Below are positions 1 through 64,000 of a stretch of DNA of 64,000 bases, piece after piece. The translations under genes were made by a program, and so were the position numbers. The stretch lies in the NCBI GenBank assembly GCA_963805625.1, contig CAWDVE010000021.1:288001-352000 (forward strand). Reading direction: 5' to 3'. Each line of letters opens with the position of its first letter. The first letter of the stretch is position 1. This DNA is from an uncultured Candidatus Rokubacteria bacterium. Its GTDB lineage: Bacteria; Methylomirabilota; Methylomirabilia; Rokubacteriales; DASRDR01. The notes under the pieces were generated by a model. The model had not been told where the DNA came from and did no database searches. It saw only the letters and a list, made by a program, of their open reading frames with translations.

Positions 1-1043
1 CCGACGAACGTGTAGATGTAGAGCGTGCCGAACATGATCGGGTAGTCGCGGTTGATCGCCGCCTCGAAGCCGAGGAGCCCGAGTCCGTCGAGAGAGAAGA
101 TCACCTCGATCAGGAGGGCGCCGGTGAACAGGATCCCGATGAAGGCGGCGGGGAAGCCGGCGACCACGATCAGCATCGCGTTGCGGAAGACGTGGCCGTA
201 GAGCACGCGCCGCGCCGTCAGCCCCTTGGAGCGCGCCGTCGTGACGTACTGCTTGTTGATCTCCTCCAGGAAGGAGTTCTTGGTGAGCATGGTCAGCCCC
301 GCAAACCCGCCGACGAGGAGGGCGACGACCGGCAGCGTGATATGCCAGAAGTAATCGACGATCCGGCCCGCCCAGCTCAGCTCCCGCCAGTGGTCGGAGG
401 TGAGCCCGCGGAGCGGAAACCAGTCGAGGAAGCTCCCGCCGGCGAACAGAACGACCAGGAGGATGGCGAAGAGAAAGCCCGGGATCGCGTAGCCGACGAT
501 CACGACGGCGCTGGTCCAGACGTCGAAAGTGGAGCCGTCACGCACGGCCTTGGCGATCCCGAGCGGGATCGACACCAGGTAGATCAGCAACGTCGTCCAC
601 AGGCCGAGCGAGATCGACACCGGCATCTTCTCGACGATCAGGTCGACGACAGGGCGATCCTGGAAGAAGCTCGTGCCGAAGTCGAACATGACGTAGCTCC
701 GGATCATGCGCACGAACCGCTCGGGGGCGGGGCGGTCGAAGCCGTACTGCCGCTCGAGCTGGCGGATCAGCTCGGGGTCGAGCCCGCGCGCGCCGCGGTA
801 CTTCTCGGTCACGTCGCCGGCCTGGGCCGCGCCCTGGGCGGGCCGCGCCGCCCCCGTTCCCGTCTCCCCGCCGCCCGAGCCGCCGACCCGCGCGGTCGCC
901 TCCACCGCGTGGCCACGCAGGCGGGCAATCATGAGCTCGACAGGCCCGCCCGGCGCCGCCTGGACCACGATGAAGTTGATGACCATGATGCCGAACAGCG
1001 TGGGGACGATCAGCAGCAGGCGACGGACGAGGTAGGCGAGCAT
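1..1043 (-). CDS. yejB: ABC transporter permease, YejB/OppB-like (runs off the window)
   Basis: Read manually from ATG at 1043: MLAYLVRRLLLIVPTLFGIMVINFIVVQAAPGGPVE..., later TARSKGL...HVFRNAML. Directly downstream of the yejA-like gene. Confidence 0.85.
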   Translation of the reverse strand, partial: MLAYLVRRLLLIVPTLFGIMVINFIVVQAAPGGPVELMIARLRGHAVEATARVGGSGGGETGTGAARPAQGAAQAGDVTEKYRGARGLDPELIRQLERQYGFDRPAPERFVRMIRSYVMFDFGTSFFQDRPVVDLIVEKMPVSISLGLWTTLLIYLVSIPLGIAKAVRDGSTFDVWTSAVVIVGYAIPGFLFAILLVVLFAGGSFLDWFPLRGLTSDHWRELSWAGRIVDYFWHITLPVVALLVGGFAGLTMLTKNSFLEEINKQYVTTARSKGLTARRVLYGHVFRNAMLIVVAGFPAAFIGILFTGALLIEVIFSLDGLGLLGFEAAINRDYPIMFGTLYIYTFV

Positions 1044-1058
1044 CAGCGCTCGGCGAGA

Positions 1059-2933
1059 CTACTTGGGGATCTCGCCCTTGCGCCGCGCGAGCGCGGCCTC
1101 CTTCTGCGGGTCGACCCACCACGTGTCGAACCCGAGCGCGTACTTCGGCGAGACGGCCGGCCGGCTGAACTTGTCCCAGTGGACGACGCGGTAGGCCCGG
1201 ATGTGCCAGTGCGGGATGACGTAGTGGCCCCACAGGAGCACGCGATCGAGCGCGCGGGTGCGGGCGACCAGGCTCGCCCGGTCCGGGGCCGTGACGACGA
1301 GGTCGATGAGCCGGTCCACCGCGGGATCCTTGATGCCGGCGAGGTTCCGGCTCCCCTTGGTGCCGGCGGCCTCGGACCCCCAGAAGTCGCGCTGCTCGTT
1401 CCCGGGCGACAGGGACTGGCCCCACACGAACACGGCCACGTCGAAGTCGAAGTCGTCCTGCCGCTTCTCGTACTGGGCGGCGTCGACGGTCCGGACGCGC
1501 GCGGCGACACCGAGGCGCTCAAGGTTCTTCACGAAGGGGAGCGCGATCCGTTCCCACGTCGGATCGCTGAGCAGGACTTCGAACTGCATCGGCTCCCCGT
1601 GGGCGTTCACCAGCTTCTGCCCCTTGATGGTCCAGCCGGCCTCGCCGAGGAGCCGGAGTGCCTCCCGCGCGCCGTCCCGGATGTTGCCGCTGCCGTCCGT
1701 CGTCGGCGGCTGGTACTCCCGCGTGAAGACCTCGTCCGGGACCTTGCCCCGGAACGCCTCCAGGACCTTCAGCTCCTCGGCGCCCGGGAGCCCGCTCGAG
1801 GCGAGCTCGGAGTTCGAGAAAAAGCTCCGCGTCCGCGTGTAGGCGCCGTAGAAGAGGTTCTTGTTGGCCCACTCGAAGTCGAACGCGTAGGCCAGCGCGC
1901 GGCGCACGCGGGCGTCCTGGAAGATGGGCCGCCGCGTGTTGTACACGAAGGCCTGCATGCCGGTCGGAACCTCGTTCGGGATCTCTTCCTTCTTGATGAG
2001 CCCGTGCGTCACCGCGGGGGAGGCGTAGGCGGTCGCCCAGTTCTTCGCCACGTTCTCCTGGCGGAAGTCGTACTCCCCGCCCTTGAACGCCTCGATGGCC
2101 ACCGTGGTGTCCCGGTAGTAGTCGAAGCGGATCGAGTCGAAGTTCTCCCGGCCCACGTTCACCGGCAGCCGCGCGGCCCAGTAGTCCTTCACCCGGCGAT
2201 ACGTGATCGACCGGCCGGGCTCGACCGACTCGATCCGGTACGCCCCGTTGCCGAGCGGCGGCTCGAGCGTGGTCTTCTCGAAGTCCCGCTTGCTCCAGTA
2301 CGCGCGGGACAACACGGGCAGCTGGCCCACGATCAGGGGCAGCTCGCGGTTGTCCCCGGGGGCGAAGCCGAAGCGGACCTTGCGCTCCCCCACCTTCTCG
2401 GCCTTGGCGACCTGGGCGTAGTAGCTCCGGTAGAAGGGATGGCCCTTCGTCTTGAGCGTCTCGAACGTCCAGATCACGTCCTCGACCGTGATGGGGCTGC
2501 CGTCGTGGAAGCGCGCCTGCGGCCGGAGCGTGAAGGCGACCCATGAGCGGTCCGCCGGCATCTCGATGCTCTCGGCGATGAGCCCGTACTGCGAGAACGG
2601 CTCGTCCTCCGAGGCCACCGTGAGCGTGTCGACGGTGCCGCCGAGCCCCGTGGCCGGAACGCCCTTGAGGACGAACGGGTTCAGCGTGTCGAAGGTGCCG
2701 ATGGCCGCCAGCTTGACGTCCCCGCCCTTGGGCGCTTCCGGGTTGACGTACTGGAAGTGCCGGAACTCCGGCCCGTACTTGAGGTCCCCGTACATCGAGT
2801 GCCCGTGGCCGACCGTGACCTTGGGCGCGCCGGTCTGGGCCGCGGCCGGCCCGGGCGGCCAGAGGAGGAGACCCGCGAGGAGCAGGGCGCCGATGGATCC
2901 CATGGACCTCCCTCCGCGCGGTGTTCGGCTCAT
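1059..2933 (-). CDS. yejA: Extracellular solute-binding protein family 5, YejA-like
   Basis: Signal peptide, then YGDLKYGPEFRHFQYVNPEAPKGG, GTFDTLNPF and RALDRVLLWGHYVIPHW motifs. Start 2933 or 2903, not 3266. Confidence 0.88.
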   Translation of the reverse strand: MSRTPRGGRSMGSIGALLLAGLLLWPPGPAAAQTGAPKVTVGHGHSMYGDLKYGPEFRHFQYVNPEAPKGGDVKLAAIGTFDTLNPFVLKGVPATGLGGTVDTLTVASEDEPFSQYGLIAESIEMPADRSWVAFTLRPQARFHDGSPITVEDVIWTFETLKTKGHPFYRSYYAQVAKAEKVGERKVRFGFAPGDNRELPLIVGQLPVLSRAYWSKRDFEKTTLEPPLGNGAYRIESVEPGRSITYRRVKDYWAARLPVNVGRENFDSIRFDYYRDTTVAIEAFKGGEYDFRQENVAKNWATAYASPAVTHGLIKKEEIPNEVPTGMQAFVYNTRRPIFQDARVRRALAYAFDFEWANKNLFYGAYTRTRSFFSNSELASSGLPGAEELKVLEAFRGKVPDEVFTREYQPPTTDGSGNIRDGAREALRLLGEAGWTIKGQKLVNAHGEPMQFEVLLSDPTWERIALPFVKNLERLGVAARVRTVDAAQYEKRQDDFDFDVAVFVWGQSLSPGNEQRDFWGSEAAGTKGSRNLAGIKDPAVDRLIDLVVTAPDRASLVARTRALDRVLLWGHYVIPHWHIRAYRVVHWDKFSRPAVSPKYALGFDTWWVDPQKEAALARRKGEIPK

Positions 2934-2962
2934 GTCCCCGCCATCCGACCGCGGGCTCCCCG

Positions 2963-3301
2963 CTACTTCGGCACGGCGGGCGGCACTGCCGGCACGGCGG
3001 GCGGCACTGCCGGCGCGGCGGGCGCCGGGGTCTCGGCCGGCGCGGGCACGGTCGCCGGCACGACCGACTGGGCCCTCGAGGAGAGCTTCGCCAGGCTGAA
3101 CGAGGTGATCATGAACAGGATCGCGACCACGGTCGTGATCTTGCCCAGGATCGTCGGCGTGCCCATGGAGCCGAAGACCGCCTGGCTCCCGCCCCCGCCG
3201 AACGCCGAGCCGATGTCGGCTCCCTTGCCGGCCTGGAGCAGCACGATCCCGATGATGGCGAGGCACACGAGAATATGCACGGCGACCAGCACGTAGAACA
3301 C
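2963..3301 (-). CDS. secG: Preprotein translocase subunit SecG
   Basis: VLLQAGKGADIGSAFGGGGSQAVFGS motif; GTG start with GAGGAG RBS; follows tpiA. Confidence 0.93.
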   Translation of the reverse strand: MFYVLVAVHILVCLAIIGIVLLQAGKGADIGSAFGGGGSQAVFGSMGTPTILGKITTVVAILFMITSFSLAKLSSRAQSVVPATVPAPAETPAPAAPAVPPAVPAVPPAVPK

Positions 3302-3436
3302 GGCAGGCTCCTCACTCGGGCGGCAGGGGCGCGCGGCGCGCCCCCGACGTCCCGCGTCGATCATGCGGCCCGATCTGGCCCAACACTCCCAAAGCGGCCC
3401 TGGGTCGCCAGCAGTCCCAGCAGTCGATGACACCAG

Positions 3437-4252
3437 TCATGGTGCCTCAGCGCGCGAGCGCCCCGCCCGCCCCTTGGCCTCGAGGCCGGCGCGGACGATG
3501 CCGATGAAATCGGTCGCCTTGAGGCTCGCCCCGCCCACGAGGGCGCCGTCGATGTCGGGCTCCGTCATGAGCGCCGACGTCACCTCGGGCTTGACGCTGC
3601 CGCCGTAGAGGATGGGGCACGCCGCCGCGACCGCCGGGCCCGCCCGCCGCCCGAGCGCCAGGCGCAGCTGTGCGTGAACCTCGGCGGCTTGCGCCGGGGT
3701 CGCCGTCTGCCCCGTCCCGATCGCCCAGACGGGCTCGTAGGCGAGCCAGCAGCGCCCCGCCTCCGCGGCCGACCGCTCGCCGAGGGCGGCGTCGAGCTGG
3801 CGGGTGACCACCGCGAGCGTCCGCTCGGCCGTGCGCTCGGCGGCCGTCTCGCCGACGCAGACGAGCGGCGTGAGGCCCTGGGCGAGCGCCGCCGTCACCT
3901 TCCGCCGCACGACCTCATCGGTCTCCCCGAAACCGTGGCGCCGCTCGGAGTGCCCGAGGATGACGAGCCGAGCGCCCGCGTCCCACACCTGCGCCGGCGA
4001 CACCGACCCCGTGAAGGCCCCGGCCGTCTCCCAGTGCGCGTCCTGGGCGCCGAGGAGGACGGTGGACCCGGCCAGCACCTCCGCGACCGCAGCCAGCGCC
4101 GTGAAGGGCGGGCACACGGCAACGCGGATCCCTGCGAGCCCGCGGCAGCCGTCGCGGACAGCCGCCGCCAGCGCCCGCGCCTCGGCGAGGCTCGCGTGCA
4201 TCTTCCAGTTGCCCGCGATCACGGGCGTGCGCGGCACGCCGCCGTCCATCAT
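3437..4252 (-). CDS. tpiA: Triosephosphate isomerase
   Basis: AGNWKM, GHSERR, AYEPVWAIGTG, YGGSVKP, LVGGASL motifs. Confidence 0.97.
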   Translation of the reverse strand: MMDGGVPRTPVIAGNWKMHASLAEARALAAAVRDGCRGLAGIRVAVCPPFTALAAVAEVLAGSTVLLGAQDAHWETAGAFTGSVSPAQVWDAGARLVILGHSERRHGFGETDEVVRRKVTAALAQGLTPLVCVGETAAERTAERTLAVVTRQLDAALGERSAAEAGRCWLAYEPVWAIGTGQTATPAQAAEVHAQLRLALGRRAGPAVAAACPILYGGSVKPEVTSALMTEPDIDGALVGGASLKATDFIGIVRAGLEAKGRAGRSRAEAP

Positions 4253-5439
4253 CAGGCGTCGTCCAGGGCGGCCACGCCCGGCAGGGTCCGTCCCTCGAGG
4301 TACTCGAGGAACGCGCCGCCGCCCGTGGAGAGATAGCCGATCCGATCGGCGACCCCCGCCGCCTGGATGGCGGCCACCGTGTCCCCGCCGCCGATGACCG
4401 ACAGGGCGGGCGCGTCCGCCACCGCGCGCGCCAGCCCGAGCGTTCCGGCCGCGAACGGCGTCCGCTCGAAGACGCCCATCGGCCCGTTCCAGACGATGGT
4501 CCGGCTGTCGCGGAGGGCGTCCGTGAAGTGCCGGACGGTCGCGGGGCCGATGTCGAGCCCCATGAGATCCGCGGGAATCGCGTGGCTCTCGACGACCTGG
4601 CCCGCCCCGGCGTCGGGCGAGCCCGCCACCACCGTGTCGACGGGCAGCCGGAAGTCCACTCCCCGCGTCCGCGCATGCTCGAGGAGGTGGCGGGCTGTGT
4701 CGACCAGACTCGCCTCGAGGAGCGACCGCCCGACCTCGTGCCCCTGGGCGCGGAGGAACGTGAACGCCATCCCGCCGCCGACCAGCAGCCGATCGACACG
4801 GCCGAGGAGCGACTCGATCAGGGCGAGCTTGTCGGAGACCTTGGCGCCCCCGAGGATGGCGACGAGCGGGCGCACGGGGGCGTCGAAGATCCGCGCCAGA
4901 GCGGTGAGCTCCTGCTTCATGAGGAGCCCGGCCACGGCCGGCCGGAGATGCCGCGTGATCCCCTCCGTCGAGGCGTGGGCGCGGTGGGCCGCGGCGAAGG
5001 CGTCGTCCACGTAGACGTCCCCGAGCCGCGCCAGGGCCCGCGCGAACACAGGATCGTTCGCCTCTTCGCCCGGGTGGAAGCGGAGGTTCTCGAGGAGGAG
5101 CACGCCCCCCAGCGGCAGCGCCCCCGCCTGGCTCTCGACGGCCGACCCGACGCAGTCGGCCGCCAGCGGGATGGACTCCCCGAGCAGCGCCCCGAGGCGC
5201 CGCGCCACGGGCGCCAGCGAGAACTTCGCCTCTGACCCGCCCTTGGGCCGGCCGAGGTGCGAGGCCACGACCATCGCGCGCGCGCCTCGCGTCCGCGCGT
5301 GGCGGAGGGTCGGCAGCGCCGCCCGGATCCGCGCATCCTCGCTCACCTCGCCGTCACGCCCGAGCGGGACGTTGAAGTCGACCCGCACGAACACCCGGCG
5401 GTCCCGGAGGTCGAGGTCCTCGATGGTGCGCTTGGGCAT
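4252..5439 (-). CDS. pgk: Phosphoglycerate kinase
   Basis: [37 protein letters not shown] motifs. Confidence 0.97.
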
Positions 5440-5490
5440 GGCGAGGGACAGGCGCGGCCGGCCGGGCCCGGCCGCTCCGGGGTCCGGAGC

Positions 5491-6583
<1,093 letters not shown>

Positions 6584-6620
6584 CGAGCGCGCGGCTCCCC
6601 GCGCGGTCACCCCGCCGGCG

Positions 6621-7367
6621 TCAGCGCAGGACGACGCGCGCGAGGGTGAGCACGCCGACGGCGACGGCCCCCGCCGCTCGGAGCGCCCGGGCCGCGGCGC
6701 CGACGGTCGCGCCCGTCGTGAGGACGTCGTCGACGAGCAAGACACGCCGGCCCTCTACCGCGGCCGGCCGCGGGACCCGGAAGGCGTCCCGGACGTTGGC
6801 GCGCCGGGCCGCCGGGTCGAGGTCGGTCTGGGGGAGCGTCGGGCGCGTGCGGACCAGGACGCGCGGGAGGACCGGGACGCGCCACCGGGCCGCGCACGGC
6901 GCGGCCAGGAGCTCGGCCTGGTTGAACCCGCGCTCCGCGAGGCGCGCGGGATGGAGGGGGACGGGGACCAGCCCGTCCGCCCAGTCCCCCGGCGGGGCTG
7001 GCAGGGCGCGGGCGCCCACCTCGGCCAGGAGCCGCCCGAGCGGCGTCGCCAGGACGGGCCGGCCGGCGAACTTCAGCGCGTGGATCGCCTCCCGCATCCC
7101 GTCGCGGTACTCGGCGACGGCGCGGGCGAAGGCGTAAGGCGGCGGCGTTCGCCGGCACGCGTCGCACGGGAGCGCTCCGCCCAGCCCCGGGAAGGGCTCG
7201 CCGCACACGGAGCAGCCCGGTCCGAGGCCCACCGGCAGCGCCGCCCAGCAAGGGCCGCAGAACGGGCGGTGGGCGGGATCGTCCGAGCGAGCGAGGCAGA
7301 CCGGGCAGACGACCGGAAAAACGAGATCGAGGACAGGCTCGAACCAGCGGACGAGGTCGAGGGCCAT
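6621..7367 (-). CDS. comF: ComF-family amidophosphoribosyltransferase with double zinc ribbon
   Basis: Four CxxC pairs, RGFNQAELLA, PRT motif LLVDDVLTTGAT. Confidence 0.9.
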   Translation of the reverse strand: MALDLVRWFEPVLDLVFPVVCPVCLARSDDPAHRPFCGPCWAALPVGLGPGCSVCGEPFPGLGGALPCDACRRTPPPYAFARAVAEYRDGMREAIHALKFAGRPVLATPLGRLLAEVGARALPAPPGDWADGLVPVPLHPARLAERGFNQAELLAAPCAARWRVPVLPRVLVRTRPTLPQTDLDPAARRANVRDAFRVPRPAAVEGRRVLLVDDVLTTGATVGAAARALRAAGAVAVGVLTLARVVLR

Positions 7368-7393
7368 CGTGGGGCCCCCCGGGGGAGCCGGGC

Positions 7394-7771
7394 TCAGCCG
7401 GCGGCGGCCTTGTCCTCGCGCTCGAGGCGCCGCTGGCACTCGATGCAGTAGCGCGCGAACGGGAGGGCGTCCAGCCGCTTCTCACCGATCCCTTCCCCGC
7501 ACCGCTCGCACTCGCCGAAGCCGCCCTCGTCGAACTTGCGGAGCGCGGTCATCACCTCGCGCAGGAGCCGCCGGTCGCCGTTGCCCAGCTCGAACTGGAA
7601 CTCGCGAGTGTACGCCGTGTTGGCCTGGTCGCCGAGGTCCTTGGTGGTGTCGTCGTCGAGGCCCTTCTCGTACGCCACACTCCGGCCGACCTCGTCCTCG
7701 AGCTGACGGCGCTTGGCCACGAGCGCCGCGCGCAACTCCCTCAGCCGCTCAGGTCCGAGCGTGGTCGCCAT
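7394..7771 (-). CDS. dksA: DksA/TraR C4 zinc-finger transcription factor
   Basis: DLGDQA (DxxDxA) coiled-coil tip; CERC...RLDALPFARYCIEC. Confidence 0.85.
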   Translation of the reverse strand: MATTLGPERLRELRAALVAKRRQLEDEVGRSVAYEKGLDDDTTKDLGDQANTAYTREFQFELGNGDRRLLREVMTALRKFDEGGFGECERCGEGIGEKRLDALPFARYCIECQRRLEREDKAAAG

Positions 7772-7858
7772 CGCCGCTCCGCATCCTCCGCAGCGCCCAG
7801 GCTATCGCGCCCCGGGCGCGTAGGTCACCGTAGCACGCGCTCCCGGGGGTGTCCACAC

Positions 7859-8209
7859 TCAGGCTTCGATGGGTAGCTCGGGCGCGTCTCCCCACAAACG
7901 GTCGAGCGCGTAGAAGGCTCGCGTCTCCGGCAGGAAGACGTGCACGACGACGTCTCCGTAGTCGAGGAGGAGCCAGCCCGACGCGGCGACGCCCTCGCGA
8001 TGGAGGGCACGATAGCCCTCGGCCTTGAGCGCCGCCTCGATCGCCTCCGCGATCGTCTGCACGTGCGTCGTCGACGAGCCGGTGCAGAGGACGAAGTAAT
8101 CGGCGATCCCGGACAGGGCGGCGAGGTCGAGCACCTGGAGGACCTGCGCCCGCTTGTCGAGGGCGGCGCGGGCCGACAGCCGAGCCTTCTCCGCGACGGA
8201 CTTGGGCAC
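7859..8209 (-). CDS. rsfS: Ribosome silencing factor RsfS (Iojap)
   Basis: IADYFVLCTG, WLLLDYGDVVVHVF, RAFYALDRLWGD; follows nadD. Confidence 0.93.
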   Translation of the reverse strand: MPKSVAEKARLSARAALDKRAQVLQVLDLAALSGIADYFVLCTGSSTTHVQTIAEAIEAALKAEGYRALHREGVAASGWLLLDYGDVVVHVFLPETRAFYALDRLWGDAPELPIEA

Positions 8210-8210
8210 G

Positions 8211-8879
8211 CTAGGCGGGCTCCTCGTAGAGGCCGTGCTGGCCGATGTACTCGGCGACGGCCAGCGGCACTTCGGCCCGGACGCTCTCCCCGGCGGCGAG
8301 GCGCTCGCGCACGCCTCGCGCCGACACGGCGACCGATCGCGTCTCGACCAGCGCGCAATCGCCGGGCGCCAGGGCCTCCGGAGCGACCGGGGGCACGCGA
8401 CGCCAGCTCGTCCGGCCGAGCCGCGCGAGCACGGCCCGCGCCGCCGGGCCATCCGGCTCGAATGCGCTGCCGGCCCGGTAGCCCACGCCGAAGGTCGCGA
8501 AGATGCCCAGCCGCTCCGGCGTCCGCCAGGTGGGTAGGTCGAGGAACGTGTCGCTGCCCATCAGGAGGAACAGCCGCGCGCCCGCCCAGTCGCCCGCCAG
8601 CGCCTCAACAGTGTCGACCGAGTACGACGGCCCGGCCCGCTCGATCTCGACCGGGCACGCCACGAAGCCCGGGTGCCCCGCCACGGCCAGGCTCACCATC
8701 GCGTAGCGGTGGAGGGCGGAGACGAGCCCGCACGGCGGCTTGTGGGGCGGCGTCCCGGCCGGCACGAACAGGACGCGGTCCAGCGCCAGGCGCTCGCGGA
8801 ACGCCTCCGCGAGGACCAGGTGCCCCAGATGGATCGGGTTGAACGTGCCGCCGAAGATACCGAGCCGCCACTCCGCCAT
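8211..8879 (-). CDS. nadD: Nicotinate-nucleotide adenylyltransferase
   Basis: GIFGGTFNPIHLGH, PPHK, LLMGSD motifs. Confidence 0.95.
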   Translation of the reverse strand: MAEWRLGIFGGTFNPIHLGHLVLAEAFRERLALDRVLFVPAGTPPHKPPCGLVSALHRYAMVSLAVAGHPGFVACPVEIERAGPSYSVDTVEALAGDWAGARLFLLMGSDTFLDLPTWRTPERLGIFATFGVGYRAGSAFEPDGPAARAVLARLGRTSWRRVPPVAPEALAPGDCALVETRSVAVSARGVRERLAAGESVRAEVPLAVAEYIGQHGLYEEPA

Positions 8880-8912
8880 CGGCGGCCCGTCAGAGGGAGG
8901 CTCCCGCCACGG

Positions 8913-10178
8913 CTACTCGCGGATCTGCCCGGAGCCCATCACCACGAACTTCGTCGTGGTGAGCTCCTCGACGCCGACCGGACCGCGCGCGTGGAGCTTC
9001 GACGTGGAGATCCCGAGCTCCGCGCCCATGCCGAACTGCTGCCCATCGACCAGGCGCGTCGAGGCGTTGACCAGGACGCAGGCGGCGTCCACCTCGGCCA
9101 CGAAGCGGCGCGCCGCCAGATAGTCCCGCGTCACGATGGCCTCCGCCAGCCCCGAGCCGTGCCGCCGGATGTGCTCCACGGCCTCGTCGAAGCTCGGGAC
9201 GACCCGGACCGCCAGGATCAGATCGAGATACTCCGTATCCCAGTCGGTCTCGGTCGCCGGCCGGGTGCCCGGGACGAGCTCGCACGTGCGGGAACAGCCC
9301 CGGAGCTCGACGCCGGCGGCGCGGAAGCGCGCGGCGACCGCGGGCAGGAAGGTGGGTGCGGCGTCCGCGTGGACCAGGAGCGTCTCGAGCGCGTTGCACA
9401 CGCCGGGGCGCTGGGCCTTCGCATTGACCGCGATGTCGGCCGCCATGTGGAGGTCGGCCCCAGCGTCGACGTAGACGTGGCAGAGCCCCTTGTCGTGCTT
9501 GAGGATCGGGATCGTGGCGCGCTCGGCCACCAGACGGACGAACGCCTCGCCGCCGCGCGGCACGATGAGGTCGACGTACCGGTCGAGCGTGATCAGGATC
9601 TCGACGGCCTCGCGGTCGGGCACGTCGATGAACCCGAGCGCCGCGGGCGGGAGCCCGGCCTTCTCGAGGCCCTTGGCCAGAATCGCCGCGATGACCCCGT
9701 TCGACTCGAGCGCCTCGCGGCCGCCGCGCAGCACGCAGGCGTTCCCGCTCTTGACGCAGAGCGCCGCGGCATCGGCGGTCACGTTCGGCCGGCTCTCGTA
9801 GATGAACCCGACCACGCCGAGCGGCACGCGGACCTTCGCGATCTCGATCCCGTTCGGCCGCCGCCAGCCGCGGACCGTCTCCCCGACGGGATCCGGGAGC
9901 GCGGCGACCTGGCGGATCCCCGCCACCATGCCCTCGACCCGCGCGTCCGTGAGCGTGAGGCGGTCGAGGAACGCCCGCGGATGGCCCTGCCCGCGCGCCC
10001 GCTCGAGGTCCGCCCGGTTCGCCTCGAGGACGGCGGGGACCTTCTCCTCGAGCCCGCGCGCCATGGCGAGGAGCGCCTCGCCTTTCACGCGCGCGTTGGC
10101 GAGCGCCAGGGTCCGGGCGGCCTCGCGCGCGGCCCGGGCACGCGTCTCGACCAGCTCGCGCACGTCGATCGCCGGCAC
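8913..10178 (-). CDS. proA: Gamma-glutamyl phosphate reductase
   Basis: IYESRPNVT, VCNALETLL, GISTSKLHARGP. Confidence 0.96.
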   Translation of the reverse strand: MPAIDVRELVETRARAAREAARTLALANARVKGEALLAMARGLEEKVPAVLEANRADLERARGQGHPRAFLDRLTLTDARVEGMVAGIRQVAALPDPVGETVRGWRRPNGIEIAKVRVPLGVVGFIYESRPNVTADAAALCVKSGNACVLRGGREALESNGVIAAILAKGLEKAGLPPAALGFIDVPDREAVEILITLDRYVDLIVPRGGEAFVRLVAERATIPILKHDKGLCHVYVDAGADLHMAADIAVNAKAQRPGVCNALETLLVHADAAPTFLPAVAARFRAAGVELRGCSRTCELVPGTRPATETDWDTEYLDLILAVRVVPSFDEAVEHIRRHGSGLAEAIVTRDYLAARRFVAEVDAACVLVNASTRLVDGQQFGMGAELGISTSKLHARGPVGVEELTTTKFVVMGSGQIRE

Positions 10179-10206
10179 GGCCCTAGACTATCATGGGGTT
10201 ACGGGG

Positions 10207-12374
<2,168 letters not shown>

Positions 12375-12638
12375 CTAGGAGGCGGCGGCTTCTTCGCGGA
12401 CGCTCACGAGCCGCCGGCCGTTGCGCTCCTCGAAGCCGACGACGCCGCTCGCCTTGGCGAACAGCGTGAAGTCGACCCCGAGGCCAACGTTCCGGCCCGG
12501 GAAGAAGCGCGTCCCGCGCTGGCGGACGAGGATCGAGCCGGCGGGCACCCACTGCCCGGAGAAGCGCTTGACCCCGAGCATCTTCGGCTGGCTGTCCCGG
12601 CCGTTCCGTGAGCTGCCGACACCCTTCTTGTGTGCCAT
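12375..12638 (-). CDS. rpmA: 50S ribosomal protein L27
   Basis: [16 protein letters not shown]...ILVRQRG. Confidence 0.98.
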
Positions 12639-12660
12639 GGTTCGGGGGCTCCGTGTGTCC

Positions 12661-12978
12661 TCAGGCGCCCGCGACGATCCGGGTGATCCGGACCTGCGTG
12701 AACGCCTGGCGATGGCCTTGCCGGCGCCGGTAGTTCTTCCGGCGCTTGAACTTCCCCACGACGATCTTCTTGGCCCGGCCGATCCGGACGACCTGGCCGA
12801 GGACGCGCGCGGCCCCGAGCTGGGCGGGGTCTATCACAGGATCACCCTCGGCGCGCAGGTACGCCACCTCGCGGAACTCCACCGTGTCGCCCTGGGCGGT
12901 CGGGAGGCGCTCGAGCCGCACGAGGTCTCCCTCCCGGACCCGGTACTGCTTGCCTCCGGAGATGATCACGGCTTCCAC
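12661..12978 (-). CDS. rplU: 50S ribosomal protein L21
   Basis: GGKQYRV...[16 protein letters not shown]. Confidence 0.97.
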
Positions 12979-13181
12979 GGGGCTGCCTCCTCGGAGAATG
13001 GCGGCGAATGCGGGCTGTCCGAAGCCCCGATTTGACCACAGCGGTGCGGGGCTGTCAACGTATCCGCCCCCACGTATCCGCCCCCGCGGCCCGGGGGCGG
13101 CCGAGGCGTGGCTCGGCCCGCGCGTGCGTGCGCGGCTCGGGGTCTCGACGCCGGCCGCCGAGCCGGAGGGCTGACCCGCGG

Positions 13182-13796
13182 TCAGCCGTGCCGGAAGTAC
13201 TGCTCGAGGCGCTGGCGCAGGAACAGGCGCGAGCGGTGCACGCGGGACTTGACCGCCGGCAGGCTGATCTCGAGCATCTCGGCGATCTCCGGGTTCGAGA
13301 GCCCCTCCATGTCGTGGAGCACGAACGCCGTCCGGTAGTCCGCCGGGAGGCTGTCGATCGCCTCGCGAAGGCGCCGCCGCGCTTCTGCCTGGAGCGCGGG
13401 ATCCTCGGCCTGCTGGGTCCAGTCGTGTCCGGGTTCGACGAGGTGGCCGTCCCGATCGAAGGCCGGCAGCAAGGCTTCCCAGGACACCTCGTCCTTGCCA
13501 CGCCGGCTCCGGAGCTTCTCATAGGCGGCGTTGGCGGTGATGCGATAGATCCAGCTCCCCAGGGCGGACTCGCCCTTGAACGTGCCGATCTTCCGGACAA
13601 TAGTCCAGAGGACGTCCTGGCTCACCTCCTGGGCGTCTTCGGGGCTGCCCGTGATGCGGAGCGCGAGCCGGTAGATCTTCACGCCGTAGCGGTGGACCAG
13701 CGCTTCCACGGCGCCGGGGGCTTGGGCGAGGAGATCCTGGTGAAGCCGCTGGTCCGGCGTCTCGGCGGACACGACCGGGGCGCGCTCGGTGGTCAT
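13182..13796 (-). CDS. ECF (sigma-70 group 4) sigma factor
   Basis: Region 2 (DAQEVSQDV, SWIYRITAN) and region 4 (EGLSNPEIAEML, VKSRVHRSR). Start overlaps the TetR stop. Confidence 0.9.
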   Translation of the reverse strand: MTTERAPVVSAETPDQRLHQDLLAQAPGAVEALVHRYGVKIYRLALRITGSPEDAQEVSQDVLWTIVRKIGTFKGESALGSWIYRITANAAYEKLRSRRGKDEVSWEALLPAFDRDGHLVEPGHDWTQQAEDPALQAEARRRLREAIDSLPADYRTAFVLHDMEGLSNPEIAEMLEISLPAVKSRVHRSRLFLRQRLEQYFRHG

Positions 13797-14419
13797 GGTC
13801 CCACGCCCGCCGCCACGGGCCGCTCGGCGCGGTGATAGAGCGCGAGATGGCGCCGGAGCTCGCCGACGCAGTGCTCCATCACCCGGATGTCCTTCTTTAC
13901 CTTCGCCAGGAGGATGGCGCCCTCGATCCCCGCAACCAGGAAACGGGCGAGCGCCTCGGGGTCGACGTCCGCGGCAAGGTCGCCGAGTGCCCGGGCGCGC
14001 GTCAGGGCCGCGGCCAGGTACTGGCGCCACTGCTCGAACCCCCTGGCGAGCCGCTGGCGGAACCCTTCATGGGTATCGGCTAGCTCGGTGGCGAGGTTGC
14101 CGATGGGGCAGCCGCCAACGCACTTCCGGGCGCGCTGGGTCGCCAGGACCTCGTCGAGGAAGACCTCGACCTGGCCGAGCGGGTCCCGTGTGTGATCCCC
14201 GAAGATCGGGGCCAGGGTCCGCGACTCGAACCGGTCGAACAGCCGATCGAGGATCGCGTACCCGAGGTCCTCCTTCGATCGGAAGTAGTGATAGAAATTA
14301 CCCTTTCCAGCACCACTCTCCCGGAGGACGTCGTCGAGCGAAGTCCGATGGTATCCCCGGACGGCCATCAGCCGGGTGGCCACCTCCAGAATCTGCTCCT
14401 TGACGGGCGAGGGGCTCAT
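13793..14419 (-). CDS. TetR-family regulator, NemR-like
   Basis: HTH GYHRTSLDDVL...KGNFYHYFRSKEDL; C-terminal CVGGCPIGN. Confidence 0.9.
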   Translation of the reverse strand: MSPSPVKEQILEVATRLMAVRGYHRTSLDDVLRESGAGKGNFYHYFRSKEDLGYAILDRLFDRFESRTLAPIFGDHTRDPLGQVEVFLDEVLATQRARKCVGGCPIGNLATELADTHEGFRQRLARGFEQWRQYLAAALTRARALGDLAADVDPEALARFLVAGIEGAILLAKVKKDIRVMEHCVGELRRHLALYHRAERPVAAGVGP

Positions 14420-14426
14420 TGGGGTG

Positions 14427-14470
14427 TACCGACCGGTCGGTAAACTAGCAGCGGCCCCGGAGCCTGTCAA
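14427..14470 (-). promoter_or_regulatory. tetR promoter with overlapping palindromic operator
   Basis: TTGACA(14470-14465)-N17-TAGTTT(14447-14442); perfect palindrome TACCGACCGGTCGGTA at 14427-14442. Confidence 0.8.
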
Positions 14471-14666
14471 GCGAGCCCCCACGTAATCCCGCGAGTGCCT
14501 CGCTCGCGCAACTTCCGCGGGCTTGATCATCCAGACGTCGGAGAATGGACACGGCGCTCTCCGACGGCGCTTGACGGGGGTGGAGCCCCCTGCTTAGCTG
14601 AGGCGGGTCCTGAATGTGTCCGGCGGGGGGCCGTCGGAACAGGCGACAGGAAGAGGGGACGGCGTG

Positions 14667-14963
14667 ATGGCAACTGGTGCGCGTAGTCTGCTCATCGGGA
14701 TGGCTCTCGGTCTCTGCCTCGGGGTCGGCGTCGCGCCCGGCTTCGCCCAGGCGCCTAGCCCCCCGCCGCCGGTCCAGGTGGAGAAACCGGCCCCGTCGCC
14801 CGGCCCCCAGTTCGTGTGGATCGCGGGCCACTGGGCCTGGCAGGGTGGACGTTGGGCGTGGGTCCCCGGACGCTGGGTCGAGGCGCAGGGCGCGTGGATC
14901 CCGGGGCGCTATCAGCAGACGCCCCAGGGCTGGGTCTACGTGGAGGGCCGCTGGAAGAAGTGA
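14667..14963 (+). CDS. Small secreted YXWGXW-repeat protein
   Basis: Signal peptide, Pro-rich linker, repeats WIAGHW, WVPGRW, WIPGRY, YVEGRW. Confidence 0.8.
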   Translation: MATGARSLLIGMALGLCLGVGVAPGFAQAPSPPPPVQVEKPAPSPGPQFVWIAGHWAWQGGRWAWVPGRWVEAQGAWIPGRYQQTPQGWVYVEGRWKK

Positions 14964-14984
14964 GCGCCCGGGCGGGCGCGGCCG

Positions 14985-16391
14985 TCAGAACAGCGGGGCG
15001 GCCGCCCGCAGCGCCGAGTCGAGCAGCGGCCCGGGATAGAGTCCCAGTAGCACGACCGCGACGGCGCTGACGACGAGCACGAGGGCGAGCGCCGGCGGGA
15101 CCGGCACCGGCGTGGACCGGGCCGGGGCGTCGATGTACATCTGCTTGGCGACCTGGAGGTAGTAGAAGAGCGCCACCACGGTCAGCACCGCCGCCAGCAG
15201 CACCAGCCCGTAGAGCCCCGCCTGGGCCGCCGCCCAGAGGATGTAGAGCTTGGCCCAGAACCCCACCACGAACGGGATGCCGCCCAGTGAGAGCAGGAAC
15301 AGGAGCATCGCGAGCCCGAGCGCCGGCGAGCGCTGGGCGAGCCCCCGGAAGGTCCGGAGCGCGGACGAGCCCTCGGCCTGGGCCACGGCCTCCACGACCA
15401 TGAAGGCCCCCATGTTCGAGAACAGGTACGCCACCAGGTAGAAGAGCAGCATCGCCACACCCTCCGCGGAGAGCGCCGCCACCCCGAGCAGCATGTAGCC
15501 GATGTGGGCGATCCCGGAATAGGCGAGGAGCCGCTTCGCGTCGGTCTGGGGGATCGCCATCATGTTCCCGGCCACGATCGTCAGCGCGCCGAGGAGCGCC
15601 GCCACCCCCGCCCAGAGCGCGGCCGGGGGCCCCGCGCGCTCGATGAAGACGCGGAGCAGCACGGCGAACCCGGCCGCCTTCGGCGCCACCGACAGCCACG
15701 CGACAAACGGGGTCGCCGCGGCCTCATAGGTGTCCGGCACCCACATGTGGAACGGGAACGCCGCGATCTTGAATCCCACTCCGCCGAGGACCAGGACGAG
15801 GCCCAGGAGCAGGAGCGGGTCGCCCGCGCCCACCGCCCGCGTCACGACGTCGAGCCGGGTGCTGCCCGTCACGCCGTAAACGAATGAGAGCCCGTAGACC
15901 AGAAACGCCGTCGAGAGGCTCCCCACCAGGAAGAACTTGAGCGACGCCTCCACGGCTCGCGCATCCCTCTTGACGAATCCGGCCAGGACATAGAGCGGGA
16001 TCGACATCAGCTCGAACGCCACGAAGAGGAGCACGAGCTCGCGGGCCGAGGCGAGCACCATCATGCCGAGGAGCGCCGTCAGCATGAGGACGTGGTACTC
16101 GAGGCCGCGGCGGCGCTCGACGGCATCCTGGCGCGCGAGGCCCCCGACGACCGCGAGGAGCGTCGCCAGGAGGAAGACCTGCTTCAGGAACACGGCCAGG
16201 CCGTCGACGATGAACGCGCCGTCGAAGAGCGGGCCGCGGGCGTCGATGACGAGCGACAGCCCGTAAAGTCCGGCCAGGCCGACGGCGGTGACCAGCCCGA
16301 TCTCGCGCGAGCCGCGCCCGCGCCCGCCGACGCCCAGCAGGAAAACGATGAGGGCGAGCGCCGCCACCCCGAGCTCGAGCGCCAGGAGCAT
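14985..16391 (-). CDS. nuoN: NADH-quinone oxidoreductase subunit N
   Basis: FELMSIPLYVL, EASLKFF, FKIAAFPFHMWVPD, KRLLAYSGIAH. Confidence 0.93.
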   Translation of the reverse strand: MLLALELGVAALALIVFLLGVGGRGRGSREIGLVTAVGLAGLYGLSLVIDARGPLFDGAFIVDGLAVFLKQVFLLATLLAVVGGLARQDAVERRRGLEYHVLMLTALLGMMVLASARELVLLFVAFELMSIPLYVLAGFVKRDARAVEASLKFFLVGSLSTAFLVYGLSFVYGVTGSTRLDVVTRAVGAGDPLLLLGLVLVLGGVGFKIAAFPFHMWVPDTYEAAATPFVAWLSVAPKAAGFAVLLRVFIERAGPPAALWAGVAALLGALTIVAGNMMAIPQTDAKRLLAYSGIAHIGYMLLGVAALSAEGVAMLLFYLVAYLFSNMGAFMVVEAVAQAEGSSALRTFRGLAQRSPALGLAMLLFLLSLGGIPFVVGFWAKLYILWAAAQAGLYGLVLLAAVLTVVALFYYLQVAKQMYIDAPARSTPVPVPPALALVLVVSAVAVVLLGLYPGPLLDSALRAAAPLF

Positions 16392-17935
16392 CACGGCAGC
16401 ACCCCGATCCGGTCGAGGAGCGCCACGATCGCCGGGTCGACCCGCGACAGCGCGAGGCCCGGCACGAACCCGAAGAGGATGAGGATGGCCGAGAGGAAGA
16501 CCAGGCTCACCCACTCGGGCCCCCGGGCGTCGGGGAGCGCCGCCCACTCCCCGTGCGGCCCGGCGGCCAGCGGGCCCCAGAAGATCCGCTTCGCCACGCG
16601 GAGCACGTAGATCGCGGTGAGCAGCGTGCCGAGGACGGCGGGGAAGAGCCACCACCGGGAGGCCGATTGCCAGGCGCCGAGGAAGGTCAGGATCTCGGCG
16701 ACGAACCCCGCGAGGCCGGGCAGCCCGAGGGACGAGAGACCGCCGAGGGTGAAGCACGCGGCGATCCCGGGCATCCGCCGCCCGAAGCCGCCCATCCGGC
16801 CGATCTCCCGCGTGTGGGACTTCTCGTAGATGAGCCCCACCAGCGCGAAGAAGAGCCCCGTCATGATCCCGTGGGCGAACATCTGGAAAACGGCCCCGTT
16901 GAGCCCGGCCTCCGTCAGGGTGGCGGCGCCCAGCATCACGAGCCCCATGTGGGACACCGACGAGTAGGCGATGACGTACTTGAGATCGTTCTGGGCCATC
17001 GCCGAGAAGGCGCCGTAGACGACGTTGATCACCGCGATCGTCCCCACGAGGGGCACCCAGTACTGCGTCCCCTCGGGGAGGAGCGTCATCGCTACGCGGA
17101 GGACGCCGTAGGCACCGAGCTTCATCAGGACGCCGGCGTGGAGCATCGAGACCGCCGTGGGGGCGGAGGCGTGCCCATCGGGCGACCAGGTGTGGAGCGG
17201 CCAGATGCCCGCCAGGATGCCGAAGCCCACGTAGAGGGCGAGGAACACCCAGCGCTGGGTGCCCGGGCTGAAGGTCACCTCGGAGAGCGCGAGCAGGGAG
17301 AACGAGTGCACGCCGCCGGCGAAGTAGAGGACGAAGAGCCCCACCAGGATGAACGCGGACCCCAGCAAGAGATACAGGGTCAGCTTCATCGCCGCGTATT
17401 CCTTGGTGCCCACGCCCGTCTCGCGGAACGCCCAGGCGAAGACCCCCTGGGGGCGCACCTCGCCCGTCGAGCCCCAGATGCCGATGAGGAGGTACATCGG
17501 CAGCACCGCGATCTCGTAGAAGAGGAAGAACACGAAGAGATCGAGCGAGACGAAGACCCCGAACACGCCGGTCACGAGCGTGAGGAGGAGTGCGTAGAAC
17601 TCCTGGTCGCGGAGGCGCACGGTCCAGGACGCGAACACGCCGGCGAAGATGATGATCGCCGTCAAGAGGACCATCAGGACCGACATGCCGTCGGCCCCCA
17701 GCTCGACCGAGATGCCGAGCACGCGCACGAGCGGGTACTGCTCGCGGAACTGGTACCCGCCGGCCGCCGGGTCGTACGCGAGGTAGAGGTAAAGGGACAG
17801 CCCGAGCGTCACGGTCGCCGCGCCGACGGCGATCAGCCGCACGCCGAGCGGGCGCGTCCGGCCGACCAGCATGATGAGGCAGGCCGCCACGAAGGGCGTC
17901 GCCGTCACGAGCGCGAGCACGGGGAAGTCGGTCAC
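16391..17935 (-). CDS. nuoM: NADH-quinone oxidoreductase subunit M
   Basis: FFLFYE, PLHTWSPDGH, MKLGAYG, IAYSSVSHMG; GTG start at 17935. Confidence 0.92.
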   Translation of the reverse strand: MTDFPVLALVTATPFVAACLIMLVGRTRPLGVRLIAVGAATVTLGLSLYLYLAYDPAAGGYQFREQYPLVRVLGISVELGADGMSVLMVLLTAIIIFAGVFASWTVRLRDQEFYALLLTLVTGVFGVFVSLDLFVFFLFYEIAVLPMYLLIGIWGSTGEVRPQGVFAWAFRETGVGTKEYAAMKLTLYLLLGSAFILVGLFVLYFAGGVHSFSLLALSEVTFSPGTQRWVFLALYVGFGILAGIWPLHTWSPDGHASAPTAVSMLHAGVLMKLGAYGVLRVAMTLLPEGTQYWVPLVGTIAVINVVYGAFSAMAQNDLKYVIAYSSVSHMGLVMLGAATLTEAGLNGAVFQMFAHGIMTGLFFALVGLIYEKSHTREIGRMGGFGRRMPGIAACFTLGGLSSLGLPGLAGFVAEILTFLGAWQSASRWWLFPAVLGTLLTAIYVLRVAKRIFWGPLAAGPHGEWAALPDARGPEWVSLVFLSAILILFGFVPGLALSRVDPAIVALLDRIGVLP

Positions 17936-19833
17936 GCCCAGAACCTCCAGAGGACCAGGACGAGGAGCACCCCTGCCGTCACGCCGTAGAGGTAGTCCTG
18001 GGCGCGGCCGGTCTGGATCTGGCGGAGGTCCGCGCCCGCCCGGAGGGTGGCGGCGCTTGCGACGTTGACCAGTCCGTCGACCACGTACCGATCGACCCAC
18101 CCCACGAGGCGGCCCAGCGCGAGGACGGCGCCCCGGTAGACGGCCACGTAGAGCGCGTCGAGCCCGTAGCCCTGGGCCGCCCACGCCGGCAATGGCCCGA
18201 GCCCCCGCGTGAGCGTCCGGACCGAGACCGCCCGCCGCTGGTAGACGAGCCACGCCAGGAGGAGGCCCGCGAGCGCGAGGCCGACGGAGAAGGGGGTGAG
18301 CCAGCCCGGCCCGTGCGGGAGCGCCGCGCCCGGGTCGCCTCGCATGAACTCCGGGAAGGTCAGGCCGAGCACCGCCCCGCCGAGCACCGTGCCCAGGATC
18401 GACAGCACCGCCAGGAGCCACAGCGGGCCCATCATCACGCCCGGCGGGTCGTGGGGGTGGCCGCCCGCGCCGCGGGCCCCGAAGAACGTCAGAAAGACCG
18501 CCCGGAACATGTAGAACGCCGTCAGGAACACCGTGACGGACAGGAGCACGAACGGTCCGCGGAGGCCCGCTTCCCAGACCCCGCCAAGAATCGCTTCCTT
18601 CGAGACGAAGCCCGCGAAGGGCGGCACGCCGGCAAGCGCGAGCGTGCCCACGACGAAGACGATCGCGGTCTTCGGCATGGCCCGCCCGAGCCGGCCCATG
18701 GCGCCCATGTCGTTCGTGTGGACCGCGTGGATCACGGCCCCCGCGGCGAGGAACAGGAGGGCCTTGAAGAAGCCATGGAGCAGGAGATGGAGCACCCCCG
18801 CCACGAGAGCACCGGCCCCGAGCGCGGTCATCATGTAGCCGAGCTGGGACACGGTCGAGTACGCGAGGACGCGCTTGAGGTCGGACTCGCCGAGCGCGAG
18901 CGTCGCCGCCAGGAGGGCGGTGAACGCGCCCACGTAGGCGATCAGGAGGAGCACCCACGGCACGGCCTGGAAGAGCGGGTAGGCCCGCGCCACCAGGAAC
19001 ACGCCCGCCGTCACCATCGTGGCGGCGTGGATCAGCGCCGACACAGGCGTCGGGCCCTCCATCGCGTCGGGCAGCCAGACATGGAGCGGGAACTGGGCGC
19101 TCTTGCCCACGGCGCCGAGGTAGATCAGCGTCATGTAGAGCGCGAGGTTCGCGGGGAGAGCGCCGCCCGCGACCGCGCGGAAGAGCGTGTCGAACTCGAA
19201 CGTCCCCGTCGCGCCCCAGAGCAGCACGATGCCGAGAAGGAAGCCCACGTCGCCGAGCTTCGTCACCCAGAAGGCCTTGACCGCCGCCCGGGCCGCCGCC
19301 GGGCGCTGGTAGTAGAAGCCGATCAGGAGGTACGAACAGAGCCCCACCAGCTCCCAGAAAACGAAGAGCTGGAGGAAGTTCGGCGCGAAGACGAGCCCCA
19401 GCATCGCGAACGCGAAGAGGGACTGGTAGAGGTAGTAGCGCCCGAGAGCCGGGGGCGGCTCGTCGGCGAGGTAGCCGAGCGAGTAGAGCTGGACCAACCC
19501 GGCGACGAGGGCGACCAGCGTCGCCATCACGGCGGCGAGCGAGTCGACGTAGACCCCCGCCGTTGCCAGCGGCACGGGCCCGGCCTGCGCCAGCCAGGGC
19601 AGGGTCAGCGTGGCCTCGCGGACGGCGCTGCCCCCGTGGGCCACGTACGCGGCCCGGGCGAGCCAGAGCCCCGTCACCAGCCGGGCGGCTGCGAAGAGGG
19701 CGACGCCGATCCCGGCGAGCGAGACCAGCGCCGCCAGGCGGCCCGCGCGCCGGAGGGGCGGCACCGAGCCGAGCAGGAGCGCGGCCCCGAAGGGACCGGC
19801 CAGGATCAGGAGGGCGAGGTCGGTCTCGGTCAC
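17932..19833 (-). CDS. nuoL: NADH-quinone oxidoreductase subunit L
   Basis: WELVGLCSYLLIGF, GKSAQFPLHVWLPDAMEGPTPVSALIHAATMV. Confidence 0.95.
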   Translation of the reverse strand: MTETDLALLILAGPFGAALLLGSVPPLRRAGRLAALVSLAGIGVALFAAARLVTGLWLARAAYVAHGGSAVREATLTLPWLAQAGPVPLATAGVYVDSLAAVMATLVALVAGLVQLYSLGYLADEPPPALGRYYLYQSLFAFAMLGLVFAPNFLQLFVFWELVGLCSYLLIGFYYQRPAAARAAVKAFWVTKLGDVGFLLGIVLLWGATGTFEFDTLFRAVAGGALPANLALYMTLIYLGAVGKSAQFPLHVWLPDAMEGPTPVSALIHAATMVTAGVFLVARAYPLFQAVPWVLLLIAYVGAFTALLAATLALGESDLKRVLAYSTVSQLGYMMTALGAGALVAGVLHLLLHGFFKALLFLAAGAVIHAVHTNDMGAMGRLGRAMPKTAIVFVVGTLALAGVPPFAGFVSKEAILGGVWEAGLRGPFVLLSVTVFLTAFYMFRAVFLTFFGARGAGGHPHDPPGVMMGPLWLLAVLSILGTVLGGAVLGLTFPEFMRGDPGAALPHGPGWLTPFSVGLALAGLLLAWLVYQRRAVSVRTLTRGLGPLPAWAAQGYGLDALYVAVYRGAVLALGRLVGWVDRYVVDGLVNVASAATLRAGADLRQIQTGRAQDYLYGVTAGVLLVLVLWRFWA

Positions 19834-19843
19834 GCGGCCCGGC

Positions 19844-20140
19844 TCAGCCTCGCAGGAGGTTCAGGTGGTCCGCGTCGACCGTGCGGCGCACGCGGAAGAT
19901 CACGATGACGATCGCCAGCCCGACGGCGACCTCCGTCACGGTGATCGCGATGGTGAAGAGCGTCAGCACCCAGCCGGCCACCGCCCCATTGAAGTGCGCG
20001 AAGGCGACCAGGTTGATGTTGACCGCATTCAGCATGAGCTCGAGGCCGAGGAGGATGCCGACGGCGTTCCGCCGCGTCAGGACCCCGAACAGCCCGATCG
20101 CGAACATGGCGGCGGCGAGGAGGAGGTAGGCGCTCAGCAC
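19844..20140 (-). CDS. nuoK: NADH-quinone oxidoreductase subunit K
   Basis: RRNAVGILLGLELMLNA, EVAVGLAI. Confidence 0.94.
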   Translation of the reverse strand: MLSAYLLLAAAMFAIGLFGVLTRRNAVGILLGLELMLNAVNINLVAFAHFNGAVAGWVLTLFTIAITVTEVAVGLAIVIVIFRVRRTVDADHLNLLRG

Positions 20141-20195
20141 GGACGCCGGGCTCCGGGACGGGACGCGGGCCGCTGGGACACCGGGTTCACGCGCT

Positions 20196-20687
20196 CTAGT
20201 CCTCGGTCCGGGCGAGGTAGAGGGCGCCGAGGAGCGCGGCCACCAGGAGGATGCCGAGGACCTCGAAGGCGAGCACCCACTCGGTGAGCACCGCGCGGCC
20301 GAGCGCCGCGGTGGTGAGCTCGGACCCCGGCAGGGTCCCGGGCCGCGCCGCCCGCAGGATGGTCCCCGCGAGCCCGGCGAACACGGCCAGGGCCGCCAGC
20401 GCGCCGGCGACGATCCCGCGGTTCGTCTGTCGGAGAGAGTCCCCGACCAGGCGCTCCGTCAGCATGATGGCGAACACCACGATCGTGACGACGCCGCCCG
20501 CGTAGAGGAGGACCTGCACGGCGGCCAGGAACTCCGCATGGAGCAGGACGAAGAGGCCGGCCGTCCCCACGAGGGCGAGGGCGAGCCAGAGGACGGAGTG
20601 GAAGAGGTTCCGCGCGAGCACGACTCCGAGGCTCGCCCCCAGGACCAGGAGACCGATCCCGCCCAGCCCGAGCGCCTGCGTGGTCAT
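20196..20687 (-). CDS. nuoJ: NADH-quinone oxidoreductase subunit J
   Basis: AEFLAAVQVLLYAGGV, FAIML. Confidence 0.92.
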   Translation of the reverse strand: MTTQALGLGGIGLLVLGASLGVVLARNLFHSVLWLALALVGTAGLFVLLHAEFLAAVQVLLYAGGVVTIVVFAIMLTERLVGDSLRQTNRGIVAGALAALAVFAGLAGTILRAARPGTLPGSELTTAALGRAVLTEWVLAFEVLGILLVAALLGALYLARTED

Positions 20688-20811
20688 CCTGATCGCCGCG
20701 CCGCGGTCGGGCGACACGTCCCTCCGGTGGTCGAGCGCCGTGCCGCCGCAGGGACGTGCACGCCGGTGGCAGGGCCTCGCGCGCGCCGGGCGCGGGACTC
20801 CGGGACCCGGC

Positions 20812-21351
20812 TCACTCGGCGGCGTCCCTCGCGGCTTCGCCCTTGGCGCCCCCCCGGGCCGGCGGCGCTTGCATGGCCCGGAGCCCAGTCCCGGTCGCCC
20901 AGGACGGCGTGAACTGCCGCCCGAGGGCATGGAGGCGATCCTTGTCGAGGAGAAGCTCCCGGCGGTCGGTCGTGGCGAGATCGAAGGTCCGGAGCATGAT
21001 GATGGCGTCGGTCGGGCAGACCTGGACGCACAGCTCGCAGAACTCGCACGCGTACAGCTCGAGCGTGAAGAGCTTCGCGTAGTTCCGCTTCTCCGCCTTG
21101 AGCATCTCGACCTTGATCACCTGCGGCGGGCAGATGAACTCGCAGAGCCGGCAGCCGATGCAGTTCTCCTCCGCCGTCTCCGGGTCGTAGGTGAGCGCGA
21201 GCACCCCGCGGAAGCGGTCGGGGTAGGGCCGCGTCACCCGGGGGTAGTGCACGGTCACGGGCGCCCGGAACAGATTCCGGAGCGTCACGGCCATCGCCGT
21301 GCCCGCCGCCCGCGCCATCTGGAACGCGGTTCGCACGCCGCCCTCAGGCAC
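20812..21351 (-). CDS. nuoI: NADH-quinone oxidoreductase subunit I (2x[4Fe-4S])
   Basis: CIGCRLCEFICP and CEFCELCVQVCP. Confidence 0.93.
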   Translation of the reverse strand: MPEGGVRTAFQMARAAGTAMAVTLRNLFRAPVTVHYPRVTRPYPDRFRGVLALTYDPETAEENCIGCRLCEFICPPQVIKVEMLKAEKRNYAKLFTLELYACEFCELCVQVCPTDAIIMLRTFDLATTDRRELLLDKDRLHALGRQFTPSWATGTGLRAMQAPPARGGAKGEAARDAAE

Positions 21352-22333
21352 CGGGCCCTCCGCCCGCCGCCACCACCGCCGCCGCGGCCAGCAGGAGCGC
21401 GACCGAGGCCGGCAGGAAGACCTTCCAGGAGAGCGCCAGGATCTGGTCCACCCGGATGCGGATGAACGACCAGCGGACCCAGACGACCAGCAGGAAGAGG
21501 AAGAGGGCCTTCAGCACGAACCAGGCCGGGCCGAGCGCCGCCGGGCCGGGACCGAGCCAGCCCCCGAGGAACAGGAGCGTGCCGAGACAGGCCACGCCGA
21601 AGAGGTGGACGAACTCGGCCAGCTGGATCAGGGCGAACTTCATTCCCGAGTACTCCACCCGGAAGCCTGCGACCAGCTCCGACTCGGCCTCGACGATGTC
21701 GAACGGGATGCGGTTCTCCGATGCGAGGGTCACCACCATGAACGCGACGAAGGCGAGCTGGCCGAGCACCGGGTAGAAGACGAACCAGCCGAGGAGGCCC
21801 TGCTGGGCGTCGACGATGGTCGAGAGGCGGAGCGAGCCCGTGAGCACGACCGGGACCAGCGCCACCAGGATGAACGGGACCTCGTAGGAGATGATCTGGT
21901 TCACCGCCCGCATGGCGGAGAGGAGGGCGTACTTGTTGTTCGATCCCCAGCCGCACATGAAGAGGCCCACGACCTCGAGCGACGAGACCGCCAGGACGAA
22001 GACCAGGCCGATCTCGAGATCGGCCAGCACCCAGCCCCGGGCGAACGGCATCGCCGCGTACATGAGGAACGCGGGGACCAGGAACACGATCGGCGCCAGG
22101 TTGTAGACGAGGCGGTCGGCGGCCGTCGGGACGATGTCCTCCTTCAGGAGGAGCTTCACCGCGTCGGCGATCGGCTGGAGCCACCCGTGCGGCCGCCCCA
22201 CCTCGTAGGGCCCCACCCGCGACTGGAGGCGCGCCGCGAACTTGCGCTCGAGGAGCGTGAGATAAGTGACGAGGATCAGGACGCCGTTGAGAAGGAGGAA
22301 CGGCGGCCCGACGGTCCACAGGAGGTCCGTCAT
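21344..22333 (-). CDS. nuoH: NADH-quinone oxidoreductase subunit H
   Basis: LERK...QPIADAVKLLLKE, NRIPFDIVEAESELVAG. Confidence 0.95.
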   Translation of the reverse strand: MTDLLWTVGPPFLLLNGVLILVTYLTLLERKFAARLQSRVGPYEVGRPHGWLQPIADAVKLLLKEDIVPTAADRLVYNLAPIVFLVPAFLMYAAMPFARGWVLADLEIGLVFVLAVSSLEVVGLFMCGWGSNNKYALLSAMRAVNQIISYEVPFILVALVPVVLTGSLRLSTIVDAQQGLLGWFVFYPVLGQLAFVAFMVVTLASENRIPFDIVEAESELVAGFRVEYSGMKFALIQLAEFVHLFGVACLGTLLFLGGWLGPGPAALGPAWFVLKALFLFLLVVWVRWSFIRIRVDQILALSWKVFLPASVALLLAAAAVVAAGGGPGA

Positions 22334-22337
22334 CGGG

Positions 22338-23528
22338 CTAGCGGTCCACCTCGCCGAAGACGGGGTCGATCGAGCCCAGGATGGCGACGGCGTCGGCGAT
22401 CTTGTGGCCCGGGAGGATGTGCCCCGCCACCGCGAGGTTCGAGAACGAGGCGCCCCGCCACTTCATCCGGTAGGGCTTCGTCGACCCGTCCGAGACGAGG
22501 TAGATGCCCACCTCGCCCCGGGGGCTCTCGACCCGCGCGTACGCCTCGCCCTTGGGCAGCTTCACCTGGCCGATCGACTTCACCCCCGGGCGCGAGGAGA
22601 TCGGCCCGGCGGGCAGCCCGTCCAGCGCCTGGCGGACGATGCGGATCGCCTGGCGGAACTCCTGCATCCGCACGCGGTAGCGCGCGTGACAGTCGGCCGC
22701 CGTCTCCACGGGCACGTCGAACTGGAACTCCTCGTACGAGGAGTAGGGCTCCACGCGGCGAATGTCGTGGGAGAACCCCGAGCCTCGGAGGAGCGGGCCC
22801 GAGACGCCCACCTCCTGGGCGAGCTCCCGGGAGATCACGCCCACGCCCTGGGTGCGCACCAGGAAGACCGTGTTCCCCTCGAGGAGCGCCTCGTACTCGA
22901 GAAGCCGCCCCTCGACGTGGGCGATCGTCTCCCGGCACTTGTCCGCCCACCCGGCGGGGATGTCGTAGCGCGTCCCGCCCACCTGGTGGAACCCGTAGAG
23001 GAGCCGGGCGCCCGTCAGCGCCTCGAAGAGGTCGAGGATCATCTCCCGCTCGCGGAAGCAGTAGAGGAACATCGTCGCCCCGCCGCCGAGCGCCCCGCCC
23101 ATATCCATGCACCAGGTGCCGAGCCAGAGGCAGTGGGAGGCGACGCGCTGGAGCTCCGCCACCAGGACGCGGAGATACTGGGCGCGCTTCGGCACCTCGA
23201 TCTGGCCGAGCTGCTCGGCCGCGCGCACGTAGCAGAGCTCGGCGGTCATCGCCGAGACGTAGTCCGTCTTCGAGGCGATCGACGGGTACTGGACGTAGGT
23301 CAGGGTCTCCCCGAGCTTCTCGTGGCAGCGGTGGAGGTAGCCGATCATCGGGTCGACGGCGACGATCGTCTCCCCCTCGAGCGTCAGGATCATCCTGAAG
23401 ACGCCGTGGGCGGAGGGGTGCTGCGGCCCCATGTTCATCACGAGGCGCTCGTTGCCCCCGTAGCCGTACTCGACGACGGTCCGCCCGGGTCCGGGGTCGC
23501 TCGTCATCGCCGTCGGTCGTGGGTCCAT
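22338..23528 (-). CDS. nuoD: NADH-quinone oxidoreductase subunit D
   Basis: NMGPQHPSAHG, GYLHR, C-terminal GEVDR; no NiFe CxxC motifs. Start could be 23507. Confidence 0.94.
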   Translation of the reverse strand: MDPRPTAMTSDPGPGRTVVEYGYGGNERLVMNMGPQHPSAHGVFRMILTLEGETIVAVDPMIGYLHRCHEKLGETLTYVQYPSIASKTDYVSAMTAELCYVRAAEQLGQIEVPKRAQYLRVLVAELQRVASHCLWLGTWCMDMGGALGGGATMFLYCFREREMILDLFEALTGARLLYGFHQVGGTRYDIPAGWADKCRETIAHVEGRLLEYEALLEGNTVFLVRTQGVGVISRELAQEVGVSGPLLRGSGFSHDIRRVEPYSSYEEFQFDVPVETAADCHARYRVRMQEFRQAIRIVRQALDGLPAGPISSRPGVKSIGQVKLPKGEAYARVESPRGEVGIYLVSDGSTKPYRMKWRGASFSNLAVAGHILPGHKIADAVAILGSIDPVFGEVDR

Positions 23529-23538
23529 CGCGCGCTCG

Positions 23539-24177
23539 CTACCGGCAGGGCGAGTAGCTCGTGGGCACGAGGATCGTCGCTTCCTGGGACTGGAGCAGCG
23601 GCATGAGGCGCCCGGCGGCCGCCTGCCACGTAGTGTCGGCGGCCAGCGCCCGCCTGACCTCGGCGCGATGGGCGAGATCCCGGTAGCCCCAGAGGTGGAC
23701 GATGCTGTTGAGCGGGCCGATCTCGACGTGCCAATAGCCCACGGGGGCGGAGTGCTTCTCCCGGATGGGCAAGGCCTCGCGCATCGTCTCGCTGTAGGCG
23801 GCCGTCTTCCCCGGGTGGAGCCGGTAGACGCGCAGCTCGTGAATCCCCATGCCCGTCGTTGGCCGGAACGGCGCCCAGTCGAACGGGCTGAGGATCATGT
23901 TCTCCTGCGCGTCGAGCAGCGGGCCGCTCGCCGGCAGGTACTCCTTGACCCAGCGGTCGTCCTTCGCGAGGCCCGCCCGTGCGGCCGCCCGTGCCGCGAG
24001 ATCGGCGAACTCCCAGAGGTGCACCACCTGGTTGAGCGGCCCCAGCTCCGTCGACCAGTAGCCGAGGAGCCGGCCGTAGCGATCGCCGCGGATGGGCCGG
24101 CCGATCGAGCCAGACTTGTCCACGTAGTCGGCGAGCTTACCGGGCTTGACGGTGTAGCGGCGGAGCTCGTGGATCAT
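23539..24177 (-). CDS. Tandem (two-domain) NIPSNAP-family protein
   Basis: Two copies of IHELRxY...GYW..E.GPLN...HLW...DLA.RA. Confidence 0.88.
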   Translation of the reverse strand: MIHELRRYTVKPGKLADYVDKSGSIGRPIRGDRYGRLLGYWSTELGPLNQVVHLWEFADLAARAAARAGLAKDDRWVKEYLPASGPLLDAQENMILSPFDWAPFRPTTGMGIHELRVYRLHPGKTAAYSETMREALPIREKHSAPVGYWHVEIGPLNSIVHLWGYRDLAHRAEVRRALAADTTWQAAAGRLMPLLQSQEATILVPTSYSPCR

Positions 24178-24196
24178 CGGGGCCCTCCGTGCGGGT

Positions 24197-24667
24197 TCAG
24201 CGATACGGGGGATGCGGTGTGTCCACCGCGTAATCCTTGCGGAGCGGGTAGCCTTCCCAATCCTCCGGAAGCAGGAGCCGCCGGAGATCGGGATGCCCCT
24301 CGAAGCGGATCCCGAACAGCTCGTGGCACTCCCGCTCCATCCAGAGCGCGCCGCGGTAGAGGCCGGTGAGGCTCGGGCACGGCGCCTCGCGCGGGATGCG
24401 CGTCTTGACGGTCAGCCCGAGGTGCGTCTCGAGGCTCTCCACCCGGCAGACGACCTCGAACCCCTCCGCCTTCCAGTCGACGGCGGTGAGGTGGCAGAAG
24501 TAGCGGCACCCCAGCGTGTCCCGGGCGAAGCCGAGACCCTCGATCCACCGCTCGACCGGCACCGTCACCACGAGGTGCCGGGCATCGAGCGGGCGCTTCG
24601 GATCCTCGCCGGTGGCCTCGACGCCGAGGGCCTCCCGCAGGCGGGCGATCGCGGTCTCGGCGGTCAC
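24197..24667 (-). CDS. nuoC: NADH-quinone oxidoreductase subunit C
   Basis: [32 protein letters not shown]. Confidence 0.94.
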
Positions 24668-24748
24668 GGGCGCGAGCGGCCCACCCGAGGCGGCGCGCTC
24701 CGCTGCCTCCCGATGCTCCCCGCGCTCCGGCCATCCCGCGGGCGCACG

Positions 24749-25387
24749 TCAGTCTGGAGGAGCGTCCGGCGCACTCCGCCGGCCTGTCTGCTGGAACTCG
24801 GCGACCCGCTCGTGGAGCTTGAGGATGCCGAACATCAGGGACTCGGGCGTCGGCGGGCAGCCGGGCACGTACACGTCGACGGGCACCACGCGGTCCACAC
24901 CCTTGACCACGTGGTAGCCGTGCCGGAAGGGCCCCCCCGAGTTGGCGCAGGAGCCCATGGAGATGCACCATTTCGGGTCGGCCATCTGTTCGTAGATGCG
25001 CTTCAGCATGGGCGCCATCTTGATGGTCACGGTGCCGGAGACGATCATGAGGTCAGCGTGGCGCGGCGACGCCCACGGCACCATCCCGAGGCGCTCGACG
25101 TCGAACCGGGACGCGAACGTCGCCATCATCTCGATCGCGCAGCACGCGAGCCCGAACGTCACGGGCCACATCGAGGACTTCCGCGCCCAGTTGAAGACCT
25201 TGGTGGTGGAGCTGACCGCGAGCCAGCCGCCCGGGAAGTGCTCGAGACGGTCCCAGAGCCCCTGGACCGCCTCCGAGACCTGATCCCCGCCCGGCCGCTC
25301 CTGCCGGTACTTCACCCACTCCTGAAGGTCCTTGACCTCCTCCCAGGCCGGCGGTGGGATCACCGGAATCGGCGACTTTATCTCCAC
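24749..25387 (-). CDS. nuoB: NADH-quinone oxidoreductase subunit B
   Basis: [32 protein letters not shown]; GTG start overlaps the nuoA end. Confidence 0.94.
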
Positions 25388-25731
25388 GCGAGGATCCCTT
25401 CGCGGTAGGCGTAGAGCCAGCCGAGCCCGAGGATGAGGAGGAAGAGTACCATCGGCCCGAAGGCCACCCAGCCGAGCGCCCGGAGGACCAGCGCCCACGG
25501 GAAGAGGAACACCACCAGGGCGTCGAAGACGATGAAGACGAGCGCCACCAGGTAGAAGCCGACCGGAAATCGGATCCAGGCGGGCCCGACGGGCTCCGGC
25601 CCGCACTCGTAGCTCTGGAGCTTCGCCAGGGTCGGACGCGAGGGCCGGATCAGCGCGGCCGCGGCGAGGCTCACGCCGCCGAAAGCCACGATCATCACGA
25701 GAAAAATGAGAACGGGGAGGTACTCTGCCAC
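25378..25731 (-). CDS. nuoA: NADH-quinone oxidoreductase subunit A
   Basis: [26 protein letters not shown]. Confidence 0.94.
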
Positions 25732-25741
25732 GGCGGGCGGT

Positions 25742-25750
25742 ATTATACCA
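25742..25750 (-). promoter_or_regulatory. Extended -10 promoter of the nuo operon (near-leaderless)
   Basis: TGGTATAAT ends 10 nt before the nuoA GTG; no Shine-Dalgarno in between. Confidence 0.7.
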
Positions 25751-25859
25751 GGGAGGTCACCCCCGGGTCCCGGCGCCCCGGGAACCTTGCCAAACCATCG
25801 CCCGTTCCCCTGGCGAGGTCGTCGCGCCGTCCACGCTCACCCCAACGAGGAGGCATGCC

Positions 25860-26150
25860 ATGCGGACCTGGATTACCCTTTCGCTCGCGCTCGTGGGGGG
25901 GCTCGCCGCCGTCGGCTCCGCCTGGGCCTTCAGCTGTCCCACGCTGGTCAAGGCCGCCAACGAGGCCATCGCCGCGGCCGAGCCCAAGGCCGGCATGGGC
26001 GACGACCGCCAGAAGGCGCGCAACGCCGGCATGATCGAGGAAGCCAAGGCGCTCTCCAAGGAGGCCGAGGCCTCTCACGCCGCCGGCAAGCACGGGATCT
26101 CCGAGGCGCAGGCCAAGGCCGCGAAGTATCTGGCCGAGCAGGTGAAGTAG
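25860..26150 (+). CDS. Small secreted helical protein (N-terminal xCP, HxxGxH)
   Basis: GAGGAGG RBS, AWA signal cleavage site, typical codon usage, downstream hairpin at about 26200-26225. Confidence 0.8.
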   Translation: MRTWITLSLALVGGLAAVGSAWAFSCPTLVKAANEAIAAAEPKAGMGDDRQKARNAGMIEEAKALSKEAEASHAAGKHGISEAQAKAAKYLAEQVK

Positions 26151-26279
26151 CGGCCGGCGACTCCCGCCGTGGGCGCGGACGGCGCGCTCACTGACGACGC
26201 CGGCCCCCGGATCACTCCGGGGGCGGTTCGCGTTTCGGCGCTCGAGGCGGGGCTGCGCGTGGACGGCGCCGCGCGGATC

Positions 26280-26810
26280 TCAGCCCGCGTCGACGTCGTG
26301 CGGCCGCTTGAGCGCGCCGCCGGGCGGCGCGTTGAGAATCGCCTCGGGAAAGAGCTCCGCCAGCCACTGGACGATGTCGTTCACGGTCATGACCCCGATC
26401 GGCCGCCCCTGGGCGTCGATCAGGGGAATCGTCCGGTAGTTCGCGTTGTGGAGCCGATTGATCGCGTAGGCGATCAGGGTGTCCGGCCCTAGCGTCTCGG
26501 GCTCGCGGGTCATCACGTCGTCGAGCGGCGTCGTCTTCGGGTCCCGGCCCGGCGCCGCCACCCGGCGAAGGAGATCCCGCTCGGTGAAGATCCCGCGCAG
26601 CTGGCCTTCCTTGTCCACGATCACCACCGACGCCCGCCGCTTCTCCATCATCTGAAGGATGGCGGCGTGCACCGTGGTGTCGGCCGAGCACTTGATCGGC
26701 TCGTTCGGCGCCAGGATCTTGACCGTGTCGCTGAGGAGCGCGCTCTCGAGCTCCTGGAAGTCCGCCTCGAGCGACTCGGAGTAGGCGTCGTGGTACTCGC
26801 GTGCTTCCAT
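26280..26810 (-). CDS. CBS-domain pair protein
   Basis: GIFTERDLLRRV, VMTREP, IPLID...GVMTVNDIV; GGAGG RBS. Confidence 0.9.
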   Translation of the reverse strand: MEAREYHDAYSESLEADFQELESALLSDTVKILAPNEPIKCSADTTVHAAILQMMEKRRASVVIVDKEGQLRGIFTERDLLRRVAAPGRDPKTTPLDDVMTREPETLGPDTLIAYAINRLHNANYRTIPLIDAQGRPIGVMTVNDIVQWLAELFPEAILNAPPGGALKRPHDVDAG

Positions 26811-26823
26811 GGCCTGCTACCTC

Positions 26824-26878
26824 CAACTTGCTGGCAACTTGCTGGCAACTTGCCGGCAACCTGCTGGCGACTGGCTGG
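26824..26878. repeat. Five tandem 11-bp repeats in the CBS-gene leader
   Basis: CAACTTGCTGG x2, CAACTTGCCGG, CAACCTGCTGG, CGACTGGCTGG. Confidence 0.9.
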
Positions 26879-26936
26879 CGACCAACTCGCATCGGGCCCG
26901 CCCAGCGCGGTAGGGCCGGCCGACGGGCTTTCAGCG

Positions 26937-26965
26937 ACTCTATGCCGCACCGCGACAGCTGTCAA
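26937..26965 (-). promoter_or_regulatory. Sigma-70 promoter of the CBS gene
   Basis: TTGACA-N17-TAGAGT on the minus strand. Confidence 0.7.
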
Positions 26966-27017
26966 CGCGCGGCCTGCCCGGACGCCTGCAGGGGTCAGGA
27001 GACCCGCCGGGGTCGGG

Positions 27018-27401
27018 TCAGCGCCACCAGCCTTGCATGCGTCCCGCCATGGGGAGGTAGAGAAGGATCGCGAGCAGCAGGACGATACCGACGATCAGGA
27101 GGAGCGAGGGGTCCCCGCCCACGCCGAGCTCCCCGGCGCGCTGGGCCAGCTCGGCGCGCTCGCCGGGTGTCAGGCGGGCGAGGACGATCTCGGCATCGGC
27201 GGGCGACAGGCCCTGGGCGACGAGCGCCTCTCGGAGGACGCCCACCTCGACGGCGCTCCCATCGGCCCCGTCCGCCGCCGACGCACGCGCCGGCGGAAGC
27301 GGCGCCCCCTCGGCGGGCGCCGGCAGGGTGAGCCAGGCGGCGGCCCAGAGGACCAGGGCAATGGTGAGCCAGTGCGGGCGGAGGACGCGGGTCCGGAGCA
27401 T
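27018..27401 (-). CDS. Exported/membrane protein, PA2779-like
   Basis: Signal peptide, LxxxGLSPADAxxxLARLTPGE core, C-terminal TM helix. Confidence 0.6.
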   Translation of the reverse strand: MLRTRVLRPHWLTIALVLWAAAWLTLPAPAEGAPLPPARASAADGADGSAVEVGVLREALVAQGLSPADAEIVLARLTPGERAELAQRAGELGVGGDPSLLLIVGIVLLLAILLYLPMAGRMQGWWR

Positions 27402-27817
27402 CGTGTTCTCCCAGGGATGGCACGGGCGTGCCGGGCCCTCCCGACCATCTCGGGTTCAGTCTCCCACCGGCCCGCCCGCCACCGGACAGGAATTCCGCAC
27501 CCTCCACCCCGCCGAGGCCCTCACGCGGGCGGGCCCGGGGCGCGCCACGTCCCGAGGCGGCCGGTCGACCGCGGGCGCGCAGCTCCCCGGGCGGTGAGGA
27601 TGCGCCGCGCGAACCGGGTGTGGTAGTAACGCCCCCACGCGAGGTCACGTGATGGTACCACCAGTGGCGCGGGTCGTCGGGCGGGGCGGGCCGGTCGCCC
27701 CGAGGCTCGTCCGGACTGAGGCTCGCGCCGGCGCGCCCGACACGATACTGGAGTCGGCATCCTGGCAGGCCACCGCGGCGGCGCCGGGTAGGTCAGCCGA
27801 CCCGGCGCCCCGCCGCC

Positions 27818-28049
27818 TCACGCGCAGAGGTAGCCGCCGTCGACCTGGAGGACGTGGCCGGTCACCATCGAGGCGGCGGCCGACGCGAGGAAGATCGCCG
27901 CGCCCACCACCTCGCGCGGCTGCCCCAGCCAGCCGATCGGCGTGCGGGCCAGGATGAACTCGCTCGTAGCGCTCGCGCGCGCGTCGGCCCTCCGAACGAG
28001 TGGGGTGGTCGAAGAGCGAAGGCGCGATCGCGTTGACAGGGATGCCGCG
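27818..28049 (-). pseudogene. SDR oxidoreductase C-terminal remnant
   Basis: RGIPVNAIAP (frameshift) ...TPIGWLGQPREVVGAAIFLASAAASMVTGHVLQVDGG; 5' part missing. Confidence 0.8.
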
Positions 28050-28238
28050 AAACATCTCGCCTTCGGGTACGGCATCCACTACTGCATCGGCGCGGCGCTT
28101 TCGCGCCTCGAGGTGCCCATGGCGCTCGCGGCGGGCCTCGATCGGTTCCCGGGGATCCGTCTCGAGCCGGGCGCGCCGCGCGAGTGGAAGCCGAACCTCA
28201 CGTTCCGCGGGCTCGCGCAATTGATCGTGCGGGTCTGA
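28050..28238 (+). pseudogene. Cytochrome P450 C-terminal remnant
   Basis: Heme signature HLAFGYGIHYCIG only; 5' part missing. Confidence 0.85.
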
Positions 28239-28490
28239 CGGTCGCGAGAGGCCAGCACCGAGGCTCGACCGCACCCGGATGGCCCGATCCGCTCCCCCGT
28301 GACCCCGGCCGCGGTGTCTGGGACGGCCTTGGTCGGCCTCACCCTCCGGTTGACGATCGCCTCGCCGCCGGGCGTGACGGCAAGCAGCGGGGACGTGGAT
28401 CGGGAGGCACGAGCCGATCAGCGCGCCCGCCGGTGACCTCTTCGGCTCGGGGGCCGAGTCCTCGGGCCCCCAGGAGACAGCGCGGCGCGA

Positions 28491-29423
28491 CTACCGGAGC
28501 GGCGCGAGAGTGCCGGCGTTGGCCGGCGCGCCGAGTGCGCGCTCAAGGGCCTGGGCCCGATTGAGCGCCGCGCGCTCCACGTCGAAGTCGGCGTCCGTCA
28601 TCGGCGCCACGCCAGAGACGAGCCAGCGGCCGAGCGCGCGCCGCCGCTCCGGGGTCTCCGCCAGCGCCCCGACGGCCGAGGTCAGCGCAGCCTTGAGCCG
28701 GACGGGCAGGCTCCGCCGCATCACGATGGGCTGGATCGGCCAGGGTCCGAGGCCGGCGACCACACGGAGGTCGGCCTCGAGCGCGCGGTCCTGCCGCCAG
28801 CGCAGCGCGAGTACGGTGGAGTCGATGGCGGCGGCGTCGATCGTCCCCCGGCGGAGGCCGCGGAGCGAGGCCAGGTGGCTCCCCATGTCGCGGAGGCGGC
28901 CCATGAAGGAGGCGTCGGCACCGTGCTCCGCGGCCGTCTGGAGCACCGAGTAGTAGCCGCTCAGGGACTCGCGGTCATTGTAGCCCCAGCGCGCGTCCAC
29001 GAGATCCGCAAACGAGCGCGCAGAATGGTCCCTCCGCACGACGATGTCCGAAAAGTAGACGGGCCGGCCAGCCCCCCGGGAATCCTCGAACACCAGCCCG
29101 AACGGGACCAGCTCCACCGGCGGGTCGGGCCGCTCCTGGAGCCAGATGTAGGGCGGCGCGCAGAAGAACCCCAGGTCCAGCTCGCCCGCGCTGAACGGAT
29201 CCGGCCGGCCCCGGGGCGGTCCGGAGTGACGCGTCTCGATCTGAAGCTCGGTCGCCACCCCCAGGCGCTCGCCCAGATATTCGGCGAGGTAAGCGAAGAG
29301 GCTTCGGGGCACGCTCGGGGTGAGGTAGGTGCGGAGCCGGAGGACCCGGACTCCGGAGCGCCGCCGGGGGAGGTCCCGCACCGTCCGGCGCCCGCCGCGC
29401 CTCGACCGGCCCGCCTGCTTCAT
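28491..29423 (-). CDS. PhnD/SsuA-type substrate-binding-fold protein
   Basis: DLGFFCAPPY, YFSDIVV, YNDRESLSGY, GSHLASL, DAAAIDS. Start uncertain; no signal peptide evident. Confidence 0.8.
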   Translation of the reverse strand: MKQAGRSRRGGRRTVRDLPRRRSGVRVLRLRTYLTPSVPRSLFAYLAEYLGERLGVATELQIETRHSGPPRGRPDPFSAGELDLGFFCAPPYIWLQERPDPPVELVPFGLVFEDSRGAGRPVYFSDIVVRRDHSARSFADLVDARWGYNDRESLSGYYSVLQTAAEHGADASFMGRLRDMGSHLASLRGLRRGTIDAAAIDSTVLALRWRQDRALEADLRVVAGLGPWPIQPIVMRRSLPVRLKAALTSAVGALAETPERRRALGRWLVSGVAPMTDADFDVERAALNRAQALERALGAPANAGTLAPLR

Positions 29424-29464
29424 CCGCTCTCCCCCGACGCCTTGGCCGCCGGCCCCGAAACAGT

Positions 29465-29504
29465 GAATCCGCGGGGTTGGGCCGTCGCCTCACCCCGCGG
29501 ATTC
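29465..29504. terminator. Hairpin downstream of tRNA-Ala
   Basis: GAATCCGCGGGGT...ACCCCGCGGATTC inverted repeat. Confidence 0.6.
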
Positions 29505-29507
29505 GAA

Positions 29508-29583
29508 TGGTGGAGCTGAGGGGGATCGAACCCCTGACCCCGAGACTGCCAGCCTCGTGCTCTCCCAGCTGAGCTACAGCCCC
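29508..29583 (-). tRNA. tRNA-Ala(GGC)
   Basis: 76-nt cloverleaf GGGGCTG...CAGCTCCACCA, anticodon GGC, G3:U70 pair, encoded CCA. Confidence 0.97.
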
Positions 29584-29629
29584 GTAAGCTTTGGACGGTA
29601 CCGTGCGCGCCGCGGCCTTGTCAAGGACG

Positions 29630-31067
29630 CGCATCGGGTCAAAACTTCTGTTACCAGAGCAGGGGCCGCAGCTCAAAAGTGACGGTTACCAGACCCAATC
29701 CAGATGGGGAGGTGACCGTGACGCGGACGAGCATGCACGAGTACGTGGCCGCCCAGCGACCGCGGTACCTGGCGGCGTCGCGCCGGGAGAAGCGTCGCAT
29801 CCTGGATGAGGTCGTGGCCGTGACCCGGTATCACCGCAAGGCCGCCCTCCGCCGACTGCACCGGCCACCGCGCACGACCCCGCGCGCGGCGCGGACCGGC
29901 CGGCCTCGGGTCTACGGCCCGGACGTCATCGTCGCCGCCCAGGTCCTCTGGGAGGCCAGCGGGGAGATCGGCGCCGTCCGGCTCCAGCCGTTCGTCTCCG
30001 AACTCCTGGACCGGCTGCTCGCCTTCGAGGCACTGCGGCTGACGCCCGACACCGCCGCAGCGCTCCGCCGGGTGAGCGCCGCCACGCTCAAGCGGCTGCT
30101 CGCCCCGATCCGCGCGACTCGGCCGCCCCGCGGCCGGGGGACGACCCGCGCCGGCACCTGGCTCAAGCATCAGATCCCCATCCGCACCTTCGCCGACTGG
30201 GATGACGCCCGCCCCGGGTTCCTCGAGGGCGACCTCGTCGCGCACTGCGGCCCGACCACCGCGGGCTTCTATCTCCACACCCTCTGCGCGGTCGACATCG
30301 TGACGGCCTGGACCGAGCTCCACGCCGTCTGGGGCAAGCATCAGGAGCGGGTCGGCGGGGCCATTCATCATGTCCGGCAGCGCCTGCCCATGCCCCTGCT
30401 CGGCTGGGACAGCGATTCGGGCTCCGAGTTCATCAACGAGGCCTTCTGGCGCTACTGCCAGCGCGAGGCCATCACCTTCACCCGGGGCCGCGCGTATCGC
30501 AAGAACGACAGTGCCCACGTCGAGCAGAAGAACGGGGCGATCGTACGCCGATGGGTCGGCTATGATCGCTTCACCACCAAGGCCGCCTATGCCGCCCTCC
30601 AGGTCGTCTATCGTCTGCTGCGCCTCCACGTGAACTTCTTCCAGCCCGTGCAGAAACTCGAGGCCCGCGTCCGCGTGGAGCAGCGCGTCCGCCGAATCTA
30701 CGATCGCGCGCGGACCCCGTATCAACGCCTCTGCGCCACCGGCGTCCTCAAGCCCGAAGCCCGCGAGGCGCTCGACCAGCTCTATCACAGCCTCAACCCG
30801 CTCCAGCTCCGCCGGCAGCTCGACGCGGCCCTCGAGCGGCTCTGGGCGCTCGCCACCCCCGCCCCGCCCGTCCCGAGCGGGATCCAGCCATGATCGCCCG
30901 TCCCGACCTTCGCACCATTGGCCCAGGAGCCACGATCTCGGCCAAGGCCATACCCGGATATCCCCCTCGCCGGCCGGCCGGTGGGCCCTTCCGCCCCGCC
31001 CCGCTGGTAACCGTCACTTCTGAGCCACTGACTGCCGGAGGGTAACAGTCACTTATGAGCCGAGACG
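29630..31067 (+). mobile_element. Intact insertion sequence, 1438 bp (compatible with an ISNCY/ISLbi1-type element)
   Basis: 5-bp target duplication GGACG (29625-29629 and 31068-31072); imperfect terminal IRs; internal IR GCTCAAAAGTGACGGTTACCAG / CTGGTAACCGTCACTTCTGAGC. Confidence 0.88.
29718..30893 (+). CDS. DDE (rve-like) transposase
   Basis: GFLEGDLVAHCG, DSDSGSEFIN, KNDSAHVEQKN; GGGGAGG RBS. Confidence 0.92.
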   Translation: MTRTSMHEYVAAQRPRYLAASRREKRRILDEVVAVTRYHRKAALRRLHRPPRTTPRAARTGRPRVYGPDVIVAAQVLWEASGEIGAVRLQPFVSELLDRLLAFEALRLTPDTAAALRRVSAATLKRLLAPIRATRPPRGRGTTRAGTWLKHQIPIRTFADWDDARPGFLEGDLVAHCGPTTAGFYLHTLCAVDIVTAWTELHAVWGKHQERVGGAIHHVRQRLPMPLLGWDSDSGSEFINEAFWRYCQREAITFTRGRAYRKNDSAHVEQKNGAIVRRWVGYDRFTTKAAYAALQVVYRLLRLHVNFFQPVQKLEARVRVEQRVRRIYDRARTPYQRLCATGVLKPEAREALDQLYHSLNPLQLRRQLDAALERLWALATPAPPVPSGIQP

Positions 31068-31136
31068 GGACGCGGGCCTCGATCGGTCGCTCTCACGCGG
31101 GGTCCTGCGCAGGCGGCGCGCACGGGTCCCCAAGCC

Positions 31137-31165
31137 TTGACCCTCCCCGGCGTGCCCCCTAGACT
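31137..31165 (+). promoter_or_regulatory. Sigma-70 promoter of tRNA-Leu
   Basis: TTGACC-N17-TAGACT ending 10 nt before the tRNA. Confidence 0.75.
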
Positions 31166-31175
31166 CGGGGCACTG

Positions 31176-31263
31176 GCCGGGATGGCGGAACTAGGCAGAC
31201 GCGCCAGACTCAAAATCTGGTGGGCGCAAGCCCGTGGGGGTTCGATTCCCCCTCCCGGCACCA
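31176..31263 (+). tRNA. tRNA-Leu(CAA)
   Basis: 88-nt cloverleaf with long variable arm, anticodon CAA, GGTTCGATTCC T-arm, CCA end. Confidence 0.97.
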
Positions 31264-31344
31264 AATCTTTTCGGTCACTTCCAGGACATCACCTACGTTG
31301 GCTTCATCGAGTACCGGCGGCACCGTGGCCGACTTCGTGGCCGG

Positions 31345-31461
31345 CCCGAATTGGAACAACTCGCGCCGGGCCTCATGCGACGCGCGTTCGCGATCGACGT
31401 GTTGGCGTGTCCCCGCTGTGGCGGACGGCTGAGAATGGTCGGCACGGTCGAGGATCTTTAG
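31345..31461 (+). pseudogene. IS91-like transposase C-terminal remnant
   Basis: LMRRAFAIDVLACPRCGGRLRMVGTVED zinc-ribbon tail. Confidence 0.65.
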
Positions 31462-31522
31462 AAGCAAAGGGGCCGCCTAGAGGGCGACCCTTTCTAAACG
31501 TCAAGCGAGAGGGGCTGTCTGA

Positions 31523-32260
31523 TCAGGCTCTGAAACGCCGCCAGGCGGCCAGCCCGGCGACGCCTGCGCCGAGGAGGAACAAGCCGTCGGGCTCGGGCAC
31601 CCTCGCGCTAGGGCCCGCGATGGTGAAGCCATCGATGCCGAATCCGTCGTTCTGTCTACTGCCGGCGTCGGAAAAGAACTGGAGCCCGCCGATCCCGGCG
31701 GAGTCCGTCACGGTGATGTAGAAAATCTGACCATCGTTGAGTTTCTGGGAGAACGGCTGGAAGGACTGGACTTTAAAGAGCGCGTTGACGTCGTTGATGT
31801 CGGTGACGAAGAACCCGACCGAGGTGACGTCCGTCGAGGCCGTCCAGGCCATGGCCTTGTAGTCGTTGCTGTCGAGCCAATGGCCATCCGGGCCCTCTAC
31901 CGCGAATCGGCCGACGTAAGGGCTCGTGCTGGCGTCGAGAATGGCGAGCCCGTCGTTGCACTTTGTCCCACACCCTTGGCCGGAGCCGTTGTTGCCGGGC
32001 GTGAGTGGCACGAAGGTTCCGACCGACGTGATGAAGGATCCTGGGTCACCCGAGTAGGTGCCGGCGCCGAAACCCTCGAAGTGCTCGGTTACCACGCTCA
32101 GACCGCCCAGACTGCTCAGATAGGCGCTCTCCGCGGCCTGGGCTTGGGCGAGAGAGCCGTCCCCATGGACGGTGAAGATGGGAACCGCCTCCGCTTGGAC
32201 GATAGCGAATAGGCCGATCACAACCGTCACCAAGCATCCGAGCGTTCGCGGAATGGTCAT
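31523..32260 (-). CDS. PEP-CTERM sorting-domain protein
   Basis: Signal peptide; C-terminus VPEPDGLFLLGAGVAGLAAWRRFRA. Confidence 0.9.
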   Translation of the reverse strand: MTIPRTLGCLVTVVIGLFAIVQAEAVPIFTVHGDGSLAQAQAAESAYLSSLGGLSVVTEHFEGFGAGTYSGDPGSFITSVGTFVPLTPGNNGSGQGCGTKCNDGLAILDASTSPYVGRFAVEGPDGHWLDSNDYKAMAWTASTDVTSVGFFVTDINDVNALFKVQSFQPFSQKLNDGQIFYITVTDSAGIGGLQFFSDAGSRQNDGFGIDGFTIAGPSARVPEPDGLFLLGAGVAGLAAWRRFRA

Positions 32261-32271
32261 ACCCTCGGGAA

Positions 32272-32366
32272 AGCAATTCTAGGACCGGATCGGGGAGTCC
32301 TTTTATGGCAGCCATTTAGTCCGCTAGGATGTTCCCGCCACCGATCAAATGTAAAGAGAACAGACA
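32272..32366 (-). promoter_or_regulatory. Sigma-54 promoter plus putative enhancer of the PEP-CTERM gene
   Basis: CGGTCCTAGAATTGCT (GG-N10-GC, 32287-32272); TGTAAA-N7-GACA at 32350-32366. Confidence 0.6.
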
Positions 32367-32479
32367 TCTTGGTGTAACGAGAGAGGACAGCATCGCAACG
32401 CCGGGCAAGGCTGAGGCGCCACCCAGGTCAGACCCACAAACCCTGGGCACGCTCGCGACGCCAGGCCGCTTACTGGCGG

Positions 32480-32680
32480 AGCGTGTCGAGGACAACCTGG
32501 TCCGTCTGGGCCATCGGCCAGGCTGCTGCGTTCTGGCAGGCCCTCGGAGCCAGTGGTACGCGCACGTGTAGAGATCCCGCGCCCGGACTTGACGCAACGG
32601 TTCCGGACGACCATCGAGGTGCCACAAGCCTGGTAGGTCAGCATGCCGGTCAGGAGGTACTTCGAGGCCACGTCATTCGA
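32480..32680 (-). pseudogene. Large serine recombinase zinc-ribbon remnant
   Basis: SKYLLTGMLT.QACG, then YTCAYHW.RG in a shifted frame. Confidence 0.65.
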
Positions 32681-32699
32681 GGGGCGGCCCCATACTCGG

Positions 32700-33290
32700 C
32701 CGTTGGTGTCCCGGAGGGACGATTGCTCGCTCGACCAGGTTCAGCCACGACGCGCTGGGCGGCGTGACGTGCACAGGACAGCGGGGTCGCTTCGCCAATC
32801 AGCGTCGAATCAGGCCGTCTTGTGGGTGCCGTAGTTGTCCAGGATGAGATGGACATCCAGGTCAGCCGGGACCTCGACGTCGATCGTATCCAGGAACTTC
32901 CGGAACTCGAGGCTGCGATGGCGCCGATGGAGCTGGCCGATGACCGTGCTCGTCTTCGCGTCGAGCGCCGCGAACAGCGAGGTGGTGCCGTGGCGGACGT
33001 CGTCGTGGGTCCGCCGCTCGACTTGGCCGGGCCGCATCGGCAAGAACGGCTGGCTTCGATCGAGCGCTTGAATCTGCCTCTTCTCGTCGACACCCTGCAC
33101 CAGCGCGCGGTCTGGCGGCCGGAGGTACAGGTCCACGAGATCGCGGACCTTCTCGATGAACAGCGGCTCGGCCGACCGCGTGAACGTCTCGTGCGGGGGG
33201 CTGCCCGCGAAGGCGCGCCAGATGCGGTGCACGGCGCGCCGGCTCAGCCCACTGGCCTGCGCCATCGAGCGGGTGCTCCAGTGGGTGGCG
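32700..33290 (-). pseudogene. IS630-family transposase remnant
   Basis: [44 protein letters not shown]; frameshifted and truncated. Confidence 0.88.
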
Positions 33291-33640
33291 TAGAGGTAGA
33301 GGAAGCGATGGGCGAACTGCCCCCGGTAGAGTAACCGAAGAGATCGAAGCGGTCGCTCTCGACCGCGTGGCAGCCCGCGACCTCCTCCACCATCTGTAAC
33401 AGACACAGGTCATGGCGCACCGTTGTTCCGATGCCTAGCGTCTGAAAGCCGCTCTCGCAGTCGAAGCGGGGTGCGAGTACGAGGCACCGATGTGTGGTTG
33501 CAAAGTCGCGGAAGAGTTCGACGGCGCGATAGCGGGGAATGCGCGGGTGGACCGGCAGGACCGAGACGAGCAGCCGAAAGGCGTGGCGGCCATCATACGT
33601 AGCGGGAACATACAGGTCATAGGTCGCGGCGTCGGCGAGC
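33291..33640 (-). pseudogene. Alpha/beta-hydrolase remnant truncated by the IS630 fragment
   Basis: Manual translation: YDLYVP...LVLAPRF...[10 protein letters not shown] (frameshift) GQFAHRF, a GxSxG elbow. Confidence 0.6.
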
Positions 33641-34194
33641 TGCTTCCAGGGTCATCATCCACCTTCCTTTGCGGGCAAGGGCCGAAACCATTCCCCTAGA
33701 CCGAGCTGGTTTGGAGCCAGGATTTTCAGAGGCCAGGGATGCCGCCTATGCCAACCGCAACCCCAACCACTCGCTCCGCCTTCGGTCCCTTTCGCTGCGA
33801 CCCCTTGCCTGCGGCGGCGAAGGTCACCCCTGGCGGAATAGGGAGTCGTGCAGCTTATCCCGCTGGCGTTGGGTTCAGGGGCGGCACGCCGGTTCGGGCG
33901 CGGCGACCGGTTGTAGCGTCGCGTCTAATCGATCACTCAGCCAGATTAGCCATCCGCTGAACCCGCACTATTGTAGGTGTGTTCGCCTTATCAAGGATCT
34001 CCGATGGCACGACTTGGGCCTAGGCTGCCAAGTTGGCCGATAGCCCACCTTCCGCAAATGTCCTGACGGCCGGCGTCAGCCCCCGCCCGGCCACCTTGCC
34101 ACTGGGCGTGACATTCACTAAAGGCTCACTACATTCTATTTTCCTCTGGTTCTTTCTTTAGATACTAATCGCAGACGCTCTGATCGTTGAACAT

Positions 34195-34210
34195 TGGTCC
34201 GTATATTGCT
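34195..34210 (+). promoter_or_regulatory. Sigma-54 promoter
   Basis: TGGTCCGTATATTGCT (GG-N10-GC) with an AT-rich tract upstream. Confidence 0.6.
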
Positions 34211-34287
34211 AAGTCCTTCGCCCGGCGCAGTGGGATGCCGAATCGAAACCCCGAACGAATGCTGACCGGGCGAGGAGAGAGCCTTCG

Positions 34288-35448
34288 ATGATGCGCTACG
34301 GACGACGAGTCGTGGTCCTGATCGCTGCCGCGTTGGGCGTACTACCGGGGAGCCCTGCCAACGCGGGTCCGATCCTCGTTACGGGCGCAGGGCTCGCCGG
34401 TGGGCCGCACGTGCGGGTCCTTGACGCGGCGACTGGAGCTGAGATCATCTCTTTCTTTGCTTACGATCCCCAGTTCACGGGGGGTGTCCGGGTGGCGACT
34501 GCGGATGTCAACGGTGATGGAGTGCCAGATGTCATCACGTCGGCGGGGCCGGGAGGTGGCCCGCACGTGAAGGTGTTCGATGGAGCCTCGCTACTCGTGG
34601 GCCAGGTCGTCGAGCTGCAGAGCTTCTTCGCCTACGACCCGCTTTTTGCCGGTGGGGTGTTCGTGGCGGCGGCCGACACAGCACAGGCTGGGCCTCCGGG
34701 TCCGCAAGGTCCGCAGGGACCCGTCGGCGCCCAGGGAGCGACGGGCGATGTGGGACCGATCGGCCCTGCCGGTGCTGTCGGCCCCGCGGGGCCTGATGGA
34801 CCTCCTGGGCCGGCGGGACCGACTGGCGCTGCGGGACCAATCGGCCCTGCCGGCCCGACTGGCGCCACTGGCGCTGCGGGACCAATCGGCCCTGCCGGCC
34901 CGACTGGTGCCACTGGCGCCGCGGGACCAATCGGCCCTGCCGGCCCGACTGGTGCCACTGGCGCCGCGGGACCAATCGGCCCTGCCGGCCCGACTGGTGC
35001 CACTGGCGCCGCGGGACCAATCGGCCCCGCGGGGCCCCAGGGTGATCCAGGCCCGAGTGCCTTCATCGTCGGCGGGGGCACCGGAGGCCAAAACCTGAGT
35101 GCCATCGCGGACAGCTTCGTCCCAATGCTCGACAGCCTGCGTACAGCAACCGAGAGCATAGCGCAGCAGGAGATCACGGTCGCCGGCACCCTGTCGAAAC
35201 TCCGCGTTCGGATCGACGGCGCCGCGGGCACCGCCGGCAGCGGCAAGTCCTACACCATCACCGTCCGCGTGAACGGCCTCGACACGGCTGTGACGTGCAC
35301 GATTCTTGAAACCGCGACGACCTGTTCGGACTCTGCGCACACCCTGACCCTGAACGCCGGTGACCTCATCTCGCTGGGCGTGGTGCCGAGCGCCTCGAAT
35401 CCTACTGTGCGGCCGCTACGCTGGACCGCTCAGTTTTCCGCCTCGTGA
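34288..35448 (+). CDS. Secreted protein: two FG-GAP-like repeats, collagen helix, C-terminal beta-rich domain
   Basis: Signal peptide; 2x GGPHV...FFAYDP.F.GGV; about 41 uninterrupted Gly-X-Y triplets. Confidence 0.88.
34825..35040 (+). repeat. 45-bp tandem repeat (4 full + 1 partial) encoding [15 protein letters not shown]
   Basis: Near-identical nucleotide units inside the collagen region. Confidence 0.9.
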
Positions 35449-35896
35449 CGTCGCGCTCCGTCCAGCGAACGATCAACGCCTGAGCGGACACGCAGATCTG
35501 GCCGGAGCCACGCCTCAGGCAGGAGGACGGACCGCGTAACCCGGCCCGGGAGACGCCTGCCGTGATACCGGCGCGGGGCTCCACCGAGCTCAGCGTCCGA
35601 AGAGCCGGGGCGTCCCGCCGAACACGGCGACGAACTCGAGTCCGTCCCGCACCAGAACATCCGCTCCGCGATGCTCATCGACCTTCGATCGAGAGGCGGC
35701 GCCTCGGGCAGCACCCGGCATCACCATGTCGCGGTCGTTCACCAAGATGACGACCTCGCTATGTCGGCCACGCGTTGCAGCGTCTGAGCGTCATCGACGC
35801 ACGGCTCTGGCGAGGGAAGGCCACGTGCCCTCCAGGCGGCCGTAGAAATCTGATTGGTGTTCGACCTTCACGGCGAGGTGCAAGGCCGCCCGGGCC

Positions 35897-36361
35897 TCAG
35901 CGTGACGCGAAGACCGTCTGCCGGCCGCCCTTGTCGAACGCCAGCACCTGGTAGGGTGCGGCGGGCTGCCCGGAGGTCTCCATGCCGGGAGACCCGGGCG
36001 GCATACCGGGCACCGCGATGCCCACGACCGACGGACGCTCCCGGAGGAGCCGATCGATCACGTCGGCCGGCACGTGCCCCTCGACGATGTATCCGGCCAC
36101 CAGCGCGGTGTGACAGGCCGCAAGCGCCGACGGCACCCCAAGCTGCCGTCGAAGCCCATCAAGATTCTCCGTGTCCTGGATCGCGACCGGGTAGCCGTGT
36201 GTGCGCAGGCGGCCCGCCCACGCTTCGCAGCACCCTCAACTGGGGGAGCGATGCACCGTGACCAGGGGCCGGCCGGCCGGGGCGGCCGCCGCGAGCCTCG
36301 CCGCTGGAAGGGTTATCAGTCCGCCGATTAGCACTTCGCGCCGTCCCATTCCCCGTACCAT
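35897..36361 (-). CDS. DUF411/CopG-family metal-binding protein with in-frame TGA (candidate selenoprotein)
   Basis: Tat-like signal RREVL, VHRSPS-TGA-GCC, then the frame continues through ACHTA...YIVEGHVPA...AVPGMPPGSPGME; SECIS-like hairpin at 36235-36189. Confidence 0.75.
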
Positions 36362-36793
36362 CTGTCGTCTCCCCTCCCGCACGCGCGGGTTACGCACAGC
36401 CTCGCCAATTGGAAGCACAGTCGCACGCGCTGCCTTGAGGATCATGCAAGACCGATGCCGCACCAGCCCGCGGGGTGAGATATCACACTCGCCTGGACAC
36501 GGCTGTCGGATCGGTGGTTTCTGCGTCGATTCACGGCAGCCGAGACTGTGTCCGGAATCCCGCTGGGGTGCCCCGGCCACGGGATGGTGCGGCTGTGCCC
36601 CAGCCGCCAGGCGATCGGCCACGCTCTTGATCTGGTCGTTCAGGCCCACCACTCCTGGATCACCACGATGCTCCGTGCGCCGGCCGCCGAGAGCACACGC
36701 CTTGCCCCGCCGCATCGGCCCTCTCGAGCGTCGTCGCGACGAGGACTTCCCGTCGCCGGTCGGGGTGAAGCCGGCGCGCTAGCAGACCTCTGA

Positions 36794-36925
36794 CTCCACG
36801 ACCTCCGGCATATGCTCGCGTCTCGGCTGACCATGTCCAGCGTGGATATCCTGACGGTCAACGAGCTCCTCGGCCACAAGACACCCGCGACGACCTTCGA
36901 TACAGCCACCTTTCGCCGGGACACC
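36794..36925 (+). pseudogene. Tyrosine recombinase C-terminal remnant
   Basis: LHDLRHMLASRL...VNELLGHKT, then RYSHL after a frameshift. Confidence 0.75.
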
Positions 36926-37319
36926 AGCGGGACGCGGTGGAGCGACTCGTGGCCGTACGTACCCACCTGATGATTCCGTTCAGGCATCTACACGAGAGAG
37001 GACTCGCTGGCTGTCCCACGCGGGCCCATTGACGCGGTATTTCCCCTTCCGGACTTCAGAGCGCGCTTGCTGCATCAAGATGTCGCTCAGGTCACCTACA
37101 ACAGCGCCGTCACGTATGACGGAGTGGTTCAGCACGCTCGACGCAGCTCGATATGGTCACACACTCCGAACGGGTGGGTACGAAGATTTCACCAGGGCAC
37201 ACCGTATGACGCTTAACAGGTGCGCCGGAGCAAGCTGGTGCCGGGAGGGGGCCTCCATGCCCCGAAGCCCACCAGGTTCCTCGTCCAACCGGATCGGCAC
37301 TGCCGGACCGTCACGGCCG

Positions 37320-37450
37320 GGATCCTGGTCGTCGCTTCCTTGGCGGCCGGCGCCGCCGCGTCGTAACGATCACGATCAGTCCACCTTCAGCTCGACCAAC
37401 TCGTTCACGAGGCGCGGCAACTCCTCCACCTCGCCATCCGCATGGAGCGC
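37320..37450 (-). pseudogene. ABC substrate-binding protein fragment
   Basis: ADGEVEELPRLVNELVELKVD(L)IV, frameshifted. Confidence 0.45.
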
Positions 37451-37601
37451 CGGGCTGGGTCGCCCGCTCGAGATTGCGGCCAGCGGTGCGGCGACCGTCT
37501 TGCCGGCACCGAGCGACAGCCCCCGTCGGGATCTTTTGCAGTTTGTTACTGTTCTGGGGATGACACTTGCCAGATGCTTGAAATCTTTGGGGCGCGCTGC
37601 C

Positions 37602-37617
37602 TGGCACGAGGCGTGCT
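37602..37617 (+). promoter_or_regulatory. Sigma-54 promoter
   Basis: TGGCACGAGGCGTGCT; enhancer-like TGCAAA-N7-GACG on the minus strand at 37524-37540. Confidence 0.65.
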
Positions 37618-37713
37618 TCCTCTTGACTGACAGATTCCGACAGCAGCTGAGCCATGAGGAGCGCCCCGCCTCGTGTTGACTTCGATCACCCCAGCCCTGC
37701 GACCCCCGTCAGC

Positions 37714-37799
37714 GTCCCGGAATCGACCACGCTCGCGCTGCTCTCGGCGGGCGCCGCGGCCGTGGCACTCGGGGCGCATGCTGGTTCCGCCGCAAGTAG
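37714..37799 (+). pseudogene. Orphan PEP-CTERM tail
   Basis: VPESTTLALLSAGAAAVALG (1-nt frameshift) WFRRK-stop. Confidence 0.6.
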
Positions 37800-37929
37800 T
37801 CCCGGCCCCGCGCGGGGTGCCTGAGAAGGGAGCGAGCTGCGGACGGGGCTACCGCCGCCGGGGGTGCTAGTGTGGCCTTCGCTCTGCCAAGCGTGCTCGG
37901 CAGCACACCTCAAAGAGGAGAAAACAAAA

Positions 37930-38568
37930 GTGAGCCGTTTTGTCTTGGCCATCGCGGTTATTTGCTTGACACTCAGCGCGACCGCACATGCAACTGTCTT
38001 CCGCTTCGACACTGACCCGTTCGCCGGATCAACCGCATTGACAACACCAGGACGACAAATCGTCGGCGGGGAGACTTTTATCACCTTTGACATTGCAACG
38101 GACATCTTTTCGCTGGAATCGACTGTATTCGGTGTGGGAAGCTCAGTCCTATTCGTAAACGATTTGGCTGCCAATCTGCCAACTGGCGGCGTGAACGTGA
38201 TCGTGTTGCAGACTTTTGACAACGATGCCGATCCGACAACGCCGTTCGCCGCCGGTAACGCCGCAAATTTGATTGCGGACCAAATTACATCGCCGGGCCC
38301 AGGGTTCTTCATTTATTTCAACCAAAATCTCGACCTGCCCCGTCTGGTGTTTTCTACCGATCTGGACGACAATACCGCCGACTTGAAGATCCTCTTTCGC
38401 ATGACAAACCTGACCGCTCAAGGTGGCCGTGACGCAATCCCCACGTTCACTGAGGCGAACTTCGAAATCACGACAGTCCCTGAACCATCCACCCTGCTAA
38501 TGGTGACGACGGCTGGCGCATCCCTGGCCTGTCGCTACGCGTGGCGGCGCAGGCGGACGCGGGGTTGA
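37930..38568 (+). CDS. PEP-CTERM sorting-domain protein
   Basis: GAGGAG RBS and GTG start, signal peptide ending AHA; C-terminus VPEPSTLLMVTTAGASLACRYAWRRRR. Confidence 0.9.
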   Translation: MSRFVLAIAVICLTLSATAHATVFRFDTDPFAGSTALTTPGRQIVGGETFITFDIATDIFSLESTVFGVGSSVLFVNDLAANLPTGGVNVIVLQTFDNDADPTTPFAAGNAANLIADQITSPGPGFFIYFNQNLDLPRLVFSTDLDDNTADLKILFRMTNLTAQGGRDAIPTFTEANFEITTVPEPSTLLMVTTAGASLACRYAWRRRRTRG

Positions 38569-38729
38569 ACTTCTCCGAACGATCTGTGAATCCAACGCGG
38601 CACACTTGAACGCGGCCGCCGTGGAGCCGGGGTGCTAGTGTTACCTTCGCTCGAAAGAAGAGAGTGAGGCGAGGGCTAAAGAGGGAGAAAGCGTAAGAGA
38701 GAGCTTAGTCGGAGACGCACTCCTGCGAT

Positions 38730-38880
38730 TCGGATTGGCTCCCCCGTGCGGAAGTTGCGCCCGCCGTCGCGCCTGAGGAGCGCGTAGAGCCCCTTGTATG
38801 CTGAGCTGTTGCGGGTTCGCAGGGTCAGCAATCGGTTGGCCTGGAAGCTCGACTCCTGGACCGTGACTGATTCCGCCACC
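38730..38880 (-). pseudogene. DUF262/GmrSD-like protein internal fragment
   Basis: FQANRLLTLRTRNSSAYKGLYALL.RDGG..FRTG, recognised from memory. Confidence 0.5.
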
Positions 38881-38884
38881 TCGC

Positions 38885-39549
38885 CGCGCACCAGCGGATG
38901 TAGCCGCCGAGGCGAGCCGGGCCGCTTCCCCTTCCGCGACGAGCGGCCGGTCCTCAGGCACCGGCAAGGCGTCGAGGCTCCGCGCGATGGCCGCCGACCA
39001 GGCGGCGCACGCGGGCCGGTGCGCCTCGGGGATCCCGAGGAGGTCGCCGATGATCGCGCGTGAGAGCGGCTCGGCCAGGTCGGCCACCACGTCCATCCAG
39101 TCGGCCGCCGCCACGCGCTTCAGCAGCACGTCGACGTGGGACTGGACGCGCGGACGGTGCACCTCGACGGCGCGCGGCGTGAAGGCGCGGCTCACCGTGT
39201 CGCGGAGCCGCGTGTGGTGCGGCGGGTCGCGGAAGAGCATCGACTGCCGGTGGCCGCCGGTCGCCGGGCAGCTGGCGAGCGTGAGGCCGGCGCCGGCGCT
39301 GGTCGCCGCCGACCCGCCGCCCATCCCGAAGTAACGCTCGAACCCTTCGCGCCCGAACCGTTGGTCGCAGCGGACCGCCGCCACGTCCGCGTGGCGCGTG
39401 AGGACCCAGAGGCCACCGGTGTCCGGCGGACCGGGGCCGTGGCGTTGAGGCGCGTGTAGCGCGGATACGGGTCGGTGAAGAGCCGCGGGGGCGGGCGGGC
39501 CGAGGAGGCCGTCTGGCTGCCGGGGCGCGTCGAGCGATGGGCGAGTCAT
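38885..39549 (-). pseudogene. Cytochrome P450 N-terminal remnant
   Basis: DPYP (shifted frame), WVLTRHADV, MLFRDPPHHTRLR..VSRAFTPR, IGDLLGIP; truncated before the I-helix. Confidence 0.8.
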
Positions 39550-39663
39550 GCCCGGGGGAGAGGGCAACCGGGGTGCCAGCGCGGCCTCGTCGGCGGGCCG
39601 CGTGTCAATCGGGCTGCCGTGATGCGGCCCTGCCCGGCGCATCGCCCGCCAGCCGCCGCCGGC

Positions 39664-39732
39664 GAATCCGCTCCGAATCCGCACGGAATCCGCTCCGGAG
39701 CGGATTGGGGAGCGGATCACGGAGCGGATTCC
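39664..39732. repeat. Iteron-like array: three direct plus three inverted copies
   Basis: GAATCCGCTCC-type unit x3 (11-bp period), then GGAGCGGAT x3 (12-bp period). Confidence 0.85.
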
Positions 39733-39913
39733 GGGCCCGGCCGCGATACGGGACGTGGGCGCCCCAGGCCGCCCGGCGTTCGCGGCGCCGCGACGCAAGC
39801 TCGCGCCGGGACGCACGTGGGGCTGCCGCGTGCCGCGGTCGTCCGGGCGCCGATCGGGCCACGCCCCCGAGTGTCCGCCCGGATGGCGCGGCTCTTGCCC
39901 GGCTCCGTCCCCC

Positions 39914-42016
39914 ATGACGCGCGACCCGGTGACGCTGCCCGCCGTCCTCGCCGAGCTCCGGGGCGTCCAGCGCGCCGGCGCCGGCTGGAGCGCCTTCTGC
40001 CCCGCCCACGAGGACCGGCAGAAGCGCAGCCTGTCGGTCGCGGAGCGGGACGGCCGCATTCTGTTCAAGTGCTTCGCCGGCTGTCCGGTCGACCGCATCG
40101 CGCACGCGCTCGGGCTCGAGATCTCGGCGCTCTTCGCCGCCGGGAGCGGCGGCGCGCATCGACCCGCGCGGCGTCTCGTGGCTCGGTACCAGTACCGCGA
40201 CGAGCGCGGCACGCTCCTCTACGAGGTCTGCCGGTTCGAGCCGAAGGACTTCCGGCCCCGGCGGCCGGACGGACGGGGCGGCTCGGTCTGGGGCCTCGGC
40301 GACGTGCGGCGGGTGTGCTACCGGCTCCCGGACTTCGTGGAGCACGAGCGCGTCTTCTGGGTCGAGGGGGAGAAGGACGTCGAGCGGCTGTGGGCGCTCG
40401 GTCTGCCCGCGACGACGACTCAGGGCGGCGCCCGGAGCTTCCGGCGGGAGTACGCCCGGCAGCTCGCCGATGCGGCGGTCCGCGAGGTCGTCGTCATCCC
40501 CGACGCGGACGCCGCCGGCCACCGGTACGCCGCGGAGGTGGCGGCCGCCGCGGGCGCAGCTGGGCTGACCGTCCGCCGGCTCGAGCTCCCCGGCCTGCCC
40601 GAGCACGGCGACGTGAGCGACTGGCTCCAGGCGGGCCACACGGCGGACGAGCTCCGCGCCCTCGCCGACGCGGCGCCGGCGTGGGACGGAGCGGCGTCAA
40701 GAGACGGATCGTGTGCGCCGGTCGACGGGATCCCGATGGGTGTCGCGAGGCCGATCTCCGGCGCCGCGGGGGCGAGCGATGCGCCCGAGCGCATCGCCGA
40801 GGGCGAGGACGTCCGCATCCGCTGGCCGGGCCCGCCGGCGCTCGAGGTGCTCGCCGTCGCGCCCCACGAGTCCGGCGACGGGATCCACGCGGAGGTGACG
40901 GTCAGCCTCGCGGGCGCCGTGCTGTCGTGGGGACGGTTGAACCTCGTGTCCACCGTGATGCGCGAGGGCCTGGTGAAGAAGCTCCGGGAGACGGCGCCCG
41001 AGGTGCCGTGGCGGGAGCGGCTCGAGCTCGCCTGCCGGCTGATCGCCGAGCAGCTCCGGACCGGGGCGCCCCTCGTCGCCCTCCGCCCGGCGCCCCGCGC
41101 CGGCGGCCGCCGGGACCTGGTCGACGGCATCCTGCCCCTCGGCGAGACGTCGCTCGTCTACGCCGACGGCGACACCGGGAAGGGCTGGGTCGCGCTGCTC
41201 CTGGCGGTCGCCGTCGCGACCGGGCGGGCCTTCCCGCATCTCCGCCCGCTCCGGGACGACGTCACGACGGCCTATCTCGACTGGGAGACCACGGAAGAGG
41301 AGGTGGCCGAGCGCGTCGACGCGATCTGCCGCGGCCTCGGCGTCACCCTGCCGCCGGGCGCGATCCTCTACCGCCCGATGTACCGCGCGCTCGCCGACGA
41401 GGCGTCGCGGCTCCGCGCCGATCTCGCCCGGCACGGCGTCGGCTTCGTGATCGTCGACAGCTTCGCCCCGGCGGCGGGGGTCGAGCCCGAGAGCGCCGAC
41501 AGCACGATCCGCACCATGAACGCCCTGCGGAGCTTCACCGGCACCACACGCCTCGTCCTGGCGCACGTCAGCAAGGCCGCCGCCGACCAGCTGAGCGGCG
41601 CCGCGCGCCCGTACGGGTCCGTGTTCGTCCGCAACCTCGCGCGCTCGGCCTGGGAGCTCCGCCGCGCCGAGGAGGCCGGAGGCGACGAGCTCCTCCTCGC
41701 CGCCTACCACCGGAAGGACAACGGCGGGTGCCGGACGCCCGCGTTCGCCTTGCGGCTCCGCTTCGATCCCGACGGCGCAGTGTCGGTCGCGGACGCCGAC
41801 CTGGCGGACGCGCCCGACCTCCTCGCCCGCACGAGCGTCGCCAAGCGCGTCACCGTCGCCCTCGCGGCCGGGGCTCTCACCGTCCCCGAGCTCGCCGCCG
41901 AGGTCGCGACGTCCAAGGCCACAGTGGGCCGCACCGTGCGGCGACTCCGCGACGAAGGCCGCGTCGTCCTCGTGGACGGCGTCCGGCCCTGCCGGTGGGC
42001 GCTCGCCAGCCGATGA
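39914..42016 (+). CDS. Primase-helicase fusion (Zn finger, TOPRIM, RecA/AAA_25 helicase, HTH)
   Basis: CPAHED...CFAGC; VEGEKD and PDAD; Walker A ADGDTGKG, Walker B VIVDS; C-terminal LTVPELAAEV...VGRTVRRL. Confidence 0.85.
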   Translation: MTRDPVTLPAVLAELRGVQRAGAGWSAFCPAHEDRQKRSLSVAERDGRILFKCFAGCPVDRIAHALGLEISALFAAGSGGAHRPARRLVARYQYRDERGTLLYEVCRFEPKDFRPRRPDGRGGSVWGLGDVRRVCYRLPDFVEHERVFWVEGEKDVERLWALGLPATTTQGGARSFRREYARQLADAAVREVVVIPDADAAGHRYAAEVAAAAGAAGLTVRRLELPGLPEHGDVSDWLQAGHTADELRALADAAPAWDGAASRDGSCAPVDGIPMGVARPISGAAGASDAPERIAEGEDVRIRWPGPPALEVLAVAPHESGDGIHAEVTVSLAGAVLSWGRLNLVSTVMREGLVKKLRETAPEVPWRERLELACRLIAEQLRTGAPLVALRPAPRAGGRRDLVDGILPLGETSLVYADGDTGKGWVALLLAVAVATGRAFPHLRPLRDDVTTAYLDWETTEEEVAERVDAICRGLGVTLPPGAILYRPMYRALADEASRLRADLARHGVGFVIVDSFAPAAGVEPESADSTIRTMNALRSFTGTTRLVLAHVSKAAADQLSGAARPYGSVFVRNLARSAWELRRAEEAGGDELLLAAYHRKDNGGCRTPAFALRLRFDPDGAVSVADADLADAPDLLARTSVAKRVTVALAAGALTVPELAAEVATSKATVGRTVRRLRDEGRVVLVDGVRPCRWALASR

Positions 42017-42081
42017 GCGGGGGCAACCCGAGCCCCATGAGTGCCGGCACCCCGCACATGTTCGCCGGATCGTCTCCGGCC

Positions 42082-42207
42082 TGTCCGCCGAGCTGTCCGC
42101 CCGGACATCCGGATCGCACGTCCGGTTCGCGAGTACCGGGACCCATTCGTGGTCCCGTACGAACCGGACGGACAAGTTCTTTCCTATGGGGTGTCCGCTT
42201 GTCCGCT
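42082..42207. repeat. TGTCCG repeats and long hairpin downstream of the primase-helicase
   Basis: TGTCCGC at 42082, 42094, 42192, 42200; CGGACA inverted copies; IR GTCCGGTTCG...CGAACCGGAC at 42120-42169. Confidence 0.7.
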
Positions 42208-42436
42208 TCGGGCGGCAACAGCCGCTCGATCTGGTCTCGGCCGGCCCGCATCGGGGGACTCGAGCCGATCAGGGTGTCGATGGCACCCACATCGGCCGTG
42301 TGCGGCACTGAGGCGTCCGAGTCGTCTAGCCGGTGAGGTACGTGGGTCATCGGGACTCCCCTTCGCGGCTGGCAATCAGCCTTTGATAGACGAATCGGGA
42401 ATAGTGGCGCGGGAATTCGTGTGGGAGTCGGATGTC

Positions 42437-42676
42437 GTGTTCCGGGTCTACGACAAGGAAGACGTTTCGCTGCGGCTCGACGCCGTAGCAGGCCGGCTCG
42501 ATGAGATTCTGGTCGACGCGGTGCTGTCCGCGACTTCGAAGTCCTCGAAGTCCTCGATCACTTCGCGATCGGACCTCGCCGCCCGGTCAGACCTGGCGGC
42601 GCGCTCGGATCTGGCCGCGCGCTCCGATCTCGCGGCCCGGTCGGACCTGACTGCGCGACACCGATTAAGGAGCTGA
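42437..42676 (+). CDS. 79-aa peptide with five RSDLAA repeats (RiPP-precursor-like)
   Basis: GGGAG RBS and GTG start; repeats conserved as protein but differing at synonymous codon positions. Confidence 0.75.
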   Translation: MFRVYDKEDVSLRLDAVAGRLDEILVDAVLSATSKSSKSSITSRSDLAARSDLAARSDLAARSDLAARSDLTARHRLRS

Positions 42677-42761
42677 GCTGGTTGGGCAGACGCTTCCCGC
42701 CGGTGGACGGGTGCCCGAGCTCCTCGGGGCGCCCGTGCCGGCGGGTGGGACTCCGATGTCC

Positions 42762-44303
42762 CTAGTTGGCGCCGGCGACGAACACCCCGCCCAGGAAGCC
42801 CGGCGGGTAGGCGAAGAAGCCCTCGAGGGGACCCGCGATCGGGGTGCCCGTGGCGCCGCTGAAGACCCGCACGTGGGGTCCACCGCCCGGCCCCGGGGTC
42901 GTGATGATGTCGGCTCGAGCGTCGCCGGTGAGGTCGCCAGCGGCCGCGACGAAGACGCCACCCGTGAAGCGCGGATCGTAGGCGAAGAAGCTATGCACCT
43001 CCACCGGGGCACCGACGCGCAGGGCGGCGCCGTCGAAGACCTGGACGTGGGGTCCACCGCCCGGCCCGGGCCCGGTGATGAGGTCCGGCACGCCGTCGCC
43101 GGTCACATCCCCGGTCGCCACGTGCACGCCGCCGGTGAAGGCCGGATCATAGGCGAAGAACTCGGCGAGCGACGTGCCCGTGGCCCCATCGAGGACCCGT
43201 ACGTGGGGCCCGCCGCCCGGTCCGGGGCTCATGATGAGTTCCGCTCGATCGTCGTTGGTCAAGTCGGCGGCCGCGACGAAGACGCCCCCCGTGAAGCGCC
43301 GATCGTAGGCGAAGAAGCTTCCGAGGGGACCCGGGATCGGGGCACCCGTGGCCCCGCTGAAGACCTGCACATGCGGGCCGCCGCCGGGCCCGGCGCCGGT
43401 GATGATGTCGGCTCGACCGTCGCCGGTGAGGTCGCCAGCGGCCACGAAGACGCCGCCCATGAAGCCCGGATCGTAGGCGAAGAAGCTATACACCTCCACC
43501 GGGACACCGACCCGCAGGGCGGCGCCGTCGAAGACCTTGACGTGGGGTCCACCGCCCGGCCCGGGCCCGGTGATGACGTCCGGCACGCCGTCGCCAGTCA
43601 CATCCCCGGTCGCCACGTGCACGCCGCCGGTGAACGCCGGATCATAGGCGAAGAACTCGGCGAGCGACGTGCCCGTGGCCGCATCGAGCAGGCGCACGTG
43701 GGGTCCACCGCGCGGCCCGGCACCGGTGACCATCAGCGGTCGGGGCGCCACTGACGCGGGGGTCGAAAAGATGGCGGTGACGATGGTGGTGTCGGCGGTG
43801 ACGGTGCAGGTGGGGCTGGTTCCCACACAACCGCCGCCGCCCCAGCCAGAGAAGACGAAACCCGCGCCGGGAGTGGCAGCCAGGGTGACGCTGGCACCGC
43901 TCGGGTCGATGTGGATGCAGTCGTCGCCGCAGTTGACCGCGTTGGCGGGCGTGATGCTGGTGACGGTGCCGGTGCCGATCTTCGCGATCATGAGCAGAGC
44001 GGCGGCCGTGTGGCAGGCCTCGTTGCTGGGGGCGGAGCTACCTGTAGCATTGTAGGCGCGAACGCGATAGCAGTAACCTTGCCCTGCAGTCGCCGTGGTG
44101 TCGACGTAGCTGGTGACGTCGGCGCCGACGGTCGCGATCTCGGCGTGGGCGCCCGACGGGATGAGGCGGCGCTCGATCCGAGAGCCCAACGCGTTCGTGG
44201 CATTGTTGGTCCAGCTCAGGCTGAGCTGGCCGGCGAGCACGGGGCTGCCGACGAGGATGCTCGCCACGATCGCGGCAAACTGGATCCGGGTGAAGCGAGT
44301 CAT
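42762..44303 (-). CDS. Secreted protein: Fn3, InlB-B-like repeat, six FG-GAP-like repeats
   Basis: Signal peptide; LSW...YCYRVRAYN; VTLAATP..GFVFSGWGG..C; 6x GGPHV. Confidence 0.85.
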   Translation of the reverse strand: MTRFTRIQFAAIVASILVGSPVLAGQLSLSWTNNATNALGSRIERRLIPSGAHAEIATVGADVTSYVDTTATAGQGYCYRVRAYNATGSSAPSNEACHTAAALLMIAKIGTGTVTSITPANAVNCGDDCIHIDPSGASVTLAATPGAGFVFSGWGGGGCVGTSPTCTVTADTTIVTAIFSTPASVAPRPLMVTGAGPRGGPHVRLLDAATGTSLAEFFAYDPAFTGGVHVATGDVTGDGVPDVITGPGPGGGPHVKVFDGAALRVGVPVEVYSFFAYDPGFMGGVFVAAGDLTGDGRADIITGAGPGGGPHVQVFSGATGAPIPGPLGSFFAYDRRFTGGVFVAAADLTNDDRAELIMSPGPGGGPHVRVLDGATGTSLAEFFAYDPAFTGGVHVATGDVTGDGVPDLITGPGPGGGPHVQVFDGAALRVGAPVEVHSFFAYDPRFTGGVFVAAAGDLTGDARADIITTPGPGGGPHVRVFSGATGTPIAGPLEGFFAYPPGFLGGVFVAGAN

Positions 44304-44323
44304 GTGGACGCCCGTGCAGGCAG

Positions 44324-44339
44324 TGCAATGTGTGTACCC
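44324..44339 (-). promoter_or_regulatory. Sigma-54 promoter
   Basis: GGGTACACACATTGCA (GG-N10-GC) with an AT-rich tract upstream. Confidence 0.6.
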
Positions 44340-44634
44340 GTTTCGCCAAGAAGCGAGCATGAAAGCTAAGTAACGTGAACTTCTGCTATTATTTGCAATC
44401 CTGTTCGGACCCGAGATCCCTACCGCCACGGGTGGCCCTGACAAAACTGGGGACTGGAGGTGCCAAAAGACGGCCTGCCCCCCGAGAGACGGGACCCCCG
44501 TGTCCAGCCTCACGGTGGTCTCGTGGCGCTCCTCGACTCAGACCTCACCTCGGGAACGGGAAGCGGTCGCTCCTCGTCAGCGTTCCCTCTCCTCGCTCGC
44601 GGTCGCCCGGCGTGGGGCTACCGGTGGCCGGGTT

Positions 44635-47454
44635 TCAGTAGGCGAAGAACCCGGGGGTGACCGCGGCGCCAGCCGAGGTGAACGGAATGACGTGAGGGCC
44701 GCCGCCGGGGCCCGGCCCCGTGATGATCTCGGCGGCGACGCCGCCAGTGACGTCCCCGGCGGCCACGCGGACGCCCGCGGTGAAGAGAGGCGAATAGGCA
44801 AAGAAGCCGCCGCCAAGCGGGATGCCGGTTCCGTAGAAGGCACGGGCGTGGGGGCCGCCGCCAGGACCGGGGCCCGTGATGATCTCGGCAACGACGCCGT
44901 CGCCGGTGACGTCCCCGGCCGCGACGAACACCCCGCCGGTGAAGGCGGGGTCGTAGGCGAAGAACTCGGCGACGCTCAGCAAGGCGGCACCGGTGAACCC
45001 CAGCACGCGGACGTGGGGGCCGCCGCCCGGGCCGGGGCCGGTGACGATCTCGGCGCGGCCGTCTCCGTCGACGTCGCCGACGGCCACCTGGACGCCGCCG
45101 GTGAAGCCACCGTAGACGAGGGCGTCGAAAACGGGGAGGACGCCACCGGGGGAAGCCGGCGCGTAGCGGAGGATGCGGAGGTGGGAGCCGCCGCCGGCGC
45201 CGGCGCCGGTGACGATGTTGACGATGCCGGGGCCCTCCACGGGCCCGCAGGCGACGAAGACGCCGCCCGTGAAGGCCGGGTCGTACGCGAAGAAGCTGGC
45301 CAGTTCGCCCACCACGCTGCCGGCGGGATCCAGCTTGAAGACCCTTACATGGGGCCCACCGCCGGGGCCCGGGGCGGTGACGATCTCGTCCCGACCGTCG
45401 CCGTCGAAGTCGCAGCCGGAGGCGACGCGGACGCCGCCGGTGAAGGCCGGGGCGTAGGCGAAGAACCCGGGCCCAATCGGGACACCGTTCGCGTCGAAGA
45501 TCTTCACATGAGGGCCGCCGCCCGCGCCGGCCCCGGTGATGATCTCGGCGGGGACGCCGGGTGCGTCGATCCGGCCGGTGGCCACGTAGACGCCGCCCGT
45601 GAAGATCGGGAGGGGCGTGGCGTCGACGGCGTCAAGCGCGTCGGCGCGGCCGAATCCGGAGTCGGCGTCGAAGCCGGCCGGCCCCAGGTCGACCGCGGCG
45701 CCGGTGAGGATCCCGCGAACCTCGGGCGGGGTCAGCCCGGGGTTCTTCGAGAGAGCGAGCGCGGCGATGGCCGCGACGTGAGGAGCGGCCGCGGAGGTAC
45801 CGAAGAAGGGGTTGAAGCCGGGGCGGGTGGTGCTCACCCCGTCGATGCCCGTCAGGTCCGGCTTCGGCCGCTCCTCGGCCGCCGGGAACACGGTCGTCGA
45901 CGGTCCAGCCGAGCTGAACGGCTCGATGACCGTCGGGGTACCGGAGAACGCGGCGGCCACGGCGAGCACCTCGGGGACGGCCGGATGCCCGAAGATGCTG
46001 CCGGCGGGGACGGCGAACTCCTGGAGCGTGCAGCGCAGGCAGTACAGCTTGAGGGGCCGTGCCGCCCCCGAGACGCGCGTGATCTGGATGTCGCCGGCAC
46101 AGCTCGGCCCTGGCGGGCACACGAGCAGTATGCTCTCGATCGGGTCGTCGTTGCCGTCCTGGACGAACTGTGAGCAGCTGAGCCCCACGCCCGGGGTGGT
46201 ACGCACGCAGAGATCGTAATTGTCGCCGGCCGCGCCGAAGGGGTTCGCCCACTGGAGGACGACGAAGGCACTGGCGCCGCCGGGGGCGGTGAAGCGCATG
46301 AGCGTGTCGCCGCCGCCGAAATCGTGCCGCGTGCCGGACACCTCCGGGTCGAACACGCCCGGGGTGAACAGCGCGGCCGCGTAGTGCCCGGTGCGATCGT
46401 TACCGGCGGCGGACACCCGGAGGACGCTGTTGCCCACGGCCCGGTCGTTCAGGGCGATTAGCCCGTCCTGGAAGTAGGGCTCACCGTAGAACCCGAGGTC
46501 GTCGACGATGATCCGCGCCCCGGCGGCCGTCAGGTTGTTCACGGCGTTGACAAAGGTGAGCGCACTCGCAATGCCGGTCGCGAAGAGGAGCGGCGCGCCG
46601 GGCGCGCAGTCGTGGACGATCTCCAGCATCGCGGTGCCCTCGTCCCCGGGAGCGTCGGCGAGGACCGTGACGCCCGCGGGCAGGTCCCCGGTGGCCTGGG
46701 AGGCGGCGAGGCCGGCGACGCCGTCCGAGATCACCCCGACTGCGGCCCCGCTGCCGGTGAAGCCCAGGGCGCGTGCCTGGTCGCAGCGATGGATCGCGTC
46801 GCCCTGGGAGGTGACCGAGCCGGTCCTCGTCGTGCCGTAGCTCGGCGGCCGGACCTTCAGGACGACCGGCTCTCCGGCCAGCGCCTCCAGGTTCTCGATG
46901 GGGATCCAGCCCTCGACAACCCGGAAGTCGGCGTTGACGATCTCGATGTCCAGCCCGTGGCCCCGGAGCTGCATCAGCGTCCCGTCGTCCGCGTCGGCGA
47001 CGGTCACGTCGACCTGTACTCGCCCCGCGTCGTCCACGCGTTGGGCCGCCGACGAGAAGCGCCCGGCGGCGCCCATCGCGGCCGCGTTCTGGGAGGTGAT
47101 GCCGAGCGACTGGAGGTCGGCGATGAGCGCCCGGAGCCGTGACACGATCTTCTCCGAGGCGGCACTGGTCACGGGGCCGGATGAGCTGAGCTGGCCGACC
47201 GCCCGAAAGTCCTGCGCCCCGGCGATCGGGGGTGCCAGGGCGAGCAGGACCACGGCCAAGAGCGCCGCGAGACCGGCGCGGCGGCTGGCCCCCGCGCGTA
47301 TTGCGCACCGCAGCGCGGCACGGCCGGCGGTGGTCGACGAGATCCGACGGGCACTGACTCGCACGGCTCCCTCCCTGGTCCAAAGGCGTGGGGCGCGGAG
47401 TCCGGCAGCGACCTCCCGACATTGGCCCCTGCAGCGGAAGAGCCCCCAGATCAT
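44635..47454 (-). CDS. Secreted S8/S53-like serine peptidase with six C-terminal FG-GAP-like repeats
   Basis: VGVISDG, DEGTAMLEIVHD, SAAGN, FGTSAAAPH. The true start is probably about 90 bp downstream of 47454. Confidence 0.88.
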   Translation of the reverse strand: MIWGLFRCRGQCREVAAGLRAPRLWTREGAVRVSARRISSTTAGRAALRCAIRAGASRRAGLAALLAVVLLALAPPIAGAQDFRAVGQLSSSGPVTSAASEKIVSRLRALIADLQSLGITSQNAAAMGAAGRFSSAAQRVDDAGRVQVDVTVADADDGTLMQLRGHGLDIEIVNADFRVVEGWIPIENLEALAGEPVVLKVRPPSYGTTRTGSVTSQGDAIHRCDQARALGFTGSGAAVGVISDGVAGLAASQATGDLPAGVTVLADAPGDEGTAMLEIVHDCAPGAPLLFATGIASALTFVNAVNNLTAAGARIIVDDLGFYGEPYFQDGLIALNDRAVGNSVLRVSAAGNDRTGHYAAALFTPGVFDPEVSGTRHDFGGGDTLMRFTAPGGASAFVVLQWANPFGAAGDNYDLCVRTTPGVGLSCSQFVQDGNDDPIESILLVCPPGPSCAGDIQITRVSGAARPLKLYCLRCTLQEFAVPAGSIFGHPAVPEVLAVAAAFSGTPTVIEPFSSAGPSTTVFPAAEERPKPDLTGIDGVSTTRPGFNPFFGTSAAAPHVAAIAALALSKNPGLTPPEVRGILTGAAVDLGPAGFDADSGFGRADALDAVDATPLPIFTGGVYVATGRIDAPGVPAEIITGAGAGGGPHVKIFDANGVPIGPGFFAYAPAFTGGVRVASGCDFDGDGRDEIVTAPGPGGGPHVRVFKLDPAGSVVGELASFFAYDPAFTGGVFVACGPVEGPGIVNIVTGAGAGGGSHLRILRYAPASPGGVLPVFDALVYGGFTGGVQVAVGDVDGDGRAEIVTGPGPGGGPHVRVLGFTGAALLSVAEFFAYDPAFTGGVFVAAGDVTGDGVVAEIITGPGPGGGPHARAFYGTGIPLGGGFFAYSPLFTAGVRVAAGDVTGGVAAEIITGPGPGGGPHVIPFTSAGAAVTPGFFAY

Positions 47455-47887
47455 TTCACCGGCTCGGCGATGTAGTTCAGGTCCTTCCGTTCGCCTTCCG
47501 CTTCTTGTCTGTCTACGAGTTCTGGGACAATCCGACCAACGAACACCCCATCTGGATCTTCAAGCGGACGTACCGCTCCTGGCCCGGCTCAAGCACAAAG
47601 GTTAGCTTCTTCTCCGTGGCGGCGGTGACCTCGTAGGTCCCGGAGTCCCGGTCGACGAAGTAGGAACCATGAGGCGTAGCGGTACCGGCCTTCTCTCCGT
47701 TGAGCTCGATGTCGGGCCGCACCGCGGCACCCATGGCGCTCGACCGGTAGAAATAGATCCGACCCTTCTGCGGGGCCAGCGACGGGAAGGTCGAGGCGAC
47801 CATCTAGTACTTCGGCCCGGTGGCGCAACCGGAGAGCAGCAGCACCATCAGCACAGTGGTTCCCCGAGCTGCCGTGTTGATCATCAT
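47440..47887 (-). pseudogene. DUF2846-like lipoprotein, disrupted
   Basis: Lipobox LSGC, GRIYFYR; in-frame TAG at 47804-47806 and a frameshift near QMG. Confidence 0.7.
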
Positions 47888-47889
47888 GG

Positions 47890-48300
47890 TCACCTCCTCT
47901 GGAAAGAAAGCCGTGTATCCGACCCGGACACCGGGGAGAATGCACGCTCCACTGGTAGGTAGAAGCCCACGATTCGCTCCCCATCGAGGACGAGACACGC
48001 CTCGTGTATGTGAGCCCCCTCGGCCGTAAATACCGGGTCAACCGGCTTGTATACGTCCCTCTCTCCGGTCCATCCGATTCGCGTCCACACGCTACCTTTG
48101 CTAATCACTCGGCTGTACCCTGGGCCCACTGCGACACCCGGTTGTTGTCTGGCGTGATGACCAGCACGATCGGCCGGCTGCTCGGGACAGACGTCCCTCC
48201 ACCCGAGACGGCGAAGTTCACGGTGCCGCGGTAGGTGCCCGGAAAGATCTGGCTGCTGCTGGAGCAGCACGAGGCCGAGGCCGATCCATCGGATCATCAT
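47890..48300 (-). pseudogene. Conserved exported hypothetical protein, frameshifted
   Basis: C-terminal VFTAEGAHIHEACLV...IVGFYLPVERAFSP; N-terminus degraded. Confidence 0.5.
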
Positions 48301-48480
48301 CGCCCCACCTTGTTCTCGCTGTGATCGCCGAGTTCGAGCGGGACCTGATCCCGGCGCCTCGGATTGGACCACGCCACCGATTGGACCCACCGATTGGACC
48401 TCGACAAGACCGCACCCCGCGGGATAGACTCCCCGTCGAACTCGCCCTGGCCTGGACCGGCAGTAAGGGATGGGATCGAC

Positions 48481-49686
48481 ATGGCCTCGGGGCCCAAAGC
48501 GACGGAAACGCCTGCCGTGACGCGCGGAGCGGATGTCGAGTCAGCGGGGCTTGTGGAGCGGGATCTCTCATCTCCTCGTGGCCAGGGTGCGGGCCGGCCG
48601 CGCCTTCGTGTGCTCCGGGATGAACCCGGCGCGCGCGGCCGGCTGATCGCGCGAATCCTCACCGGCGCCTGGCGGATGGCGCCGCCACCGCCCGACTTCA
48701 CGGCCGACGAGTTGGAGGCTGCCGCACCGCTCCTCCATAAGGGCGGATCAGGTGCGCTGGTCTGGTGGCGAATCCGTGGCACACCGCTGGCCGAGACCCC
48801 GACTGGCCAGGGGTTCCGCAACGCCTATCGGCTTTGCACTCTCGAGGCGGAGATCCACGCGATCGAGATGGTCCGGGTGCTACAGCGACTCGACGCGGCG
48901 GGCGTAGAGACCCTCGTCGCTAAGGGTTGGGTGGCCGCGCGCCACTATCCCGAGGTCGGGCTCCGCCAGTATACCGACCTGGACCTGTTGGTCCGACCCG
49001 CGCACGTAGTGGCGGCCCGGACCGCTCTGGCGAGCCTCGCAGGTCTCGAGTATCTGGTGGACCTCCACGAGGGGGCGAGGCACCTGGACGCGCTCAGTTT
49101 CGATGACCTGGCGGCGCGGGCGGAGCACGTCAAGGTCGGTGAACGGGACGTGTGCGTTGTCGGTCCGGAGGACCACCTCCGGGTGCTTGCCGTTCACGCC
49201 CTGCGCCATGGCGTCTTCCGCCCTCTTTGGCTGGTCGACCTCGCCGTGGCGATGGAGGCCCGGCCGACGGACTTCGACTGGACCCGCTGTCTCGGGCCTG
49301 ACCCGCGGCGCGCGGACTGGGTGGCCTGCGCCCTCGGGCTGTCCCACCGCCTACTCGGGGCGGACCTCGACAGTGAGTTGGTGGAGGCGCGCGCGCGGCG
49401 ACTGCCAGACTGGCTGCTTCGGGCCGTCCTGCGGGCCTGGGATCGCTGCGAGGACCCCAGTCTGCACGAACCCTTCGCGTGGGTGCTCGCACGGGAGCTG
49501 CGGCGACCGGCCCGTATCGTCGCGGAGATCCGGCGCCGCTGGGACCGCCCGATCCAGGCGACGGTCGCGGTGGGCGGCCCGTTCAACCGGCTCCCCCGCT
49601 GGCCGTTCCGGCTGGCGGCGATCGTCCGCCACGCGCCCGGGATCGGACGGGTGCTCAGGCAGACGATCGGCGCCAGGGCACGGTGA
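48481..49686 (+). CDS. Nucleotidyltransferase family protein (NTP_transf_5-like)
   Basis: KGW....YP..GLR...DLDLLV, VDLH, LWLVDL. Start uncertain. Confidence 0.82.
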   Translation: MASGPKATETPAVTRGADVESAGLVERDLSSPRGQGAGRPRLRVLRDEPGARGRLIARILTGAWRMAPPPPDFTADELEAAAPLLHKGGSGALVWWRIRGTPLAETPTGQGFRNAYRLCTLEAEIHAIEMVRVLQRLDAAGVETLVAKGWVAARHYPEVGLRQYTDLDLLVRPAHVVAARTALASLAGLEYLVDLHEGARHLDALSFDDLAARAEHVKVGERDVCVVGPEDHLRVLAVHALRHGVFRPLWLVDLAVAMEARPTDFDWTRCLGPDPRRADWVACALGLSHRLLGADLDSELVEARARRLPDWLLRAVLRAWDRCEDPSLHEPFAWVLARELRRPARIVAEIRRRWDRPIQATVAVGGPFNRLPRWPFRLAAIVRHAPGIGRVLRQTIGARAR

Positions 49687-49744
49687 TCTCCGCCGAGGCA
49701 GGTGGTTCGACGGGCCGTCGCCATGGTCGCGGAGGTCGACGGGG

Positions 49745-50734
49745 TCAGGGCGACGCTGGGCGCTCGAGATCGAGGCTCCTGAGGAGCGCGTCCGCCGTCT
49801 GCCGCGCCTCCCCACGGACGACGCGGAGGATCGGGGCCCTCAGGACAACCTGCTGGATCGCCACGAGGGCTCGCGGAGGGTCCCGCCGGACAGAGACGGT
49901 GTTGGCCAGGAGCTCGAGCGCTCCTTCGGCGGCCGAGAGTCGCCGCGGACGCCAGCGCGCCCCGGCCCGGTAACGGCTTACGACTACGAGGCCCACCGGA
50001 AGCGACCGGGTTCCGGTGCGTCCGCCGAGCGCCGCGGCGGACCAGCGCGATCGGTCCAACCCGCGGTCCCCGCGAAGCGAGAGGCGTCGCGCGTACGGGT
50101 AGACGCGCCCGCGCAGGTCGAGCACGGCGTACTCGTCCGAGTAGTACGTCGCCCCCGCCCGGACCAGGTCTGCGACGAGCCTGCTCTTGCCGCTCATGCT
50201 GGGTCCGGGCAGGAGGATCGCCCGCCCGCGCCAGCCCACAACGCCGGCATGCACGAAGACGCGCCGCGGCGCTCGCTCGGCGACGTAGAGTTGGAGGTCG
50301 GACTCGAGGCTGTCAAGGATGCCTTCCAGGGTCCGGTCCCGGGTCACGGGCGCCGTGTCACCCCAGAGGCGATGCCACCCCTCGCGGCGCGGCACGACCA
50401 GCGAGTACAGGCGATCGACGATCCGCGCGTCGGCCAGGCGCCAGCCGGGCGGTAGCCGGTCGCGCAGCGACGCCAAGACCGACAGTTCGTTCGCACGGAC
50501 CCCGATCCGCAGCCCGTAGGCCGTGATGGCGAAACCCAGCCGACACGCGGGCGGCCCCCAGCGTCCCGAACGTGGAGTCCCGGGCTTCGGGGCGACGCAG
50601 AGATCCTTGAGCCCGCGGCCGATACGGGGAAGCTCCGCGGCCAGGCAGACGATCGAGGCGAACCCCCTGCCCTGGCGGACGGCAAGGCAGGGTCCGGAAC
50701 ACGATGCCGGCGCAGGCGCCGGCTGACCCCTCAC
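49745..50734 (-). CDS. HPr kinase-like P-loop kinase
   Basis: FVHAGVV, Walker A GPSMSGKS, YYSDEYA; GTG start overlaps the upstream stop. Confidence 0.82.
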   Translation of the reverse strand: MRGQPAPAPASCSGPCLAVRQGRGFASIVCLAAELPRIGRGLKDLCVAPKPGTPRSGRWGPPACRLGFAITAYGLRIGVRANELSVLASLRDRLPPGWRLADARIVDRLYSLVVPRREGWHRLWGDTAPVTRDRTLEGILDSLESDLQLYVAERAPRRVFVHAGVVGWRGRAILLPGPSMSGKSRLVADLVRAGATYYSDEYAVLDLRGRVYPYARRLSLRGDRGLDRSRWSAAALGGRTGTRSLPVGLVVVSRYRAGARWRPRRLSAAEGALELLANTVSVRRDPPRALVAIQQVVLRAPILRVVRGEARQTADALLRSLDLERPASP

Positions 50735-52287
50735 GTCCCTGGCGGGTGGGCCCGCGGGCTCTCGATGATCGGCGCGACGCCGGCCAGCGCGAGGACGTTC
50801 CGCGCCCCGATTCCGATCGTCGAGGCGACCCGGCCCTCAGCGTCTATCAGCACGGCCGACGGCGTTGCGCGGGCCTCGAAGACCTTGCTCACCTTCAAGC
50901 CCTCGTCGAGGACGACGGTCGAGCGGAAGCCCAGAGCGCGGTTTGCCTCGACCGATCCCGAGGAGACCACGAGCAGACGGGGGGCGCCGCGGGGGGGCTC
51001 GGCCTCCCACCGGTGAAGATCCTCGGCCATCCGCTGGCAATACGAGCAGTCCGGATGCCAGAAGACGAGAAGGGTGTCCCGTCCGCGGTAGTTGCGGAGG
51101 TCGATCATCCGGTTGTCGAGGTCGGGAAGCGTGAATGGCGGCGCGAGCTGGCCGGGGCGGGGCGGCCCTCCGGCCAGCACCGGCAGCGATCCGTGGCTCT
51201 CCCGGCCGTTCGTCCGCGCCGGGAACGGGGCACCAGGTGAGGCGACGGCGTGGGCAACAAGGGCGCGGATGGCAGCGTCCCCGAAGACGACCGGGCCTGC
51301 GATCCGCCCGGTTCGCCCGATGAGGACCGCGCCGGGAGTCCACTGGGCGCCGTAGGCGTCGGCAACTTCACTCCGCGCCTGGAGGAGCATGGCCTCGGAC
51401 GACATCCCACCGAACTTTGTCCGGTTCTCGTCGGTACTCCCGGTCGTGACCAGCGCCAGCGTGAACGCCTCCGCGTGCTCGCGCTGCCAGCGGGCGATCT
51501 CGGGCGCGAGGGCAGTGCAGGGATCACAGGCCGGCCCCACGAAGAGAAGCAGGACCGGCCGGCCAAGTCCAAGGAGGGTGCCGAGCGAGCGTGTCTCACC
51601 GTCGCCAGCGGGCAGGGAGAAGGCCGGCGCCAGCGCGCCCACCGGGAGGGCACCCACCGTGAGGCCCGTGTCGAGTTGTCTGCCCTCACTGGGCGCGCCG
51701 ATTCCCTGTTCCACCCGTGCCTCGATCGCGTCGAGCCGGGTCAGGACCCGCGCCTGCTGGATGAGCAGGCGCAGCACCATCCCGACGACCGTGCCAAGAA
51801 CCGCCAGCGCGGCGAGGCCCAGGACGGCCAGGGTGCGCTCGGCGGGCGGCAGCGCACCGAGCCAGCCCACGACGCTCAGCCCGGAGTCGTTCCATCCGGC
51901 ACCGACAACGAACACGGCCAGCGCGCCAAGAACAACGTTCCGGAGCAAGGTCGGCCAGCCCACTGGGGCCGAGCGCAGCTGGCCAAAGCAGCGGCACTCG
52001 GGCCGCTGGCCCCGCGCGAGACTCAGCGCAATGGCGATCGTGAACGCCACGAGAAGGCCGAGGGCCCCGAGCCCACCCCACCACGCGGAGGTGCGCGGAA
52101 CAAGGGCGGTGGCGACAGACAGCTCTGCGGCCGGGAGAGCCACCGCGAGGGGTCCCACGAGCCAGGCGGGCAACCCGAATCCGGCAAGGCCCTCGCGGGC
52201 GCCGGTCCGGTCCAGGAGCTTGGTGACGCCGGCAACCGTGAACACGCCGGCGAGCGCGAGTCGGGCACTGAGGAGGACCGCGTCCAT
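50731..52287 (-). CDS. MauE/DoxX membrane domain fused to two thioredoxin-like domains
   Basis: TM helices with CRCFG; redoxin motifs CDPC and CSYC, each preceded by G..AP.F.LP. Confidence 0.88.
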   Translation of the reverse strand: MDAVLLSARLALAGVFTVAGVTKLLDRTGAREGLAGFGLPAWLVGPLAVALPAAELSVATALVPRTSAWWGGLGALGLLVAFTIAIALSLARGQRPECRCFGQLRSAPVGWPTLLRNVVLGALAVFVVGAGWNDSGLSVVGWLGALPPAERTLAVLGLAALAVLGTVVGMVLRLLIQQARVLTRLDAIEARVEQGIGAPSEGRQLDTGLTVGALPVGALAPAFSLPAGDGETRSLGTLLGLGRPVLLLFVGPACDPCTALAPEIARWQREHAEAFTLALVTTGSTDENRTKFGGMSSEAMLLQARSEVADAYGAQWTPGAVLIGRTGRIAGPVVFGDAAIRALVAHAVASPGAPFPARTNGRESHGSLPVLAGGPPRPGQLAPPFTLPDLDNRMIDLRNYRGRDTLLVFWHPDCSYCQRMAEDLHRWEAEPPRGAPRLLVVSSGSVEANRALGFRSTVVLDEGLKVSKVFEARATPSAVLIDAEGRVASTIGIGARNVLALAGVAPIIESPRAHPPGT

Positions 52288-52435
52288 CTGGGACTCTACC
52301 TCACACCGATTCCGCTGGGCGCAAGACCGGGGACCTCTGGCGCGTGGGTGTGACGCAGGGCCTGCCGGGGGACCGGAGCCGCCGATCCCCCGGCCCCCTC
52401 AACCCGCTGCCGCTGACCGAACTCGAGCAGCGCTC

Positions 52436-53194
52436 CTAGCGGCTGCCGACCGTTGGCACTCCCGGCGCTGGCAGCGCGGAACCGGCGCCGCCGGGGCACG
52501 GTCCTACACACACACCGGCGGCACCACAGCAGGTGTTCACGACGCAGGCCTGGCCGGATGGGCAGCCTGCACTCGCGGTGCACGCCGTGAGGCCTGCGCA
52601 GGGCGTCGCCCCGTCAACGCAGAATCCCGACCCCTCGGAGGTCGTGGCGCACACGCAAGTTCCCCCGGGACCGCACGTCTGGAAGTTCGTGCAGGTTCTC
52701 CCTGCGCAGGCCGCCGTGGTCTGCGCCGCCGCGGGATGGGGCGCGACCACCGAGGTGACGGCGGGGAGGATCAGGGCTCCGGCGGCCACGCTCAGCCCCA
52801 ACCGCGCTAGCACCTGCCGCCGGGACACCGCCCGCTGCATCGGCAGCCGCTCCTGGAGCAGCTGTGCCCGGTCCAGCTCGGCGAGGGCGAGCCACACGAC
52901 CTCCTCGTTGGCCCCGGGCAGCTCCGGCTGGAGCCGACTCGTGAGCTCCTGGACGCTCGCCCGCCCGTCGCATTCCCGCCACACGAGGAGGGCAGGGCGA
53001 TTTAGCGCGTGCGCCCGGTGCTGATCGAGATCGTAGACCAGCACTTCGTCGGCCACGTCGCGGATGACCAACCCCTCATGTCGGGCCTGCGGTCGGAACG
53101 CCGCAGCCGACACCCACCCCCCTTGCGCCTCGGGTCTCCGTTGCTCCATCGTCGGCCCCTCCACTTTCGAGTCGGGTTGGCTAGTGGTCGACAA
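52436..53194 (-). CDS. PqqD/RRE domain, internal twin-arginine-like signal, 14-Cys domain
   Basis: EVLVYD..AHALN..A.LVW..CDG...L..L...LL; SRRQVL-hydrophobic-AAAQ; Cys-rich tail. Start TTG 53194 or ATG 53149. Confidence 0.85.
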   Translation of the reverse strand: MSTTSQPDSKVEGPTMEQRRPEAQGGWVSAAAFRPQARHEGLVIRDVADEVLVYDLDQHRAHALNRPALLVWRECDGRASVQELTSRLQPELPGANEEVVWLALAELDRAQLLQERLPMQRAVSRRQVLARLGLSVAAGALILPAVTSVVAPHPAAAQTTAACAGRTCTNFQTCGPGGTCVCATTSEGSGFCVDGATPCAGLTACTASAGCPSGQACVVNTCCGAAGVCVGPCPGGAGSALPAPGVPTVGSR

Positions 53195-53429
53195 ACGCTA
53201 CCCTTCCTATCACGCGCTCAGGCCTCAGGTCAACATCTGAAACATCTCTCCGTTGGGCGCTGACGCGTCTGCCCGCGACCCCACGGCCTGCGGATCCGGA
53301 GTGTGGCCGTGCGGGAAGGTCGGGGAAGGGGGCGCGAGTGCTTGAACTTTCTTCTTGCTTTGAGTTCTTCCCTCCTTTTGGGCTCTGCTCTCATCTGAGC
53401 AGCTCACGCCAGACGGGCATGAGCTACTC

Positions 53430-53735
53430 GTCGCGGACCGGCTGAGCGAGGACGAGGTCGCCGAGCGTGCCGGCACCACGGTCGAACGGATCCGGGAGCA
53501 CGTGTGCCTCGGGCTCCTCGCGCGCGAGGCCGGCGGGCTCGCCCGCCGTGACGTCATGCGCGCTCGCGTGGTCGCCGAGCTTGAGCGCAAGGGCATCGAG
53601 GTCGGCGCGCTCGCCGCTGCGATCGCGACTGGCGAGCTCACGCTCGGGTACCTCGAGAGCGCCGGCCGGAGGACACCGCGCTCGGATCGCCCGTTCGAGC
53701 AGCTCGCGGCGGAGATGGGGATCGCGTTCGAAACC
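53430..53735 (+). pseudogene. N-terminal MerR-like/regulatory fragment of an adenylate-cyclase-type protein
   Basis: LSEDEVAERAGTTVERIRE...LGLL, then the sequence becomes unrelated. Confidence 0.45.
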
Positions 53736-53899
53736 CCGGCATCGAGGCGGTCGCCATCGCAGACCTCACTGGGTACAGTCCCTCGAAGGGTTGGTTGGAG
53801 AAATTGGCTTTCGTTAGTCCTTCTGGATTCCCAGGGGGCGGGTCCCGACGTGACCTGGAGACGGACGCCCAGCGCCGCGCTCAACCTTGGCCCGGCTGC

Positions 53900-55552
53900 T
53901 CAGGCGGCGACCTTCATGCGGCAGAAGCAGGAGGCCCTCACCGGCACCTCTGATCTTGCCAGCGCCAGGTCGAGGCGCTGCTTGATCAGGGCCGCCTCGA
54001 CCGTCTCGCCGCGCCGGGTCAGGCATTCGTGCAGTCCGTGCAGGCTCCAGAGATTGTCCGGATGCTGGCAGGCCCGGCTGAGCTTGCCGTCGAGGCCGAG
54101 ATCCGAGCGATAGATCGCCTCGGCCTCGGCGACCCGGCCCTGCTCCAGCAACAGCGCGCCGAGCGCGTGCCGGGTCGGTTGCATCCAGCCCCACGGCTCA
54201 TCGTAGGGCAGCGCATCGTCGAGCTCGACCGAGCGGCGCAGGTGGCCGAAGGCCACCTCGTAGTTGCCGCGCCGGTACTCGATCTCGCCGTTGAGCATCG
54301 CCTCGGCCACCCCAAGCAGGTCCTGGACGGTGTTGTTGTGCACCCGCCGGCTCTCCGGCACCCGGAGCTTCGCCTCCATGAACGCCGCCTTGGCCGCTTC
54401 TGCCTCGGCGATGTGGCCGAGCGCGGAATGCGCCACCGCCTGGGCGTAGAGCATCATCGCGGTCGTCGAGCAGTAGAGCTCCCGGTCACGGGGCAGCTCC
54501 TGCGCGATGATCTCGTGCCACTTGCCGAAGCGCACCAGCACGTGCTGCTTCATCGGCAGGTAACCCTCGACGAAATCGGCCATCGGCGGCGAGGGGATGC
54601 GCAGGAGCTCCTCGGGCGTGGTGTCGATCAGCTCCTGCGCCGCCTCCATGGCCGGCCCGTACTGGCCGAGGAACATGGCTCCGTAGATGGCGAAGTGGTA
54701 GTCGTGGGTGCGGTAGAGCGCATAGACGTTCAACGCTCCCTCGCGGGTCAGGAACTTGCGGTCGGCGGCGATCGCCTTCTGGTTGTAGACCAGCACGTCG
54801 CGGTAGTGGCCGCAGAGCACGTCGATGTGGGTGGGCATGTGGATCAGGTGCCCGGCATCCGGCACCAGATCGCGCAGCCGGTCGCCCGCCCGCAGCGCGC
54901 GCTGCGGGAAGGGCGACATCTCCATCAGGTGGACGTAGAGATGCAGGAGCCCCGGGTGGTCCCACGAGGCGGGGATGTCGCGGAAGGCGCCCTCCAGCAC
55001 GTCGACCGCCTCCGCCGTGCCGGCGCCCTCGGCGACACCCCCGGTCTTGAGGTCCCACATCTTCCAGGGCGTCAGGTTCAAGATCGCCTCGGCGAACACG
55101 GAGCGCACCTCGAGGTCGTGGCGGTGGGCGTGGAACACCCGGCGCATGGCGTCCGCATAGGCGGCGTCCCACGGCGACTGGTCCTCGAGGGTCTCGCGCT
55201 GCGGATAGCGCGCGGGCAGGGCGTGGATCAGCGCCTGCTCGACCGCGCTGGCGCCGCCGGCAAGAGCCAGGGCGCCCTGCATCGCGTCGTAGGCGGCGGC
55301 GAGCGCGGCCGCCTTGCCGGCCGGGTCGTAGAGGTGCCAGGGCAGGTTGTAGTTCGGCCCGGCCGCGTAGGAGATCCCCCAGTAGGCCATGGCGCAGGCG
55401 GAGTCGCGCTCCAGCGCCTTCCGGAAGCAGGCGATCGCCTCGGCGTGGTTGAAGCCGAAGAGCCAGTTGAGGCCCCGGTCGAACCAGAGCTGGGCCTCGG
55501 GCACGGCGGTGGTGACCTTGCGGGTGTACGAGCCAAGGTCGTAGTAGTCCAT
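53900..55552 (-). CDS. TPR-repeat protein, conserved hypothetical
   Basis: AQLWFDRGL...FNHAEA, HPGLLHLYVH, GHLIHMPTHI, YDEPWGW. Confidence 0.85.
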   Translation of the reverse strand: MDYYDLGSYTRKVTTAVPEAQLWFDRGLNWLFGFNHAEAIACFRKALERDSACAMAYWGISYAAGPNYNLPWHLYDPAGKAAALAAAYDAMQGALALAGGASAVEQALIHALPARYPQRETLEDQSPWDAAYADAMRRVFHAHRHDLEVRSVFAEAILNLTPWKMWDLKTGGVAEGAGTAEAVDVLEGAFRDIPASWDHPGLLHLYVHLMEMSPFPQRALRAGDRLRDLVPDAGHLIHMPTHIDVLCGHYRDVLVYNQKAIAADRKFLTREGALNVYALYRTHDYHFAIYGAMFLGQYGPAMEAAQELIDTTPEELLRIPSPPMADFVEGYLPMKQHVLVRFGKWHEIIAQELPRDRELYCSTTAMMLYAQAVAHSALGHIAEAEAAKAAFMEAKLRVPESRRVHNNTVQDLLGVAEAMLNGEIEYRRGNYEVAFGHLRRSVELDDALPYDEPWGWMQPTRHALGALLLEQGRVAEAEAIYRSDLGLDGKLSRACQHPDNLWSLHGLHECLTRRGETVEAALIKQRLDLALARSEVPVRASCFCRMKVAA

Positions 55553-55700
55553 GGATCCTCCACTGAGCGAGAGTGGCACCGACGATCCGGTTCCCTGGGG
55601 CGTCTGGGCCCGGCCGATTATGACACGCGGACCGCGGCGGGCGCACGGGGCGGCCGCAGCTGGTGATGCGGACGTCGGGGAGGACGCCGCGAGGGCATTC

Positions 55701-56546
55701 CTACCCCTTCACGGCCCCGGCGGTGAGCCCGGACACGTAGTGCTTGACGAAGAACGAGTACAGGATGGCGATCGGGACCGCGCCGAGCACCGCGGAAGCC
55801 ATCAGCGATCCCCAGAACAGGGTGTCCGCCTTGATCAGGTCGCTGACCGTCCCGACCGAAATGGTCTTCATCGAACCGGACGACATGAAGATGAGGGCGT
55901 AGAGGAATTCGTTCCAGGACAGGGTGAAGCAGAAGATGCCGGCCGAGAGGACCCCGGGGAGCGCGAGGGGCAGGATGATCCGGAACAGGGTCTGGAGCCG
56001 GGTGCAGCCGTCGGCCATCGCGCTCTCCTCGATCTCCTTCGGGATCGTGCGGAAGTAGCCCATGAGCAGCCACGAGGCGAACGGGATGAGCTGGGTCGGA
56101 TAGGTGAGGATCAGCGCCCAGTAGGTATTGTAGAGCCCCAGGCTGGAAATCACCTGTGCCAGGGGCAGGAACAGGAGCGTCGGGGGAACGAGATAGGCGA
56201 GGAAGATCCCCACTCCGAGAAAATTGCTCCCGGGGAAGCGCAACCGGGCCAGGGCGTAGCCGATCAGGACGCTGCAGACCAGCGAGATGATGGTGGACGC
56301 GATCGAGACGATCAGGGTGTTCTTCACCCAGGACGGGAAGTCGGTGTCGCGAAACAGGTAGAGGTAGTTCTCGAGCGTGAAGTGCTGGATCCAGAATGGA
56401 TTGTACTTGAGCTCGAACAGGTCGTTGGTCGGCTTGAAAGAGACGATCGCCATCCAGTAGAAGGGGAACAGGAGGAACGCGACGTAGGCACTCAATGGGA
56501 GGTAGATGCTCAGGATGCGACGGCCGAGGCGATTGCTGCCGACCAA
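55701..56546 (-). CDS. Carbohydrate ABC transporter permease (MalG-like)
   Basis: EIEESAMADG EAA loop, WNEFLYA. Confidence 0.92.
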   Translation of the reverse strand: MVGSNRLGRRILSIYLPLSAYVAFLLFPFYWMAIVSFKPTNDLFELKYNPFWIQHFTLENYLYLFRDTDFPSWVKNTLIVSIASTIISLVCSVLIGYALARLRFPGSNFLGVGIFLAYLVPPTLLFLPLAQVISSLGLYNTYWALILTYPTQLIPFASWLLMGYFRTIPKEIEESAMADGCTRLQTLFRIILPLALPGVLSAGIFCFTLSWNEFLYALIFMSSGSMKTISVGTVSDLIKADTLFWGSLMASAVLGAVPIAILYSFFVKHYVSGLTAGAVKG

Positions 56547-56547
56547 G

Positions 56548-57492
56548 CTAGTCCTCCTTCCGCAGGTACATCAGGAGCAGCGCGGCGAAGAACGCCAGGA
56601 TCGGGAACATGTACAGGGCGATCGCCGCCCCGGTGCCGATCTCGGTTGCCGCCAGCCCGATCTGGTAGGCGTAGGTCCCGAAGATGTGAGTCTGGTTGGC
56701 CGGGCCACCCTTGGTCAGGATGTAGATGAGCTGGAAGTCGGCGAAGGTCCAGATGACTGACAAGAGGCTGGCGATCAGGATCACGCCCTTGATCGCTGGG
56801 ATAGTGACGTGGCGGAATCGCTCCCAGGTGCTGGCGCCGTCGATGGCGGCGGCCTCGTGGAGCTCGTTCGGGACCGCCTGGAGACCGGCCAGAATGGTGA
56901 TACCGAAGAAGGGGACCCCGCGCCAGATGTTGGCCAGGCAGATCGAGGAGATCGCGAGCAGCGGATCGCCGAGGAAGTTGATGTTCGACCCGATCAGGCC
57001 GAGGTGTCGCAGGAGCCAGGAGATCGGGCTGAACACCGGGTCGAAGATCATGAACCAGCCGAGCGTGCTGAGCGCGGTCGGGACGATCCACGGCATCATC
57101 ACCCCGGCTCGGATCACGTTGCTGAAGCGCATGCCCTGGTTGAGCACCAAGGCCAGCCCGAGGCCCAGGACCGCCTTGAACGGGACGGTAACCAGCGCGT
57201 AGACGAAGGTGTTCTTGGTGGTCTGCAGGAAGATGCTGTCGCCGAGCAGGTCGCCGAAGTTGCGGAGGCCGATGAACTTCCCCATGCGGCCAATCATGCT
57301 GTCGGTGAGGGAGAGCCAGATCCCGAGGAAGAACGGGTACGCCATGAAGACCATCAGGAGCAGCGCCCCGGGGATCATGAGCAGGACGCCGAGGCTCGCC
57401 TCGCGGTCCAGGAGGCGCCGGGCCCGCGACGGTAGACTCGGGCGCGCCCGCACCGCGTCCAGCATGGTCGGGATGTCTCCGGCTCTATTCAC
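56548..57492 (-). CDS. Carbohydrate ABC transporter permease (MalF-like)
   Basis: LHEAAAIDGA EAA loop, LTKGGP. Confidence 0.92.
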   Translation of the reverse strand: MNRAGDIPTMLDAVRARPSLPSRARRLLDREASLGVLLMIPGALLLMVFMAYPFFLGIWLSLTDSMIGRMGKFIGLRNFGDLLGDSIFLQTTKNTFVYALVTVPFKAVLGLGLALVLNQGMRFSNVIRAGVMMPWIVPTALSTLGWFMIFDPVFSPISWLLRHLGLIGSNINFLGDPLLAISSICLANIWRGVPFFGITILAGLQAVPNELHEAAAIDGASTWERFRHVTIPAIKGVILIASLLSVIWTFADFQLIYILTKGGPANQTHIFGTYAYQIGLAATEIGTGAAIALYMFPILAFFAALLLMYLRKED

Positions 57493-57594
57493 CTGGACCT
57501 CCGAGACGAGGGTGCCCGGTCGGGCCGGACACCCTCGTCCCTCCGTCCCCCGCCGAGTTCGCGGGGGGCACGAGTTCCGCTACGGAGATGATGG

Positions 57595-58926
57595 TCAGCC
57601 GTAGATGCGCTGCAACTGATCGGCTCCCCACTTGATCGCCCCGGCGGCGTCGCTGCTCTGCACCGCGCGGGCGAAGGTATCGACCACGATGTACTTCGAC
57701 CAGGCGAGCGACGCCTTCTCGTTCGAGGGGCCTGCGTAACCCTGGTCACGGCCGTACTTGGGCTGCTCCCTGAAGGGCGCCATCTTGACGTCCTTCTCCC
57801 ACATCGGGTCGGTGTCGTACTTCACGACGTGCGGCAGATGGTAGCCTTCCTGGAGCCGCCACCATTCGTCGTACTTCTCGGCGAACCACCACTTGAGGAA
57901 CTCCTTCGCCGCCTCGACGTTCTTCGAGTTCTTGAGGATGGCGAAGGTGCGACTGCCGAGCAAGTAGAACCGCCCGGCGGTGCCCTTGGGGATCAGCATG
58001 TGGTGGGTGTCCTGGGCGATGTCCGGCTTGTCCTTCTTGGCCGCGAAGTAGATGCTCGAGCCGTTGTAGGTGCTGGAGATCTGGCCCGACAGATACGCGC
58101 GGTTGTTGTTGCTGTCGTCCCAGGAGGTGCCGGTCTCGTCGTAACCGTCCTTCCACGCCTGGATGAAGCGCTTCATGCCCTCGACGAACTCGGGCTTGTT
58201 GAACAGGATATTCTTCTGGTCTTTGTCCACCTCCATCGCGCCGGTGCTCCACATGTACGGGTAGCAGAATCCCGGCGGATCCCCGGTGCTGTGGCCGAGC
58301 GCCTGACCAAAAGGCTTGCCCTTGGTCTTCAGCGTCTTGGCCACCGCGAAGTACTGCTCCCAGGTCATGTCAATCTTGCGGCCATCATCCGCGTTGGCGA
58401 CTCCGGCTTCCTTGAACATGCTGATCCGGTAGGCCATGGACGCGTTGGACTGTCCGGACGGAATCCCGAGGTACCGGCCAGCGACCCTGGCCGAGTTCAG
58501 AACATAGGCCTGATAGCCGCCACCGCGCTTGCCGACCTCCTCGGCGAGGTCGGTAACGTCCACCAGGTGGTCGCGATACAGCCAGTTCCACGATGGCCAC
58601 AACTCGACGATGTCGACGCCGCCGGCCTGCACTGCCGCCGCGATCTTGGGCTGCAGGTCCGGCCAGTTGAGGAAGTCCGTGTTGATTGTCGCCCCGGCCG
58701 CCTGGGCGAACTCCTGGGCCTGACGCTTGTAGAGGTCCTGGGCGGGAGCGATGAAATACGTACCCTGAAGGATAGCGAGCTTGGCGCCCCTGGCGCCCGT
58801 TGGCGCCTGCGCGCGGACCGGGCGGGGCCCGAGGCCCACGCTTGCCGCACCGAGCCCGGTCAGACCAGCGGTCTTGAGGAATCGCCGGCGATTCACGCGA
58901 CGGTTCGTCCACCTGGTGTCCGACAT
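57595..58926 (-). CDS. Tat-exported carbohydrate ABC substrate-binding protein
   Basis: NRRRFLK signal, SBP_bac_1-like sequence, upstream of the two permeases. Confidence 0.9.
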   Translation of the reverse strand: MSDTRWTNRRVNRRRFLKTAGLTGLGAASVGLGPRPVRAQAPTGARGAKLAILQGTYFIAPAQDLYKRQAQEFAQAAGATINTDFLNWPDLQPKIAAAVQAGGVDIVELWPSWNWLYRDHLVDVTDLAEEVGKRGGGYQAYVLNSARVAGRYLGIPSGQSNASMAYRISMFKEAGVANADDGRKIDMTWEQYFAVAKTLKTKGKPFGQALGHSTGDPPGFCYPYMWSTGAMEVDKDQKNILFNKPEFVEGMKRFIQAWKDGYDETGTSWDDSNNNRAYLSGQISSTYNGSSIYFAAKKDKPDIAQDTHHMLIPKGTAGRFYLLGSRTFAILKNSKNVEAAKEFLKWWFAEKYDEWWRLQEGYHLPHVVKYDTDPMWEKDVKMAPFREQPKYGRDQGYAGPSNEKASLAWSKYIVVDTFARAVQSSDAAGAIKWGADQLQRIYG

Positions 58927-59589
58927 TCAGCACCCTCCTCGATATCAGCTGCGAAACCGCCTTGCCGGCGTTCGGCACACGACGTACCACGTCATGAGGC
59001 TCGGGCACCTCCTCCCTCGGCTGCGGGTCAGCGAGCGGCCCCGCCGGCTTTCGGAGTCCTGCGTCGCTGGCAGCGGTACGGTTTAGAGGAAGACCTCCCG
59101 TTTCAAGGCCTATCAAGTCGCGTGCCAGGGAGGGAGCCCGGGAACTCCCGCGAGGTCCCTGGCGCTTGGGCATGGCTGGTCGCCGTCGCTGGGACAGTGG
59201 TGGGACAGCGAGGCGCCGACGCCACACCAGGAGGGTGCCCTCTGCCGATCGCCACCGTGATGACTGCGGCCCACCGAGCCGCATCAGCCAGGACGACTCC
59301 GCGGCCTAGATGTCAGGAGGTTGTTCACGAGCCTCGCCCGGGAGGCTGGTAGTTCCCCGTATCGGTGGCAAGTCCAGCAACGGATCACGGTTCTGGGAAC
59401 GTGGAGGACCACGGCATGGCGGCGGCGGGTCGCCACCGCGGGGTTAGCGCGAAGACTGTTCGGCGCCGGCGGGACCGCTGGCAGGCCGGCGGGGTGCCCG
59501 GCCTCGTGCCCCGCGCGGAGCTAGCGCGGCGTCAGACCCAGAATGGTAAGCGCAACTCGGCGGTGAACCCCGAGGAGTAGGTGGGAGCG

Positions 59590-59830
59590 AGGCGGTCGCC
59601 TGGCGGGTATCGACCGAGACCTCCTGGCGACGCCCGGTGCGCAATTCCCACAGATCGGAGACGGCGAGGCCGATTACCGCGAGCGCCGCGGCACTGGTCT
59701 CGCCGATGCGGAACGGCGTCGGCGTCGGCAATATTGGATCGGTGCCACCAGTGATCCCGACCGTGCGGGCGCGGGCGGGGGAGGGGCTCCTCGAGGATCC
59801 GCACGACGTTGCCGCTCAGAACGGTCATCC
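59590..59830 (-). pseudogene. CoA-transferase family III N-terminal remnant
   Basis: TPFRIGETSAAALA...DLWELRTGRRQEVSVD; frameshifted and truncated. Confidence 0.6.
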
Positions 59831-60010
59831 CGCCTGCCATGAGCCTCTCGAAGCTCCGCACGTGGCGGAGGCGTGATGTCCAGCCGAGCGCATCGAGGGG
59901 GCAGCCGCACGCACGCTCGTCCAGCCGGAGGTCGCGGAAGAGCCGCGCGGGTACGCCGGTCGCCCGGGGTGGGCCCGCTGCTGGAGGCCTGATCGATGGA
60001 CGTGCCACCC

Positions 60011-60910
60011 TCAGGGTGTTTTCGCGGTCTCCGGAGGACTAGCGGCGCGAAGCGTGAATGATTCCATCGACACCGTGATCTCTCCCGTCGCCGCATTGTG
60101 ACGGAGGCAGGAGGCAGTCGGATAGAATCCGCTGATCGCCACTGCCTTCGGTGACTTTATGGGGAAACACGACTGGGGCTTGCTCAGCAAGACCGCCCGA
60201 CTCACCATCTCCTCGTAGAAGATAACCCTGCCCCCGTAGACCCCGAAGATCCAGCTTCGTGTGAAGGGCTGCTTGTTGAACTCCGGACCGGTGACATCGA
60301 TGAGATGGTTGCCCATCGCGGGGACGACGGCGTCGACATCGCGAAAGTCGGGAGGCAGGTAGTTCGAGGGCACCGGCTGTTTCGCGACCTCGAACTGGTC
60401 GCAGCGGACGAATTCCGGCCCGCAAGGGCCCGACTCGAGCGCGAAGACGTTGGCGATCGGCTCGATGTAGAAGTGAACGTCGAAGTGCGGGACGTCATAG
60501 ATACCGGGCGGAATATGCCCCGCCGGATTCCAGTTCAAGAGCACCCACTTGAACGGGACGTCCCCTCGCCTGGCCACCGCGTCCGGCAGGGGGATGACGT
60601 GTTCGTAGGTGGCGATGCACTCGGTCGCGTGATCGACCGTCCCGTCCTTGTTGCGGTCGAAGCAGTGATGGAGGTCCGAGCCGTCCGTGGGCAACCCGTC
60701 CAATGCGGCGGGCCCGAACACCACGCCGATCGCCGTGGGCTCACCCTGGCGATTCAGCTCGGCATAGCTCGTCACGGTCCCCTTGCCGAGCTCCATCTGC
60801 CCTCCCAAGTGGCGGGCTGCAGGCGCGTCAGAGCCCCGGCCGAGGAGCGCGCACCCGATCAGGATCATCGTGACCAGTGGGACAACTGACAGAGACGTCC
60901 ACCGTGCCAT
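60011..60910 (-). CDS. DUF5602-like lipoprotein
   Basis: Lipobox LIGC; NWNPAGHIPPGIYDVPHFDVHFY, VPAMGNH, IFYEEM. Confidence 0.75.
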   Translation of the reverse strand: MARWTSLSVVPLVTMILIGCALLGRGSDAPAARHLGGQMELGKGTVTSYAELNRQGEPTAIGVVFGPAALDGLPTDGSDLHHCFDRNKDGTVDHATECIATYEHVIPLPDAVARRGDVPFKWVLLNWNPAGHIPPGIYDVPHFDVHFYIEPIANVFALESGPCGPEFVRCDQFEVAKQPVPSNYLPPDFRDVDAVVPAMGNHLIDVTGPEFNKQPFTRSWIFGVYGGRVIFYEEMVSRAVLLSKPQSCFPIKSPKAVAISGFYPTASCLRHNAATGEITVSMESFTLRAASPPETAKTP

Positions 60911-61103
60911 GCGGTCCTCCTCCATGTGTCAGGCGAATCGGGGCCAAGGCGCCCCGGAGGCTATCGATAAGAACGAGATAGCAGGCTCCTGAGACTAGTG
61001 TCGAGGCTCGACCCGGTTCAGGGTGATGTTCCTAGGCGCGGCCCCAGTGCCGCCTCCGCCTTCTTCAGCCAGAAGGTCATGCCCATCCCGCGGTACGTCG
61101 CCG

Positions 61104-61814
61104 TTATCGATGGCCGCGATTCATTCCGTCTCCTGCGTGCCGACGGCCTTGTGGATGATATGTCTTGTTCCCAGAGCCCGTGATCCGCCGAGGATTCGCG
61201 AGCGCCTTCACCAGGGTGTCCGACAGCCAGGCTTGGTACTGGTCCGGCATCCAGCCGCCCTCGCGCACTAGCATCCGATAGACGTCGCGGCTCGTATACA
61301 TCCACAGGAGGCGCCGGGCTTCGTCGAGTCCGAGGCGTTTTGCCTCCATCCCCTGGGCGAAGAGGAGTCTCACGCGCTCCTCCTGCATCTCGTAGCGCAC
61401 TTTCTCGAACTCCTGCTCCAGCTTCCGGAGCGCAGGCGAGAAGGCCGAGGCGCCGCGGATGAGGCCGAGCTCAGCGGCTTCGCTCTCATAGATGGCTCGC
61501 GCCACGTGCGCCGACAGCGCGACGAGCCGGACCGGGTCGGTCACTCCCTCGAGCTTCTCCCTCGCGGCCCGGAAGCGCCGGCCGAAGAGAGACGACCGCA
61601 TCAGCGCGCGCAGGACGCCCTCCTTGGACTTGTAGAGGGCATAGACCGTGGACCCCGAGACCTCCGCCTTGTCCGCGATCTGCGCGATCGTGACCCGGTC
61701 GATGCCATGACGCACGAAGAGCGCCTTGGCGGCCTTGAGCACCCGATCCTTGGTGGCGTCGGCTGCCCGGCTTCGCCGCTTCGAGACGTATGCTCGCTTG
61801 GATCCTCTTGACAT
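61104..61814 (-). CDS. TetR-family regulator
   Basis: LFVRHGIDRVTIAQIADKAEVSGSTVYALYKSKEG. Confidence 0.88.
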   Translation of the reverse strand: MSRGSKRAYVSKRRSRAADATKDRVLKAAKALFVRHGIDRVTIAQIADKAEVSGSTVYALYKSKEGVLRALMRSSLFGRRFRAAREKLEGVTDPVRLVALSAHVARAIYESEAAELGLIRGASAFSPALRKLEQEFEKVRYEMQEERVRLLFAQGMEAKRLGLDEARRLLWMYTSRDVYRMLVREGGWMPDQYQAWLSDTLVKALANPRRITGSGNKTYHPQGRRHAGDGMNRGHR

Positions 61815-61865
61815 ATTGGATATAGTCTACCACATGCAATACAGATACTGCAGGAGGGTCACCGC

Positions 61866-62128
61866 ATGAGCTTCCAAGCGTACCTCGACAGCATTCGGAA
61901 GAGGACGGGGAAGACCCCGCACGACTTCTTCGCCCTGGCCAAGAAGAAGGGCCTGGTTGGCCCCGACCTCACCGCCGGACGCCTCGTCGCCGGCTCAAGG
62001 ACGCCTTCGGCCTCGGCCACGGCCACGCCATGGCGATCTGGGCAGTCTTCAAGTCGGAAGGCTGGGTCGCCCCCTCGGCCAAACGTGCCCGGGCTGCCGG
62101 GCTTGCCAGACCCGCGAGGGTGAGATGA
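61866..62128 (+). pseudogene. DUF4287-family protein with a single-base frameshift
   Basis: MSFQAYLDSI..RTGK; one inserted T near 61990 restores WLKDAFGLGHGHAMAI. Confidence 0.75.
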
Positions 62129-62805
62129 CCACGGCCGTCTCGTCTCGATCGACGGTGCTCGAGGACCGGACGGGATGGGCGCCACGCTTCGCGGCCGCGG
62201 GAGCCATCGCCGTCGCCCTGATCATCTTGGCCTTGCACGCGATCAAGCCCGAATTCGAGCCATCCTGGCGTTTCATCAGTGAGTACGCGATCGGCCGCCA
62301 TGGCTGGACCATGAGACTCGCCTTCCTGATCTGGGCCGCCGGTTGCGCGGCGCTGGCGCTCGGCCTGCGGCCGGAGATCAGGGGGCGTCGCGGCAGGACT
62401 GGCATCGTCATTCTGCGGACGACCGCCATCGCCCTCGTTGCCGCCGGCCTGTTCCTCCAAGACCCGGTCACGGCAACGCCGGAGGAAGCCTCGACGAGCG
62501 GCATGCTTCACGCAATCGCGTCGCTGGTCGGCATCCCGGGCATCCCGTTGGCCGCGATGCTTCTCAGCTCCAGCCTGTGGCGATCGAGCCCGAAATGGGC
62601 GCGCCATCGCCTTGCCCTCATGGGACTCGCCCATGCCACCTGGATCAGTCTCGCGCTGATGGCGGTCTATCTCGCGTGGGCCGTGCCGCGGGCCGGAGGC
62701 TTCACGCCCGACGTCTGGGCCGGCTGGATGAACCGGCTCGTGGTAGCCACCTATCTGGCCTGGCAGCTGGGGATCGCCTATCGCCTCATCGCTCGAGATC
62801 GGTGA
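62125..62805 (+). CDS. DUF998-family membrane protein
   Basis: ISEYAIG..GW, F.QDP, GMLH, G..NRL; multiple TM helices. Confidence 0.82.
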   Translation: MTTAVSSRSTVLEDRTGWAPRFAAAGAIAVALIILALHAIKPEFEPSWRFISEYAIGRHGWTMRLAFLIWAAGCAALALGLRPEIRGRRGRTGIVILRTTAIALVAAGLFLQDPVTATPEEASTSGMLHAIASLVGIPGIPLAAMLLSSSLWRSSPKWARHRLALMGLAHATWISLALMAVYLAWAVPRAGGFTPDVWAGWMNRLVVATYLAWQLGIAYRLIARDR

Positions 62806-63202
62806 GGCAGCGGGCGGGGCCATGATTCCGTTTCTCGTCGGAGTGGAAGCGATGGAATCGTGGCAAGGAGCCACTAGTGTCCGGAGTCCGAGATCCGATG
62901 ACAAGAGCGAGCGACACTCGCTAGGATCTCGTCGGGCTCGCTGAGGAATTCGTCGCGTGCTTCCGGGACCAGGCGGCGCGCAAGCCGCAGAGCCCGGCGG
63001 CGAAACTCGTCGGCCGAGGCTTCGCCGCCAGAGTCGCCGTCAACCCACTGGACCGCTGACGATGTTCGGAGACCGCTGGCGCGGCTGCCCATCGGCTGTA
63101 GTGTCGCCGCGCCCGGGTGAAGCGGACTATGGCCGAGCCGACCGATGGTCTATCCAGCGCCAGGTCTCACCGGGCGCGTTCGTTACTTCGTGGGGCGTTC
63201 GC

Positions 63203-63892
63203 TCACCGCAAGCCTGGCGTAGCGGGATGGGGCGGCGGGGAGAGACCTTCCTCCGGCAGGATCACCACATCGTCACCCTCGAGGCGGAGGGCCCCCTCCA
63301 CGAAGTAGCGCCGCCGCCAGCCGACCCGGCGGTAACCGACGACGCCCAGGTGAAACCAACCCACGGCGGCGGCCCACGCGACGCTCGTGCGGTTCCACGA
63401 CGCGATGAGGCCGACCAGTCGCCGCGCGCCGTGACCGCGCACGCTGTCGAGCTTGGCTTGCAGGAGCATCGTTCCGGCGCCTGCGCGCCGGTGGCCCGGG
63501 AGCGTCCGGGCCTCGATTGTGATGACGTCGCCGGGAGCGCCGCGGAATCGGCGCCCGAGATACGGCAGGTACGCCGCTCCGGCCGCGTCCCACCGGTACG
63601 CCGCGACCTCTGGTCCGATCCAGCACACGAGGCACACCTGCTGCTCGCGCCATCGTCGCCGCACCCCCCGTATTGACATCGCCGGGCAGGCTTGCACGAA
63701 CGCGATCAGGTCCTTCTCCTGCAGGACGTCGTAGCGCGCCGCCGGAAGCGCCGCGACGTCTAGGCGCGCATCAATCGCACCGGCGACGACGTGGAACTCC
63801 CGCGCGAGGAGCCAGCGGGGCGCCATCCGCAGACTCCGGCGCAGGCCGAGGTCCCGGACAATGTCGCGAGTGTGGGTCAGACCGGCCCGCAA
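63203..63892 (-). CDS. GNAT-like acetyltransferase
   Basis: TLPGHRRAGAG acetyl-CoA motif, N..S. Start uncertain. Confidence 0.6.
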   Translation of the reverse strand: MRAGLTHTRDIVRDLGLRRSLRMAPRWLLAREFHVVAGAIDARLDVAALPAARYDVLQEKDLIAFVQACPAMSIRGVRRRWREQQVCLVCWIGPEVAAYRWDAAGAAYLPYLGRRFRGAPGDVITIEARTLPGHRRAGAGTMLLQAKLDSVRGHGARRLVGLIASWNRTSVAWAAAVGWFHLGVVGYRRVGWRRRYFVEGALRLEGDDVVILPEEGLSPPPHPATPGLR

Positions 63893-64000
63893 GAACAGTC
63901 CCGCCAGCTACGGATCTGGACGGCCACGCCTCGCCGCAGACGCTCTACCCGGACACAGACCGACTTCAACGAGCTTGCCCTCGTCGCAAGGCCTTGCTCC

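What the first reader, a model, noticed from the sequence alone, without database searches (positions are those of the whole stretch)
42437..42676. Unannotated peptide with five RSDLAA repeats conserved at the protein level
Seen: leader MFRVYDKEDVSLRLDAVAGRLDEILVDAVLS, a Ser/Lys linker, then (RSDLAA)x4 + RSDLTA at 42566-42655. Codons vary between units (Arg CGA/CGG/CGC, Ser TCG/TCA/TCC, Asp GAC/GAT), so this is not recent slippage. Inference: a leader-plus-multicore RiPP precursor, here without an adjacent maturase. The repeated Ser could be a target of the kinase/nucleotidyltransferase 6-8 kb away, which is speculative.
Basis: partly seen in the sequence, partly recalled or inferred. Interest (0 to 1): 0.7.

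Follow-up and report, generated by a model that had tools for sequence, protein, structure and literature searches.

The report
Truncated repeat-tailed thioamide precursor remnant
This short gene is the back half of a larger repeat-tailed protein that elsewhere sits in a widespread gene set predicted to make small sulfur-modified peptides; here it has lost its front half and its partner genes and is likely a dead passenger on a mobile element.

Summary
The repeats are real: (RSDLAA)x4+RSDLTA at 42566-42655, with 41 of 45 pairwise base differences at third codon positions. But this is not a whole leader-plus-core peptide. It is the C-terminal half (profile positions 90-185 of 186) of a 160-260 aa protein family with no Pfam match (487 hits). 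Its retained leader half is 56/58 identical to a full-length relative. Full-length members end a cassette of nucleotide cyclase/STAND protein, YcaO, TfuA and an M4/M36-fold peptidase (all three enzymes in 56 of 80 loci). Their tails are variable 4-7-residue repeats, so the family is likely a thiovarsolin-like multicore thioamide precursor with a folded leader. The window copy lacks the N-terminal ~90 residues and follows a phage-type primase gene among broken genes. The same junction occurs in four metagenome studies, and five sister copies are frameshifted before the repeats. It is most likely a pseudogene fragment. The genome's one intact cassette is on contig C10. The nearby kinase/nucleotidyltransferase never accompanies the family (0 of 83 loci). 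I found no paper on the cassette; this scan has already reported it in other genomes.

The parts
42368..42676 (+). Fragment homologous to the C-terminal half of the repeat-tailed precursor family (profile positions 90-185 of 186); the N-terminal ~90 residues are missing
   Evidence: 56/58 identity of the leader half to full-length P0070 and a starred two-row tree group
42383..42676 (+). Longest plausible short ORF (TTG start, 97 aa); no Shine-Dalgarno-like motif right upstream in this copy; same start as metagenome protein P0002
42437..42676 (+).
42536..42553 (+). Exact 9-nt duplication (SKS SKS), recent slippage, absent in most relatives
42566..42655 (+). Five 6-residue units, (RSDLAA)x4 + RSDLTA: predicted core repeats
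39914..42016 (+). Phage/mobile-element-type primase-helicase gene (Toprim + AAA_25 + HTH) directly upstream
42017..42210 (.). 3' flank of the primase element, shared with a partial copy on contig C16; occupies the place of the missing N-terminal coding region
38917..39708 (-). Broken cytochrome P450 (N-terminal part only): context of gene decay
48364..53194 (.). Separate NTP_transf_5 / HprK-like kinase / MauE-thioredoxin / PqqD-Cys-rich cluster; not part of this system

Best explanation
The ORF is the 5'-truncated back half of a repeat-tailed protein gene, now joined to the flank of a primase-bearing mobile element and likely non-functional, whose intact relatives are predicted to be multicore precursors of small thioamide-bearing peptides. 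Shown: the truncation, the junction, the family and the cassette (cyclase/STAND gene - YcaO - TfuA - gluzincin peptidase - precursor). Inferred for intact cassettes: the conserved ~150-residue folded leader docks on YcaO/TfuA; TfuA supplies sulfide and YcaO uses ATP to turn a backbone amide in each 4-7-residue repeat into a thioamide; the signal-peptide-less M4/M36-fold peptidase cuts the tail into units; the TPR- or STAND-bearing class III cyclase controls or senses the product. Inferred for this copy: it lacks three of the four predicted leader strands and all partner genes, so it is likely not processed.
For: Truncation: the family profile matches only positions 90-185 here but 2-183 on C10, with no stray N-half anywhere in the genome; it is the only partial match of 4 matches in 251 genomes of the phylum. 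Identity with full-length P0070 extends five codons upstream of the earliest start codon. The lost part holds 21 of the 33 columns that are at least 90% conserved and predicted strands 10-17, 54-64, 67-80. Decay: 5 of 6 members of the P0126 cluster carry the same upstream flank plus the fragment and all 5 shift frame after LDAVAG, before the repeats (the sixth ends earlier); an RNA-library contig has a +1 insertion at the same place. A neighbouring P450 and an IS630 transposase are broken too. Family role: YcaO+TfuA+peptidase in 56 of 80 loci, peptidase in 75 of 80; cyclase or STAND in 70 of 80, and 56 of 56 well-flanked loci; repeat tails in 72 of 80. The C10 YcaO scores better to the thioamide-forming TIGR03266 (1e-74) than to SagD (4e-39). 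The peptidase model matches M36/M4 structures (E 1.5e-6, TM ~0.5) with invariant H175-E176-H179 and E203. Thiovarsolins are thioamide tripeptides from a repeating precursor with YcaO+TfuA (PMC6511847, passages read).
Against: The frame of this copy is open through all five repeats, as it is in contigs of runs X1, X2, X3 and X6, and their indels in the ORF are in frame (+6, -9). The frameshifted copies may be one inherited event. In X3 and X6 a 37-nt deletion brings GAGGT to 7 nt before the TTG, which would give a usable start. Two RNA libraries hold pieces of the ORF (contigs only, transcription not shown, one piece frameshifted). The genome has an intact YcaO-TfuA-peptidase set that could act in trans. 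For the family: 15 rhizobial loci have cyclase+peptidase+precursor but no YcaO/TfuA in the fetched flank, and 3 have only the cyclase, so thioamidation is not universal. No product has been observed.
Confidence: 0.65

Rival explanations
1. The short ORF is a functional mini-precursor (or competing decoy). It keeps the WxYDKxDxSLRLD...EILLxAxL segment next to the cores, which would be enough for recognition by the intact YcaO/TfuA/peptidase on contig C10, so a mobile element supplies new cores (RSDLAA instead of the C10 gene's RSQEQF) in trans.
For: Open frame and in-frame indels in runs X1, X2, X3, X6; a variant with a Shine-Dalgarno-like motif before the TTG; ORF pieces in two RNA libraries; the retained segment holds 12 columns conserved at 90% or more; the host has the enzymes.
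Against: Five sister copies and one RNA contig are frameshifted before the cores. No diverged family of short forms was found: 6 hits of 53-170 aa were one full-length protein, two copies of this same element and three proteins on short contigs, one of which clusters with a 231-aa member. The retained leader half is only 50% identical to the C10 protein. No promoter-like site in 42000-42800 (weak test in a GC-rich host).
Confidence: 0.15
2. The family is not a natural-product precursor but a folded signalling protein whose repeat tail is trimmed by the peptidase, and optionally thioamidated, to switch the neighbouring cyclase (protein modification like MCR or uL16). The window copy would still be a fragment.
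For: Cyclase and peptidase are more constant partners than YcaO/TfuA; the N-terminal part is large, conserved and predicted to fold (pLDDT 76.7); YcaO enzymes thioamidate whole proteins (PMC13063428, passages read); no transporter was seen in the three cassettes annotated.
Against: Tails vary freely in sequence and copy number (periods 4-12) behind a conserved leader, the usual precursor pattern; thiovarsolin production needs no cluster transporter.
Confidence: 0.2
3. The repeated Ser residues are targets of the HprK-like kinase/nucleotidyltransferase 6-8 kb downstream.
For: Proximity only.
Against: 0 of 83 family loci carry these genes; that cluster has its own PqqD-fused Cys-rich candidate substrate; two FG-GAP/subtilase genes lie between.
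Confidence: 0.02
4. The short form is an assembly error that cut a full gene.
For: Draft genome with 6% contamination estimate.
Against: Contigs from 4 of 4 runs laid (four studies; X1 may be the source sample) bridge the junction near 42365, and five database proteins read across it.
Confidence: 0.02

Closest known systems
Thiovarsolin pathway (VarA/VarY/VarT, Streptomyces varsoviensis; PMC6511847, passages read)
   Same: YcaO + TfuA next to a precursor with up to five imperfect repeats; varA, varY, varT suffice for thioamidated tripeptides.
   Different: The var cluster has no protease and no cyclase was mentioned in the text (0 occurrences); this family has a ~150-aa leader predicted to fold, a dedicated gluzincin and a class III cyclase/STAND gene, occurs mainly in Alphaproteobacteria among the named records, and has other cores. 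The window copy has none of the partner genes.
TfuA-related clusters of Proteobacteria surveyed by Malit et al. 2021 (PMC8120280, parts 1-3 of 6 read, supplements not seen)
   Same: Adjacent ycaO-tfuA genes in Proteobacteria, products unknown.
   Different: The parts read do not describe a 160-260 aa repeat-tailed precursor, an M4/M36 peptidase or a cyclase; their supplementary cluster figures may include some of these loci.
Protein backbone thioamidation (MCR by YcaO-TfuA; uL16 by E. coli YcaO; PMC13063428, passages read)
   Same: YcaO acting on a folded protein; the cassette's YcaO and TfuA score best to the McrA-thioamidation models, below their cut-offs.
   Different: Those substrates are conserved housekeeping proteins; here the putative target is a hypervariable repeat tail.
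Proteusin/NHLP precursors with large structured leaders (PMC12537861, search listing and start of abstract only)
   Same: Long, protein-like leader in front of a core.
   Different: No Pfam/NCBIfam/PDB match links this leader to NHLP or any known fold.

Membership tests
TfuA-YcaO thioamide RiPP (thiovarsolin type), window copy | ycaO and tfuA genes beside the precursor | tested here: not met
   No YcaO, TfuA or peptidase homologue in the window; the only set found in the genome is on C10.
TfuA-YcaO thioamide RiPP (thiovarsolin type), window copy | Complete leader in front of the core | tested here: not met
   Profile positions 1-89 of 186 absent.
TfuA-YcaO thioamide RiPP (thiovarsolin type), full-length family | Adjacent ycaO and tfuA next to the precursor | tested here: met
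   56 of 80 genome loci with YcaO, TfuA and peptidase; Pfam PF02624 and PF07812 above cut-off in the three loci scanned. 15 rhizobial loci lack the pair.
TfuA-YcaO thioamide RiPP (thiovarsolin type), full-length family | YcaO of the thioamide-forming rather than azoline type; TfuA Ser-Lys pair | tested here: inconclusive
   Best model TIGR03266 (E 1e-72 to 1e-76, below cut-off) over SagD; S78 and K209 invariant in 40 of 40 TfuA rows, but their identity with the catalytic pair is inferred.
TfuA-YcaO thioamide RiPP (thiovarsolin type), full-length family | Conserved leader followed by variable, repeated cores | tested here: met
   Repeat tails in 72 of 80 loci, periods 6 (28), 7 (20), 5 (19), 4 (3), 9 (1), 12 (1).
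TfuA-YcaO thioamide RiPP (thiovarsolin type), full-length family | Thioamide-containing peptide product | not testable with these tools
   Needs co-expression and mass spectrometry.
HprK-like kinase / NTP_transf_5 / PqqD peptide system | Precursor co-located with kinase, nucleotidyltransferase and PqqD across genomes | tested here: not met
   0 of 83 loci by phmmer with the window's own proteins.
M4/M36 gluzincin peptidases (partner gene on C10, not in the window) | Thermolysin-like fold with HExxH and a downstream Glu | tested here: met
   Model pLDDT 84.9; top Foldseek hits M36 and thermolysin, E 1.5e-6 to 1e-5; H175, E176, H179, E203 invariant in 28 of 28.
M4/M36 gluzincin peptidases (partner gene on C10, not in the window) | Sequence-level family match (Pfam cut-off), signal peptide and propeptide | tested here: not met
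   Only 1 of 28 members each hit PF02128 and PF01447, at E ~0.05; the N-terminus shows no hydrophobic signal stretch (read, 20 translations). It works like an M4/M36 enzyme but is not filed as a member.

The most novel reading that the evidence does not exclude
A mobile element spreads a leader-trimmed mini-precursor that feeds new peptide cores into, or jams, a host's resident YcaO-TfuA-peptidase-cyclase system, which is itself an undescribed thioamide-peptide signalling pathway of soil and marine bacteria.
Probability: 0.1. Interest if true: 0.8.

Novelty: new variant of a known kind. Interest (0 to 1): 0.4.

Why it matters
The intact cassette matters more than this copy. It is a widespread YcaO-TfuA system with a large folded leader of no recognised fold, its own cytoplasmic gluzincin, highly variable repeat cores and a near-constant cyclase partner. 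It offers a direct test of whether thioamide peptides act as intracellular signals in Gram-negative bacteria, and culturable carriers exist (Ruegeria, Skermanella, Pelagibius, Rhizobium). The window copy adds a natural half-leader deletion that can map which part of the leader the enzymes need. It is also a caution: synonymous divergence between repeats can be inherited by a pseudogene. The score is moderate because this copy is probably dead and the scan has already reported the cassette in at least five other findings.

Tried and rejected
Other reading frames: the minus strand gives RSDRAA/RSERAA-like pseudo-repeats but no family match; rejected. The 211-aa ORF from GTG 42041: its first ~105 codons have no similarity to the family and sister copies carry +1 insertions there; rejected. 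A displaced N-terminal half elsewhere in the genome: none found. G052 match (E 1.4e-4) is an unrelated xSDLAG/PTWLA repeat without the leader; L097 and L098 had no profile match; dropped. Pfam, NCBIfam and PHROGs: no family for the peptide or full-length precursors. PDB sequence search with the family profile: nothing meaningful. Fold searches of the P0070 model: no Foldseek hit at E<=0.001, best VIA Z 3.3; this does not show a new fold. ESM Atlas: only sub-0.9 hits. Literature: six sequence motifs found 0 papers; term searches found no description of the cassette; most subscription papers are not searched and the supplements of PMC8120280 were not seen. PMC8084935 (TfuA mechanism) was not held. 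Promoter/terminator scan: none. Earlier-findings look-ups by sequence and place returned nothing. No background rate was measured for cyclase genes near random genes, and the 80 loci are the best-scoring of 244 and include kin.

Full report
Observation. Differences between the five units fall 4/0/41 on codon positions 1/2/3. Across all six frames of the 7.27-Mb genome only two perfect tandem repeats of four or more units were found, and only this one has three or more different DNA units. The feature is real. No Pfam or NCBIfam family matches it.

The family. A search of 61 related genomes gave true matches in G015, G002 and a paralogue on contig C10 of the window's own genome (a fifth place in G052 was an unrelated repeat). 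In all three the match is the end of a 176-199 aa protein that closes a co-oriented run of genes: a large sigma-54 or class III cyclase/AAA_16 protein, YcaO (PF02624), TfuA (PF07812) and a 423-436 aa protein with no family. A profile of these three found 487 proteins; the 120 listed are unnamed or hypothetical, most 160-260 aa, with a conserved front and repeated tails such as RSDLAA, RVDLAA, RADLTS, RSGMAA, SGAGV, SGADLR. In GTDB genomes 244 stretches encode a relative; the best 80 were fetched, mostly Alphaproteobacteria by record title. Of these 80, 75 carry the 423-aa gene, 59 TfuA, 56 YcaO and 56 all three; 70 carry a cyclase or STAND gene, as do 56 of 56 loci with wide flanks (one hit is 6 kb off, no background rate measured, loci include kin); 72 have a detectable repeat tail with periods of 4-12 residues and none with Cys. 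Fifteen rhizobial loci have cyclase, peptidase and precursor but no YcaO/TfuA in the flank; three have only the cyclase; a few are cut by contig ends. The 423-aa protein is predicted with pLDDT 84.9 and matches M36 fungalysins and thermolysin (E 1.5e-6 to 1e-5, TM about 0.5), with invariant HExxH and downstream Glu. The precursor model (P0070, pLDDT 76.7) has strands at 10-17, 54-64, 67-80 and 119-124 and a low-confidence tail; no solved fold matched.

The window copy is a fragment. The family profile matches positions 90-185 of 186 here, against 2-183 on C10, and nothing else in the genome. It is the only partial match of four in 251 genomes of the phylum. The 58 residues from AGNQP to the start of the tail are 56/58 identical to full-length P0070 but only 50% identical to the genome's own C10 protein, and the tree groups it with P0070 at 100/98 (30 rows, chosen by hand). 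So it came recently from a full-length gene of another cassette, not from C10. Identity begins five codons before the first possible start (TTG 42383), as expected for a cut gene. The lost half holds 21 of 33 columns conserved at 90% or more. Upstream lies a primase-helicase gene of phage type whose 3' flank to about 42210 is shared with a partial copy on C16. The wider region starts at tRNA-Ala/tRNA-Leu genes and holds IS elements and broken genes, a half P450 and an interrupted IS630 among them. The only YcaO, TfuA and peptidase found in the genome are on C10.

Other copies of the same arrangement. Contigs from 4 of 4 DNA runs laid, from four studies, bridge the junction (X1 may be the source sample), so it is no misassembly. 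Variants differ: +6 and -9 nt in-frame indels, a single-repeat form (X9, whose upstream differs; P0002), and a 37-nt deletion that places GAGGT 7 nt before the TTG. Against function, five of six proteins in the P0126 cluster read through the same flank into the fragment and all five leave the frame after LDAVAG, before the repeats; an RNA-library contig has a +1 insertion at 42493. These may be one inherited event. Pieces of the ORF occur in two of three RNA libraries laid, which does not show transcription and could come from a near-identical full gene. A search for 53-170 aa relatives gave 6 hits and no diverged short family.

The kinase idea. The cluster at 48364-53194 is NTP_transf_5, an HprK-like kinase, MauE-thioredoxin and PqqD fused to a Cys-rich tail. 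None of these has a homologue in 83 family loci. It is a separate system.

Mechanism. Shown: family, cassette, folds as predicted, truncation, junction, frameshifted sisters. From the literature: TfuA releases sulfide from ThiS-COSH for YcaO, which forms the thioamide through an O-phosphorylated intermediate (PMC13185837, passages); varA+varY+varT make thioamidated tripeptides from a repeating precursor, with no cluster protease (PMC6511847, passages). Inferred: in intact cassettes each repeat is thioamidated and cut out by the gluzincin, and the cyclase ties the product to cyclic-nucleotide signalling (about 0.7 for a peptide-precursor role; the alternative is tail-trimming of a signalling protein). 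Inferred for this copy: a non-functional passenger (about 0.75-0.8), with about 0.15 for a trans-acting mini-precursor.

Novelty. No paper held any of six family motifs, and five term searches showed no description of the cassette; parts 1-3 of 6 of the global TfuA survey (PMC8120280) do not mention it, its supplements unseen. Earlier agents of this scan reported what reads as the same cassette in other genomes; I consulted them after reaching this reading and they are not independent evidence. Verdict: observation confirmed; interpretation partly supported; a truncated, probably dead member of an undescribed variant of TfuA-YcaO thioamide systems; interest 0.4.

Noticed in passing
G000:C10:1074906-~1082960 (L009:9904-17967, - strand): Intact cassette in the same genome: cyclase/AAA_16/TPR - YcaO - TfuA - gluzincin - 176-aa precursor with RSQEQF repeats. 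This is the better target for experiments.
   Followed up: yes
window 35897-36361 (-), TGA near 36238: DUF411 ORF with an in-frame TGA in SPS*GCC (the family motif is recalled as Cys-Gly-Cys-Cys); the genome has tRNA-Sec and a hairpin follows the TGA. Candidate selenoprotein, or another pseudogene.
   Followed up: partly
window 48364-53194: NTP_transf_5 + HprK-like kinase + MauE/thioredoxin + PqqD fused to a Cys-rich tail: a separate candidate peptide-modification cluster with its own precursor.
   Followed up: partly
L034, L043, L044, L055-L057, L063, L068, L076-L078, L081, L082, L086, L090: Rhizobial version: cyclase-TPR, peptidase and repeat-tailed protein (RSGGxx) without YcaO/TfuA in the flank; L072, L073, L080 keep only protein plus cyclase. 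Suggests the cyclase-peptidase link is the core of the system.
   Followed up: partly
L009:9213-9614 (-): Phage cement/head-decoration-like gene directly downstream of the intact C10 cassette.
   Followed up: no
window 34288-35448, 42762-44513, 44635-47454: Three secreted-type proteins sharing FG-GAP-like repeats, one with a collagen stretch and one with a subtilase domain; two PEP-CTERM proteins at 31523-32260 and 37864-38568.
   Followed up: no
window 29508-29583 and 31176-31263: tRNA-Ala and tRNA-Leu genes flanking an IS481-like transposase gene at the left end of the variable region; likely integration site.
   Followed up: no
L089:6568-8581: A second, inverted YcaO-TfuA pair sits between the peptidase and the precursor gene.
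   Followed up: no
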